A stretch of 63,960 bases of DNA, the filler included, from Reticulomyxa filosa (lineage: Eukaryota; Protista; Foraminifera), in assembly GCA_000512085.1 (NCBI GenBank). It is 16 parts of 16 records of this genome, joined end to end, with 100 filler letters (N's around TTAATTAATTAA, not from the genome) between each part and the next. Parts side by side here need not be neighbours in the genome. Positions count along the whole stretch, not along the records: positions 43,915 to 46,480 come from ASPP01022541.1; 15 more parts are not named here. One strand, 5' to 3'. Positions within the stretch are counted from its first letter, which is position 1. Every line of letters starts with the position of its first letter. Under the pieces are notes generated by a model. The model was not told the origin of the DNA. It did not search any database and saw only the letters and a list, made by a program, of their open reading frames with translations. Below are positions 1-63,960 of the stretch, piece by piece. The position numbers were made by a program, and so were the translations under genes.

Positions 1-13
1 TTATTTGCTTTAG

Positions 14-824
14 CCTAATTTCCGTGGTAGCATTGGCATGGGTGAAGTATTTGTAAATTCATTGCTAGGTTTGAAACTTTTTTTTTTCATTTTTATTTAA
101 TTTATTCCATTTTTTTTTTTTTTTTTCCATTTATGGACGAATGGTTTTTGAACGTTTGCACATGCAACGTACATGCATACGCGGTAAGTTCCATGTGGCA
201 TATGCATGTTTTTGGAAAATGAAAGGACATATTGGAAGAAAGGATATCGACGATTGCATGACTTGCTTAAAGACATTGAAAAAGTCGGGATTGCTGCCCT
301 CTTCAAACACTCCCCTTCGCCAGGTAATTGTAGGCGGCAGTCATGGAGGGTTTATCACAGGACATGCCATTGGACAATTCCCAGACGTCTTCGATTGTGC
401 CGTTGCGCGCAATCCGGTGCTGAATTTGCTTGCCGAGTTCTCTTCCACAGATATCCCGGACTGGGTGTTGGCCGAGTCCGGACTGCCATTCAATTGGGAT
501 GAGTCACTGTGCCAACCGCTGAAAGCAGACGAAGCTGCGAAGCTGCTGGAAGTGTCTCCAGTTAAATACGTTTGCCAAGTCAAAACACCACTCCAAATTA
601 TGATCGGTGGAAAAGATCGTCGCGTACCGATGGATCAATCTATCGAATATTTCAGGATTTTGAAAAACTTAAACCAACATGTTCGCTTGTTACATTATCC
701 CGATTGCCAACACTCTTTGGCCGATAATGTCGAACAGTCCACCGATGCCTGGTGCAATGTCATGGCTTTCATACATCACTATGTCAGAGGAAACGGTAGA
801 CGCTCAATTCAAAGCACCTCATAA
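14..824 (+). CDS. APEH: Acylamino-acid-releasing enzyme / S9C serine peptidase, 3' part (exons 14-68 and 226-824 visible)
   Basis: Exon 14-68 reads PNFRGSIGMGEVFVNSLL and a GT-AG intron spans 69-225. The catalytic motifs GGSHGG (Ser), GGKDRRVP (Asp) and YPDCQHSL (His) follow, along with ARNPV and STDIPDW, typical of APEH. Confidence 0.88.
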
Positions 825-1899
825 AAAATAAAAAATACATTTGATGAGCAATAATAAGGGGACATTTTATATTAGTACCTATCTCCTAATTCCAATTTTT
901 TTTTTTTTTTTATTGTTTGTTGTGTTGTTGTTACATCTTTCATTGTGCCGTATAAACTCTTTATATGCAATCTTAAGTCCATATGTCATACATTGGTGTG
1001 CAAAATAATCAATATCAACCCATTTTCCTTTCCAACGTCGGCGTTATCCACATCTTGTAAAACATTTTCAAGTGCGAGCAATTCTTTGACAAGTCAAAAA
1101 AAAAAATTTTGTGAAACATGCTTCACCAAAATTGCACGTGTGTTTTGATGTAACAATTTCATTAAGTCAATACCCATGAAGTTGTACTAGAGTAATCAAA
1201 TGATACAAGAAATCTTTTTTCTTTATTTTATTGATAATCGAAAGTGGGCGTACCTCAAAAACTCAAAAATACGTACACAAAAGACCACGAAAATGTCAAG
1301 AAGTCGAACTTTTACAAGAGCCTGGTAAGAGTAGTACTTTTTGAGATCTATCTTAATTGGAGGGGAAATGGATCAGTTTCAATTAATACACATAAACAAA
1401 AAGGTAAGAAAACCAGAGCCACGTAAGATAGACTTGGAACTTATAAAAAAAACAACCAAAAATCTTGCACATATACACTCTGTGGTCTGTAAAATACAAT
1501 AAATTAAAGGATTACAAGTGAACGAAGTACAAAGTCAAAACACGAAATTATTATATGCGTATGTTACATACTTTTTTTTTCATTAAAAAACAAAGTCATT
1601 ACTAAAATATTTTTTAAAAAATCTAAGAATAGATAGTGAGGATAAAATAAAGATTATGCAGATTTGGTCATACTTTTGCCATTGGAACTACACGTAATAT
1701 TTCAAGTGGCAGTAGGGGTGATAAAAAAGTTAAAAGCAGCAAAGAAAAAATTGGAGTGTGAACCTTGCGTGCGGAGTAAAAGTTGCGACATATTATGGGT
1801 ATATTAAATGGAAATTGGAGTGTCTATCTTTTTATTCATTACAATAATACGCTACGTAGTCGACCTAGCCAATTTTCGAGTTTTAATCAATCATTATTT

Positions 1900-2749
1900 T
1901 CAGTGGTCTGTTATTGGCTGTGTAAGTTTTGTCAAATCCAAATTTGGATTATTTGATCAAAAGAACATGACACACTTGTATCACTATCTGTTGAAATATA
2001 CACACTTGTCACTAAATCATAATGTCCATCCAATCTCTGTATTTCATGTCTTGCCTTCAAATCCCATATTTAAATTGTATTATCAGTTGGACAAAAAAGT
2101 GTTGATCTTCTGGAAAATATTTTACTTCCAGAATAAAACCTGAATGGCCTTTAAATACTTTTACTTCTTTTCCTGATTACACATTCCACATTTGAATAGT
2201 ATTATCAGTCGAACAAGAAACAATAAATTGACAATCTGTCGAAAATTTCGCAAATCTCACAGAATCTGAATATCTAACCAACTGTTTTAATTTTCAACTG
2301 TTTTTAACTTCCATAAAATAGTAGTTATGACAATACAGTCATTTGGCTATTTACTACAGTAGAATGCAAAGTAAAGTTGATCATTTTGGTTTTTTATTAA
2401 ATCTTTACTAAAAAATTTGAATATTTTATTGATTTTGAAAATTTTCGAGAAAAAGTCAATGTGTATGTATCGTAATAATTAAATTTGACAATTTTTTAAA
2501 AAATTATGTCTGAATATTGTTTTTTCATGAAGAAAATCATATTACATATCACGCCTCTGTTGTCCTGTAAAATTTTCAGTAATTTAAAATATTTGGTCTA
2601 CAATTCTAGCTTAATAATGAATTATAACTTTTATAGCTTTTTCTGACTTTTTTTGTCAAAGTGCCGTTTCAATTACAAATAACTATTAACGAGTCAATGC
2701 TTACCAATTGTGATATCTAAGTCTCTTGCTTGTTTATAGTAATACCCAT
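1900..2749 (-). pseudogene. Decayed WD40-repeat gene of the expanded family
   Basis: The minus strand reads exon 1 MGITINKQET*ISQL|gtaagc (2749-2705), a partial module SEKAIKVIIHY*AR (from 2646), then TKYFKLLKIL, then WD repeats FIVSCSTDNTIQMWNV*SGKEVKVFKGHSG and TDNTI*IWDL with stops and frameshifts. The left boundary is approximate. Confidence 0.7.
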
Positions 2750-3221
2750 TACACAGTTTTGTTATCAAGATAAAACTAATCAATGTCGGTATTACAAAGT
2801 TTGACTCTTTGAATCTCCTTTTTTTTTGTTCTTTCTTTTAGTTGGGCATACTATGAACACTTGCTTAGATAAAAATAGTAAAGATAGTTTTGAAAGATAT
2901 AAAAGCTGGAGGGGCACCCTAGTGCGCTGAATATAGAATATTTACCACTGGTATAACTATTAGAAATTTTCTTTGTAAGTGGTTTTGTTTTTGAATGACT
3001 TGCAGCCGTTACTTTTTATATCCTTTTAAGAATTTTTTCATGTCCTACTAAAAGTTTGTCAACCAAGAAAGTCAAAAGATAGGTGCATATTTGAAAATGC
3101 TTTTGAAGAAAAACAACAATGACAAAATGCATGTCGAATGCATTCTAAAGGAAGTGTGAATGGCTTTGACTTATGTTTGCACAAATGAAGATTAATTACA
3201 AAAATGTTAAATGACAAAATG

Positions 3222-3804
3222 TCAATCCAAGAAATCAGCAACAGCATCTTGTTTATCCTGATAGGAACTGATTAGTTCGCGAACATGCTGATCACTTTCC
3301 ATAAATTCATATTCATCCATTCCTTCACTTTTGTACCAATGCAAAAATGCTTTTCGTTTGAACAAACGAGCAAAAGCGCCAGAGATTCTTTGAAATAAGC
3401 CTTTAATAGCAGTGGAATTTGCAATAAAGGTTCCACTGGCAGGAGTAATTTCAGGTGGAATTGAAATAATAGCTGACTTAATATTATTGGGGATCCAACT
3501 AACACAATCTTCCGACAATTTTTCGCTGACATTTAAATAAGGATAGGTAAAAGATCGTTTTAAATCGTTTCCACGATAAAGCAAAGCCACACTCAAATAT
3601 TTACCATCTCCAGGATATATATTTGTCATAAAGTTCCTGGAAGACCACATTTGATCTGTCAATTCCTCATAAGTCAAGTGTAGTTTTGTTCCTTGCCCAT
3701 GTGCAAATATAGGACTTTGAGACATCAAAAAGAAATGTAAACGAGGAAATGGAGTCAAATTTATTGCCATTTTTCGCAAATCATTATGTAATGGGTTAGG
3801 AAAT
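3222..3804 (-). CDS. Highly divergent beta-tubulin (foraminiferal type-2-like), last exon; 5' part off contig
   Basis: Contains DLRKMAINLTPFPRLHFF, WIPNNIK, FIANSTAI, LFKRKAFLHWY and EGMDE, and ends YQDKQDAVADFLD*. The acceptor AG is at 3806-3805. Confidence 0.9.
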
Positions 3805-3811
3805 CTATTTT

Positions 3812-3848
<37 letters not shown>

Positions 3849-3851
3849 TTT

Positions 3852-3951
3852 NNNNNNNNNNNNNNNNNNNNNNNNNNNNNNNNNNNNNNNNNNNNTTAAT
3901 TAATTAANNNNNNNNNNNNNNNNNNNNNNNNNNNNNNNNNNNNNNNNNNNN
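3852..3951. other. Artificial contig spacer (first of 15)
   Basis: 44 N + TTAATTAATTAA (stops in all six frames) + 44 N. Identical spacers start at 3852, 6282, 10160, 15946, 19460, 30691, 37739, 41228, 43815, 46481, 47835, 49509, 51515, 56850 and 62452. Confidence 0.99.
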
Positions 3952-6281
3952 TACTTTGCATTCTACTGTATTTTGAAAAACGATGGAATACTTCCTTTAG
4001 TACATCAACATGTGTTGTTTCGGAATCAGTTGGCGATTAATAAATCATCAATGTATACATCAACATCGTCCATATCTCCAAATATAGATGTCATTATACG
4101 CTGGAAAGTTGCCGGAGCATTGGTGAATCCAAAACCCATTCGATTCCATTCATACAATCCCGTTGGTGTAATGAATGCTGTTTTGTACCTATCTTTTTCT
4201 CTAATAGGTACATGTAAGTATCATGAACGTATATCCAATTTTGAAAAGATACGCTTTGACTCTAACTTTTTTAAAAGATCATTTATATTTGGTAATGGCC
4301 ATTCATCTCGAATTGTTGCTTGATTAAGCTTCCTGTAATCAACACACATTCGTAACGATCATCCTTTCTTTTTTACCAATAGTACTGGCGCTGCAAATTG
4401 AGATGAGCTCGTTCGAATAATACCACTTCGTTCTAATTCTGCTACTTGTCGCTTTACTTCTTCTTGGTGCAAATGATTTAATGGATACGGTTTATTTTAA
4501 TTGGTTTTGTCCCCGCTTTCAATTCCAATTTCATTTCTGCATTGGGTATTTGCCCGATATCAAATTGATTTGTTGCTACCATTTTTTGATTATCGATAAG
4601 AAGTTGTTTTACTATCTTTCCTATTTGTGGGTTAGATGTAGTTCCAATTTTTGGTTTCAAATTTGTATTTTCATTTCTTATTTGCTCAATTATTGTTAAG
4701 TCGACATTGTTGCATAAAAATTTTTGTTTAGACTCTATATCATCAGGTGACTCTGGAATTGCATTAAATCTATTACTATCTTGCTTTCTGTTAAGTCCTT
4801 TTTTGCAATCACTTTTGTTACATATTTTATTTTTATGTTCAATTTCTGACGTCAACTCCAAATCTTGACCATCTAAAATGTCATCGGATTGTTTGCGTTC
4901 AAATCTTTCGTTCTCCAATTTTAATGCATAACCCAATCGTCGCAACGCACTCCTCGATAGAATAAAGTTATGTGGTAGATTTGGTACCACATAAAAACTT
5001 TCCTTGAAAATTATCATTGATTTGTTGTTCGCATCATTGATTGTCAACTCCAACTTTTGTTGTAGTGGTATTGATCCACCGGCGTGAATCACAATGAATG
5101 CTCTGGCATCTTTGGTTAGTAATCGATGAAATTTTCGTGCAATTTCGTCACTTACTGCGCATATTGATGCTCCTGTATCAGCAACTGCTCGTATAATTCC
5201 AATTTCCTTGGTTTGTAATTCAATTTCGATTGCATCCGGCTTCTCCATCACCTTGTCGATTCCGAGCATTGGGAGAATGTGTTCAATGTTTTGTTAAACA
5301 TGTTGTTTCTCTAGTACCTGCAATTCATTGCTGTTTTTGGTACAGTCTCGTTGTTTATGGCCTTGTTTGCCGCAACTCCAACATTCATCATTCAACTGTC
5401 GTTTGACGCCTTTATGTTCGTCGTAATGCTTTGTATCTTTTGGAAAACGCTTTTGGTGATCAATATATTTACTTTGATGCCTGTTGCTAATACGATCGCT
5501 GAATTCATTGTATTCATTGTTGCCATATTTACCACCCCATTTTTCGTTAACTGTAAAACGGTTAGTTCTATAGAATGCATTCGGATTATTTCTTTTCTGC
5601 AAATTAATTTTTTTGTTATTCGTAATTCTTTTTGTTTGTTTAAATCTATTTTTTGCTTGAATTTCGTCTTCGAATCTATTTTGAACCTTTTCTAATGCCA
5701 ACTCTGTCTCGTTCAGCGTTGTCGGATTTTGGTCTTACACTAATCTCCTTGTCAATCCGCTCAAAGATTCCAGCAACTCTTCCATCAACCTCTCGTCAGA
5801 TGGTTTTAACCTCTTTCTTGCAGGAACATTACACTCAATTGCATAATCCAGTTCCAATTTTAATGAAAACTTTGCTTGCCTCCATCTCAATAGAATATCA
5901 GCTGGATTTTCTTAAATTTCGTTGTGAACTGCAACAGATCGTTCGTTTTTTCTGCAACGTTATGCTTACCTCCAAACATTTTGCACATCCATGTCATCAA
6001 TAAATTGAATGTTTGAGGATTTTCTGCTATTGCCATCTCCTGTATTTCAATTGCCAAGCATTGAGATAATATATATATATCTCAAGCAAAAGTTGTCTTC
6101 AAGTTTATACGTAGATTTCCATGCGATGAATTGTCTGCGCCAACGAGGAAATTCATCTCGATTACCGTCGAATACATGACGAAAACGGTTATGTGGCTCT
6201 AATGCTAACTTCATTGTTGTCGCACCCAATTCCAAGTTATCCAAGTCATCATCATCATCATCACTCACCATTGGATTACCA
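3952..6281 (-). mobile_element. Degenerate Ty3/gypsy LTR retrotransposon, internal region (gag, protease, RT); fills the contig
   Basis: Contains the gag zinc knuckle CWSCGKQGHKQRDC and the aspartic protease motif VADTGA. RT motifs are SLRMCVDYRKLN, KTAFITPTGLYEWNRMGFGFTNAPATFQR and VYIDDLLI. Domain order is PR-RT. Several stops and 1-nt frameshifts occur (e.g. ~4490, ~4030). Confidence 0.93.
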
Positions 6282-6381
6282 NNNNNNNNNNNNNNNNNNN
6301 NNNNNNNNNNNNNNNNNNNNNNNNNTTAATTAATTAANNNNNNNNNNNNNNNNNNNNNNNNNNNNNNNNNNNNNNNNNNNN

Positions 6382-7462
6382 TTGTTGACCAGATCGAATA
6401 TCCCATAAACGAATACTTTTATCATCTAATACAGATAATACTGTATTTATACCATTACTAATATTTCTTGATCCATTTGGTACATATTTTACACAATTTA
6501 TTGTATCTTCATGTCCTTTCAATACAAGTAATTGTTTAGTAGTTTCAATATCCCAAATACGAACAGTTTTATCATATGATCCAGAACATATAGTATATCC
6601 ATTACCACCAATTACACCAGCAATACCACTTTTATTGTCATTATCGTCATTCATTTGTAAAGGTGAAAAATCAACACATTGTACAAAATGTTTATGTCCT
6701 CTGAAAACATGTAATGATTTGGGTTTTTCAATATCCCATAAATCAATAAAATCATTAAATGCAGGACATAAATATCTGCCACCATGAAATGGTGAAAATG
6801 TAACGCAATGAACACCTCTTCGATTGTAATCATGTAATATTTTTGATTGTTGATTATCTTTCATATCCCAAAAGCGAACGGTATAATCATAAGATGAAGA
6901 ACAGATAACATTACGATTTTTGGTATGATAATGATAAGGTGAAAATTTCACACTAAGTACAGAACTTGAATGTCCATCGAATAATTGAATTTGTGTATTT
7001 GTCTCTATATCCCATACACGAACTGTGTTATCACTTGAACCAGAACAAAGGAGTTGACGGCCATCGAGTGTTGAATAATCAATACCGTGCACACTAGAAG
7101 TGTGTCCAATACATTTTTTAAGTAATTTAGATGAACGAAAGGTTTCAAGTAAGAAGACATTAGCTGCCTATATTCAATCATAATTGTTTAAACATTTATC
7201 ATTATTAATTAAAAAAAAAAAAACAAATTAAACAGATCAATATTTAACATATTTAATAATAATTATGTCAAAATCTTTGATCCATCCTAATTTAATTTTT
7301 AATGTTCGAGTCCAATATTCAATAATCAATTGGTTCTCTTCTTCTTCGGACTGATTCAATCACAAGTAAATACAATGAGAAAACTAGTTTTTCTAAAGAA
7401 TTGAACTGAAAGCTTACTAATTCTCGCTTCGGTGAAGTTTTTTCCTTTTCAAGAGTAAGCAT
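6382..7462 (-). CDS. WD40-repeat protein of the expanded family, 3' end off contig
   Basis: Exon 1 is MLTLEKEKTSPKREL|gtaagc and exon 2 (7350-7249) is SEEEENQLIIEYWTRTLKIKLGWIKDFDIIIIKY. Exon 3 has repeated GH...CSGSxDxTVRxWD units. Confidence 0.88.
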
Positions 7463-9615
7463 TCTTTTTAACACCTGAAATTTTCTTTGATGATGCAAAG
7501 ATATATGAACTTTTTTCACTCTCACTAAATGAGGATTGTCAAAAATACTCTTTTACAGATTTGCTTTATGGCCAAATGTATGTTGTAATTTGTGCCATCA
7601 AAAAAGAAAAGAAAGAATGATAGGCAAAAATTAAGTGGTGTTACTTGTGTTATGGCTCATTTAAAGGTCCAATACACAAACAACCTGTAATCAAATATTG
7701 AATATTAATTGAATCACGTTCTTCTTTTCGTGTATTCATCCCCAAATGCGAGTTTTTGTTTTTAAGTTTTTTTAATTATACAAAGCACATCTTAAAAAAA
7801 GGGTATGGAGAACGGGATTTAAAAATTGGAGTGGAACAGAACTTTTTTAAAGTTTTTTTTGTACTAGTTGAACAAAAGAATGTTCTATAACACTTTTGTT
7901 TTTCTTAAAAAAAACTGTCTCCAAATATTTTGGATAATACTTTGAAGTGGAAATCTTACAGTTTTACACCGAGCACCTACCATAGATTGAGTACATAATC
8001 AAACAAAATTTTAAAATACTTTAGAAAATAGGAAAGAAGAAGGTTTGTTCTCGTTTCCATTTTATTTTGACATTCAAGTAATTAAAATAAATTAAGCAAA
8101 ATAAGCATTATTTTACCTCAACTACAAATTCAGCAAATGCAATTTCAAAAAATTAAATTTGATTAACGTTATTTATCATCAGACGTCAGTTCAGTGCCAC
8201 AAATTGCAATTATAAAAAAAATGACAAAAATTATCAAAGTTTAAAAAAAGGAGTAGATTTTTTATTGATGAATGAATATAATAACAAATAAAACCTATTT
8301 TGTTAAATGTCAATTATGAATTTCTGATACAATTCTTTTTTATTTTGCTCTTTTCATTGATTTTCAAAATGAAACAGCAGCAAATCTAAATTAAAGGAAT
8401 TTCATTGTAACCAAAACAGTTATTACGTATGTGGCTTGTCCCTCCTCCAAAAAAAACTTTAACATTAATTGGAGTGACTCCAAAAAAAGTAGTTTGATTT
8501 TTTATGAAACAAACATGAAAAAAGGACAAAATTGTATTGTTGTTGAGTTATTATTCAAATATTCTCTTTAATAATATTTTGCACTTTGGTCAAGAAGAAA
8601 ATCTATTTCTCGTATTATATTTGATGAAAAGAGATTAGAAAGCCCACAAATTTGTTTACAAATAAATTCATTAGACTTTTGAAATTGTAAAAAATTCATA
8701 CAAAATCTCTTTTCAAAAAAAAAAATGGAGTATTTTTTAAAATGTAAAAAAACTGAATGATTTCCTACATACAACATCTTATCAATGGATAAAACTGCTT
8801 GTCCATTTTCTTCTTTGGATAATTTTACTTGGCAATACAGTGAAGATATTGGCCTATTCTAAACGTTTTTTAATTTTTTTTGCATATTTCTCTAAAGAAT
8901 GACAAATATGTAATGTTTCTTGAGTGCATTTGAATGCAGAAGTACAAATTTGTTGAAAGAGATAAACTTGTTTCATAAAAAAACACAAACTATCTTTTTT
9001 GGAATCACTCCAATCAATACAAATAACGAAAATCATTAGATTCTTTAATATTTTTCAAAAGTTTTGATTTAAACCGATTACCTTGCAAGATTATATTTTA
9101 GATATCAAATTTTTAAATCAAACAAAAAAAAACTCAGTACACTTTTTTACTTTTTGTTAGCATCCAGCATTCACAATCTAAAGACATTTCTATCTCGGTA
9201 TTGATTTGTCTTTGCCATGAATATATTGTTATTGTTATTGAGAAATTGTTTTAAACAATTTTTCCCCAGCAACCCAACGTTTCATCCATGCCTTCATATT
9301 GAAGACAAATAAAATGACTAATTTATTTTTAAATGTTTAACTGCAACATCCTATTTTTGTCAAAAGAAGCTGAAGTTACTCCAGTCTCAACAAGTCTTTA
9401 TTTTCAAAAAGTTTCGGCTCAGTTGAAAACTTTCAACATGTTCTAGTGTGTGTCATCACCGTACGTAATATTACCCCTTTTTCATTCTTACAACGTTCCA
9501 AACATTTAAGACTTAGAAACAAAAATAACTCAATGTAAAAAAAAAAAAAAATAAAAGTCTTAAATGAATCACTTACTTATTTCTTTCAAAAAAAAAAATA
9601 ACAACAACAAAGATG

Positions 9616-10158
9616 TTATGAAGATTTTCTTTGTTGAAAAATGATATCATAATCAGTTGTATCTTGACTTTCAACACAATACCATTCACCATTTTTACTT
9701 TCACGAATATCTTGTCTGATATTGTCTAACATTTGTTTCAGTGGATATCCACTTTTGTATTTGGATTTGACAACCTTTTTCATGCAATTACTAAGCAATG
9801 AAAAATCAGCAATTTGATGTCCTTGAGTAGTTGACCAAATGGTCAAAAATCCATCATCATTATGCCCATATAATGACATACCTTTGTGTATGATTGTTCC
9901 CCTTGTCCTTATTTTATGAGAACTTGGATTATTTTTACCACGACAAACATCAATAATAAATATTTTTGGAAAATCTGTGAAAGAGTCCATTTTGTTACAA
10001 TTAAATGTCGAACGCATTTCGTCAATTGATAAAAGTTTTCCATCGCTTGCCACTAACATATTTCCATCATCTCCATGTCCACAAATTATTGTTATCAATC
10101 CATCATATTTGTTAGTATTTTTGTGAAGTTCATGCTTTACAATTGTTTTGGCTAAAAA
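9616..10158 (-). CDS. Caspase-like (clan CD, C14) cysteine protease, 5' part off contig
   Basis: Has the His motif IICGHGD and Cys motif PKIFIIDVCRG, plus a p10-like region FLTIWSTTQG. It is colinear with the paralog at 62627-63648. Confidence 0.85.
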   Translation of the reverse strand, partial: FLAKTIVKHELHKNTNKYDGLITIICGHGDDGNMLVASDGKLLSIDEMRSTFNCNKMDSFTDFPKIFIIDVCRGKNNPSSHKIRTRGTIIHKGMSLYGHNDDGFLTIWSTTQGHQIADFSLLSNCMKKVVKSKYKSGYPLKQMLDNIRQDIRESKNGEWYCVESQDTTDYDIIFQQRKSS

Positions 10159-10259
10159 TNNNNNNNNNNNNNNNNNNNNNNNNNNNNNNNNNNNNNNNNN
10201 NNNTTAATTAATTAANNNNNNNNNNNNNNNNNNNNNNNNNNNNNNNNNNNNNNNNNNNN

Positions 10260-10884
10260 AAAAAAAAAAAAAAAATGTACCCTCGGTGCCCGTCAGAATC
10301 GGAGAATTTAACATTTGCTTTCTGAACGACCATCTTTTTTTATCTTTGTTGACACGGACTTGCTGCAGAATTCCATCTATTTCTGTACATTCGGTGGTCG
10401 CGTCACTTGCACGGCGACTTGTCGCAATTGATGACGTGGTCGAGTGATGGATTGCATATTCTGGCGCGTCTGATACAAGGCTCTCGCAGAAATTACACAT
10501 CCCCCCCACAATCATATTACATATTACAATAATACGAGCTTTCTTTTGAAACACTGGAACGGAGAAGAAGACATAACAAAGAGAAAAGCACAATTACCTT
10601 TCTTCATTGTAGATATATTGTGCATGCTCGTTATTTATACTATCCTCTGTTAATAACTCTTTCAAGTATTGCTCTTCACTGTCATATACAAGAATACATT
10701 GGATGAAATAGGAGAACACAAACAAATTAGCATAAAGAGCGCAGATCCAAATAATACAGCTCAAACCGTTGCTGCGTTGCCATGGTACTGATAGTTCAGA
10801 TTCTAATTTATTCAAATCCTTTTCTATTTCGAACTTAGCTAAGACCACACCGTAAAAATGTCCATATTTGCATAAAAATGTCAA
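10260..10884 (-). CDS. Hypothetical protein with hydrophobic segments, multi-exon, partial
   Basis: Two open frames are joined by a plausible GT-AG intron near 10597-10555 and are more GC-rich than the flanks. No family was recognised and the start is uncertain. Confidence 0.4.
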
Positions 10885-11131
10885 ACGTTCAGTTTTGCAC
10901 TTTAAAAATAATTTAAAAATTTAATTTCACTTTCTTTTTTAACAACTTATTGGATAGTTGGCTATGACATGAGGAGGAACAAAGACAAAATGATCTTCTG
11001 CTGTTTTTATTGTTAAAGGCATATCCCCTGGGACGGAATACAATCTTGAAAACGTTGCTTACCACTCTAACAAAAAAAACTAAAAAGGCTGTGACGAGGG
11101 AGCCAAGAGAAAAAAAAAATTGGCAAGCAAT

Positions 11132-12250
11132 ATGGCTAAAAAACAGCAACCATCAAAGAAAGAGGCCCCGAAAAAAGTATTAGATGAAATACTCTTTAAA
11201 GAAAATGATAAAAATTCTTCTGAATTTCTTCATATTGTGAGCCAGCCCTTGAAAGAAAAGCCATCTCAAATTATCGATGATTGGTTATTTTTAGGTACTT
11301 TGTTGTGGGAAAAATTTGTTGAAATTTCATATGCGTATGTAAATGTACACAGCAAATATATGCATATGCACGTACATAACAAAGGAAACCGAATGCATTC
11401 GGCATCGCCAGCTACGATAGAAACGCTAGGAATAACGCATGTGTTAAATGTAACGAACGGCATGCCCAATTGTTTTCCAGAAAAGCTAAAATACGCAAAC
11501 ATAAGCATATTGGACGAGGACCAAGTGGACATTTACCAATACTTTGAAGCAGCAGCACAGTTCATTGATGAATGCAACCCGTATTACCTTCAATCCAAGC
11601 ACGGAGAAGAGCAAGATGACGAAGAAAAGGAACAAAAAAAACCACGTATACTCGTGTTTAGTTCCCTCCCCTTGCCTGCTTTTTTTTTTTTTCTATCCCC
11701 TCTTGCAATACCAAAAATGTATATGTATGTATACGTACATGCATAAATGTGTATTATGAAGTGTAGACATTGTGCGGTGGGGATAAGTCGTAGTGCGACA
11801 GTTGTGATATCCTACTTGATGTCTCGCCACGTAAAAATGAGCAATGAGGATAAAGCGGTATTGGAGGAAGTGCGTCAGACCAATCAGAAAAATTGGGAAG
11901 AAATGAAAAAAGTGGAAGAGTTAGAGAGAAAATGCTGTGGATGTTTTCCCTCTTCATGTGGGGCATGTTGTTCCCGGAATGTTTCGGAAGCCTACACACT
12001 CAACAAGGCCGCAGAACAAAATGGCACTTTGTCTTTGGGAGACGCTTTTCACTATGTTCAAAAAAAAAGAAATATCATTTGTCCAAACCAATCTTTTTGC
12101 AGACAATTGACCGATTGGGAAGAATACTTGCACCATTCTAACCATTCTTCTGTCCCCTTTCAAAGCAGCTCCAGTCTTTTGCCTATGTATCGCAATAGGT
12201 TTCTTCAGGATCGAGAAACATCTCAACAAAAAGCATGTCACATTTTGTAA
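11132..12250 (+). CDS. Atypical dual-specificity protein phosphatase (3 exons)
   Basis: Motifs are PSQIIDDWLFLG, LGITHVLNVT, the spliced catalytic loop ILV|HCAVGISRSATVVISYLM and AFHYVQKKRNIICPNQSFCRQL. It ends CHIL*. Confidence 0.9.
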
Positions 12251-15243
12251 TTTTTTAAAAAGTTTTGTAAGTAAAGTTGAATGATATGTCGTACAAAGAT
12301 TACTCAAAATGGGCTTCGCTTGAAATTGATTGGTCAGCAACATTGGGACATCTGACGAGCTTTGTCAATGTGTGCATCCTATGTCTTTTTGTACACCTTT
12401 TTTTCTAAAGAAGCAAGTACAAAGAAAATTTTATGGTTTTTATTGAGAAAGCTTAAAAGCACGCTGAAAAATTTTTTATGAGAAAATTTTGCGTTTTCAA
12501 AAAGGGCTGGCAATTGCATCAAAGATTTGTTAAAAAAGATTTCTTCAGTACAAATGTACATTTTTTTTAGAGATTGACAAAGCTTTTAACAAATTGATAT
12601 TTTCCATACTATTCTAATTGTTTTCCCAAAAAATTTGTTTCGGAAGTATGCAGTAAATAGAAGTTCCTGTTGAACCATAATTATATTTTTTCTGCAATTG
12701 AATCAATTTTTATTTTTTGTTGAAAATTACCAAAAAAACCATTATTATTACACTTTGTGTAGCTTCTGATATGAAAAAAAAAATACTATATACATAACTT
12801 GAATCCTGATAGATGATCACAATGACAAATTGATAAATATATGTTAACTTGTGACCAATAAGATTATGGAACTGGTCACTAGCTTATGCGATAGCATCAT
12901 AAAGATCATATTGTTATTAGTGACTAGTGATATTCAATCACTATATATAAATCGATGTATGATATAATATATTTTTTTAGCATATATAAAAACTTTTTTG
13001 TCATAATTTTTTTTTGTTAATTTTAATAATTTATTAAATTAATTTTGTTATTTTTGTTTGATATTTGATATCAAGTTTTTCATAACTCAATCTAGCGAAA
13101 TGATGTTATTGCTTTTTTAGTTTTTGACTAGTGTATTTTCAGTCTCGCAAAAAAGGCATTGATTGGCTGTTCTCACATACAAATATTTTTTTGTTTTTGT
13201 TTTTTGGATTTCTTCTAGATTCGATTGGGACGCTATAATGATTGTTAGATCTGAATTTCAAAGTTCAAAAGAGCTAATGAAATAATTGATTATTGACCTT
13301 TTTTTTCTACAGTTCAGCCCAGTCTTTTTCTTTCTTCGATCTATTTTGTTAAGAAATACTATACACAAGCTTTGTTTTGATAATCTCTTTTCGTTGCCGA
13401 TTAACTTTTTTTCATGCTAATTTTCGTGATTGTTGCAAAACATGTTCTGCTAATTTTTCAAAATTAACAATAATTGTGGCAATTCTCACATGTATTCCAA
13501 TCGCTATTTGCGAGCATGGTATTTGAAATGATGAAAACATAGAAGATGTATAAGGCTTTGTCACTTTAAGAGAAACAACCCATTTTTGTACACCGACGAG
13601 AATTTGGAGAGCGAATAGTGACAGCTACATTTTTGTTTATCAAGTCTGACATTTCAATGGAATATCAACTAGCTCCATCCCACAAGCCAAAGTTGATAAG
13701 CATGCACGCTATAATGAAAGTGTCAATAATATTTCATCGAATGGAATTGAAATTACTAATTTCGATGAAGGTTCAAATACATTCGTTTGAAATCATTCAA
13801 CTCAATACTTCATAGATCGCACCGCTGCCTTCAATCCATTGACTGCATGTTATGAAGCTGTTGTTTTTCCAAGATTTGTAGTCCTCACTTACACTTCAGG
13901 TATATTCCCTTTTTGCTTTGGCCTATACATTAATTTACAAATAAATAAACTAAATAATCAAACCAATAAATATGTAAACATATTCATATGATTTAATTAT
14001 TCATGTATACACATAAGCAAACAATTATTTTTTAATTTACTCATACTTTATCAATGTCAAATTGGCTGTTGGACTTGAGAAGATTGCATTTGCTGGCCAT
14101 CAAATCCTTCGAATAAATGATAAAATTGATTGAAACGTATAATACACATGGCAAATTTGTTTGACATGTCGTTTATCATTTTTGAGCCGTTTGCCAAAGC
14201 AAAAGTATTGTCAATATGTTGTGTTGTAGTATTGTCACAATGATTCATGATTTCAATACACTTTTTTTCTTTTTTTTCCATTATATTTATAATCATTGCA
14301 CTAATTGCCTTTGCCAATTGAATTAATAATAAGCACTAAAACAATTTATTAGAAGAAATTTTGTATCAAAATACAAAAAATTTCTATATTGCCGGTAAGC
14401 AACCAACTTTTCTTCACCTTTCTTAAAAAGAATTAGATTGTATATATATAATGATAAATTTAGATATACACTCCAAATTACTCTTATTAGACAATTTATG
14501 AGTGTTGAATATTTTTGAAAAATATTTATTATGTTGTTTAAAAAGGTGAAATTAATTTTTTGAATTATTTTTGAATTGTTAAATAATTTGTACTTTATTT
14601 ACACTTTTTATAATTTTTTTATTGTTATTTTTTGTAAAGTGAAAATATATTTTTTGTAACATTATTTGAAAAAATTAAATGTTATGTTTACGAAAAAAAA
14701 AACTAGTAAACGAAGACCAATTAAAATGAGATTGAAATTTAGTTTTTTATTGATTTATCTTATCTTGTATGTGATAATGAAGATATTACAAATGCAAAAA
14801 AGCATATCTTGAAAGAATGTCTCCGTTATATCAGTGGTCAACGCTCGCAGACAAAGTGCTGACAACACAACAAGCGTTTCTAAATTGAAAATAATGTTAT
14901 TGGAAAGTCTTTGGAATAAGACAATAATCGAGATGTTTTCGGCGTGGGCCTTGTAGTTACATCTGACAATGAGAATAAAAACATTTTATCACTCAACAGC
15001 AACGTTATTGAAGTTGAAAGTGGCGATATAATGAACCAAACGGAGTGCAAGAAAACTGCGTTTGAACGTTTGCGCGAGCAGTTTGTCGCGGTGTACCACA
15101 ACGTTGTGAGTACGCAAAAGCAAGTGTGATATGTACATTACTTGAAATTGATGTCGCCAACATTATCCAAATAACAGCCAGTTCAACATTCACGCCATCC
15201 GGCACCATAACAACAAATCTTATTGTTTATTATTATTATGATA

Positions 15244-15945
15244 CAGTAGGATAAAAAAGAAAGTTGACACCTAAAATGCCAACTTATAGAGATAATTGTG
15301 TTTCTCCATGAAAAAACAACATTTAATTAAAAAAAATATCTACAAATCTTGTAGTTTTTAAATATCATTTTGAATTTAGTTTTTTATTAAGTCTTTCCAA
15401 TTTTTTCCAAAATTTTAACTTTCATTTACTTTAAAAAAATTTTTGTGGTGCATGAGTATGATAAGATTTGTTTTTTAAAATTTAATTCAAGTTTACCAAC
15501 GTGTTATATCTTTTTTGGCTTTTTTAACTGCCTGCATTTTCTTTGGAATCGACTTTATTAATGTTTTACAAATATTTTTTTCCATTTTTTCACATTCTGT
15601 TTCGAATTTGTTCCAAATTTCTTCATGTATTAAATAGTCCTTTTTTGTCAATACTTGTCTTTACTATACACCAAAGATTTTCAGTTGGATTTAAATCAGG
15701 TGAATTTACAGAAAATTCATTGTTTTCATTTTTTTTGTTTTAAATATTTTATAATTTTTTCCGATTTATGGCATGTTGGATTATCTTGCTGAAAATCCAA
15801 TTCTCTTTATTTACTAAGCAGCAATTGACGCTCTTTATATTTCGTCAGATAAAACTTCGTTATATATATATCAGTATTTACTCCATATAAGCGTAATTTA
15901 TTCATAATGCTCCAAAACATGACTAGACTAAATGATTCCACCAAC
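15244..15945 (-). mobile_element. Tc1-like DNA transposon remnant, truncated by contig end; same family as 28421-29346
   Basis: Begins TA|CAGTAGGATAAAAAAGAAAGTTGAC, the same terminus as the other copy. The minus strand carries the transposase motif SPDLNPTENLW, and the sequence is colinear with the 28.4 kb copy. Confidence 0.85.
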
Positions 15946-16629
15946 NNNNNNNNNNNNNNNNNNNNNNNNNNNNNNNNNNNNNNNNNNNNTTAATTAATTA
16001 ANNNNNNNNNNNNNNNNNNNNNNNNNNNNNNNNNNNNNNNNNNNNTTAACGTTTTTTTGTTTTGCTTTGAAGTGATTGAAAGAATATGGTTTGAATTTGA
16101 TCTTCTCAGTTTGCAGCTGCAATGTTGGGTTTTGTTTGGGCTTTGATGATTTGGTTTTCTTTGCGTTTTTTTTTGTCTTAACTTCTTTTTCTATTTTTTT
16201 TCTCTTTCTCTCTTGCTTCCAGATTTTGGCGGATTTGCACAGCAGACACATCTTGAAAGCGTGGGCTTCAGAAAACTACCATAAAACCATCTCTTCTCTT
16301 TTTTTTATCTCTTTCAATCCAATTGGCAAACCAATTACATTGCCGTATATTCAACAACCTTTATCTTTTTATCGTGTTCAGGTATTCTATTTCGCGCATA
16401 TCAACATTTAATTTGATAAATTATCATTATGATTATTACAACAACGTCTGACCATATTGAACCCTTCAAAAGAACCGTACTACAATGACTTGGAGTTCTC
16501 TGTTGAGCTGCTTTACCAGCTTCTTTTAGAAGTGTTTTTAAAACAGGTCGATGGGGAATACGTAATTGAAGTTTCTCATTTAATAAATTTTTTTTGGCCT
16601 GTCTCTGTATTCCTGACATATTATTAAAA

Positions 16630-17750
16630 ATGGTGCTAGGAAATTGCACAAAAAGTGGAGATAATATGGACATAGGATATCCTGGAATATCATTGATAAC
16701 CGGGGTGATATTCGTTCCGTTGCAAGCGTTGATCGCTGTGTACGTGTTGTACCACTTACTAAATAGTCGGACGAAAACGCGGTCCATTTTGCAAAAATTA
16801 GCAGCGATGCAAAATCTTTCGGCAATATATGTTCGAATTGCAATATTTATAATATCAATTGGGAATCAACTATCGGATTGGAGTACCGAGACTTCCTTTT
16901 ATTGTACTTTTTCATACTTGGCAACATTTCCAATGTTTTCGATAAGCTTTTGGTTTTTGGAAATATTTTGGTTGGAAAGACTTCGAAGAGTGTTCAAAAC
17001 TTCGATATTCGAAGTAGATGGACGTTTCGTTGTGTACTTTTACGTATTATTTACAGGCATCGCGTTGTCAACAATTGTATGTTATATCTTTGCTGCTGTT
17101 CAAAGCGATTGTGTGACACCATATAAAAGTGGTGATTTTAATCCCTTTGGAAACAAAGATAACATTTTTCATTCGTGTGGAACTCGCCATCCGGGAATAG
17201 TATTGCTTGCTTCAGGAGTTGGTGCGAGACTTTTTAAAAAAATATTTTTATTGATGCACTTGATTTGCTCTGTTCGGAGTCCAAACACAAATGAATTGAA
17301 TTTTTTTTTTAAAAAAAAAAAGGAATGCTTGGTATTATATTCGCGAGTGCAACCTTGTCATATATGTTTATTCGACGACTGCTCGCATTGCAGAAGATGA
17401 GTAATAACGTTTTGACGGCGGACAAGGAGAATAGTTATGACACAACGCAGATGCTTCGTTCGCAAATACAAAAATGTGCAGTTACTGCATTGCTCAGTAT
17501 CACCGTTACTGTCGCTAGTGTAACCGCTCAAGCCTTTTGGGGCAATTTGTCATATCCGTTATCTTATATTAACGGCACGGTCAATGCTTTTTGCGTCCTT
17601 TGCTCCTTCAAATTTGGAGAACCTCTCTACCAACGCTGTTTCTTTTGTTGTGCTTATCACGACAATACTCCTCCTTCTCCTTATCAAAATGCTCTTACAC
17701 TGGCATCTGTTGACCACAAAAGCAATAGTGTGACCGATCGAAGTGTATAA
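16630..17750 (+). CDS. Seven-transmembrane GPCR-like protein (2 exons, intron 17222-17322)
   Basis: The spliced product has 7 hydrophobic segments, WLERL at the end of TM3, and a helix-8-like EPLYQRCFFCC. Confidence 0.7.
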
Positions 17751-18346
17751 ATAAAATTTTCTATTATTGTTTTTCTTTTTTCTTTTTAATATATTGTCTA
17801 TTCAGCGAAAGTTGCGAAGTTCAATTTTTTCCTTGTTTTGAGCGATGTTTATATGCAAGAATTATCATGTAACTAATATACAATCCCTGGTAACATCACT
17901 TTTGCACATAACGTATACATAATGATATTTGGAACATTTTGTCTGAAAAATCACAAAACCTTCTGCCACGTATCGACTGTCTCTTTTTCACTCTTTATTC
18001 ACCAGCATTTAGTATTTTGCACAAAAAATAAAATCACCAGACCGACTGTAACAAAAGAGGAAAAAAACGAATAAAAAATAGATTTTTCCACAATCAAACA
18101 AAATTGCTTTGTCTGAAAACAAAGGAAGGAAAAGTTTTTTCTTTCGTATCAAATAAATCCAGCAAAAAAACAAGTCAATATCCCGCTGTAACAAAACAAA
18201 ACAAAACCAAACCAGAAACAAGCAAACCAAAAGCGCGACACACAAAAAAAAAAAAAATTTTTTTGATGTATACAGTACCACTGAAATTTGTATGGTATAA
18301 AAAAGGAAGTTAGAAATTTTTTTTTTTTTTTTGAAATTTACAATGT

Positions 18347-19400
18347 TCATTTCGTTGTGTCCTCTGGCTTAGCAAAAGAAGTTTGAGCTTGAAGAGGACC
18401 TTCACCTTTATCAATGGTGAGCATTTCAATGTTCGATTGCAAGAAATTTCGATTTTGATGTGGATCATTAGCAGCGGCGCTATTCTTATGATTATCATTA
18501 GCATTACCGTCGTTGTTGTCATCACCGTCATCATCATTGTCTGTAATCATAGTGCTTTCAAGGCTTAAATCTTCAATTTCCGGGGCGTACGACAGCCTCC
18601 AAACAGAGCGTATTTTTTTGCCAAATTCTTGTTTGGTGATCGAGTCCTGAAGTAAAGCACAAGCCAACCTGCCATCAACTTTGCTCGAAAAGATGCTGAA
18701 TTTGATTTTAAACCCGTGAGGGGTGACAATAGGAAATTGCACTTCGACAGCTCTGGGATCGATGGAAACAATTTCAGCCAGCATATCGCGGAAAGCATAA
18801 GTGCTAATCTGCAATCGTTTTTTGTTATCATAGATTTCCCTCGACTTCACATGCATCAATATCGTGGACGAGTCGATATACTTGCCTGTATTTTTGTCTT
18901 TCAAAACCGCAAACAATCGCTTCGAGCTATAAAAGTCGAGAGCCGTTGCACCAACGGATAAAAGCGACGACACAAATGCAAAGGCGGTGATCGAGTCCAG
19001 TTGAAAGTGTTGGTGCGCCAGGAAGTACAACTGAATGACCAACTGCGGAAGATTTTGTGTGATCACTGATGCAAACAATCGATTTTGGTTGAATTTTTTC
19101 AGGTGTCTTTCTGTTAGCCCCATGCAAAAGAAGTCGAACCCAAACAAAAAACTATTCGCCAATTCCACCGTTCCAAACGCACTTCCTGACAATGCCGTAC
19201 ATGCGTACAGTAAACGTTGCCACGTTAAAAACCATTGATACACGCGCTCACGTACCGTAAAATCACGCGTCCACTTGCTTTGATACCGCGACAGTGACAT
19301 CAAGTTCGATAGCCACGCGATCATCAAAAAGCATATTGACAGATAAAACAGCCAAAGCAAGTCGGGATAGTTCAGCAAATTCAAATCAAAGATTAAATTT
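18347..19400 (-). CDS. Polytopic membrane protein, C-terminal part, with XK-related-like motif
   Basis: A 345-aa open frame with several TM segments, the motifs QNLPQLVIQLYFL and FVSSLLSV, and a soluble C-terminal domain with an acidic tail. Confidence 0.6.
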
Positions 19401-19428
19401 GCATAAAAATCCCACGCATATAAGCCTT

Positions 19429-19459
<31 letters not shown>

Positions 19460-19823
19460 NNNNNNNNNNNNNNNNNNNNNNNNNNNNNNNNNNNNNNNNN
19501 NNNTTAATTAATTAANNNNNNNNNNNNNNNNNNNNNNNNNNNNNNNNNNNNNNNNNNNNTTTTTGGGTCATAACAACCATATCAATGGGGTGTTGACACG
19601 AGTCGGAATGAGTTGAGTCCCTTTGAATCTCTTTTTTTTTTTTTTTTTTTGTCAAAAAAAAAACGACGTACACACTGTTGTTGCCATATTTTCTTACTGA
19701 GAGTGTTGCTTATGAATTTTCTTGAATGTACAACAATGGAAATCAGAATTTTTTTTTTGATGGCGCAGCTGCTACTCTCCATACCCCCTCATTTCCCATT
19801 ATGTGTTTTTGTGAACGGAACAG

Positions 19824-22800
19824 ATGATCATGAAGACGAAGCACAGTCGTCAGGGGCGTCATCTCCAGATCACGCACATTCCCGAACCAATACCAGGAGC
19901 ACAGCGTTTGGAATTTCCAATGGAAACCCAGCTTTCACAAAGCAGCCGACAGAAACATTTCGAGGTATGTAGGAAAATTGTTGCCTTCAATCATGCCGAT
20001 CGGCATTTTCATATGCGTACAAACAAATAAAGAAGTATATGTATATCTTCAATTAAAAAGGTCATGACCGTCAGTTCCTCTAATTTTTTTTTAATAAAAA
20101 TTTGTGATCGTTTTTTTCTGGATCCCCCCCCCCCTTCCATACAAAAAGAGAGAAAAAGGGGAGGAAAGAAGAAAAAAATAAAAATAAAAAAAAAGGGGAT
20201 AAATTTGGAAATGTAAACAACAGATTTCAACCGTTCACCCGGAGATGGTTCGAATCTTACAGGGACAAAGGGCATCGGCAGCGGTGTGAGCAATGGCAGC
20301 GGTGGAGGTGGGCATATGGCGAATGAGAGTGTAGGGAGCATGATATCGACCAGTCGCATCGGGAAGTTTCCAAGAGTGAAAAGTGCCAATGCGATCAACA
20401 GTATTTTCCCGGATATGAGACCAGAAGAAAGCTTGGCGGAGAGAGGACAAAAGGGAGTTGTGAACAACAACGACGCTGGCAATCAGGCCAATTTCAAAGC
20501 GCAGGTAGGAAGTGGGTATGTGGAGAAAGCGCGCGAAAGCGAACAACGCCAATTTCCACGTCATCGAACAAGCGTTTCCAATTCCTCTTCCTCATCGCAA
20601 TTGTTGAATCGTCGCACTTCCAGAGAAATGGAAGAAGCACTAAACAAGGGTGACTTAAAAGGTATTACTGATGCGTATTTGGAACAAGAACTTACCAAAA
20701 TACAAACGCGGCTTCAACAAAGGCAAAGTGCCACAACCATCGACCAACTAAACAGTAGAGTGTTTTTTTTTTTTTTTTAAAAAAAAAAAAGGGAGAGGGG
20801 CGAGTGGAGAAAGCATGTGTGTGAGATAAAGATAAAAATATAGATAAATTAGGGATAACATAGAAATGTCAAAATTGTATCCGATTTTAAATTTTTGAGT
20901 ATGCCACACACATACACACTGACACAGGTTCTCAAGGAGCAGGCGAGAGAAAACTCAGCCTAAAGGGTCCCAAAGGAGATTCGGGGAAGAGCCAGACCGA
21001 AGCAGTGCCGGCGAAACAGCCGCGACGTCCAATGTCCACAAGGATGAGAGATATGAGAGATCAAAATCATCTCAAAAATCGCGGCTTCTTTGGCAAGAAC
21101 AATCTTTACCGAGCTGATGAGCCTCTGTATGTGTGTGAATGTGTATTGAAGAGAAGCAAAACATACATTGTAAATATATTTTTGATATAGCCATCGTTCA
21201 CTCACTAATTATTTATTTATTATTTTTTGTAATATTCTTTTGTATCAGAATGGCCTTTTTTTTGCTTGTTTTGCTTGGAGAAGAGAAGAAAGGGTCACCC
21301 ATGTACCTCATAATACACTGGTCGGGATCAATTTGGATGATACAAGCCAAAGCAAACATGCCGCCTCCAACAGCACCTTGAATGAAATTGAGATAATTGA
21401 TGACGAAGAGTTAGTATCATCCAACAACGTGCAACACAAGGGGTCATTGGATCAAGACGAGGAATCAAGTCAAGTGAGTGGGGACAGACAAGCGAAATTT
21501 TTGAACGTGTTTCCTCCAATGATAAGATCGTCGAGTGACCCAGGTTTGGACGATGCTCCACCTGTGTATCGCGAATCAATCATTACTCCGATGCACTCAC
21601 GTGCACCGACAATGGCACAGCCACCCGCACCCGCAGTAGCCTCGATTCCAATAATGTCTGCAGGACATTCTCTGATGACGGAACAGCAAAAGTCGGTTGT
21701 CGAAAAAGGGATCGAGCGCATCAAAAATCGGAAGATGAACCAAAAGAATAATGAGCAAGGGAGGAACACGTTTGGAGGAAGCTCCACCGCCGCAGCAGAA
21801 GCGGTGGCCATGGCAAATGCGACAAAAAAGAGAGAGCGTGCACAGCGGGCCCTATCTTTCAAACGGAAGCAAGAGGACAAGAAAATGTTATTGGATCGGC
21901 TGTGGACGAAGCGAGGGTCGGTGCAAAGCATGGGCGCTCCAGCCACAGACATACGAAATCGAGTAAGCAAAACGATGAGTGACGGGACATCCACACAGTC
22001 GTCGAGCGCACGCACCACGCAATTGTATTCCCTTCCTAGTCGAACCCAAAAAGCCAAATCCGTACTTTTGACCGTGCCCCCACATTCCAAAAGTGCCAAA
22101 CACGGTCCTGTCGAAAACAATGGTATCAACAACAATGCTATTAATAATAGTAATAATAATAACAATAATAATAATATTAATAATAATAATAATAATAATA
22201 TTAATAATAATAATAATATTAATAATAATAACGTGCTCATGTCACCAATGACAATGACTGCAAAGAGCGACAGCTCTTACACGAGCAATGGCAGAGAAGA
22301 CATGTCCGTCTCTCCAATGTCTCTCCCTGACAATCGCAAGCCACCTGACGTCGTGTTTTTGTCACTCTCCTCGGGGTCGGGTAAAAGTAGAGACAAAGGC
22401 AGAAAGTCCAATTTGGAACACTTGAAGCAGCACTTGATGCGAGCACAACAGGAAAGCGGCGGGGTCAAGTCCAAACCACAAGCTGCAAGCACCTCAGTCA
22501 ACAGACCATCTGCAGAAACCGATGCCCAAGAAAAACCCAAGTACATGTATCGTAGCTCCACGCCGCGAGGAAGCAGCAACCGTGGCATGCCTCTGGACTC
22601 GCAGACTCATTCCATGCCCACTGCACTGGACTTGTCCTCACGTCCACACGACGACGCGCATGCAAACGACGCCAGAACCAATCTCAACCAAATGCTTTCG
22701 CCAAATTTGAGGCCTGGCCATAATGTGACCGACGCCAACGGTATATCAGATGGTGACGCCAAAGTGCCACAGCTCAAAGAGCTCGAGGAATGGAAAAAGA

Positions 22801-25379
22801 AATTCCGTGTCTTGGATAAAGAAAACTATTCTCTTCGGAACACCATTGGAGCATTGAAAGAAGAAGTGGAAGATTTGAAGAAGAAAAAGACTGACACTGA
22901 CTACAATAACCATGCCCATGCAAATCCAATCGATGAAAAAATCCGAGAAGAGGACAACGACAACAGTTTTGAGATTGTACACGTATATGTATATATACAT
23001 ATATATATTATTGTGTACATACATATGCACAATATATTGCATTATATTTAGTGAAGGGGGGAGGAACAGTTTATTTCACTCCAAATAAGTTTCTATTTGC
23101 ATTTGTTTTGGGATACGTTAACAGAGAGGTCGCCAGTGCTTTCTCCAAAGGTTTTTGAGACAAATTCCTTCGTTGCGAATGCAACCATGGTATTGGGTTC
23201 CTATTGAAAATGAGTATGTCACAGGGACGAGATGGACTTCTCCGGGGTCCGCTGCACACGACAGCGTGCCTATTCCGGACGATTTTCAACGTCTGTTTCA
23301 AAACCCCACTTCGACCAGTTTTGATATTTCTCTCTCTTAAAAAAAAAATAAAAAATTAACTGTTTTTTTTCTTTCTTAATTTATTAAAAAAAAAAAAAAA
23401 TAGAAAACGACAGAAGTGAAACGCTTAAAAATGCTGGATTATACACGCAAGAGGGATTAATATCTGGCATTAGTCCTCAACGCGAAAAACTTGTAAACAA
23501 TGTACTGAAACAAATGCCGCTTCCGCCGACTCAAATCCGCGCTTGTCTTTTCGACGCGGATGACACTAAATTAGGCAAAGGTGTGATTGAAAAGTTATTG
23601 GCAGTCATTCCACAAAGCGAAGAGAGAAAATATGTCCTACACAAGGTCAACACACTCCAAGTTAAAGCTTCGCAACTGAGTTATGTCGAACAATTTTTCT
23701 TTCAATTGGCCGATATTGACCTGTTAGATTTCAAACTGAAACTGTGGCAGTCGAAACGAAAAGTTTTGTTGTTGTTATTATCATCATTATTTTTAAATTT
23801 TTTTTTTTTTTTTAAAAAGACACTTTACAAATGATTCATGTCGCGACCCTTCTATTGTTTACGTAACTCTTATATATGGTACATATGTGTATGTGTCTCG
23901 TGGATAGCTGCAAGATTGTTTGGATGACTCTTACTCCGAACTGGGCACACTTAAAAATGCGCTTATTGCAATTGACAAATCCGAACATTTGCGTCAAATG
24001 TTACAAATTGTGCTCGCTTTTGGAAACTACATGCATGCGGGCGCAACAGACAGTGATAAACAATCTCCTCATGGAGTTCATGGATTCCATTTGACGTCTT
24101 TGAGAACGCTGAAAACGGTGAAAAGCGCCAATGAATCGATTACTTTACTGACATACATTTACTCCTACTGCAAGACAAAATTTCCAAGCGCATTAAAAGT
24201 AATTGATGATTTGAGACCATGTCACGAAGCCAAAAAACGTTAAATGCGTGATTCTCTGTTGTGTTCACACAAATACACTTACACATTCCCTATGTTGGTA
24301 TTACATATACATATATATGTGTATATTTGTATATGTATGTACATATATATTTGTACTTTGATTTTACTCTATTGTAAACTATTTGAAAACGTTCATTTGC
24401 AAAATAATAATAATAATGGTAATAATATTTGTGACTGTGAAACCTTCTCTCTCTGAATAGTGAAAGGAGCAACCGTATATCAGCATATGATGTTGGCACA
24501 CGAGGAATTGCTGGCGTTCCAGAGACAACTGCGAAAATACAGAGAGCAAAAGAATAAATTAAAAGAAAATGCATCGAATTCCACTAGTCGAGAGAGCACA
24601 ATAAACAAAGAACATGCAAACAAATTTGATGTATCCATTAGTTCATTCAATCGAAAGGCTCGTGACAGTTGGCTCAATCTCGCCACGATGTGGAACACTT
24701 GCATCACCACCGCAACTCGTGTCGCTCAAGAATATGATTTCGAATTTTCTCAAAATGACAGCTTCGAAGAACTTGTTAGCGTTCTGGACGATTTCATTTG
24801 CGATCTAAGTCAAGCTCATAGTTATTCGGGAAATTCGCAAAATCACAAAAATATCCAAAGTTAATCGTTCGCAGTTTAGTTCTTTTGTACACACATTTAC
24901 CCTTTTTTTAAAAAAAAATTGTGATGGAGAGTTTGCTAAATGGCCCACTGTTTTGCATTTCTTGCATGCGGTTTTGCTAAAGGAAAGAAATCTCGTGATC
25001 TACGACTCATTACCACGAAACTTAAAAGAAAGTTACAAAAAAGACCTTCACTTCGCGAACTTCAAAGGAGAAACATTATTTTAGATAACTATGCCATTGA
25101 CAAGGCAAAAAAAAAAAGTGAAGCAAAAAAAGAGTTCCAAGTTCATGCCCTTTTTTATGACCGTGCTGACACTCACAAAGGCACCAGCATTTTGCTCTGG
25201 AGCCAATGTCTGTGAAAAAGGTTCAGTTGTTGGAAAATTTGGCCAAATCCAATGATTTCACCAATCAAATGTCCAACACTGTCGAAGCGGTTCAAAAACC
25301 AAAGCGAAGAAAACATTCGCTAACTAGCACGGAGATTCAAATCGGCACGCAAAATGCCACTTGCCTTACAAGAGGATAA
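19824..25379 (+). CDS. Formin (FH2 domain) with long disordered N-terminus and C-terminal RPEL motif; multi-exon, 5' end off contig, stop position uncertain (25379 or 25392)
   Basis: Has the lasso MQPWYWVPIENEYVTGTRW, the post LQIVLAFGNYMHAG...GFHLTSLRTLKTVKSANESITLLTYI, and the RPEL motif LKRKLQKRPSLRELQRRNIIL. Confidence 0.85.
22117..22232 (+). repeat. (AAT/AAC)n microsatellite encoding a poly-Asn tract inside the formin
   Basis: Imperfect AAT repeats lie in frame within ORF 21240-23051. Confidence 0.9.
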
Positions 25380-25721
25380 AGAAGTGGAGTGAGGATTTTC
25401 ATGTGTGTTTTGTGTTTGTGTTCGTTGGTTTTTTTTTAAGTTCAATTTTGTCTTTTATCCTTGTTTTTTATTTCTTTGTTTGTTGAATGTATTTGTACAA
25501 CCTAGAGTTTTTGTTGTTGAGTTTTATTTTTCGTCACAAATCAGACGGATGCGAGTGCTACATTACTTCGATCCCTTTGCCAGCAAAGCAAAAAGACTTT
25601 TGTTGACAGCAAAACTCTAAATTAACTATGAATGAAATTTCTTTTTTGCCTCACTAAAGAGGCCCCTCTTTTGCGTCTTTTTTGTTTGAAAAGTGTCAAC
25701 AGAATCATTTAGTATCACAAA

Positions 25722-26714
25722 ATGTCCAACGGTGGAGAGAAAGGAAATGGTGATTATCATGAAAAAGCAACAGGCAAATCATCTTTGGTATAGTGTTGTT
25801 AACGTTTACGCAGCTGTGTTTTTTCCGAATAACAGCTTAGTTTTTTTTGCAAACAGAAATATCCGAAATGGCAAGCCTATTCCGGGATTGCATTTTCAAC
25901 TTTTACGTCACTTCATTTGTTTAACCATTTTGTAACAGTATTTGGAGACAAAATCGACAACCATATGCGATGGACCACTCTCTTTCGAAAATACTATCAA
26001 TCGCCACTTGTTGAAACAGGATTAGCAACAGCATTGATTGTTCATATTTACTGTGCAGTTATGCAAATTTTCAATTCGATAGAAATCTCTCTTGCGCTTT
26101 TTATTTTCAATTATTGTTATTTATTTATCTTTAACTAGTAGTTATTTTTTAATACAAGCATAAATGGTTTAAAATTAAAGGCTCAACAAATCAAATCTCG
26201 TGTAAAATTGGTGCCGGAGGGACTACCGTTATCACACAAATTGCATCGCTACAGCGGCTACTTTTTGGGGACAGTGATACTTGGCCATATTTATGCGGTG
26301 AGACTGGGGCCGATACGCTTTTTTGGGTATAAGAACACCAGTGAGTTGGACAGCACATTTATCTCATGGACCTTAAAGGAATATGGTATTGCATTTTATA
26401 CTTACTACACGTTGCTATTTGCCTCTGGTCTGTATCATTCTCTCTTTGGGTTGTACCACTCTGCCTGGATTTTGAAGAAGCAAAAACCAGTCTCACAATA
26501 TTCGTCTGTTTGGAAATGGATTGCTGCTTTATCTGTTATTTCAGGAGGTATGCCTTTTTTAATTATTTTTTTTAACGTGTACTTGTGTGCGCACATTTTT
26601 TTTTTGGGTACAGGACTTGCTGTGTTTTCGTTAAGTGGTGAACGCTTTCCAATCGATATCCCGAAAGACAGTGTTTATAAAGCGTTGGAGAAGAGCTTGT
26701 TTCTTAGAAATTAA
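25722..26714 (+). CDS. MCP1/DUF1691-like His-containing membrane protein (multi-exon)
   Basis: The spliced reading is WQAYSGIAFSTFTSLHLFNHF...FRKYYQSPLVE...LIVHIY...LHRYSGYFLGTVILGHIYAVR...YYTLLFASGLYHSLFGL, with four intramembrane His in cytochrome-b-like spacing. Confidence 0.62.
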
Positions 26715-28420
26715 GGTTTTCTTAGTTTTTTGTACAATAAACTTCTTCAGTAATTCAATATATGCACAAAATTTGGTATATTATTCAAATAAATAAATGA
26801 GCGCCACAAAAAAGTCGCATTTCTCTCACGCACTTGTTTATGTTTACAATATCACTAAAGTGCACTGATTGATACAATCTTTCAAATGGCCGCAAATCTG
26901 AAAGAAATTTCTAGTGATTGATATATTTCCGTGCCAATATATTTTAAGTTGGAATATTGGAGTAAATGATTTGCTACAAATAATCTCTATTCCTTTGTTA
27001 CTTTCACCGTTGATGACTAAAAAACTTCAACGTTGCCTTTTTGCATTATTGTTTTTAAAACAAAACCGCAGATTTAGTTAGCAAAAAATAAATAGCATAT
27101 AGTTATCTTATAAAATGTAGTGTGCTCGTACAGAAAAAAAGACTGTAACGATGAAAAATATAAATAATAACATTTGTTTGATGATAATATGATGATTTAA
27201 ATAATTTACGTATTTTCATTTTGACATATTATGTGCTATTTTGCATGTAAATTTTGTGAAATTGTATGATATATCAAGTGACCAATGTATATATACATTT
27301 GTTTGTAAATGCAAGTGTTATTTCAATCTTTATTCGTTTTAAGGAAAAAACTTCTTCAAGTAATGCTGGACAATACAAACATTCGCGAATAGATGAAGCA
27401 ATACTGTGCTATTCCAATGCAGTACAATGAAAATATAACATACTTGAATTTCGAATCGCTTGTGATACAATGGCTTGTAATTATATGTAAGTATATTCAT
27501 TTTATTTTGTTTCAAAGCATTTTTACAATTAATATGTATATTTTGATGTGCTATTTTATGTTTATGTTTGCATGTATCATTGTGTTGAACGTTGACGAAT
27601 TGAAATCTTTCAAATAATTCGTCGTAATAATGTAAAATAAAGGCATTTTGAATTTGTGATATTATATTATCATTATCTTTGTTATTTGTGGCGTGTGATT
27701 TACAATATTGTGACATAGTCGCAACTAAAAGCATCTTTGTCATCAATGATGTTGGGTGTATATACAAGAAATCAGCAATAATATTTCCACTTACAAGAAA
27801 ATACATGGATTAGAATGAAAATTCTATCAATTGTAGCGCATATCTTGACTATATACTGTTCTTATGCATCAATGATAATGTGGACAATGTGGCCAAGTGT
27901 TTATGATCGGTATATGAAATAAATTTGCAAAGTAGCAATATGTATAAATCCTTTTTTGATTTTTGCCAATTTAATTGATTATTAAATTGTTTTAAAATAA
28001 ATTTTATAAGAACCAAAACACAATAATATCTTTGTGGTAATGCTGCTACAACTAATAATACATTTGCTAAAAATTATTATGAAGTTTTGTTGATAATCAC
28101 TTTCTGATTTAATTCGTATACTTGTCGTTTGACATCGTCATCGTATGCTTTATTTAAATGATATTGTTTATGTTTAATTAGCTTTGTTGGAGGCATCAGC
28201 TGCAACTTCATTTCTACGTATATTATTTGTTAAATGTCAAGTGCATTTGTGAATGTTAGCCTTTGATTCTATTCGACCAATCTTTCAATGTTCCATTTTA
28301 TTTTTGTGTTGTACATTACTAATCTTCGGTTTTATATGATTATTTTTATAGTCTACTACTTTGATATTGACATTGTTACATGTGAATTTAACATATATGC
28401 TAATTTCGACATTCTAAATA

Positions 28421-29346
28421 CAGTAAGATAAAAAAGAAAGTTGACACATAAAATGCCACCTTATATGATGATTGTGATTCTCCATGAAAAAACAACATTT
28501 AATCAAAATTTTTTTAAAAATATCTACAAACCGTGTAGTTTTTAAATATCATTTTGGTTTTTTATTAAGTCTTTACAATTTTTTCAAAAATTTTAATCTT
28601 TCATTTACTTTAAAAAAATTTTTTGTAGTTGTCTGATTATGATAAGATTTGTTTTTCAAAATTTAATTCAAGTTTACCAACGTGTTAAATATCTTTTGAC
28701 TTTTTTAACTGAATGTATTTTCTTTGGGATCGACTTTATTAAGGTTTTACAATGTTTGTTTCTATTTTTTCACATTTGTTTCGAATTAATTACAAAGTTC
28801 TTACGTAGTATTAAATGTCCCTTTTTTGTGATCCTTGTCTTTACTATCCACCAAAGATTTTCAATTGGATTTAAAGTATGTGAATTTGGAGAAAAATGCA
28901 TTATTTTTATTTTTTTTTATTTTACCATTTCATAATTTTTTCCGATTATGGCATGTTGCATTATCTTGCTGGAAAATCCAATCTTCTTTATTTTCTAAGC
29001 AGAAATTGACGTTCTTTAGCATTTCAGATAAAATTTATATATATATCAATATTTAATACATCTTACAAGTGTAACATGTTCATAATGCTCCAAAACATAG
29101 ACAGACTAAAATACTTCTACCACAAAATTTTGTTATTTTGTTATGAAATTTCATCCAATGGCTGTCAATCAATATTTCGGCAACAAAATAATCAAAAAGA
29201 CAAAAATAAATATCAAACACCTAAAAAAAAAAAGGAAAATATCAAAAATTGTTTAAAAAAAGATTGGCAGTTGTTTTTTCATTGAGAAACACAATCATCT
29301 CTATAAGGTGGCATTTTAGATTTCAACTTTCTTTTTTATCTTACTG
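28421..29346 (-). mobile_element. Non-autonomous Tc1-like transposon with both ends intact (926 bp, ~76-bp TIRs, TA target duplication)
   Basis: TIRs at 28421-28496 and 29270-29346 both begin CAGTAAGATAAAAAAGAAAGTTGA, and TA flanks both ends. The minus strand has WIFQQDNATCH and LNPIENLW, with 100 nt between the D and E codons (about DD34E). Confidence 0.92.
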
Positions 29347-30473
29347 TATTTGCACTTGTATATTTGACGATATCGTTTATTGTATTTTAGTTATTATTTT
29401 TTTGATCTTTGCGATTTGTATTATCGTTTTCAGATTATGATTTCATATGTTGCAATTCTAATATTGCGTCACATTGATGATGTTCAAATCTTTCGTTCTA
29501 CAGTATTAACACATATGATAATTGTCGCAATACGCTACGTGATAGTATGAAGTTATGTAGTATGTTTATCACAACATAAAAACTTTTTTACAAGCAATAA
29601 CAAAGAAGTAATAAATTACAACACCAAATTCGCGATTCACACGATGCATACATAATATCTTTTTCGTTAAAGTGTAGGAGAAGCTCCTACTATATAGATA
29701 GAATCGTTAAAGTTGCTGATGAGCTCCCGGTGGATTAAACTTTTCATAACACTAGTGTTTTCTTTTCTCGTTTTAATCTGGTGTTTCGGTGTACTCATTT
29801 CCACACATTTGTTTTCCTTTTCTTTATTTAATCTTTTTCGTTGATACTTGCTCAAAAGAGCTAATTAACATTTCGTATTACATTTAGTAATATTTCATCG
29901 GCAGCATACTCCCACAAAAGCAAGCCCAAATTATGACAATGCATTTATCAAGCATTGATCTCTTGATTTTGGCACTATCTCCTAAGTTTTTGTTTGTCTA
30001 TTTTAAAAGTATTTACTATCGATCAAACATAAATTTTTGCTTCACATAAAAAGATATATTCTTCACAATAAATTCAAAACTAGAAATAATATAACTATCT
30101 TCCAAGTATAGCTTTTTCTTCTTAATCGCTGCAATTAAACCAGTTTAAGAGCCAAATTGTAAAATGATAACAACAAAAAATACATAAAAAAAATATGCTT
30201 AAATATTTTTCATGGAGAAAATCGATTTTCTTCATAAGGGTGCCACTTATGTATGCTATTTTTTTTTGCAATATGTATGTGCATTTTGATCGACAACGCA
30301 ATGTGAGTTCTTTGAATTAGAAAAAAAAGTAATAAAATCAGAAGTTAAAAACTTGGTGTCAATCGAAGGTTAACAATTATATCAATTAGTTTTTCAGAGT
30401 ATTTGCATTAGTCTCTGGAGATGAAGTTTGTATTTGACAAAAATGTTATCGTTTAGAAATAGCAACAAAAAAG

Positions 30474-30670
30474 TTACACTGTGTGTTCCTTCCATGCTTC
30501 AAATTGTGCATCGTTTACTGTTAAAGCCATATGATGCTTCCATCCATGAACTATTTTTATTATTTTTTGTGGTAATGTTATTACCTTAGGAGTAGGATAA
30601 TTTTCTAATCGTTCAGCTTCTCCTCCGTAGGTGACAATACTTCCGCAATCTAACAAAAGAGTGCACAAAT
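30474..30670 (-). CDS. RCC1-like repeat protein, last exon fragment
   Basis: YPTPKVITLPQKIIKIVHGWKHHMALT resembles an RCC1 blade. Confidence 0.5.
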
Positions 30671-30807
30671 ATCTTTCTTTTTTTTTTTTTNNNNNNNNNN
30701 NNNNNNNNNNNNNNNNNNNNNNNNNNNNNNNNNNTTAATTAATTAANNNNNNNNNNNNNNNNNNNNNNNNNNNNNNNNNNNNNNNNNNNNAAAAAAAAAA
30801 AAAAAAT

Positions 30808-31437
30808 CTAAACGGTGATCGAGTATTGAGCCAAGCATGGACAATGCCAATCTGAAATTGGACTCTCATCAAAACCTTGACTCTTCGAACATCCCATAAC
30901 AACAATAATCCATTCAAATCCGAGGTCAGCAATTTACCGCCATTTCGTGACCAACTCACACTCGAAACTGTACCACTATGTCCAACCAATGACTTTGCGA
31001 TCGTGCAAGTTTCAAAGTCCCAACTGTTTCATTGGAAACATTTTTTTTTTTTTTTTTTTGTAGTGTTCAAGATAAACTTTTGAATAATATCTTTTCTTTT
31101 TTTTGTTCTCTTTTCTCTGGGTTGATAAGGTGTGTACATGACAAAAAAAACAAAAAAACCTCGACCAAACACAACTCATCAACACCTAACATGTTGACAA
31201 CGCCGTTGTGACATCCGGCTGCTAGCAAGGTCCCTCTTCGATTGAACGCACAACAACAACAAGCACCCAGTTCGATTGGCAAAGCCGTCACAAGTTTCTT
31301 TGGATAGTCACAGTCCACTGGTTCTGTCCGTGACGAAGGGGAAAGGGAGGCGTAGAACAAACAACAAAGTTAAAAAATGTCAGCTTTCTTCCATTTAAGG
31401 ACAAAACAATATAAGTACCTCTAAAACGCAGATTCAT
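30808..31437 (-). CDS. RBBP5: COMPASS/SET1 complex WD40 subunit RBBP5/Swd1, 5' part
   Basis: The spliced reading MNLRFR|EPVDCDYPKK...CAFNRRGTLLAAGCHNG...WDFETCTIAKSLVGHSGTVSSVSWSRNGGKLL matches the RBBP5 N-terminus (MNL...YP...FNRxGTLLAxGCxxG...WDF.T). Confidence 0.85.
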
Positions 31438-33141
31438 GTGCACAAATTCTTTCGTATTATAATTTCGAAAAGTGACAGAATAATCACTCCCTAAATAAAA
31501 AGGGCACCCTCTAGTCAAACTGTCAAAACAGAAGCACTCAAGTACTCCGTACTAATTTCCTAGCTTAACATGTTTTTTTGCTTTGAAATGAAAACGAAAA
31601 TACTTCCACGACAAAGAATGATATTCGAGCTAGTGGGAATAGAAAGGAATGAAAGTAAATTTATTGATAAGTTAAAGCAGAAGATGTTTTTTTTTTTAGA
31701 TATGCAATCATGATTATCCTCTTTTTCATCAGGTAGCCCATTAATGTAATAATTTCCAACAATACAATAAATAATAAACAACAAACAACAAATAAAGATA
31801 AATTATGAATATTTTCGAAACTACTTGTTAATAATTGGCCAAATAATAAACACTAAACCCATTGATTATGGCATCTTTTTCCAAGCAAGTCAATTATTAG
31901 CAATGTACGGATGCACATTTCAAGTCATCGTAATAATACACTTTTTGACATATCCAAATAAGGTTACATATATCGCTTATCATTTCACTTGCAATGAATC
32001 AAATTTGTAAAATTAATTACATACAAATTGGGTTAATCTTAATGGAATATTATTGTTCGTATTGGTTTGTTCTTTTCCATTCATTCTTTTCAATTTGTAA
32101 TTTCTTTGATTAAAATGAATGATTGTATCAATGTTTCATTGATCGCTTCCAATTTTCAAATTAGTTCATGGTGATTCCTTCAATGTATAATGTTTCAATA
32201 TTGCTTGCATTTCAATAAAATATCATGTTTTGAGACATACAAATTTAATGATGATTCAATCCAGGTTTAATTGCATATGATATTTGATTATTAACACTTG
32301 TAATTATTGAATCATCAAATAAATTCTTGTCTGAATCAATTGACATTTCGTACAATGTTAATTTAACTGATAATTTTGGCTTGGATGCCAGGTAAAGGCC
32401 ATTTGTGCAACATCTTCGCAAATTAATTCCACTAATTTCATTTCTTTTTGTTATTAATCAATTCCATTTCAATCTAATATTTGTTTCATTCGTTTCATAT
32501 TTAATTTTCCATATAATTATCAATTTTATATTCATTTTATAATATTTCATCTCAATCCATTAAGCCATCTTTTTTAAATTTCATTTTCATTTTTCGTTTG
32601 TTGTCAATTTCATTGAATCCAATAAAGACATACTTTTTCTATGTTTTGGGAATGTCGTGTGCTTTGACATGTTCATCTTCTTATTCTTATTCTTTCAAAA
32701 AATTCTCTTCCTAATGGAGCGATGAGCAATGAAGGGGACCCTTGAATCTTAAAACTGAAGTTTTGTCGTTTTTTTAAATCTGCAAAAAGATGATAATTAT
32801 TTTAGATTATTGTTTATGTAATTTTTGATTTGCAATGAATAAATGCTTGTGGAATTTACATAATGTTTCAAATTTTTTCATGTAGATCTTCTTCAGTTGT
32901 TTGAAATAAAAATAAACAAAAATAAAGGATAATGCGTTGAGATTGTTATATATTTTTATGCATTGTAGAAAGTGATGAAACAAAATAATTTGTTTTATCA
33001 AGAAAAATAAATGATAGAATTACTTTGTATTATCACATGATATTATTTAATCATGAAACAAGAAAGACGAAAAATTTTTTTGAAGTAAGTTTGCCAGGAG
33101 CTTTGAAAAAATTGGCCATAAAAAGTTTGAAAAGAGTCTAA

Positions 33142-34007
33142 ATGGATGCTTCTCGAGGCAACTTTGCTCCAGTACATAGAGCTGGGATGCATTTAGCACC
33201 GTCACAATTGCAAGGTGTGCCAACAATGGTACCACAGCAGTTCAGTTCAATGAACCCAGTGCAGGCTCCAGCACACTTGATGCAGCACCACCCAGCGATG
33301 ATGCCCTTCAACCTCTCAAAGATGTCTCAGATGGGTGTCCCAATGCACCCGAGCGCAGAAATGGCGAGCAACATACCCGTTTCGACCACCGCGCTGCAGT
33401 CGCTGCAATTGCCAATGGCTGACGTCGACACACAAGGGCCAGTGTTTTCAGAAAACGGACAGCCAAAAGCACAACCCCAGCCCATACAATCACCTTTGCC
33501 ATCAACTCAAGTTTTTTTTTTATATACTGAAATAAGGGGGGAGTTAAAAAAAAAAAAAGGGGCCATTGTTTAAAAAAAAAACTATTTAAAAAAAAAAAAA
33601 AGGATCTAATCAGAAGAGAATCAATTCTAGAGCTTTTAAAAAGTATAAATGTACCATACCATGTGGACAATGCAACTCAAGAATTCTTAAGCGAAGTGGG
33701 ACTGCACTTCGTTCGCAAAGTGTTTGATAAGGCCATACGCTACGCTTTGGAAAGGGACAGCACGAGCGTCGATATAAAGGACATCCAACGTGCTCTCAAT
33801 AAATACTCTTACATTCCGCCCTCGCCCTCTCAGAGTGGCGGACGAGATCTCAACTTAGATTGCACTACCACTTCTGCAAAACATATTCACATGTTCAATA
33901 GCAAAGCTGCCTATGCGAGCCATCGCAGGAGATTGGCTTTGGTTGATAAACTTCGCGTCAGACAAGACAAAAAAGATAGTAAAGATAAAAAACAATCCAA
34001 TAAATAA
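33142..34007 (+). CDS. TAF12: TFIID subunit 12-like histone-fold protein (intron 33511-33602)
   Basis: Has a Q/P/M-rich N-terminus and the histone fold VDNATQEFLSEVGLHFVRKVFDKAIRYALERDSTSVDIKDIQRAL. The C-terminal SHRRRLALVDK resembles TAF12 AHKQRMALIRK. Confidence 0.75.
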
Positions 34008-35029
34008 ATTTCCTTTTTTTTTTTTAAAGGGGGAGGGCACTGAGGATATAGTGCATTTCTGAGGGAAGCAATTCTATCACAAAGTAATTGGAAAAGGGGG
34101 GAGAGCGAGAAAAAAAAACTCTTTATTTTACGATAACGTTCAGCAGTAATCTTAAAAACAAAAAATAACAAAAAAAGTCATTGTGTGCTGAATAAGATGA
34201 CCTCACTTTGCACAAAAAACATTTTATATATGCATATACCGGTATCGATATCTGTCTCGTGCGTCCATTTTTGTGCATAAAAGTTGCCTATTCTTTTTAC
34301 TTTTGCTATCAATGAAAGGATTTGCTCCAAAACAAATGTCTCACTAACAATCAACTAGCCTAATTCAATTGGATCGAAATTGTCGATTACTGCAAAAAGA
34401 TTTCAAATAAAACATGTTTTCATGTTTGAAAAAAAGTGAAATCGAATTGCAAAATACTTTTCAGAGGAATGGTTCATCTTCCTAAAAATAACTGCAATAT
34501 TTGAAAAAAATTTACTAGTTGATTGATTTTAAAAATTAAAATCAATTAAACTTTGCCTTTGTCATATCTCTCTTCCTTTTAGGTAAACGCCGTTTTTGAA
34601 ATAGGCGCAATTGTTATAAATACTATCTTAAAATTAAGTGATTTTAACCAAATTTTCAGAGAATGTTGTGCAAAGTCCTTTGAATACTTATTGAATATGT
34701 GTGATTGCCTTGAAACTTTGCCATTTTTTTTCAACAGTTGTAAAATAATTGTTATGTGAAATACATAAAGCATATTTGAGATAATTTCAATGAAATTGTA
34801 AATCAACAATTCAAGTAAGTGATATTTTTGTCTGACATTTGTTTCAGAAAAACGGTATCTTGTAGCTTGTATTGTAATTACTGTAAAACTCAAACGTAGT
34901 TTTTTTTTTCTGTTTAGCATAGTAATAATATTCTATTTAAATATTTGAACTAGTATTTTTGAAAATTTCGTAAGTGTCTGTCTTATCTGACTGAGTGAAT
35001 TGTTGACTTGCAATTTTGAACAAGGTGAA

Positions 35030-36123
35030 ATGGGAAGTAGTACAGCAAAGACAAACGGAAGCAAAGAAGAAAAATTGGTAAAAAAGATGTGAATAAATTT
35101 ACAACATTATCAAAGACAAAATAAAAACAAAACAAGTGAAGAAGAGACCAACCAAATATTGAGCAATTGGCTCCGATCTTGTTCAATGCAACGACGATGG
35201 GTGAATGATTTGAACAAAATGATTGCAAAATATGTTAAATACATGTATATATGCATGCACTTGTAATTACCCGTTTACATGAATTGTATTATTGTATCTA
35301 CAGGCCAAATACTTTAAAATCTTGAAAGTGATTGCAAGTCACTCTTATGTAACGAAGAGCATAGCCTTTTCCCCAGATGGAAGCACAATTGTTTCCTCAG
35401 CAAATGATAAAACACTTCGAATTTGGGATGTGAAATCAGACAGAAATAAAAGCATTGAAAGGACATTCAAGTGGTACCAATGATGCATATTTTTCATCAG
35501 ATGGTAGCATGGTTATATCATGTGGAAATGATCGAACAGTTCGATTGTGGGATATACAAACAGGGAAACAAATAAGAGAATTGGAATCCCGTGAATGGAA
35601 TATGATAAAAGCTCGACTTTCATCGGATGGAAATACCATTATAGCCCTTTCAATTGCTTCTTTTATTACATTATGGGATGTAAAATCTGGACAAACAATT
35701 CCAATTCGAGCAAGGACATTAGGCCACGCAGAAGATGTAAATTTTTCACCAGATGGTCAACCGATTGCATTAGCTTTAAACAATAATATAATTGACTTGT
35801 GGAATATACAATCAAACGAAAGGCTAAAACAATTGCAAAGACATTTGGATGCTGTAAGCACAGCAAGCTTTTCTGTGGATGGTCAATTTATTATATCTTG
35901 TGCACTTGATAATACAACTATAATTTGGAATACAATGACCGGAGAACAAATAAAAAAATTTTATGAATAGGTGAATAAAATATATAGTGTAAAATTTGCA
36001 TCGAATGTTCAAATTATTGTTTTATACTTGGGTAATGACACAATCCAATGGCAGGACGTGGAAACAGGACAAGAGCTTGTTATAACATCTTTGGACGATG
36101 GAACCATTTTATTATGGAAATGA
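35030..36123 (+). pseudogene. WD40-repeat gene of the expanded family, frameshifted with premature stop
   Basis: Reads MGSSTAK..., then a module exon ending at 35233, then WD repeats split between ORFs 35292-35483 and 35455-35970. There is a TAG at 35968 with WD-like sequence continuing beyond it. Confidence 0.75.
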
Positions 36124-36873
36124 CAAAAAATACTACTTAAAAGTAATAATAATAAATACATTTTTCGCTTTTAAATTTTCAAAATACATATAAAATTAAC
36201 TTTGTATAACTTTTTTGACAATCTAGAAAAAATTTATTTTTGAAACGCATTGATTTGAAAAGTGATTGCAGTTGTATTATCTTTTGTTTTTTAACTCCTT
36301 GCTTGTATAAAGAAAAAGTCTCTTTGCATTTGGCACTGTCACCACATTTGTAACTTGGGCTCATTAAACCAGAATACAACTTACAAATGCAATTTTTTGA
36401 CTTATCTGCAGTAGACAAGACAAAAAATTGTGTACTACAAAATAGTTGATTTTCTCCACGAAAAATCAAAACTTGAACGTAATTTTTTGAAGTATAAAAT
36501 AAAAAATGGCACCATTTAAAACTCTGGCACTTGTCAATATTCCTTAAAAAAATGTGATGTTTTATAAGAAAATTACTGCTTTGGATATTTTTTTTCTTCT
36601 ACTACTTCTCCATGATAAGACGGGCAATTAAAATTGTTTTGGTGATGGGTTTAGACCCAATGAATGCATTTGCTTTTGTACTAAATTTTAGCGAATAAAT
36701 AGGTAGAGAAAAAAAGTACACATCGTATTTTCACAATTTTTAAACGTGAAAAATTTGAAATAATACTCATAAAAAAAGTGACCCTTGGTCCACAACCCGA
36801 ATAAGTTTGGCAGAGAGAAACGCTGGCAGGCACATATTGTTTTTAATTCAAAGCCAAAGAAATCCATAATTAC

Positions 36874-37738
36874 ATGGTTTTAGTTGCATCACGAGCAGGT
36901 TTTACGAGCGCGTACGCGTTTGTAGTGACAGTAGTGACAGGAGGGGTAGCATTCGTATACGAAACATGGCTACTGTATTTGTGCTGGTACTTCTTTTGGA
37001 AAAGCGTAGAAAATACGGTGCTGCCTTCCAAAACGAGCGAAGAGGATGAAAGTACAAGTGAAGAGATAAAGCGATTCGATATGGTTCAAAAAGTAGACAA
37101 AAAGATTAAGGTGTTGGTATGTATAATAATAATAGTATCCATAATATTTACAGTAAGCTGTGTTGTCGAGTTATGCATATATGGATTTTTAGAGGTTGGC
37201 ACTATTTGTCCATACGCTTGGCATTCCTTTTTTTTTTCGAATGTTGCACGTATATTGTTGTATTTTTTTTATGCGGTGAGATTGGATATCGTGTTTAAAA
37301 ACACCGCGTACCAACTTTCAAAGCCCTTCCGCAGATCCATCTATTCGGTTCTCTTTGCCACTGGTGTCGTTTATTTTGCGTATGTAGGATATGCATCGCG
37401 CATTTGCACCAAGGATGCTGTCGAGACATTGCTGAGTGTTATTACTGTCTTCTTCGATGCCATTTGCAATATTGGCTTATTTTATTTGTTTATTTCCGGC
37501 GTTTGGTGTTTTTTTTTTTTTTGGAAAAACATTCAGTATATAAAACGAATATACGTTCTTTTTCTTGGCTCACGTATACGCCATCTTTATATATGTATCC
37601 GCAGAACAAAATAATATTTAATTGTTTTTTTGAGAAAAATTTTTTTTTGAAATTATGTATAGCTCAAACCAAAGTATCTTAACAATGAAATGCAAAACAA
37701 GTGAGCATCCTTGTAAAGAAATTATTGACGCTGTACAC
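36874..37738 (+). CDS. Seven-transmembrane GPCR-like protein, 3' end off contig
   Basis: Five TM segments are visible. The motif YAVRLDIVFKNTAY parallels WLERLRRVFKTSIF in the 16630 gene. Confidence 0.65.
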
Positions 37739-37870
37739 NNNNNNNNNNNNNNNNNNNNNNNNNNNNNNNNNNNNNNNNNNNNTTAATTAATTAANNNNNN
37801 NNNNNNNNNNNNNNNNNNNNNNNNNNNNNNNNNNNNNNGTATATATATGTATATAATGTGATTGCTTAGA

Positions 37871-38957
37871 GTGCATTTGCTGTGGATGGACATAAATTGG
37901 CAACACGTAATTGAACAAAGCGTGGACTTGGATGGCTACAAATTGAGAGAAAAGGAAAAAGAATTACAACAAGAGATTAAGCTATTGCAGGCACAAAAAC
38001 AGCAAGTGTTTTCTGGGGTAAGCCTTTATTGATCTATTATTTTTTTTTTTTTAATGTGCACGTCTATCGTGTCTGATAATGAAGACAATATATACAAACA
38101 AATAAAGGATGTTCCAGTTTGCTATTGCAACAACGAAATGGTGTTGGAAGCAGCGTCTGATTGTTATGACAAAGCAATCCCCGTTATATGTAATATTTGT
38201 AACAAACAAATAACAGGTATGACACAAGTGTGGCATTGTGCATCGAGTATAAACAGTGACAAACATTCCAGTGGCTATGACATTTGTTTGGAGTGTGTGG
38301 AAAAGTGCAAAGTTTAGTTGTTTTTTTTTTATGCTCTGATCTTTTGTCTCTTTTATTGTCAGAGCATCCCACCATCGTGTAAGTAACAAAAAAAAAAAAA
38401 AGGAGTTTCATCAAAGAGAAAGGAAATGGTTTGCAAGTGATTTGATCCAACAAAAGCAACTAAAAAAACGCTCATTGGAGAAATTGATTGATCGTTACAA
38501 CCATCACATGAAGGAAGTGGAGCAATTTTATTTGGCATTGGTGGAGGATGGAGATCCAAACCTCGTCACAATGTTACGCCGCGCCATTCAAGACAAAGAC
38601 ACACAAATTCATACTGCGAACATTCATTCGTTGATTCTGAAATCCGGCCTTTACAAGCACAGTGTATTGCGAAACTTCAACCGCGCCGGCGTATATTATC
38701 ACATCTCTCCATTTTTACTCGGGCGGTTAGCAAGCAGGATCATGGACTTTATCTCGCGTTCCGATTGGAGTCCTTCCCTCGGCGAACAATTAAAAATATA
38801 TGTATGGAGTGCAGGAGGTTAACATTACTTTCTTTTTATTGCATATGCATATATATATACATATATTTGTATGTACATATATTTATATGTACCAATATTT
38901 ATATGTACAAATATTTATATGTACAAATATTTATATGTATGCATGTATCTGTGTGGT

Positions 38958-38993
<36 letters not shown>

Positions 38994-40241
38994 TTTTTTC
39001 TTTCCTGCGGCGAGCCAAATACGACAGATGACAAAGATAACACAAGCAAAACAATCTTTGAATACTGTATTGAAAATGCCCGTGTTCGTGGTTTAAATGT
39101 TGCCATATTTTTACGATTGGTAAATTTCTTTTATTACTCCTGCAAACCGAACCTCCAAGTTATATTTTCCGATACGATTTCCAATGACTTTTCCCTGCTC
39201 GAAATTGACAACGAAACAACGCAAAGAGCCTCCTCTTTTTTGATCATTCCTCTCAAGTACGGCGAGCGCTTTTTCGCAATTCGCCAAGCCGTTCTGGAAC
39301 AGTACTTACTGAAGGGAATCCCCCCGAGGATGTTGACCAAAAAAATGCATGACAAGTCACAAGACCGTGGAGACAAATCGGTCTTTCCCCGTTCCAACCC
39401 CATTTTCCGAGGGATTAGCAGTGGAGATGTGTCGGAATTGCTTCTGACGACGGCCGGAAAAAAAGAAAGGACACGACGATTGACTAATGCCAATAGTGCG
39501 CTGTTATCGATGAACAGCTCATCTGCGATCGATGAAACGACTCCTGGAGAAAGAAAATTGGAGTTGATATTTTCTATTCGACTTTGGCATAATGTTGGCT
39601 TTGAGGAATTGCAATTGCTGATGGCCGTGTTGGATGGACAACATCCTCAATGCAATGTTGAACAGATCAATCAATTGGACAATCTGATTGTGCGATTGGG
39701 CATGGACAACGCGCTCAATGACTATTTGGAACACACAATGAAAGATCGGGAGAGCATCGAAAACACAGAGGAAAAAAATTCGACCGAGGCCAAATTACTT
39801 GTGCGGAGCTACGAAAAATTCGTGTACGAGAATTTGGATTGGCATCTGACGCCGCAGACGGGGAGCAAATCTGCTGTCATTAGCTTGGAAGATTTGCGTA
39901 TATTTGGAATCGAATCTTTGGAAATGACATTGGGATTGGAATGTTCCATTTCAGAGTCCAGTTCGATGCAGCCGCAACGCTATCTCAGTCGATTTGCATC
40001 CACGTCTGAGTATGGAGTCGGTGCCGGAGCAACTGCCATCACTTCTCCAAGAGACATATATACTGCAGAAATGTTCCATAATATCGACCCAGATAGTGCT
40101 CTTTCCCTCAACAAGGAAGTGTGTGAGCTCTTTTTTTCAGATGGAGTCTGGAATACCTGGCCAATACCTGCGGCTACCATTCGTGTAAATTATATGTGTA
40201 TATGTATACGTATTTTTGTCTTGGTGTAGATATTGAGCTTA

Positions 40242-40276
<35 letters not shown>

Positions 40277-41131
40277 TGTTGTTCTTGTACACATTTCAAA
40301 AGGCCAATGAGATTGCAGAGCGTAGGCTGACTAGAAAAAATCTGTCTTTGAAAACGATTCCTCAGTTTTCGCCCTTTCAAATCCGACAACTCTGCTTTGT
40401 CGTCACTTGTCCAAGCCAATGCAAAGAAGTCAAAATTCGAGATTTAAGTATTCTCATCAAATTCTGGGGGGCTCCGTCTCCTGCCGTTGTCAAAGTTTTA
40501 ATGAAACAATTTGAAGAAATCGAAAATCAACACAAAGCATTGGCACAAGCGGAGTTCTTGTAAGCACCTCTCTTTTAAAAACAATTTTTGCCCAATGTTT
40601 TTTGGAGGGATCAAACTGGCTCCTTTTTTTTTTTTTTTTTTTTTTGTACGTAACAAAGGCCTTCGGTTATGAACAAAACGTGGATTCCAAGATCTGTGTT
40701 GAAAGTTTCAACAACGAAACCATTCCAAGGAGACGAAACAGGTTTGTTTACAATAGTATCTTTGCATTGTTTGTTTGGGCTTTAAAAAAGTTTAAAGTAA
40801 CAAATACGTACTTACAGCATTGTCGGGAAGAATTGATGATAATCTAATGAATGACAAGTTCGAGACGACTCGAAGGAGAGTAATACTGCAACTGGGACTG
40901 AGTTACTTTTGTATGATTTGATTACTTTAACACTCTCTTTTTTTTTTTTATCTGAGAATATATTTTGTGGATAATACAGAGGAAGCACATAAGCATGTAT
41001 TTTATCGATCGTTACAATTATTCCACGTTCCAGACATGTTTAAAGAAGTAATGGCAAGAGAGAGCCAAATGATCAGAGAATTTGTTCTTGAAAGTGTTGC
41101 TGATTATATTTTGCCCGCAATTGCAACTGAG
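37871..41131 (+). CDS. Large multi-exon hypothetical protein with a Cys/His zinc-finger-like exon; both ends off contig
   Basis: A chain of GT-AG-bounded open frames. The exon at ~38108-38310 encodes CYC...CNIC...WHC...H...YDICLEC (ZZ/C1-like), and there is a long exon at ~38992-40185. Confidence 0.6.
38871..38940. repeat. Intronic 16-bp tandem repeat (ATATTTATATGTACAA), about 4 copies
   Basis: The tandem units are directly visible in the sequence. Confidence 0.75.
40241..40276. repeat. Intronic (GT)n microsatellite
   Basis: A directly visible TG run. Confidence 0.9.
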
Positions 41132-41327
41132 GTAATGCACTTTTTTCCTTTTATTGGCTTTAAAAAAAAACAACAGGGAATAGGATCTGTCATTTGAATG
41201 TGTCTCATTCTTTTTTTTTTTTTCTCTNNNNNNNNNNNNNNNNNNNNNNNNNNNNNNNNNNNNNNNNNNNNTTAATTAATTAANNNNNNNNNNNNNNNNN
41301 NNNNNNNNNNNNNNNNNNNNNNNNNNN

Positions 41328-41954
41328 ATGCCCAAAGATATCAAGTCCAGAATTGTATTACTGTTTCATCCGTCATTGTACAAAATGAATTACATTCTGG
41401 AATTGATGCTTTATTGCGAGTTATTTTCTCCACTCTGTTTCTTTGTTTTCTCTTTTTTACACACCAATTTAAAAAAAAAAAAAAAGCTGGGCGCAAATGA
41501 AAAAGACATAATCATATTTACTTTTATTGCATCTCGAGCTGCTTTGGTGGCGTTGGCGGAGCGCTTTGCTCAAATTCACGTGTGGTGTGTTTGTGTCGAT
41601 GCTGTCAAACACGGAAAACTCACTCCAGGCATTGGAAGCTTTAAACACAGATACAAATACGTCAATTTGAAAAAATCCAAACAAAAGCAAACACAACCAA
41701 CCAGTGGCGAGGACAAGGAGAAAACCAAGGACAAAACAGAAGGAAGTCCGGCTGATAATCCCAAAAAAAATGGCAATGACACTCCGGTAGAACCGGAAGT
41801 TAAAAATGAAGGTGACAAAGAGCAGGACATGGAAACTGAAATGCGAAGTGAAAACTTCGTTGAGGTTGACAATAAGTTAAAAGAACCAGATGAAAGGAAA
41901 GAGTTAGAACTTGTTCCTCCATCCTCTAATTCTACCACGGCTCAAGAGAGATAA
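41328..41954 (+). CDS. Uracil phosphoribosyltransferase-like C-terminal domain (probably inactive) with charged tail; 5' part off contig
   Basis: PKDIKSRIVLLFHP...LGANEKDIIIFTFIAS...AERFAQIHV...LTPGIGSFKHRY aligns by eye with UPRT PxDIxxRxVLLLDP...IVPGLGDFGDRY. Confidence 0.7.
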   Translation: MPKDIKSRIVLLFHPSLYKMNYILELMLYCELFSPLCFFVFSFLHTNLKKKKKLGANEKDIIIFTFIASRAALVALAERFAQIHVWCVCVDAVKHGKLTPGIGSFKHRYKYVNLKKSKQKQTQPTSGEDKEKTKDKTEGSPADNPKKNGNDTPVEPEVKNEGDKEQDMETEMRSENFVEVDNKLKEPDERKELELVPPSSNSTTAQER

Positions 41955-42684
41955 CAGTTCCAAAAAGGAATACAAGAAGTGTTTTTTTGGTTGTAACGAC
42001 TTTTCGTAGGTTTTTTGTTTTTTCTTCAATTGTTTGGTTGGGACGAAGAAATATAAAAACAAGATGGAGAAAGTAAGATATAAAAAAATGTACTGCCACA
42101 AAATTTCCGTAAATTTTTTACCCATCACAAAAATAATTGAAAATAAAATCATGAAATTTCTAGATTATCAAATTTTGTATAAATGTTTTGGCAGCAAGGA
42201 GTGATTTGTTGTTGAGAATCATATATTATAATTTGTTCTTTCAAACCATTTGCTTCAGTAAAAAGGTGCAATTATCTAAAATCACTTGTATATAATGTCT
42301 AAGCCATTAAAATAAAACATAAATTTCGGCAAAAAAACAAAAATATTTTGATAAGCATAGGCACTATCTGTCTTCCATCACAAGTTTGAAGAAATAGCAC
42401 GAACAGCCTATCGACATCTCCTTTTGTTTTTAACAAAACATGGTCTGAGAGCAAACAATACAAAAATGTAGTTGATAAATTTGACAAACAAAAAAAATGA
42501 AAGATTTATCTATTATTCGATTTACAATGTATTTATCACTGCTTATGAAAAGAAATTAAAACAAAAAAAGAAGAAGTCCAAAGCAAAACAATAAAAATCA
42601 CACAAAGTAGGGCAAAGAAAGATAAAAAAGAAATAAAGCGTTATTATGAAACAAAACCAGTTGAAACGTCTAAACAAACTTACA

Positions 42685-43814
42685 TTACAAATTGCGAAGT
42701 TTGTGAGTTATTTCTTGATCTATACATATTTCCTGCATGGCGAGTCTAATGCAATGATCAACATCCAAATTTTTAAAGCCATTTCTCGCAATCACATTTT
42801 CTCCAAACTTCATGGCAATAACATCGAGTCTTATTGCTCTGTCGTTGCAACTCTTGTCTTGTGGATACAGAGTTTTTTTGCTATTGGATTGTTTGCGGTT
42901 GAGAAGTGGAATCAAAAAGTTTAATTTGGATAGATCAATCGTTTTAAGGAAAAACATTATTTGTTCAGAGTTCATTGCCAGCAATTCGTTTTGATAGAAA
43001 ATGAGTATGGACAATCCCATCTTTAGAACGAAGGTAATATCCATATGCTGAGCGCCAATCAAAACATCCCACACTCGTAAAGTTAAATACTCACACGAGT
43101 CTACGTTTTCATGACTTTCGTCATTCCTTTCATTGTCAGGCAAATTTTCACTTGTGTCATATGTGAACAGTGCATGAAACCAAAAATGGCACAGTAGCGG
43201 GATAATATTTAAATCCTGAATCAAATGCTTTGAGAGTGCGGGAAGCAAACATTTCTTGCACATTTTTGCAAAAGCATCGCATATAACAGAAAATCTATAC
43301 AAGATTCACATTTAAATAAGAGATTGACATTTTAATTGTAAGTAAAAAAAAAATAAAATACAAACCCAGGAACTCCTTCAATAAACAAGGAACGGATTTT
43401 TGATAATACAAATGCGAATAACCAAAAACTTTGTTCTTCCAATTCGTCAATACAAGAAATGTCCAATTTTGGACTAGCGTCATCTTTGTTGACATTATTT
43501 GTGTTTTGTGAATGGTCTTGATGTTCGAGTGTTGGCATCTGTTTATTATTTGCCGATTTAGAAGTGCTATTTAACGTTTGTTTGTCATTGTCGATATGGT
43601 CGTGGATTGCTTGTCTTATGCCTTTCTTGTAGACTTGACTTTGCTTTAAAATAAAGGCGGCAATAAAGTTCATTCCTTGACAATACCCCATTGTTGGGTC
43701 CAACATTGCATATGCTATACATATATGTATACATATATATAGTTAATGTACCGTTTCCTTTCTCGGCTAATGAACGTGCCATCTTATTGCAAAGATGTGA
43801 CCTTCCTCCTCCTC
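42685..43814 (-). CDS. TBC-domain Rab GTPase-activating protein, 3' part
   Basis: Contains YAMLDPTMGYCQGMNFIAAFIL, EEQSFWLF, WFHALFT and LRVWDVL. Confidence 0.88.
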
Positions 43815-43914
43815 NNNNNNNNNNNNNNNNNNNNNNNNNNNNNNNNNNNNNNNNNNNNTTAATTAATTAANNNNNNNNNNNNNNNNNNNNNNNNNNNNNN
43901 NNNNNNNNNNNNNN

Positions 43915-45209
43915 CCTCCTCCTCCTGGAACGATGATGACGAGCCGGACACACCGGAGTGCGAGGAAAATCGATCAGAATCGGAGTGGTCAAAGTTGGAG
44001 CTTGCATGGTACTGCATGTCGTCGTTAAGGTATTTGCCTTGCATCGTAATGAAATCAGGAGCGTCTCTGAGTACAGAAAACACCTCTTTGATGATATCGT
44101 AGTACGTGCATATTCTCTTGTTGTTTTTACGCAGTTTGAAGAAGCAATGCAAAGCAAGTGCTTCGAACGCAGAGCTGTTCAGACACTTGTCGGTTCGTAT
44201 CAATTTAGTAGTGGAAGGCTCAGTAATAAAGGAAGTCCACCCTTTTAGAAATACAATGCAATTGTGACACTTTTGCGAGATCACTCTCAAGTCGGGACGC
44301 AACAGCACAGCTTTTAGGATCTCTTTGATCGCGTGGCTCGAATCTTCGCCAAAGTCACTCTCAATGTCACACTCCGAAAGTAAGTTGTCGCATATATTGA
44401 CTAGCTCTGTTTTCGGCTCCATCTTGTATACGTGCGTGCTCTGACCTTTGCAATTGAACGACAACAAGTCCACTCGCTTGTGTGTGAAACACATGTTGAT
44501 TTTTATTGGCATGCTATCCCAATGGATTAACAGCCTACACTTTTTGATATTTTCAGAGTACGACAGTACGCGATATTCCCTCCAGTTTCTTTGTTTTCTC
44601 ACTTTTTCTTGGACCCATTCGTACACTTGATCGTAATGGCACTTTTCTTGAGGGCCATCGAACACTAAAAATAAGTTTACATTCTCCTTCCCTTTCATTG
44701 ATAGCTCTGTCAATATGCTGCCTCCAATAAATGCTCCGTACACCTTGTCTCCCCATGGGCACTGGTCTTGCATATTTTTCTCTTTCGTACTTTGTGACAA
44801 CAGGTAGATTAGAAGGTCGTTTGTTATTGCGTACATCCGATCCAACGTTTCTTTGTCGCTTTTTATCTTTTGCAAATTCTCCTCAAGCATTTCAAACTTT
44901 TTGTTTATTCATTCGTTTTATTTTTTTTTTTTCAGGCAATTCCTTTCAAAAATTAATAAATAAATAAAAAGATTAACATATTCAACAACAAGCTTGTCAA
45001 AATCCTGGATCCAACCTATTTTAATGTTTAATATTCGAATCCAATGCTTGATAATTATTTGGATCTCCTCTTCTTCTAACTGGCTCAACCACAAGCACAA
45101 ACCACACAACAAAACATTCTAAAGACGGTCAGCTTTTAAAAAGATTTTTTATCTCTCTAATATGAACAACTACTTGAGCTTTTTTCTTTATTTTTTTTTT
45201 TCTAGACAT
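43915..45209 (-). CDS. OAS/CD-NTase-like nucleotidyltransferase-fold protein with the WD40-family N-terminal module (predicted exons 45209-45174, 45079-44978, 44896-43915); 3' end off contig
   Basis: GGSILTELSMKGKENVNLFLVF has the same spacing as OAS GGSxxxxTxLRGxSDADL. Further matches are RVDLL, CIVFLKGW, SSAFEALAL and IIKEVFSVL. The upstream exons join in frame through GT-AG introns. Confidence 0.65.
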
Positions 45210-45949
45210 GAAAAATGACACTAGAGAAAAAAAATTCACTGAAACGGTCTAAGGAGAAAAAAAAAAAAAAAGAAAAAGAGAAGAACATACAATTAAGCAA
45301 ATTCCAAATTATCACGAAAAGTGAACAATCCAGAAAAAACATATATATAAACTATCTTGAGAGTTTTTGAAGAAATTTGATATATTGAAAAATATTGAAT
45401 ATTTTGTCTTAGCACTGTTCAAGTAGCTGATAATGAAGAATGAGCGAAAATAGTGGTTATTTTTAAACAAATTCACTAAAAAGTGCTTAAAGCTTACAAA
45501 ATATTGAAGACGATTTTATTTGTCGAAATGCGATGTTTTATGACAATTAAGGCAAAAATATGGCAATGCTTATTACTTTTCGATTAATTTAGTGGCCTTA
45601 AATGCCATCATTCTTATTTTTAAAATAATAAATAATTTTTTTTAGTCATAAAAAACATTAATTGAATAAATTGTTTATTTGTTTTGATTACTTAAATTTT
45701 TTTATACATTTTGAAAATACTTTAAAAAAAATGGTAAATTTCATAACTATGAAATAAAAATTGCATTTAAAGATAGTTCCTTCAAAATTTATTTCATCTA
45801 CCAATTTCATAATAATTTTATCAAAATCATCAATCTATCCTAGTTTTATTTCTGAAATTCGAATCTAATATTGAATAATAAATTTCATTTTGACTTTTCA
45901 TTATTTATCATTTATTATTTGTCAACAATATAATTTATTTGTGATTCAT

Positions 45950-46480
45950 CAAAACAAATAAGTAAATAAACAAATCATTACCAATTGCGAGTGATCCCAT
46001 TCACGCACTTTAGTCTTCATATTAGTTGATACTTATTTCTTTATCATCTTTTCCTCCAATGATGTATATGATTATCTCATTCATTCAATATTGCAATACA
46101 ATCAGATAATTGACTGTGTAAAGTGTTTTCAAATGTTATCCATTTGCTTTCTCGCATTGAATACATATGCACTGATTTTGAAGTAATCCATTTATTATCA
46201 TTCCAAGCCAATCCACTAAAAAGTAAGATGATATCATTGATATGCAAATATGCGCAATGATAGGATACTTCAGTGCAATCACAAATAAGTAGTTGATAAG
46301 ACTGAAAGTATTGCTATCTTCATCATATTCAATTAATAGTCCTGTACTTTGGCAAAACAATAGTATTTGATAATTTTGTTTATTTGTTTTTATCATTTCC
46401 TGCTCTTGTTCTTGTCCATTTTTTGAATTTGATACAAAGCAGTGATAATTTATTACATTATCAGTTGGTAATCTACAGTA
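45950..46480 (-). pseudogene. Kelch/beta-propeller-family gene remnant
   Basis: Reads YHCFVSN, QILLFCQSTGLLIEYDEDSNTF and IYIIGGKD with frameshifts. It is similar to 61440-61930. Confidence 0.6.
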
Positions 46481-46580
46481 NNNNNNNNNNNNNNNNNNNN
46501 NNNNNNNNNNNNNNNNNNNNNNNNTTAATTAATTAANNNNNNNNNNNNNNNNNNNNNNNNNNNNNNNNNNNNNNNNNNNN

Positions 46581-47771
46581 CAAGATCAACAAGATCAATA
46601 CCAAAACCAAAATGCAGGTCAAGAAACGAGCAAGGAGTGGAATGACGACCTCGATCGCAGATCCACTTATACAAGCAGTTTGGATGACGACACCAATGGC
46701 AGTCTACATCGTCGGCAGAGTTCTGCATCAAGTGGACAGCGAGGAGGAATGGGAATAGTAGGAATTGGACCTGGAACAGGTGGCGTAGGCGCAGGACTGA
46801 CAGGAGTCTCATCATCATCATCATCACCATCATCATCAACAATGCAAGGAAATGTCGTATACAACGCACTCCCAGGGATCCCCGAAAATAATCAAATCAA
46901 CGCAGTGACCACATTGATTGATCCAACCAGACATCACGATTTGTCCACTGTCATCGAGCATCCAAGAGAAGGGTCCATTGACAACTCCTTCTCCGAGTCC
47001 CCTCTTCTTACTGAAAAAAAGTCTTCCCAAGCTCAAGAACAAGGGACTGACGTTGTTGTTGTCTCGTCTGATCACAGTTTCCTCCTTTTTTTTTTAAAAA
47101 AAAAAACAACTCTGTTTAGTTATTTTAATTTGCAAGAACGTGTATACGAAGGAAGGGGATGGGTCTCTTGTCACGTGTTGTAGAATCATCGCAGGCAAAT
47201 GAAAAGCCCAAAGATTCAAAACGCCGAGATTCAGTTTTTTTACAAAAAAAAAATAAATAAAATTTGTTCAATCCATTTTATTTACAAAATGGGACGGGTG
47301 GGTACATGTACATTACATGCAGTGTGAACTATTTACCTCCCCCCCTAAAAAAAAAAAAATTTTCAAACAAAACAGGTGGGGAGTCGGAAAGAAAAAACGA
47401 CAGACACAACACAAAAGCAAGAGCCACGAGGCAATGAGAAGCAAGGAAAAAAAGAGGAGGACGTGCGGAAAGTGGGAACTCCGAAAGAGCACTTGGGAAA
47501 AGACAACGAAGACAATCGCAAGGATGGTAGCAATGAGAAAAGAGAGAACAATGAGGATAAAGAGAGGAGCCGAGACGGACAAGAAGAAAAGACGGATGAA
47601 TTTGTTGAAGTATACGGAGACTTGGATTGGAAGACATCGTATACCGGAATCGTTCTCATCGGTTGTATGTGGTGGGTCGCTTTCCATTGTCTGTATTCTT
47701 TGGCAGCTGTTCAACATAGTTTGATGAATCACTTTGTTGACTTTTCAATGATGGATGTTATGTTTTGTTAA
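46581..47771 (+). CDS. Internal exons of a hypothetical protein (low-complexity and charged region followed by a TM segment)
   Basis: GC-richer open frames at 46680-47075 and 47375-47745 are separated by T/A-run introns. A hydrophobic stretch TGIVLIGCMWWVAFHCLYSLAAV follows. Confidence 0.5.
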
Positions 47772-49154
47772 TATATATGCATATATACATATATTATGTA
47801 TATATATTAACATTTTTTTTTTTTTGTTGTAACANNNNNNNNNNNNNNNNNNNNNNNNNNNNNNNNNNNNNNNNNNNNTTAATTAATTAANNNNNNNNNN
47901 NNNNNNNNNNNNNNNNNNNNNNNNNNNNNNNNNNGATAAAATGATTGAGCAACAATCATGTATCCAACAACAAGTTGACAATGACTGGATGGTGCAATAT
48001 CGACAACAACAAACAACGATGAATACTACGAGTATATTTGGAATTAATGTGGACTTGGTTAAAGCAAAAGTGATTAATAACCCAACGACTATAATTAAAA
48101 ATAATACAAGAAAACGTAAATTAAAAAATTTATATGATAATGAACTAAAGGAGGAACATATTAATTTTATTTGCACAACGTGCAATATAAAAACAATGGT
48201 AGTAAATGTATATTTAAAAAATGTATTGGATGATTTGTTGAATATCTTGGCTTTCATCTTTGTTTTGGCATTTTTGTTAGAGTCAGCTTTGAAGTTTCAC
48301 TTTAGTTTGCTTCGGCATTTTTGTCATGTGTCAGCTTTGTGTTTCATCTTAGTTTGTTCAGCATTTTTGTCATATGTAAGCTTTGATTGCCTAGTTATTG
48401 GAAGATGTTATTTTGATTTTTACACACTCTATGACATATTATATGTATGTTTATATTTATTTATTTATTTATTATACTTAATATAAATAATATAAAATAC
48501 CACAGGACGCAAAAAGAAAAACGAGAAATTGGACAGAAGACTCAAGGCGTGTATTTATTAAATTACTAGATGAAATGGAGATACAAGATGATGTTATTAA
48601 CCAATTGAAAAATTCGTTACAAGACCAAGAAAATCAAATAAAAATAATAACAAAGGAACTATATGACATAACCGCAATGTATCAATATCATAAAAATAAA
48701 GAAGGCTTTGTGAATAAAATTAAAAATTTAATTCTTCAATTTTTTGGTTTTTAGTTCTGATTGTCATTCCAATTAATGTAGAGTTTTTTTTGGGGAAACA
48801 AGTTACATACGTAATTATCAATTTTTTTTGTAAAACTGTTTTAGTCTAAGAGTCCCAAATTCTTGTGTAAATATTTCTTTATCATTTCCCCCTTTTGAGC
48901 AACTTTTTTGTTGTATATTTTTATTTTTTTTTGTATTTGGAATTGAAATTAAATGTTGTTCTCTATTTTCATTTTTTCAACATATCACATTTTTTGAATA
49001 GTTTGCAAGTGTCTCTGTACGGAATGTAAGGAGTGTTCAACAAATACAAAAATAAATTGATTGTAATAAGCGGTAAAAAAAAAATTTTTGGAGTAATAAA
49101 AAAATTGAAACGTGGACAAGTTGTTCAGTTTTTTACTTCAAAAAAATATCAATC

Positions 49155-49464
49155 ATGGAGTTAAGCGAGCAAGATTGCAGTGAAATAAATGAATTGGGTT
49201 TGAAAAAGTTTGATAAGCTGCTTGACGCATGTTGTCAAGCACTGACGAAGACAGCCAGTGGCCAAGAGACTGCCAGTTTTGATTTGTTTACTCAAAAGTA
49301 GATCAGCATCTATTAAAAAAGATATTTAAACAAATATCACATGCAGACACATTGTCTCAATTGGTTGGTGATGTATCATTGATCCAACTAAAGAAATTCT
49401 CTGGTCAAATTCTTTCATTATTGAGCGAAGCTTGCCGTATTGACGCCAATCCAAGAGTATTCAG
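49155..49464 (+). CDS. COMM-domain protein (COMMD3-like), 5' part
   Basis: MELSEQ...FDKLLDACCQAL...VSLIQLKKFSGQILSLLSEACRIDANPRVF resembles the COMMD3 helical N-terminus. One GT-AG intron is present. Confidence 0.5.
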
Positions 49465-49845
49465 GTTTGGTTTGTTAAAGAAAGATAAAAGTTTGCCAAA
49501 AAAAAAAANNNNNNNNNNNNNNNNNNNNNNNNNNNNNNNNNNNNNNNNNNNNTTAATTAATTAANNNNNNNNNNNNNNNNNNNNNNNNNNNNNNNNNNNN
49601 NNNNNNNNTTTTTTTTATCAAAAAAAAAATTGATTATTAATCTTTTTTTTTATAAAAAAAAAAAATTAATGATATGGTCGAACTCTCTCTAAAAAATTTT
49701 CCCTTTTTCTTTGAAAAAACGAAACTGTTCAAAAAATTTTTCTAAATATCTGTTTTTCCTTTCATCCGCGGTGCCAACATTTTTGCCATAATACTTTTCC
49801 CTCCAAAGTCAAATGAAAATTTGGGTGTTGTTGATTTTATTCTTT

Positions 49846-50535
49846 TCACCGTTGCATTTCCAATCTCCGAAATGTCTTCAATTTGCTGTTGGGGCAGCGC
49901 GTCTCGTTCAACAACAACTCACCACTGTACATAAGTACATCTTCGATCAAAAAGTCGTGTCCATAAAAAGACTCCATAAAGCGTCTTCCAATATCGTTGC
50001 ACTGCTTTTTTTTTTTTTGAAGTTTCAAATAAATTTGTGATAGGAGCTCCATCAGAACTCACGATATTGGCTCTGCTGTATGAACCATCATCGACTTGGC
50101 AGTGTTCAAACAAGTTGAGGCGACGTTGTGATGTGTCATTTTGAAAAACTGAAGCGACGATAAAATGTTATGTGATGGCAATCCACCGTTTTCACAACAT
50201 ACAGCAAATGACTCCTTTTCAACAACAATCATCCAATACTGGAGATTGTCCGTCATGTCACATATGTAAAACATCTTGTGGTAATTCAAATATTCCAAAT
50301 TCTCCTTATCCATCGTTACCTCACGAGCCATTCGCAAGTATTCCTGGACATACTTCAGATAGTGTTTGCTTTGGCTCATTCTCACTGAAGGTCTCTGTGT
50401 CGTTGTCTTTACTTTTAGGAGAAGGACCAAAGAGGAGATACACTCTTCCAATAAGCTTCTGAAAAATGCTTCCTTTTCTTCCGAGGTTGGGAAACTTAAA
50501 AAATTGTACGGAGGACTGGATCTGATTTTTGACAT
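49846..50535 (-). pseudogene. Hypothetical gene or pseudogene with an in-frame TGA
   Basis: ORFs 50059-50628 and 49846-50052 are in the same frame, separated by one TGA. No family was recognised. Confidence 0.35.
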
Positions 50536-51614
50536 TTTCTTTGAAAAAGAAAAGGGGGAGTTTTGCTGTTGCTGACAACAAAACTGTTTGCAAACATTTC
50601 TGAATTTGAGAAATCTTAAATATATCAAAATTTCTCGTAATTAATAGAACTTAATTTTATATGTTTAACATTTTTTTGATTGATTGCATACATAAATGAA
50701 CATACATAAAATTACCACACTTTTTATCGAAAAATTATTTTTAGTTTTGTAGTAAGATTTTTTGTTGCTAGAATATAAAATAATTTCTAAATTGCTTGTT
50801 GGATAAAAAAGACAACATTTGATGATATTTTTGATTTTTTCAAAAAAATCGAATGCCATTTGTTTGATACAAATAAAAAGACAATCTTCGCAACTTATAG
50901 GAGTAAGTTCAATTTGCATTTAAAAGAAAATTAGGCTTGAAATTGTCATATTTTATTGATCGTAATTTTTTCTTTAATAAATTGTTTCAAAATGCTAAAT
51001 TTAAGCGAATTTTTGTTGGATTTCGATTTTATATTAGCATTGAGATTTGAGGACCATGTGTATCTGATTAGCCATTACTTCCAGCATAGCAGCATTTTTT
51101 TATGTTCGCATTTGCAGTTGTATTTGTATTTGTATTTTGCAGTGGTTTCGCCGTTTTTACTTTGGTTTTCAATGCAAACGCCGCAATTGATTCAAAGTAT
51201 ATCTTATCTTCCACCTCTTTTCTTGGCTTCACAAATATTGTTTCCGTTGCTTCTTCCAATGCTCGTTGATTCATTTTGTGCCCTTCTTTTTGCTCGCTGT
51301 AACTTATCTCTTGCACTTGTCCATCTTTTCGCTTTGCGTCCGTTTCTTCGTTCGACTTCACATAAGCATTGTGTTGAGAGGCCAGGAATTTCTAATATAC
51401 CTTCGCCAAGTCTTAAAAAATTGCCATGGTGAGTCTGTTTTCCATGGCAATATTTGTTTTTTTGGAAAATGATGTCGAACTTTAGAACTGAGTTTTTTCT
51501 TTGTCACTATTTTTNNNNNNNNNNNNNNNNNNNNNNNNNNNNNNNNNNNNNNNNNNNNTTAATTAATTAANNNNNNNNNNNNNNNNNNNNNNNNNNNNNN
51601 NNNNNNNNNNNNNN

Positions 51615-52421
<807 letters not shown>

Positions 52422-54522
52422 ATCATTTTGTTTTCTTCTTTTTTCTCTATTTTCTGAAATGGTTGCATTTTTTTGAGAGTTTACACAAGTAGAGTGGAAC
52501 AGTTATCGCAATGTGTCTTTCTTTTTTTCAAAAATAATGTTTTTTTCCTGGTTTTGAAGCGTGAAATGCATGTAATATCGTAACTCTCAATAATCATGTC
52601 TTGGCTCTTCATACAGCAACAAGTATATTACAAATGTTCTTATAACATTATTTGAAATAACTTTCAATTTATTTTTCACACGCTTTCACACTTCAAGAAT
52701 TTTAAAAGAAAATGACGCAATAATATTACGTCATGTGAAAGCAATATAATGATTTTTACAAATTATTAGCGAACATTCTGTAAAAGATAAAAGCTCAGAC
52801 GTTGCGTCTCCCAGTTTAAAGGGATCTCAAAATGATTATCAGATTATAACAGTCACAACAAAGGGTAATGCGAAGCACTGAAACAAGCACGTAAATAAAG
52901 TTACCATGAAAAATTAATATAGAAACGAAGACTGACATTTGCAAAAACGTGAAAGTGGAAAGCAAAACTGTAAACTGAAAAAAATTTTATTGACTGGTCA
53001 CAATTTTGGTCTTTTTACTACATTTGATTATTTTGCATTTCAGCAAATTAATATTTTTATGATATATACAGCAAATAGTATATATATTTTAAAGATGCAA
53101 GGCGCAAAATAGCACTAAACTTGCAAATCGAGTTAGTCAGCCATATTCAAAAGAATATAGCGCACATTAAAAAAAAGAAAACGAAACAAATAATAATTCA
53201 CACAAATACTTACAATAGAAAAAAATTTATCATATTTGTTGGTTTTGCATTGTTTTGTCTTTTGGTATAATTCTGTAGCTGATTTAATGCAATCTGAAAT
53301 TTATGCACCATATTAAGCTATTTAACTTTTGCCAAAAAAAAAAGAGAACGGTGTCTTTCTCCATTTATTTTCTTTTGATCGTTGAAATTTTTTATTCAAA
53401 TTATTTTTATGTTTATCCATTGTGCTTTCCTTTTGATTTAGCATGTTTGCTTTTTCAATATTTTCAACTTATTGCTTTTTAACAATTTCTGCTAGTGCTT
53501 GATTGTTACAGTCTTAATTGAAACATATCAGTAACTTCATGTTTTTTGTAATCGAAAATGAAGTCGAATAATACAATAACTAATGATAATGTTCACTTAT
53601 TTCTGTTTGTAAATATCGCGATAGTTTTATTCGTGTATTTGCATTAGATACTATTTTTAATTGTTTTAACATGATAGTTTGAAATTTCTTTAATGTATAA
53701 TTTCCTTCATTTTTGCGATTTTCAATATTAGTTTTCCATTTAAAAATAACAATTGTTTTTCCAACAATTTCAAATCATGAACATTCTTCAAGAAATTTTT
53801 GAATATATTTGGCAAACTGAAATACTGATCTTGACTTTTCAAAATGAACTTCAAATATCAACAGATGTCGGAGTCAATAACTAACTTAAACACAAATATT
53901 CTTCAAAATACAACTTTTTTGGAAAGATTGTATCATCAATGTGGCAATTTTTTTTAGATGTATGTTGCATGATAATTTTGCTTTTTGTTGAAATCAGAAT
54001 AATATGACTGAAAAACATATAAATTAATACAATAAAATTCTCTTGCATAAAACTCATAATCAAATTTCGTTTTTTTTCAATATTTCGTCAGCCTTTTCTT
54101 CTTTGTGTTGTTTGATTTATACTATGTAACTAATTATTTGAATAAGAAGAAATTGCTTTAAAAGAAATAAGTTATTTGACGCAACTTTAATGTCAATTAT
54201 GACTCATACGGTGATTTATACTATATATTTTTAGTGAGATCAGTTTCTGTTGTTATATTCACAATAGCCATGTCCCAAGACAAAATTTCTTTTACTTTTC
54301 ACTACCTTTTTTGTTTTTCATTATATATCGTTCTATTATTTAATTCATTTTCTTTTTCTCCAAAAGTAAATTACATTTTATGTTTGCTTATTAACTCTGT
54401 AGATCTTGCATTCAACATTTCAACTTTTTAACGTGTTAACTGAGGTTCTTGTTAAGTATTGACGACTTACTTTTTTTAGTAAAAACGAAAAAGATTAATA
54501 AGAAAGCTTGTATTGACTGAAA

Positions 54523-55540
54523 ATGTGCAAAAAAAAAGAAAAGACATGCACAAATAAACTATTTCTCATTTTTTTGGGAATTTTGGAATTGATAATTGCA
54601 GCAATAGCGTCGTCAGGGTTAGGAGTGAACGTGCTAGCAACGACTTCCGGTGTTGCAGACGTAAAACTTCGAATAACAGGTCTCACTATCAACCAGTACT
54701 ATGCCGACCTGACGATGACTACCACGTCGTACGACTTTCTTGGCCATATGAAAGGTTCAAATTCGTATGATTCAGAATCGTATACGTACAAAAAAGCCTA
54801 TACCGATAACTGTGGGAGTTCAACACCTAGCAACTCCACCAACCAGTGCAACTTGAGATACGCTGTATGGAAATGGACATATGCCTACACAGCACTGGGG
54901 ACAATTGCCTGTGTCGTTGTAGGTTTAGCTGGAGTTTTGTTGTTTTTTTTTTTAAAAAAAAAGGAGGATAAGAGGAAAACAAAAAAAAAGTTAATGAAAC
55001 ATTCACCCCCTTTTTTATTATAAAAAAAAAACTAGGCGTTTCTATTGTTTTTGGCTTTTTTTCGCTCGTGCCTCAATCGCACTTGCTGTAAAAATGAAGA
55101 CAAACACCAGTGCATACGCTGGTTGTGTAAATACATATCGGATCTGGGAATATTGTTGGTAAACCTTTTCGTATTTATATTGTTTGCCTTTGCGTGGGCT
55201 ATCATCATTGGATTGAAATATGCAAATTTGGTATGTTTTTTTTTTTTTTTATTAATGAAAACAGTTGACAAACAAATAACAAAAAAAAAAACCTTTGGTT
55301 CAGAGCGATGTTATTGCTGAAGCCGCAAACCAAGCACTGAACAATGATAAATCTCTCGAATACTATGATTTTACTTTTGATTCTTTGAAGGCGGGGACCA
55401 GTCTGTGGCCTTTGGCTACGGCTTCGCTTTTATCTTTGCTTGTGGCCTTATACTTGTTTTTCTCCACGTGTTGCAAATGCTGTGGTCACTGCAAGAGCTA
55501 CAATGTAAGCTGTATTGAGACGGCAGATGAGGACGTGTAG
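54523..55540 (+). CDS. Four-TM claudin/SUR7-like membrane protein (3 exons)
   Basis: Has TM1, a large extracellular loop with two Cys, three more TM segments, and Cys clusters after TM2 and TM4. Confidence 0.55.
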
Positions 55541-56110
55541 TGTTTTATTTACTGACCGTTTTTTTTTTTTTTTTTTGCAGCGCATTGTAGTGATATATTT
55601 TGCTTTTGGTTTCCAAAACATTTAGCTAATCTTGTGCTCAGTTATCGATTTTTACCATAGGTAAAAAAAATACTGATTAATGAATATTTGTCAATTTTTT
55701 TAAAAAAAAGACTATATGGTGACAAGTGCGTATTAAAAACAACTAACGCAAAATACAACATGGTAGCTATACGTACCTACATGTACATTTCGTGATAGTT
55801 TTTTTTAATTTGATTAAAAAAAAAGCTACTTTTGTTTGCAAAAATTTTGCTGATACAGAGAGGCCAGTAGGGCTACTTAGATAACAATTATTCTTATTGC
55901 AGGATCGCAAAAGGGATAAAGCTACATAGTAAACCTTTTCCCACCTGAAAAGTGTATATGCTTACTAATTCATACGAGTCTTTGAACATGCTAGTATTGG
56001 AAGAAAAAAATTTGGAGAGTTTTTGTTGTGAACAATTTGGACATTATTTATGTTCATAGTTTTTGAGGAAAAAAAAAATATTTTAGTTATCCACATACTT
56101 TACAATTCGT

Positions 56111-56808
56111 TTAGGTGCTTATTTTTCTCGGCTCAAAAAACATTTCCATTCCATTTTTCAGTTGCAAAGTAGCACTGAAAACGGGATCGAATTGTTGGCC
56201 TTGTTTCAATGTGAATTTATACTTGGTGAGAATTTTGGCAATGGCAATTTTGGCTTCCATCAAGGCCACATGTTTGCCCAAGCACAATCTCGGCGAGACA
56301 TTGAAATAAGGATAATAGGAGGGCTCATAGCCTTTCTCTTGGTTGTAAAAGCGATAGGGATTAAATTGAGTTGGGTTTTCCCATAAATTAGGCATTCGAC
56401 TCAACCCATAATTGAAAATGATGACCCCATCACCTTTTCGAATGACCTCTCCTTGCGGACACGTTATATCCTCCACGGCGAATCGAATCATCGAAGGCAC
56501 AGAGGGATGCAGTCGCAGCGTTTCCAAAAGCACCGCTTCGAGCAACTTCAGCTGCTGCACTTTCTCATAGGTCAGTGCATGTTCGTCTTCACTTGAGCTT
56601 ACCGTCAACACCTCCTGCAACACTTGATCCTGAACTTTGGGGTTCAAACTCAACTCATAGCAAGTCCACGTCAGCAAAATCGCAGTCGTGTCTCTCCCCG
56701 CTATTATAAAGTTTATGGCATTATCCCTCAGTTCTTTCATCGTTATATTCGGAATCTCTTTCGCATACAATGACAACAAGTCGTAGCGTTCTGCCAATTC
56801 ATTTCTAC
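56111..56808 (-). CDS. Cytochrome P450, last exon (resembles CYP86-clan-type fatty-acid hydroxylases)
   Basis: Has the I-helix NFIIAGRDTT, K-helix ETLRLHPSVP, meander FNPYRF and heme loop FNVSPRLCLG. Confidence 0.93.
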
Positions 56809-56949
56809 CTGTTAGCTTTATAATAACAATTACAACAATAATAATAATANNNNNNNNNNNNNNNNNNNNNNNNNNNNNNNNNNNNNNNNNNNNTTAATTA
56901 ATTAANNNNNNNNNNNNNNNNNNNNNNNNNNNNNNNNNNNNNNNNNNNN

Positions 56950-58937
56950 AATGGTAATGGTAATGGTAATGGTAATGGCAATAGTAATAGCAATAGCACT
57001 CCCACTGTCAATGCCAGCGTGATTACGAATATGAATGCCAGTATGAGTGGCAAGAGCGCGGAGTCGTGGTGCGACGGAACGTTGGACAAAGAACGTGTCG
57101 GCTCCAATGTCAACAACGACACGTTTTATTCTTGCGAATTGGAATCTGTGAACTCGACCTGCGATTCAACGCCGACCAACAAAACGTTTGTGTCTGTGTG
57201 GACATCCACGGACGACTCGGTCAGCAATGGTCCAAACTTTGCGGATATACAAATGTTGTCAATACCCAATTCCGGCGTCCCAGCAACGATGACAACCACC
57301 ATGACGATGGCGGCAAGCAACAAACATAGTGTTGCAAACAAAAGAAGCACGCAGCTGCAGGACAGTTATTCTAATCACACATTTAGCGTTTGCAGCAACA
57401 CGGGAACACAAGAACAAATGCCTAGTCAGCAAAAACGAGTGCTACCGCCGCAGTCGCAACAACAACAACAACAACAGCAGCAGCATGCCAGCGCTTCGGC
57501 TAACTGTCCAATAAAACACAATTTCGCATTGAATAATAGCAATATCACCAATCCCGAAGAATGCTTGTCTAATAGCAGCAGCGGTAGTGCTGGTGATATA
57601 TTCTACCGAACAAATTCGGAACACTCTGTGGTAATGTAGTGTTTTTTTTTATACGTTTTTTTTTTGTATTTTGCTGATTCATCAAAAAGATCAAAAAAAA
57701 AAAAGTAAAAGCAAATAAATTTTTTTTTTTCCTCCTCTCTTAATCTTAGTCTCCGTCGAATATGCGTAAATCAAGCCAAACGAAAAAAGGTCGTTTACAT
57801 GGGAAGGAAACGTCCAAGGGTGTAAATAACGAAAGGGAAGACGTTGTAAATTTGAGTGACATTGCCGATTTGTGGTTTGGCATACATCAAAACGAGCTGC
57901 CAAATTCCAACTTGCCCACGACAAGTTTGTCTGCAACAACAACAACAACAACAACAACAAACGACACGCGCACACAAGGTATGGCGGAGATAGAAACGCT
58001 AACGACAACAAGGGCAAGAGCGAAAGAGAAAATGGACTCGGCCAATGCAGACAAACTCAACAAAATGAACGAATACATCGATCCGTTTGTCACACCCTTG
58101 CAAACCACGACGTCGTGTAAAACCTCCCTCCAAACTTTGGACAGTGATAGTGATAATGATGATGATGATGATGATGACAATGCGGATGCGAATGCAAATG
58201 ATAACGATAACGACGACAAGATAACGCAACAAGCGTCGCTATGGAAAGAAAATGCAAACAAGGATGATGTGCATGACAATGCATTTTACATCAACGATAT
58301 TGATAGATTGGTGGACGCCACAATTAATCGCCACGAGCAAGATGCGGAGTGGAGTGCCCACAATGGATTGCACATGACTACAAACGTTACGAATGAGCGT
58401 AGCAAAAAAGGAGTGCCTCCATATGCAGTAACCAATGTTCGACAAAGTACTCGTGACTCCATGTCCAGAGCAATGGCTCCGGTGAACCAAGTCTGTAAAA
58501 GCACATTTTTGAATAACGCTTTGGTCCATATGAGCGAAAATGAAAATGGAGAAGAAGAAGAAGAAGAAGAAGACGGAACTCTCCAGCACATTGCCGAAAA
58601 GATCTTGGATGAGAACACAGACATACTCCCAACTCACCACAATTCGACCTATCAGAGTCGTCCTGTGCTTCCGACTTCATACGTTTCCTGTGCGCCGTAC
58701 ACTTTGCAAGCGGGACAATTGAACACGTTTAAAAAATCACATGCGATTGACGACAATGTTTATTTCCGCCAGTCTTGCAATGCGTCTTCCACTAAACTTG
58801 CGTGGCAACCTCAATTTGAATTGCCAATGTCGATCGCTACAAGTAGTCCCTATCAGTCAACTTCCAACCGGACATTGGGGGGATTGATCATGCACGGATT
58901 GGCAATAGAGCCGATTTTGGCCGACCCCAACTACTGA
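56950..58937 (+). CDS. Low-complexity S/T/N/D/Q-rich C-terminal part of a large protein (2 exons)
   Basis: Long GC-richer open frames at 56950-57630 and ~57750-58937 contain in-frame trinucleotide repeats (polyQ, polyT, polyD, polyE). Confidence 0.65.
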
Positions 58938-59677
58938 TCACTGGGCCGATGTTTTTCTTTTGAGAAAAGCAACAGAAAATTTGCCAAATGATTGTGAAAG
59001 TTTAATAACTCAATTTCTTTGGGTTTCGACACTAAAGGAAAAAATCTCCAGTAAAAATTGGAGGAGTCTTTTTTTTTGTTTGTTTGTCTTAAATTGTCCA
59101 CACATTTGCTGTGGCAATGCTTGTTTTGTTATCATACAATTGTTGTGTGCGATTGCAAAAAATAGGGAAAAAATTTTATTTTATGTTGGCATACTTTATT
59201 TAATTCATTAATTGTTAAAAATACTTGTTATGATAAAACTATTCTGCACTTCATTTTTTTTTTTTTTGAACTAGTACAGTAATTCTTGGAGTTATACCAA
59301 ATGATACATGTACAACACTTTTTTTGTCGGTCATTGATTTGTTGTCTAAAAAAACCGTTAGATATTGAAGGTTAATATTAAGTATTGGGCTATGGTGCTG
59401 GATCGATGAATCAAACATGGTGTTTAGTTTGGAATGAAAAAATTGTATAAACAGAAGTTTTTCAATGTTCAAAATAATGAACATGTGCTTTGATTTGGTA
59501 ACCTGTGAATAAAAAAAAAGCTATAAAAAAAATTGAAACAGACTCTCTATCACTGAAACTGTATCCCTGTGGAAAAAAACCAAAAAAAAAAAATTTGTCC
59601 TCCTACGTATAAAATTGAGGGATAGTATAAGGCTATCTTGCTGCAAATAAAATATTGAACGAAAAACCGAGGATCGT

Positions 59678-60382
59678 CTATGGCTGTTTTTGAACATGTT
59701 CGTTTAGGTACGCTTGAATATTGTCAAGTGCAGTGTCATTGTTCTTATGATCACCAAAGGGGAACCAACAGAATATAACATTGAGAAGCGGAGCCAAAGG
59801 GACAATTATTGGAAAGAGTCCAGTTGAACCACTTTTAGCGATAATGTGAACTTTTCCTTTTTCTTCCTTGTCAGGGGTAAACGTTAACTCGCATATATCC
59901 AACCATGCTTTGTTTTTTGTTTTTTTTTTATTGTTTTTGTTTTGTTACTGCGTTCATCAATTTCCTTTGTTTTCAACTACTCACGACAAAAGTATCCATA
60001 GAAACTATCTTTATAAAAAAATAAAAAAGATACAATCACAACAAACCGCATGTCTTTGTGATAAACCATCCTCTGAGACGAGTCCCATTTTTTTCTCGTG
60101 GTCTTACTATAAATCCGGCTGACTCCATTGCTTTTTCTGTGAGGGCCAAATAATCGGTATTCTCATCAAATACATAAGTCCACTTTCTTGGTGTGGCACG
60201 GTGTGGAGAACGCAACAATGGAATCCATAATCCTGGTATCAAGAAACTTTGTATTGGCGCCTGACAGCATATTATTGGGTTTTTAAGACGATCTGAGCCT
60301 ACGTTTGTTTTGATTGATTTGATTTGTTTTTAAAACTATTTCAAACACAAAAACAAAACCAGAATAAAACATGCGAACTCAT
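59678..60382 (-). CDS. Small conserved-looking protein (possibly DUF1499-like), 3 predicted exons
   Basis: The spliced reading is ...RGWFITKTCG|WLDICELTF...AKSGSTG...WFPFGDHKNN...IQAYL. The start model needs a 4-nt first coding exon (ATGA|gt). Confidence 0.45.
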
Positions 60383-61439
60383 ATTAATAAGTTTAAAGGT
60401 GAAAAGATTTCACAAATGCTTATTTGTCTTGTACAAGTTTGATTTTGAATTTTTTTTGAAAAGGCTCCCAAAAAAGGATTGACACAAATGTGCTTGCGTC
60501 GCTTTTGTATTGAAGTAATTTATTTATGATTTTTTGCTCAAGCCTTTTTTTTATAGTCAAATTTTTTAAAAAGAATGTTGTCCAATCTGAATTTGAATAC
60601 CATATTTATTTAATCCAAGACAAAACTCAAAATGCAAAAACTGTAATTTTTCAGATATTTCACTAAATTCTTTTAATATCTATAATTGATAATAGTTTAC
60701 ACTTGTGTTATGTATAAATTATAATCAACATCTTTTTGTTTATTAAACATAGTAAATAAGGTTTGTGAGAGAAAGATGATTTAATCTCGTATTTGATAAC
60801 TCAAATAATAAGATAATTTGAAATCATTTCAAATTGATAGCTGTTATTTGGAAAACTTGTTCAAATAAAGATTTTTTAATTACTGTCATTATAACAATAC
60901 AACTAAAATATAAAAATTGATTAAAATTACCCTCGACAGATTGCACATTTTCTTTAGACAACAGCAAATATAAAATTTCATTTTGATTTAGTTATAAAAT
61001 CTTTTGAAACATTACAACAAACTATTCGACAATATCAGGTATCATTATTTATTGATAATTTTAACAAAAACAATTATATCCATCTTGAAAACAATACAAA
61101 TAGAATAAAGTTAAGAAATTAAATTTGGAAAATGAAATACTCAAAGTTGAGTTACAATTGAAAGGCAAAAAAGATGAAAAGATTCAACAATTAAACTATG
61201 CACAAGTTTATTATTTCTTTCTTTTTGTTTTCAATATATTCAAAACATTAAAAGCAAGAAAATAATAATTAAACAGAAAACAACATTGATTGAAATTGAG
61301 AAATTTAAAAAAAGACATCGAATCAAAAGATGATGAAATTCAAAAAATAAAACAAGAAATGCAAGTGAAACAAAAACAAATAATTAAAAAATATTGAAGA
61401 AACAGTTCAAGTAAGAAACTAACCCACTTCAAACAAATT

Positions 61440-61930
61440 TTTTTTTTAATTCTTACAATATTGTTGATCCTTCTTTAACATTTTTCTGATCACAACAGTA
61501 ATTTGTTATTTATAACTTATTTAGAAAATAATATTAGTATTTTTGATTTAAATATATTTCAATTTATTAAACATGATACTTTATCAATTGATAATGAAAT
61601 ATTTTATCATTACTTTGTATTAAATTCAGAAAATGGACAAGTACAAGAAATGATGAAACAAATAAACAAAATTATCAAATGCTGTTGTTTTGTTTGAATG
61701 TGATGAAGATAATAACACTTTTCAATTTCATCAACTACGTGTTGTAAGAATAGTGCATCATTCTATGCATAATACATATGTTGTCATTTTATTCTTTGAT
61801 GGACGGAGTTGGAATGGTAATAAATTCGTTTATTCAAAATTAGTGCACAATTATTCAATTCAAGAAAAAATGGATTACATTTAAAGATATATTGCCTATT
61901 CCATTGGGCCATTGTTTTAGGATATTGGAT
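61440..61930 (+). pseudogene. Kelch/beta-propeller-family gene remnant among other gene debris
   Basis: Reads LLFITYLENNISIFDLNIFQFIKHDTL...YHYFVLNSENGQVQEMMK...ECDEDNNTFQFHQL with frameshifts. It is a paralog of 45950-46480. Confidence 0.6.
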
Positions 61931-62626
61931 GAAAATAACAGTTATATACAGACAAGTCGATAGTAAAAGAAAGCGAATATTATTAAAGTTGAAGACAGAG
62001 AGTAGCTCTAGCTTTTTGGCCAGAAATGATTTGACAAAAATTGAGTGTTGCAATTCAACATATAAGGAACAAATCAATCATTATATTTGTTTAATTTGCA
62101 AACAGCACAGTCTAGTTCAACATGAAGTAATATCTTTGTTTTCAAAGATTTTCAACAATATCAATACTTAAAATCTGTTGCAATTTATTTTGATTTTTAA
62201 TTCTTTAAAAAATATTGAACTCAACTTTTTAAATTTTTTTAAATAACAAAGTAAGATAGAACACATCTTTTAATGCTTGCATTCAATCAAATCAAACAAG
62301 TTTAATATCAACTTACTTTTCAAACAAAAACACACCTCCATTTCTTATTTGACAAAAAGTAAATTATCCCCAAATACGAATGGGACCAGAACACAAATAT
62401 CTACCAGCATTAAATGGTGAAAATTCAATACCACAAACACCATCAGTATGTNNNNNNNNNNNNNNNNNNNNNNNNNNNNNNNNNNNNNNNNNNNNTTAAT
62501 TAATTAANNNNNNNNNNNNNNNNNNNNNNNNNNNNNNNNNNNNNNNNNNNNTTTTTTTTGCTGTCTTTTGTTTCTAAACGAAAAAAAAAAAAACACACAA
62601 AACGCACAAATATTCGAACAAATACA

Positions 62627-63648
62627 TTAGGTACATTTTTCATTAGTTTTCTTTTGAGAGAGGACAATATCATAAAAGCTCGTGTCTTGAGTTTCGACAC
62701 AGTACCACTCCCCGTGTTCAATGTGCCGAATATTCATTCGGACTTGATGCAGCATTTGTGGGAGCACACAGTCAACGTTGGAACTTGACATGGTGTTGTG
62801 CATACATTCACTTAGTAAAGAAAGATCAGGGAGAATATGACCCCTCGTGGTCGACCATATGGTTAGAAACCCATCATCATGGTGTCTACATATTGAACTG
62901 TTATTGTGTTTTTCATGGCATGGGACCCTCGCATTGGAAATGCAGAACGTTTGGGAGCATCTTTCCCACGACAAGCGTCAACTATAAAAATTTTGGGACA
63001 ATTTTTCAATGATTCCATTTGATAACAATCAAAGCGATGACGAATGCTATCAATATACGTGAATCTACCATCACTTGTTACCAACACATCCTCATCATCT
63101 CCATGGCCACATAAAATAACAATCAATGCATCATAGCTGTTTTTATTTTCTTGCAATTCTTTATCTTTAATCAATTTCTCAAAAAATTCATGAATGTCTG
63201 TTTTGGTCATATTTGGCGTTTGATTGCATACAAAATCATATTTCAATTTGTTTTCAAACATATCTTTGAAATTTGCCATATCTTTTTCTTGCACTTTTGC
63301 AAGCTTGCACCACCCAGTTTCTTCATTGTACTCACTGATTCCAATCATTGCAACTAATGCATTGCGAACCACTCGAACATTTGAGTTTGCAAAAGAGCGA
63401 GGAGAAGACTTCCAAACGAGCTGAAAAGATGGATGTTGTGATGCTTCAAATGCCCGAATGAGATCATTTTCCGTCTCAATTGGCTGTTTACTATTTCGGT
63501 CGACAATCTCCACCATCAATTTCATTCGAACCATACGTTCAAAATCGTCCCAATCCAACAGTTTACAAACATTATCATACAACTCTGAAAACGTCGGCTT
63601 GTTCATCTTTATCTTTGCTTTCGTCGAGTTTAGCCTTACTTCTGCCAT
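62627..63648 (-). CDS. Caspase-like (C14) protease with PB1-like N-terminal domain; one frameshift in the p20-p10 linker
   Basis: Contains ALVAMIGISEY, VILCGHGD and PKIFIVDACRG. The p10 region FLTIWSTTRG...GEWYCVETQDT continues in the -1 frame (ORF 62627-62974) and matches the paralog at 9616. Confidence 0.85.
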
Positions 63649-63960
63649 TCTCTAAACATGTATCGCCCATTTAATTCCATATCAATTTGGTGTAGAGTAC
63701 AATTAAAACTTTTCTTTGTTTTTTTTTTATAAACAAACAAACAAACAAACAAACAAACTTGGAAGTGTTCCTCTTTTTTTTCTTCCGTTTTCTATTTTTT
63801 ATTTTTTTTATTTTTTCCAATGTGTGGTCTTTTCTTTCTGTTGTTTAATATAAGTATCTTTGTTTTTTTTTTTTTTTTTTTTTTTTTGGGTTCCCCACCC
63901 ATGTGTCAGCGATTGGAGGATGCAACGCAAGAGATATGTGAATAGCAAACAAGGTGTGAT

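Follow-up and report, generated by a model that had tools for sequence, protein, structure and literature searches.

What is the short predicted exon that stands beside WD40 and Kelch propellers in several genes of the monothalamid foraminiferan Reticulomyxa filosa, and what does the peptide that it encodes bind? The question was raised by a window of 63,960 nucleotides (the whole stretch of DNA that was analysed, filler included), which consists of 16 AT-rich contigs joined by N-linkers and in which a cassette of a short first exon, an intron and an exon of about 34 codons had been predicted. Here we follow this module through the window and through 186 stored proteins, and conclude that it is real and portable, an undescribed small domain that links the expanded WD40 and Kelch families of this single foraminiferan. 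Hundreds of predicted R. filosa WD40 and Kelch proteins carry only a generic-repeat annotation; the module joins both into one system, and a single 34-residue bait could find the common partner of both propeller families.

Copies of the module in the window

The four copies first described sit on four different contigs, and a fifth was found beside a Kelch-like pseudogene. The copies and the exons that flank them are as follows.

7249..7350 (-): module copy 1, 34 codons, CAG/...TAT/GT, in a WD40 type-1 gene
7418..7462 (-): likely first exon of the copy-1 gene, with 15 codons and a GTAAG donor at 7417
6382..7167 (-): WD40 exon of the copy-1 gene, Pfam PF00400 at E 1.9e-31, open to the contig end
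44978..45079 (-): module copy 2, whose two flanking introns are homologues of those around copy 1
45174..45209 (-): 12-codon candidate for the first exon of copy 2, uncertain
43916..44897 (-): foreign ORF 3' of copy 2, GC 0.43 and GC3 0.55, joined in frame if a candidate 80-nt intron is removed, no family match
35132..35233 (+): module copy 3, divergent, WD40 type 2, 5' boundary tentative
35030..35077 (+): likely first exon of the copy-3 gene, 16 codons, begins Met-Gly
35304..36117 (+): WD40 exon of the copy-3 gene, Pfam WD40 match, frameshift near 35435, stop at 35968-35970
2599..2646 (-): module copy 4, a decayed half copy
2749-2705 (-): first exon of copy 4, 15 codons, contains a stop
1953..2317 (-): remnants of a decayed WD40 region, downstream of copy 4
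about 45802..45893 (-): module copy 5, absent from the original prediction, a decayed copy with two stops, placed C-terminally in a Kelch-like pseudogene
45982..46471 (-): Kelch-like exon, decayed, upstream of copy 5 and with its donor at 45981, tblastn with Kelch proteins

The translations of the three full copies were as originally quoted; they align without gaps, with 56% (copy 2) and 32% (copy 3) identity to copy 1, and all end in TAT/GTTAA. The residues of copies 1 and 3 are identical, letter for letter, to proteins P0011 and P0001, respectively. When a profile of the 186 modules was run on the window, copies 1, 2 and 3 scored 65, 58 and 41 bits and copy 5, matched at 45894-45805 (-), scored 40 bits, against at most 3.7 bits for reversed-frame controls in the same scan. 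The half copy at 2646, also part of the prediction, reached 11.8 bits, a score that none of 500 shuffles attained. The cassette itself was found on all four contigs, with first exons of 15, 12, 16 and 15 codons, in keeping with the 12-16 first given (that of copy 2 is a candidate), each with a phase-0 donor.

From these donors, and from an in-frame AG before codon 1 in copies 1, 2, 4 and 5, we infer that the module is spliced as a phase 0-0 exon. At the start of copy 3, whose acceptor had been called unclear, no in-frame acceptor was found, and the sole nearby phase-0 AG lies at 35145. Phase 0-0 exons are common by chance, so the symmetry of the exon is permissive of shuffling and not proof of it.

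Three of the five window copies are damaged, as expected from the fast turnover first suggested: copies 4 and 5 are pseudogenes, and the copy-3 gene has both a frameshift and a stop. Copies 1 and 2 alone show no damage within the reach of their contigs. The module heads its gene, as had been claimed, in copies 1-4, but copy 5 lies at the 3' end of the Kelch-like pseudogene, and no WD40 remains were found 3' of it. As for the domains said to lie downstream, three WD40 propellers and one NTase fold, WD40 is backed by Pfam for copies 1 and 3 and by remains for copy 4, while the supposed NTase fold behind copy 2 had no library match.

The DNA of copy 2 aligns to that of copy 1 from the last part of intron 1 through the exon and all along intron 2 to its acceptor, where the resemblance breaks off; an in-frame AG before the foreign ORF would give the 80-base intron. 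GC3 is 0.55 in this ORF versus 0.12 and 0.19 in the WD40 exons, and its public gene model begins at the ORF's own Met. It has two relatives, both from R. filosa and both without the module, no matches in Pfam, PADLOC, NCBIfam or the PDB, and in none of the 186 stored proteins is it joined to the module. Since WD40-type introns travelled with copy 2, an independent exon insertion before an NTase-like ORF, as originally envisaged, is unsupported; the gene looks instead like a type-1 gene with its WD40 exon replaced, or like an assembly chimera. The NTase catalytic motif is given as hG[GS] plus [DE]h[DE]h in an excerpt of PMC2794190. By eye, GGS is present, and the ORF of the window, like P0188, has Asn at both acidic positions; if it has an NTase fold at all, the ORF would be inactive.

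Several other features of the window were recorded. The Kelch-module gene at 45802-46471 and the module-WD40 type-1 gene at 44978-45209, both on the minus strand, seem to stand in tandem, and proteins P0049 and P0036 are gene models that apparently fuse such neighbours. The Met-Gly start of the first exons at 35030 (+) and 2749 (-), seen also in the models behind 10 of the 186 module rows, may be an N-myristoylation site. At 4478-6325 (-) lies a retroelement-like region, with an ORF that has weak retroviral-type aspartyl protease matches (E 0.00085, below cut-off) and, by eye, gag-like ORFs upstream. Caspase-like ORFs occur at 62863-63651 (-; PF00656, E 3.7e-15) and, by eye, at 9616-10158 (-). 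A second decayed Kelch-like gene, in which no module was detected, at 61494-61951 (+), is faced by a 3' fragment of a WD40 type-1 gene at 62367-62450 (-). By eye, we take 75-824 to be a serine peptidase, 3222-3851 the 3' part of a beta-tubulin-like gene, 11084-12250 a dual-specificity phosphatase, 16570-17750 a membrane receptor-like protein, 23388-25215 a formin-like gene, 51974-52421 a Rab1-like GTPase and 56111-56849 a cytochrome P450.

Distribution, conservation and architectures of the family

A word-based search gave 48 matches among 134 candidates, all named Reticulomyxa filosa. A full HMMER search, run on proteins, found 198 representatives at E <= 0.001, of which 150 were listed (12 of them already named in the word search), and domains downstream and upstream of the module were tabulated in 186 proteins. 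All 20 of the divergent or low-scoring HMMER matches that were looked up came from R. filosa, as did all 68 matches for which a species name is known; the other 118 listed and 48 unlisted matches are unnamed. The module is likely restricted to the R. filosa lineage. No relatives were found in viral contigs (368 pattern matches) or metagenome contigs (595 pattern matches), nor was there a matching entry in Pfam or the PDB that would identify the module with a domain already characterised. In the ESM Atlas a feature search gave no usable match, and a search by structure ranked the two WD40 clusters of foraminifera first (55 and 117 members), the remainder being short generic helical matches. The matches that Foldseek listed for the P0039 model were all propellers, and WD40 columns dominated one PDB search. 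Among the papers listed for R. filosa or foraminifera in connection with the topics of WD40, Kelch, Skp1 and ubiquitin ligases, none concerned the module; the species' genome paper may treat the families. In excerpt, PMC12475580 names R. filosa in a list only, and PMC8955593 offers background on LIS1 dimerisation only.

A helix-Pro-helix motif occurs in other foraminiferan proteins, and a wider family based on it is unsupported: its 16 in-frame matches at 119 metagenome loci and 18 at 146 viral and prokaryote loci were chance-like except for L069, which had no homologue and no profile match to the module (probability 0.2%). L069:3-698 (+) is a eukaryote-like ORF of 232 aa with a UIM (E 0.0004, below the Pfam cut-off), the helix-Pro-helix motif near 213-290 and then another domain. 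In loci of the viral collection, Elongin C-like (L003) and Skp1-like (L013, L016-L018, L021-L024) ORFs were seen by eye, some with intron-like interruptions on records of 1.8-2.5 Mb.

Conservation was scored over the 186 modules, one with an indel being dropped. Near-invariant positions are W13 (181 of 186), R15 (175), G22 (182), W23 (183), F27 (176) and Y34 (174), and I24 is kept in the same range of 174-183. On average 16 of the 34 positions are hydrophobic, which is high for such a small unit, and both halves are amphipathic. AlphaFold2 models of P0039 have a helix at 343-357, a loop and a helix at 363-374, with pLDDT of about 50-58 versus 98 for the adjoining WD40 domain, and two amphipathic helices are predicted; a hairpin is not established, because the isolated module was modelled as a single continuous helix.

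The contrast between constant box and variable propeller, also part of the original prediction, was substantiated in 65 proteins with at least 200 propeller residues, in pairs that are not independent of one another. Within WD40 type 1 the module is 70% and the propeller 53% identical, the module being higher in 515 of 540 pairs; between WD40 types the values are 53% and 30% (674 of 681 pairs), and within type 2 they are 51% and 43% (187 of 251 pairs).

In the same 186 stored proteins, the module stands N-terminal to WD40 in 122 and C-terminal to Kelch in 15. Ten have the order Kelch-module-WD40, four WD40-module-WD40 and two caspase-like-module-WD40, two are of other kinds, and in 31 nothing is recognised besides the module, many of these resembling read-through or cut gene models. 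All confidently identified partner domains are beta-propellers, and Pfam backs the Kelch identity in five of the nine Kelch-module proteins scanned. Two WD40 subfamilies follow the module, with 21 residues to the first GH in 27 type-1 models and 11 in nine type-2 models. In 10 of the 15 Kelch-module proteins the chain ends at most nine residues past the module, and a similar short basic tail is often present. Because the module stands C-terminal to Kelch, with the chain ending soon after, and no WD40 remains lie behind window copy 5, it is not an obligatory WD40 cap. Its portability is better supported than first claimed, as two WD40 subfamilies have it on their N-terminal side, Kelch has it on the C-terminal side, and it also lies between Kelch and WD40. 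Val follows position 34 in 88 of 186, as expected if many models read into the GT donor there. Two module-WD40 type-2 proteins, P0140 and P0167, have long Arg/Asn/Gln-rich N-terminal extensions.

For a module tree we took 83 of the 186, namely every Kelch row, every type-2 row and 20 random rows of the 91 of type 1 (34 columns; 9 of 80 branches starred). One clade (97/90) unites 14 of the 15 Kelch-module rows with five Kelch-module-WD40 rows, and the other five Kelch-module-WD40 rows form a separate group (96/75). These two Kelch-containing groups suggest that Kelch was fused about twice and WD40 was lost later, rather than many independent insertions. The Kelch tree, with 2 of 22 branches starred, has little resolution.

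A proposed shared partner and rival explanations

The main argument as to function is that a constant box on a variable propeller points to one shared partner. We propose that the module, carried by many WD40 and Kelch propellers, would bind such a partner, most likely a cullin-ligase adaptor, with the propellers as interchangeable substrate receptors; its two amphipathic helices would fold upon binding, and new genes would arise through duplication and through recombination in the two introns that flank the module. The conservation of the module, its three positions, the size of the family and its decay are observed; the ubiquitin-ligase role is one that we infer, and the identity of the partner is a guess. 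A docking box for a cullin adaptor is our best explanation, which we favour tentatively. Somewhat unlikely is the reading in full: that a shuffled phase-0 exon carries a cullin-adaptor box, undescribed and independent of position, which via a co-evolved adaptor makes ubiquitin-ligase receptors out of WD40 and Kelch propellers that number in the hundreds and are rapidly replaced, and which is this lineage's own counterpart to the repertoires built on the F-box, BC-box and H-box. Pairwise pN/pS between copies 1 and 2 (0.20/0.36) speaks for constraint on the module, while the values against copy 3 (0.40/0.48 and 0.44/0.50) indicate little constraint and count against a docking box, as does the placement of some modules between two propellers, which is unusual for a receptor. 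If the cullin-adaptor reading is true, the module would be a new receptor box, outside the known consensus sequences and active at either protein end, and it would suggest that the ligase repertoires of poorly studied eukaryotes are undercounted.

The main rival, to which we give a low though appreciable probability, is a self-association motif like LisH or RIIa/Dpy-30 that pairs propeller proteins into homo- or heterodimers. LisH before WD40 is a common layout, the module is similar to LisH in size, and the spacing of its putative helix-2 positions 26, 27, 30, 31 and 34 seems to resemble RIIa/Dpy-30. According to an excerpt of PMC9564828, the LisH helix-1 interface consists of L8, N9, L11, I12, Y15 and L16; five of these six inward positions map by class to module positions 6, 9, 10, 13 and 14. 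All five are found together in 129 of the 186 modules; that helix 1 fits the LisH spacing equally well counts against the cullin-adaptor reading. Against self-association, the LisH Asn is present in 5 of 186, the Tyr in none (it is always Trp or another residue) and its first leucine in just 3; among the Pfam matches listed for the scanned modules and proteins, LisH, RIIa and Dpy-30 are absent; and amphipathic helices in general have the i, i+3, i+4, i+7 pattern. A dimer motif would still be a new small domain deserving a family model, if a less surprising one.

It is improbable that the module docks propellers to a lineage-specific partner other than a cullin adaptor, for example a NACHT/caspase-type signalling scaffold. 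Such a partner would agree with the caspase-like sequence upstream of module-WD40 in two gene models (P0018, P0058) and with the weak NACHT match ahead of the module in P0168 (E 0.005), although all three may be mis-joined neighbouring genes; caspase-like ORFs are present in the window, and no module relative was detected outside one species. These caspase-like and NACHT-like neighbours are weak circumstantial evidence for a role in defence. Quite improbable, finally, is a module without separate function, either a structural cap or a passenger that gene conversion and recent duplications have carried along while the family decays. The damage to three of five window copies and the WD40-type introns of copy 2 agree with a passenger, and the Kelch clade (97/90) means that few fusion events are needed, but the module persists in Kelch proteins without WD40, has two different spacings to the first GH in types 1 and 2, and keeps its near-invariant W, R, G, W, F and Y while propellers drop to 30% identity.

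Comparison with known receptor boxes

The likeness of the module to receptor boxes is one of layout only, and none of the tests run placed it in a known box family. F-box receptors combine a constant box with a variable propeller in a large birth-and-death family, and this layout is common to the module family; unlike the F-box of SCF receptors, the module has only two predicted helices and no proline, can be C-terminal and is followed by no later F-box helices. Skp1 would be the poorest fit as partner, and a very improbable one. LisH is like the module in its roughly 33 residues, its two helices (predicted for the module), a comparable helix-1 hydrophobic spacing and its place before WD40, but its Asn and Tyr are absent from the module, its loop is about four residues shorter, and there is no profile match.

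Membership in the F-box or SOCS/BC-box families, as originally proposed, was not borne out. The F-box, SOCS and LisH Pfam families were found neither in 24 divergent modules nor among the best 25 of 37 families listed for 37 whole proteins, and the F-box and LisH profiles gave no match for the three window copies, in a search whose HMMER filters drop weak matches. Excerpts of PMC4878042 define the BC box as (S,T,P)LXXX(C,S,A)XXX-hydrophobic and the Cul2 box as hydrophobic-P-X-X-hydrophobic-X-X-X-hydrophobic, and place VHL boxes at the N-terminus as well, e.g. in Prame. The BC-box consensus occurs in none of the 186 modules with flanks, nor does any have a small residue at the sixth BC-box position. 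The Cul2-box proline is in register in 0 of 186, with isoleucine in its place in 177, and the full pattern occurs anywhere in two; the three hydrophobic positions of that box are hydrophobic in 183, 186 and 185 of 186.

KLHDC2/3 Kelch proteins bind Elongin B/C-CUL2 through an element outside the propeller (PMC12035522, in excerpt), and the VHL box of CRL2 receptors, including KLHDC2/3/10, and the SOCS box are, like the module, short helical elements beside Kelch or WD40. Unlike them, the module has two near-invariant tryptophans and lacks the BC-box consensus. By analogy an Elongin C-like partner would fit the Kelch-module layout, though it is improbable.

In DCAFs, a 30-residue helix-loop-helix lies ahead of a WD40 domain with WDXR (PMC6821201, in excerpt). 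Counted in proteins of at least 250 aa, as raw numbers with no background set, WDxR is present in the propeller of 29 of 44 type-1, 6 of 26 type-2 and 1 of 8 Kelch-module-WD40 proteins. Unlike the DCAF H-box, the module can also stand behind Kelch, C-terminally, or between two propellers, few type-2 proteins carry WDxR, and there is no sequence match; the H-box enters DDB1's BPA-BPC cleft, and for the module binding to DDB1 is putative. With the H-box of these CRL4-DDB1 receptors (e.g. DCAF1 aa 1050-1079) it shares a length of about 30 residues, a tentatively predicted helix-loop-helix and a position directly N-terminal to WD40, and by this analogy a DDB1/H-box-like partner role, although distinctly unlikely, would be the best fit to the module-WD40 layout.

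What the first reader, a model, noticed from the sequence alone, without database searches (positions are those of the whole stretch)
43915..45209. WD40-family N-terminal cassette apparently spliced onto an OAS/CD-NTase-like domain (exon shuffling or integrated decoy)
SEEN: MSRKKKIKKKAQ|gta, the 102-nt module exon and an 81-nt GT-AG intron (44977-44897) join in phase 0 to FEMLEENL..., a ~325-codon uninterrupted frame unrelated to WD40. KNOWN: OAS, cGAS and CD-NTases are nucleic-acid or infection sensors. INFERENCE: a nucleic-acid-binding fold has replaced the propeller as the recognition unit of the adaptor module, which could couple RNA/DNA or viral-protein sensing to a ligase. An assembly chimera, or an insertion next to a dead WD40 gene start, is a real alternative.
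Basis: partly seen in the sequence, partly recalled or inferred. Interest (0 to 1): 0.72.

Follow-up and report, generated by a model that had tools for sequence, protein, structure and literature searches.

The report
Shuffled exon beside dead OAS-like gene
In a foraminiferan-type protist, a short exon that normally heads WD40 proteins sits in frame just ahead of a gene that likely encodes a catalytically dead relative of the antiviral enzyme OAS, so the two are probably spliced into one adaptor-plus-binding protein, but no transcript has been seen and the gene may simply start on its own.

Summary
On a 2,566-bp contig, a 12-codon exon, a 94-nt intron, an intact 34-codon module exon and an 81-nt GT-AG intron join in phase 0 to a 327-codon frame that runs off the contig.

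The module is a cassette of Reticulomyxa propeller proteins: 43 of 47 carriers are WD40, and it also follows Kelch repeats. A dead Kelch-plus-module copy lies about 0.6 kb upstream on the same contig.

The frame is likely an OAS/DZF-like nucleotidyltransferase fold. It keeps Gly-Ser and the conserved Lys, but both Asp of the DxD motif are Asn, as in a paralog. So it is likely a pseudo-enzyme, not an active OAS or CD-NTase.

The fusion is unproven. No RNA run was listed. None of 47 module proteins has the domain, none of 5 paralogs has the module, and two paralogs have their own N-termini. The acceptor is AAG, and an out-of-frame ATG lies inside the intron.

Odds: spliced fusion 0.45, independent gene beside a remnant 0.35, misjoin 0.15. 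Neither a ligase role for the module nor nucleic-acid binding is shown. New variant of a known kind (OASL-like logic).

The parts
45174..45209 (-). Predicted first exon, 12 codons; the only in-frame ATG for the module. Lys-rich and unlike the usual family first exon
   Evidence: weak DNA likeness to the first exon of the WD40 copy at 7462 (z 2.9, 2 of 500 shuffles); a similar peptide appears upstream of the module in 4 of 47 family gene models
45080..45173 (-). Intron 1, 94 nt, GT..CAG, phase 0, homologous to the WD40-family intron
   Evidence: z 4.6, 0 of 500 shuffles
44978..45079 (-). Intact 34-codon module exon shared with Reticulomyxa WD40 and Kelch proteins; function inferred (adaptor box)
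44897..44977 (-). Predicted intron 2, 81 nt, GT..AAG, phase 0; holds an out-of-frame AAG at 44943 and the A12 run (44932-44921)
   Evidence: same length as the family intron at 7248-7168
44892..44912 (-). Six-codon frame with an ATG behind the A-run, one base out of frame with the long ORF: possible own start of the NTase-like gene, or its relic
   Evidence: sequence; the reading is inference
43915..44896 (-). 327-codon frame, likely OAS/DZF-like nucleotidyltransferase-fold pseudo-enzyme, 3' end cut by the contig end; the public gene model starts at the ATG at 44890
44675..44722 (-). Degenerate active-site motif: G59-S60 kept; N72 and N74 where 12 of 12 bacterial CD-NTases have Asp
44237..44245 (-). 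K218-x-W220 of the C-lobe helix, aligned with K/R-x-W of 12 of 12 CD-NTases and kept in all 4 paralogs that cover it
45799..46471 (-). Broken Kelch-family gene with a dead C-terminal module copy (about 45891-45805; both Trp codons are stops), same contig and strand
   Evidence: tblastn of P0050, E 4e-16; module HMM E 5e-10; Kelch match of P0050

Best explanation
A copy of the 5' end of a WD40-family gene (first exon, intron, 34-residue module exon, donor) lies in frame ahead of a gene for a likely catalytically dead OAS/DZF-like protein, and is likely spliced to it, giving a predicted module-plus-pseudo-enzyme of at least 373 residues. Shown: the exon layout, the intact module, its reuse on WD40 and Kelch scaffolds, the paralog family, and the loss of the DxD aspartates. 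Inferred, step by step: (1) a duplication or rearrangement put the family's promoter and 5' exons in front of the NTase-like gene; (2) splicing at 44977/44896 bypasses that gene's old start, of which the out-of-frame ATG at 44912 would be the relic; (3) the module works as a docking box for a common partner, most likely a cullin-ligase adaptor, a guess from its position at either end of propellers; (4) the dead NTase fold acts as a binding domain for a nucleotide, RNA or protein, as NF45 and OASL do, and makes no second messenger.
For: Both introns are phase 0 and the donor matches two WD40-linked copies; intron 2 has the family length, 81 against 81 and 71 nt. The module is intact and scores inside the family range, while the copy 0.8 kb upstream has two stops. 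The module is shuffled in this genome: 43 of 47 carriers have WD40 domains, P0050 is Kelch-module-WD40, and the upstream pseudogene is Kelch-module. Only 44 nt separate the donor from the A-run, leaving little room for a separate promoter. The frame is unbroken over 327 codons, whereas paralogs P0053 and P0003 switch frame. AAG after an A-run also precedes long frames at 38991 and 41486 (candidate acceptors, unverified). Fold: ESM Atlas top hit OAS1-type, 0.96 with 189 of 256 features, DZF 0.93; motifs are colinear with 12 CD-NTases; a model made with those CD-NTases in the alignment reaches pLDDT 62.5 and ranks porcine OAS1 first (E 4.5e-6, TMq 0.54; partly circular).
Against: 0 of 47 module proteins match the NTase-family HMM (best E 0.21) and 0 of 5 paralogs match the module HMM. 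P0053 and P0004 have their own N-terminal residues ahead of the shared Glu-Met, though the 10 residues before it are not significantly alike (151 of 2000 shuffles). The public gene model of this contig starts at 44890 and ignores the module. The acceptor is AAG, while 9 of 9 other junctions I called by eye are CAG/TAG, and an out-of-frame AAG comes first. The first exon is atypical and the module has two residues seen in 0 of 44 copies. 4 of 47 module proteins stop soon after the module, and the contig holds family debris, so orphan copies occur. Fold evidence by sequence is weak: best hhalign E 0.039, probability 1.3%; against the wider set 6 of 30 shuffles and the reversed control did as well or better. 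The domain is about neutral (42 K+R, 41 D+E), which does not suggest a strong RNA groove.
Confidence: 0.45

Rival explanations
1. The DNA is real but there is no fusion. A truncated 5' remnant of a WD40-family gene lies against an independent pseudo-OAS gene, which starts at 44890, or at 44912 if one base is miscalled.
For: The paralogs carry no module and two have their own N-termini. An ATG follows an A-run 22 nt upstream of the annotated start. Frame switches occur in paralog models, so one-base slips are common in this family or this assembly. Orphan and dead modules exist. The acceptor is AAG. The public model starts at 44890.
Against: Almost no room for a separate promoter; the module and both of its splice sites are intact; the join is in frame at the family intron length.
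Confidence: 0.35
2. The contig is a chimera: two loci of a repeat-rich, fragmented assembly were joined at or near the A12/T12 run.
For: The window is made of 16 short contigs joined by 15 spacers. Neither half of intron 2 alone is significantly like the family intron (z 0.9 and 1.2). GC3 changes from 0.35 to 0.55 across the junction. The module family is large and near-identical.
Against: A 12-base run is a short overlap for an assembler (general knowledge). The result is an in-frame intron of family length. The same GC contrast is expected from a real rearrangement.
Confidence: 0.15
3. The domain is an active OAS/CD-NTase sensor enzyme, or a recently integrated viral or bacterial decoy gene.
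For: OAS-type top hits. One uncharacterised Hyperionvirus protein matches the seeded model at E 2.5e-5 and 12% identity.
Against: Both DxD aspartates are Asn in the locus and in P0004, against Asp in 12 of 12 CD-NTases. Four paralogs are named Reticulomyxa filosa proteins. GC and GC3 (0.43, 0.55) are like other host genes in the window.
Confidence: 0.05

Closest known systems
Human OASL (PMC4446440; passages read)
   Same: A catalytically dead OAS-like domain with an incomplete acidic triad, joined to a small module that links it to the ubiquitin world.
   Different: OASL has C-terminal ubiquitin-like domains and a tested basic dsRNA groove. Here the module is N-terminal and unrelated, the DxD pair is lost, and neither RNA binding nor the fusion is shown.
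DZF proteins NF45/NF90 (ILF2/ILF3) (PMC3467086; passages read)
   Same: Nucleotidyltransferase fold without the catalytic acids ('pseudotransferase'); NF45 still binds NTPs. Atlas 0.93 and Foldseek rank 4.
   Different: No Pfam DZF match; a dimerisation region cannot be judged as the gene is cut; DZF proteins carry no such module.
Eukaryotic OAS superfamily and clade C CD-NTases, CdnC/CdnD (PMC10732462; passages and one supplement table read)
   Same: Colinear N-helix, GS, DxD-position strand, K-x-W helix and S-x-x-E helix. That paper finds OAS-like proteins in 8 of 12 supergroups and lists three Reticulomyxa CD-NTase hits.
   Different: No DxD, no PF10421/PF18144 match. Whether any of the three listed proteins belongs to this family could not be checked, because the FASTA and tree files are unreadable here.
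F-box-WD40 and SOCS/BC-box substrate receptors of cullin ligases
   Same: A short helical box at one end of interchangeable propeller domains in an expanded family (F-box plus WD40 layout: PMC12475580 passages; SOCS layout recalled).
   Different: No sequence match of the module to F-box or SOCS box was obtained; the likeness is positional and by eye only.

Membership tests
OAS / CD-NTase enzymes | Two-lobed Pol-beta nucleotidyltransferase fold | tested here: met
   Atlas 0.96 with 189 of 256 features; colinear motifs; seeded model TMq 0.54 to OAS1 (circular in part). The unseeded model was uninformative.
OAS / CD-NTase enzymes | GS motif and conserved Lys of the C-lobe helix | tested here: met
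   G59-S60 and K218 align with 12 of 12 and 11 of 12 CD-NTases.
OAS / CD-NTase enzymes | Catalytic acidic triad (DxD plus a third Asp) | tested here: not met
   N72 and N74 against Asp in 12 of 12. The third position is ambiguous: N134 by my hairpin register (Asp in 3 of 4 paralogs covering it), or D143 in the MAFFT alignment (not kept in paralogs).
OAS / CD-NTase enzymes | Pfam OAS1_C, SMODS or NTP_transf_2 match | tested here: inconclusive
   No hit for the locus or paralogs; the family is divergent and the gene is cut at its 3' end.
OAS / OASL dsRNA sensors | Basic dsRNA-binding groove | tested here: inconclusive
   Only sequence charge could be computed: pI 7.6, 42 K+R against 41 D+E; no surface map.
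OAS / CD-NTase enzymes | Synthesis of 2-5A or cyclic oligonucleotides | not testable with these tools
   Needs an enzyme assay.
DZF (NF45/NF90/ZFR) | NTase fold lacking catalytic acids | tested here: met
   definition from PMC3467086.
DZF (NF45/NF90/ZFR) | DZF_N/DZF_C profile match and C-terminal dimerisation helices | tested here: inconclusive
   No Pfam hit; the C-terminus is missing from the contig.
Reticulomyxa WD40/Kelch module | 34-residue W-x-R...GW-x-x-x-FD exon with a phase-0 donor after Tyr | tested here: met
F-box / SOCS-box ligase adaptors | Profile match of the module to F-box or SOCS/BC box | tested here: inconclusive
   No Pfam family for 3 of 3 copies, no usable Atlas hit, only chance PDB hits; a 34-residue query has little power.
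F-box / SOCS-box ligase adaptors | Binding to Skp1 or Elongin C | not tested
   No partner sequence of this organism was at hand.
Spliced fusion gene | Transcript across 44978/44896 | not testable with these tools
   No sequencing run could be laid on the locus.

The most novel reading that the evidence does not exclude
Foraminifera have their own ligase-docking box, a phase-0 exon shuffled across hundreds of WD40 and Kelch receptors. Here it has captured a dead OAS domain, making a substrate receptor that would recognise RNA, 2-5A or nucleotides and send the bound complex to ubiquitin-dependent destruction: innate sensing wired directly to a cullin ligase, with no second messenger.
Probability: 0.1. 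Interest if true: 0.75.

Novelty: new variant of a known kind. Interest (0 to 1): 0.42.

Why it matters
If spliced, it is a recent exon-shuffling event caught in the act, and a protist parallel to OASL: a dead OAS domain used as a binding module with an attached signalling tag. Even without the fusion, two things stand. There is a small family of likely OAS-like pseudo-enzymes in a foraminiferan. There is also a 34-residue box reused at either end of WD40 and Kelch propellers, for which no family match was obtained here. The box is probably the more general object to study.

Tried and rejected
RNA/DNA runs: none was listed for the contig, so no reads could be laid; this is no evidence either way. 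No whole genome is held. The ORF gave no family in Pfam, PADLOC or NCBIfam, and only chance hits in PDB sequences and plasmids. Scans for related loci found nothing in metagenome contigs, viral contigs or GTDB genomes, so no paralog DNA could be read. The search for shorter homologs covered only 30-84 residues and found none; proteins over 573 residues were covered only by the representative search. P0054 (catfish, E 3e-5) was rejected as a repeat-driven chance hit. The first AlphaFold model (4 sequences, pLDDT 39.5) gave no Foldseek match at E<=0.001 and only unrelated VIA matches, best Z 7.4. VIA searches of the second model were never run because the machine was busy. PF10421 matched 0 of 401 and 0 of 301 bacterial genomes, with silent controls. 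hhalign against six CD-NTase groups gave probabilities of 0.15-3.6%; two groups beat all 25 shuffles, four did not; global mode gave nothing; the tool version gave E 0.56. The module gave no Pfam, Atlas or meaningful PDB match. No complex was predicted, for want of a partner. Earlier scan findings: nothing relevant in 4 look-ups. Literature: 0 papers hold Reticulomyxa + oligoadenylate or Reticulomyxa + Kelch + F-box; some searches were seen as listings, with no title on this module or family. The library lacks most subscription papers, so this does not show that it is unpublished.

Full report
Setting. The window is a string of 16 short contigs joined by 15 N/linker spacers, and the finding lies on one of 2,566 bp, 43915-46480. 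All 47 module relatives and four of the five paralogs of the long frame are named Reticulomyxa filosa proteins by their sources, so the window is from that foraminiferan or a close relative. No whole genome is held.

Observation. Against the WD40 gene at 7462-6382 in the same window, the module (z 14.6), intron 1 (z 4.6) and more weakly exon 1 (z 2.9) are alike at DNA level. Intron 2 has the same length, 81 nt, and scores z 2.9 as a whole, but neither half is significant alone. A third, divergent copy at 35132-35233 has the same donor and a 71-nt intron before WD40 repeats.

The module. A search with two copies gave 47 proteins among 82 candidates. 43 carry WD40-type domains and 4 have none and end soon after the module. 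The locus copy scores 104.8, within the 52.9-122.0 range of the 44 copies that my pattern could cut out (3 of 47 were dropped), with two residues seen in none of them. The module is not only N-terminal: P0050 reads Kelch-module-WD40. On the locus contig itself, 46471-45799 is a broken Kelch gene ending in a module copy with both Trp codons as stops. So the exon is shuffled among propeller genes, and debris of the family lies beside the locus. What the module binds is not shown. That it is a ligase-docking box is an inference from its position; the likeness to SOCS/BC boxes is recalled and by eye.

The long frame. It has five relatives: P0002, P0003, P0004, P0053 and the metagenome protein P0052, at 39-56% identity in the alignment. 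The ESM Atlas puts OAS1-type clusters first (0.96, 189 of 256 features; shuffled proteins reach 0.95 once in 100) and DZF at 0.93. I fetched bacterial CD-NTases (two of them match CdnC or related structures or align with such). In an alignment with 12 of them the motifs fall in order: GS, the DxD strand, K-x-W and S-x-x-E. G59-S60, K218 and W220 are kept, while positions 72 and 74 are Asn in the locus and in P0004 against Asp in 12 of 12. The third acid is ambiguous, N134 or D143.

Limits of the fold evidence. Profile-profile evidence is weak. The best was E 0.039, above 30 of 30 block shuffles and in the right register; with the wider set, 6 of 30 shuffles and the reversed control did as well or better (similar). 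A model from the family alone failed (pLDDT 39.5). A model whose alignment held the 12 CD-NTases reached pLDDT 62.5 and pTM 0.61 and matched porcine OAS1 first (E 4.5e-6, TMq 0.54, rmsd 7.3), with poly(A) polymerase, ILF2/ILF3, CdnC and cGAS within about tenfold. This is circular for the fold and does not settle the subfamily.

Reading of the domain. The three acids are what OAS and related enzymes need for catalysis (PMC4446440 and PMC3467086, passages), so the domain is likely a pseudo-enzyme, like OASL or NF45. Its charge is about neutral. GC 0.43 and GC3 0.55 resemble ordinary genes of the window (P450 0.44 and 0.52) and not the WD40 exons (GC3 0.12-0.20), so it is likely a host gene and not a fresh insert.

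Is it fused? For: intact module and splice sites next to a dead copy, phase 0 at the family intron length, little room for a separate promoter, an unbroken frame where paralogs P0053 and P0003 switch frame, and AAG-after-A-run sites ahead of other long frames (5 AAG among 14 rows passing my filter, of 121 sites, ours included). Against: 0 of 47 module proteins carry the domain and 0 of 5 paralogs carry the module; P0053 and P0004 have their own residues ahead of the shared Glu-Met; the public model starts at 44890; the other 9 junctions I called by eye end in CAG or TAG; an out-of-frame AAG comes first; and an ATG at 44912 behind the A-run is one base out of frame. That ATG cuts both ways: it may be the gene's own start with a miscalled base, or a relic made idle by splicing. 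The first C/TAG acceptor, 44762, is also in frame and would give a shorter fusion. DNA of the paralogs could not be obtained.

Known context. PMC10732462 (passages) reports OAS-like proteins in 8 of 12 eukaryotic supergroups. Its supplement table lists three Reticulomyxa CD-NTase hits in the 30 of 34 places that I saw; their sequences are in files that could not be read, so this family may already be in that set. Two targeted searches found no paper on an OAS-like protein or a Kelch/F-box module in this organism.

Verdict. The best reading is a likely spliced module-plus-pseudo-OAS gene (0.45), close to an independent pseudo-OAS gene beside a WD40 remnant (0.35), then a misjoin (0.15) and an active or foreign enzyme (0.05). 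It is a new variant of a known kind, with interest 0.42. The boldest reading, a sensor wired to a ubiquitin ligase, has about 0.1.

Noticed in passing
window 45799-46471 (-): Broken Kelch-family gene with a dead C-terminal module copy; frameshifts, and both Trp codons of the module are stops.
   Followed up: yes
window 6382-7462 (-) and 35030-35970 (+): Two more module-WD40 genes; the second has a very divergent module with the same donor. A further weak module-like stretch lies near 2646 (-), E 0.06.
   Followed up: partly
window 61494-61951 (+): Another frameshifted fragment of the same Kelch family (tblastn E 2e-17 to P0050).
   Followed up: no
window 62866-63648 (-) and 9619-10155 (-): Two caspase-domain (Peptidase_C14) genes. 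By eye both keep the His-Gly motif and a Cys motif; the first has an unexplained N-terminal region of about 100 residues.
   Followed up: no
window 4478-6003 (-): Gag-like frame with a CCHC knuckle followed by a retroviral-type aspartyl protease frame: an LTR retrotransposon fragment.
   Followed up: no
P0002, P0003, P0004, P0053: Several paralog gene models switch reading frame relative to the locus (P0053 and P0003 by score, P0004 by eye): pseudogenes or one-base assembly slips.
   Followed up: partly
window 45187-45208 and 44917-44938: A 22-nt low-complexity repeat (86%) links the start of exon 1 with the A-run inside intron 2; it could have served as microhomology or be chance.
   Followed up: no
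window 38991 (+) and 41486 (+): Candidate AAG splice acceptors directly after long A-runs, ahead of long frames; this organism may use A-rich intron ends.
   Followed up: partly
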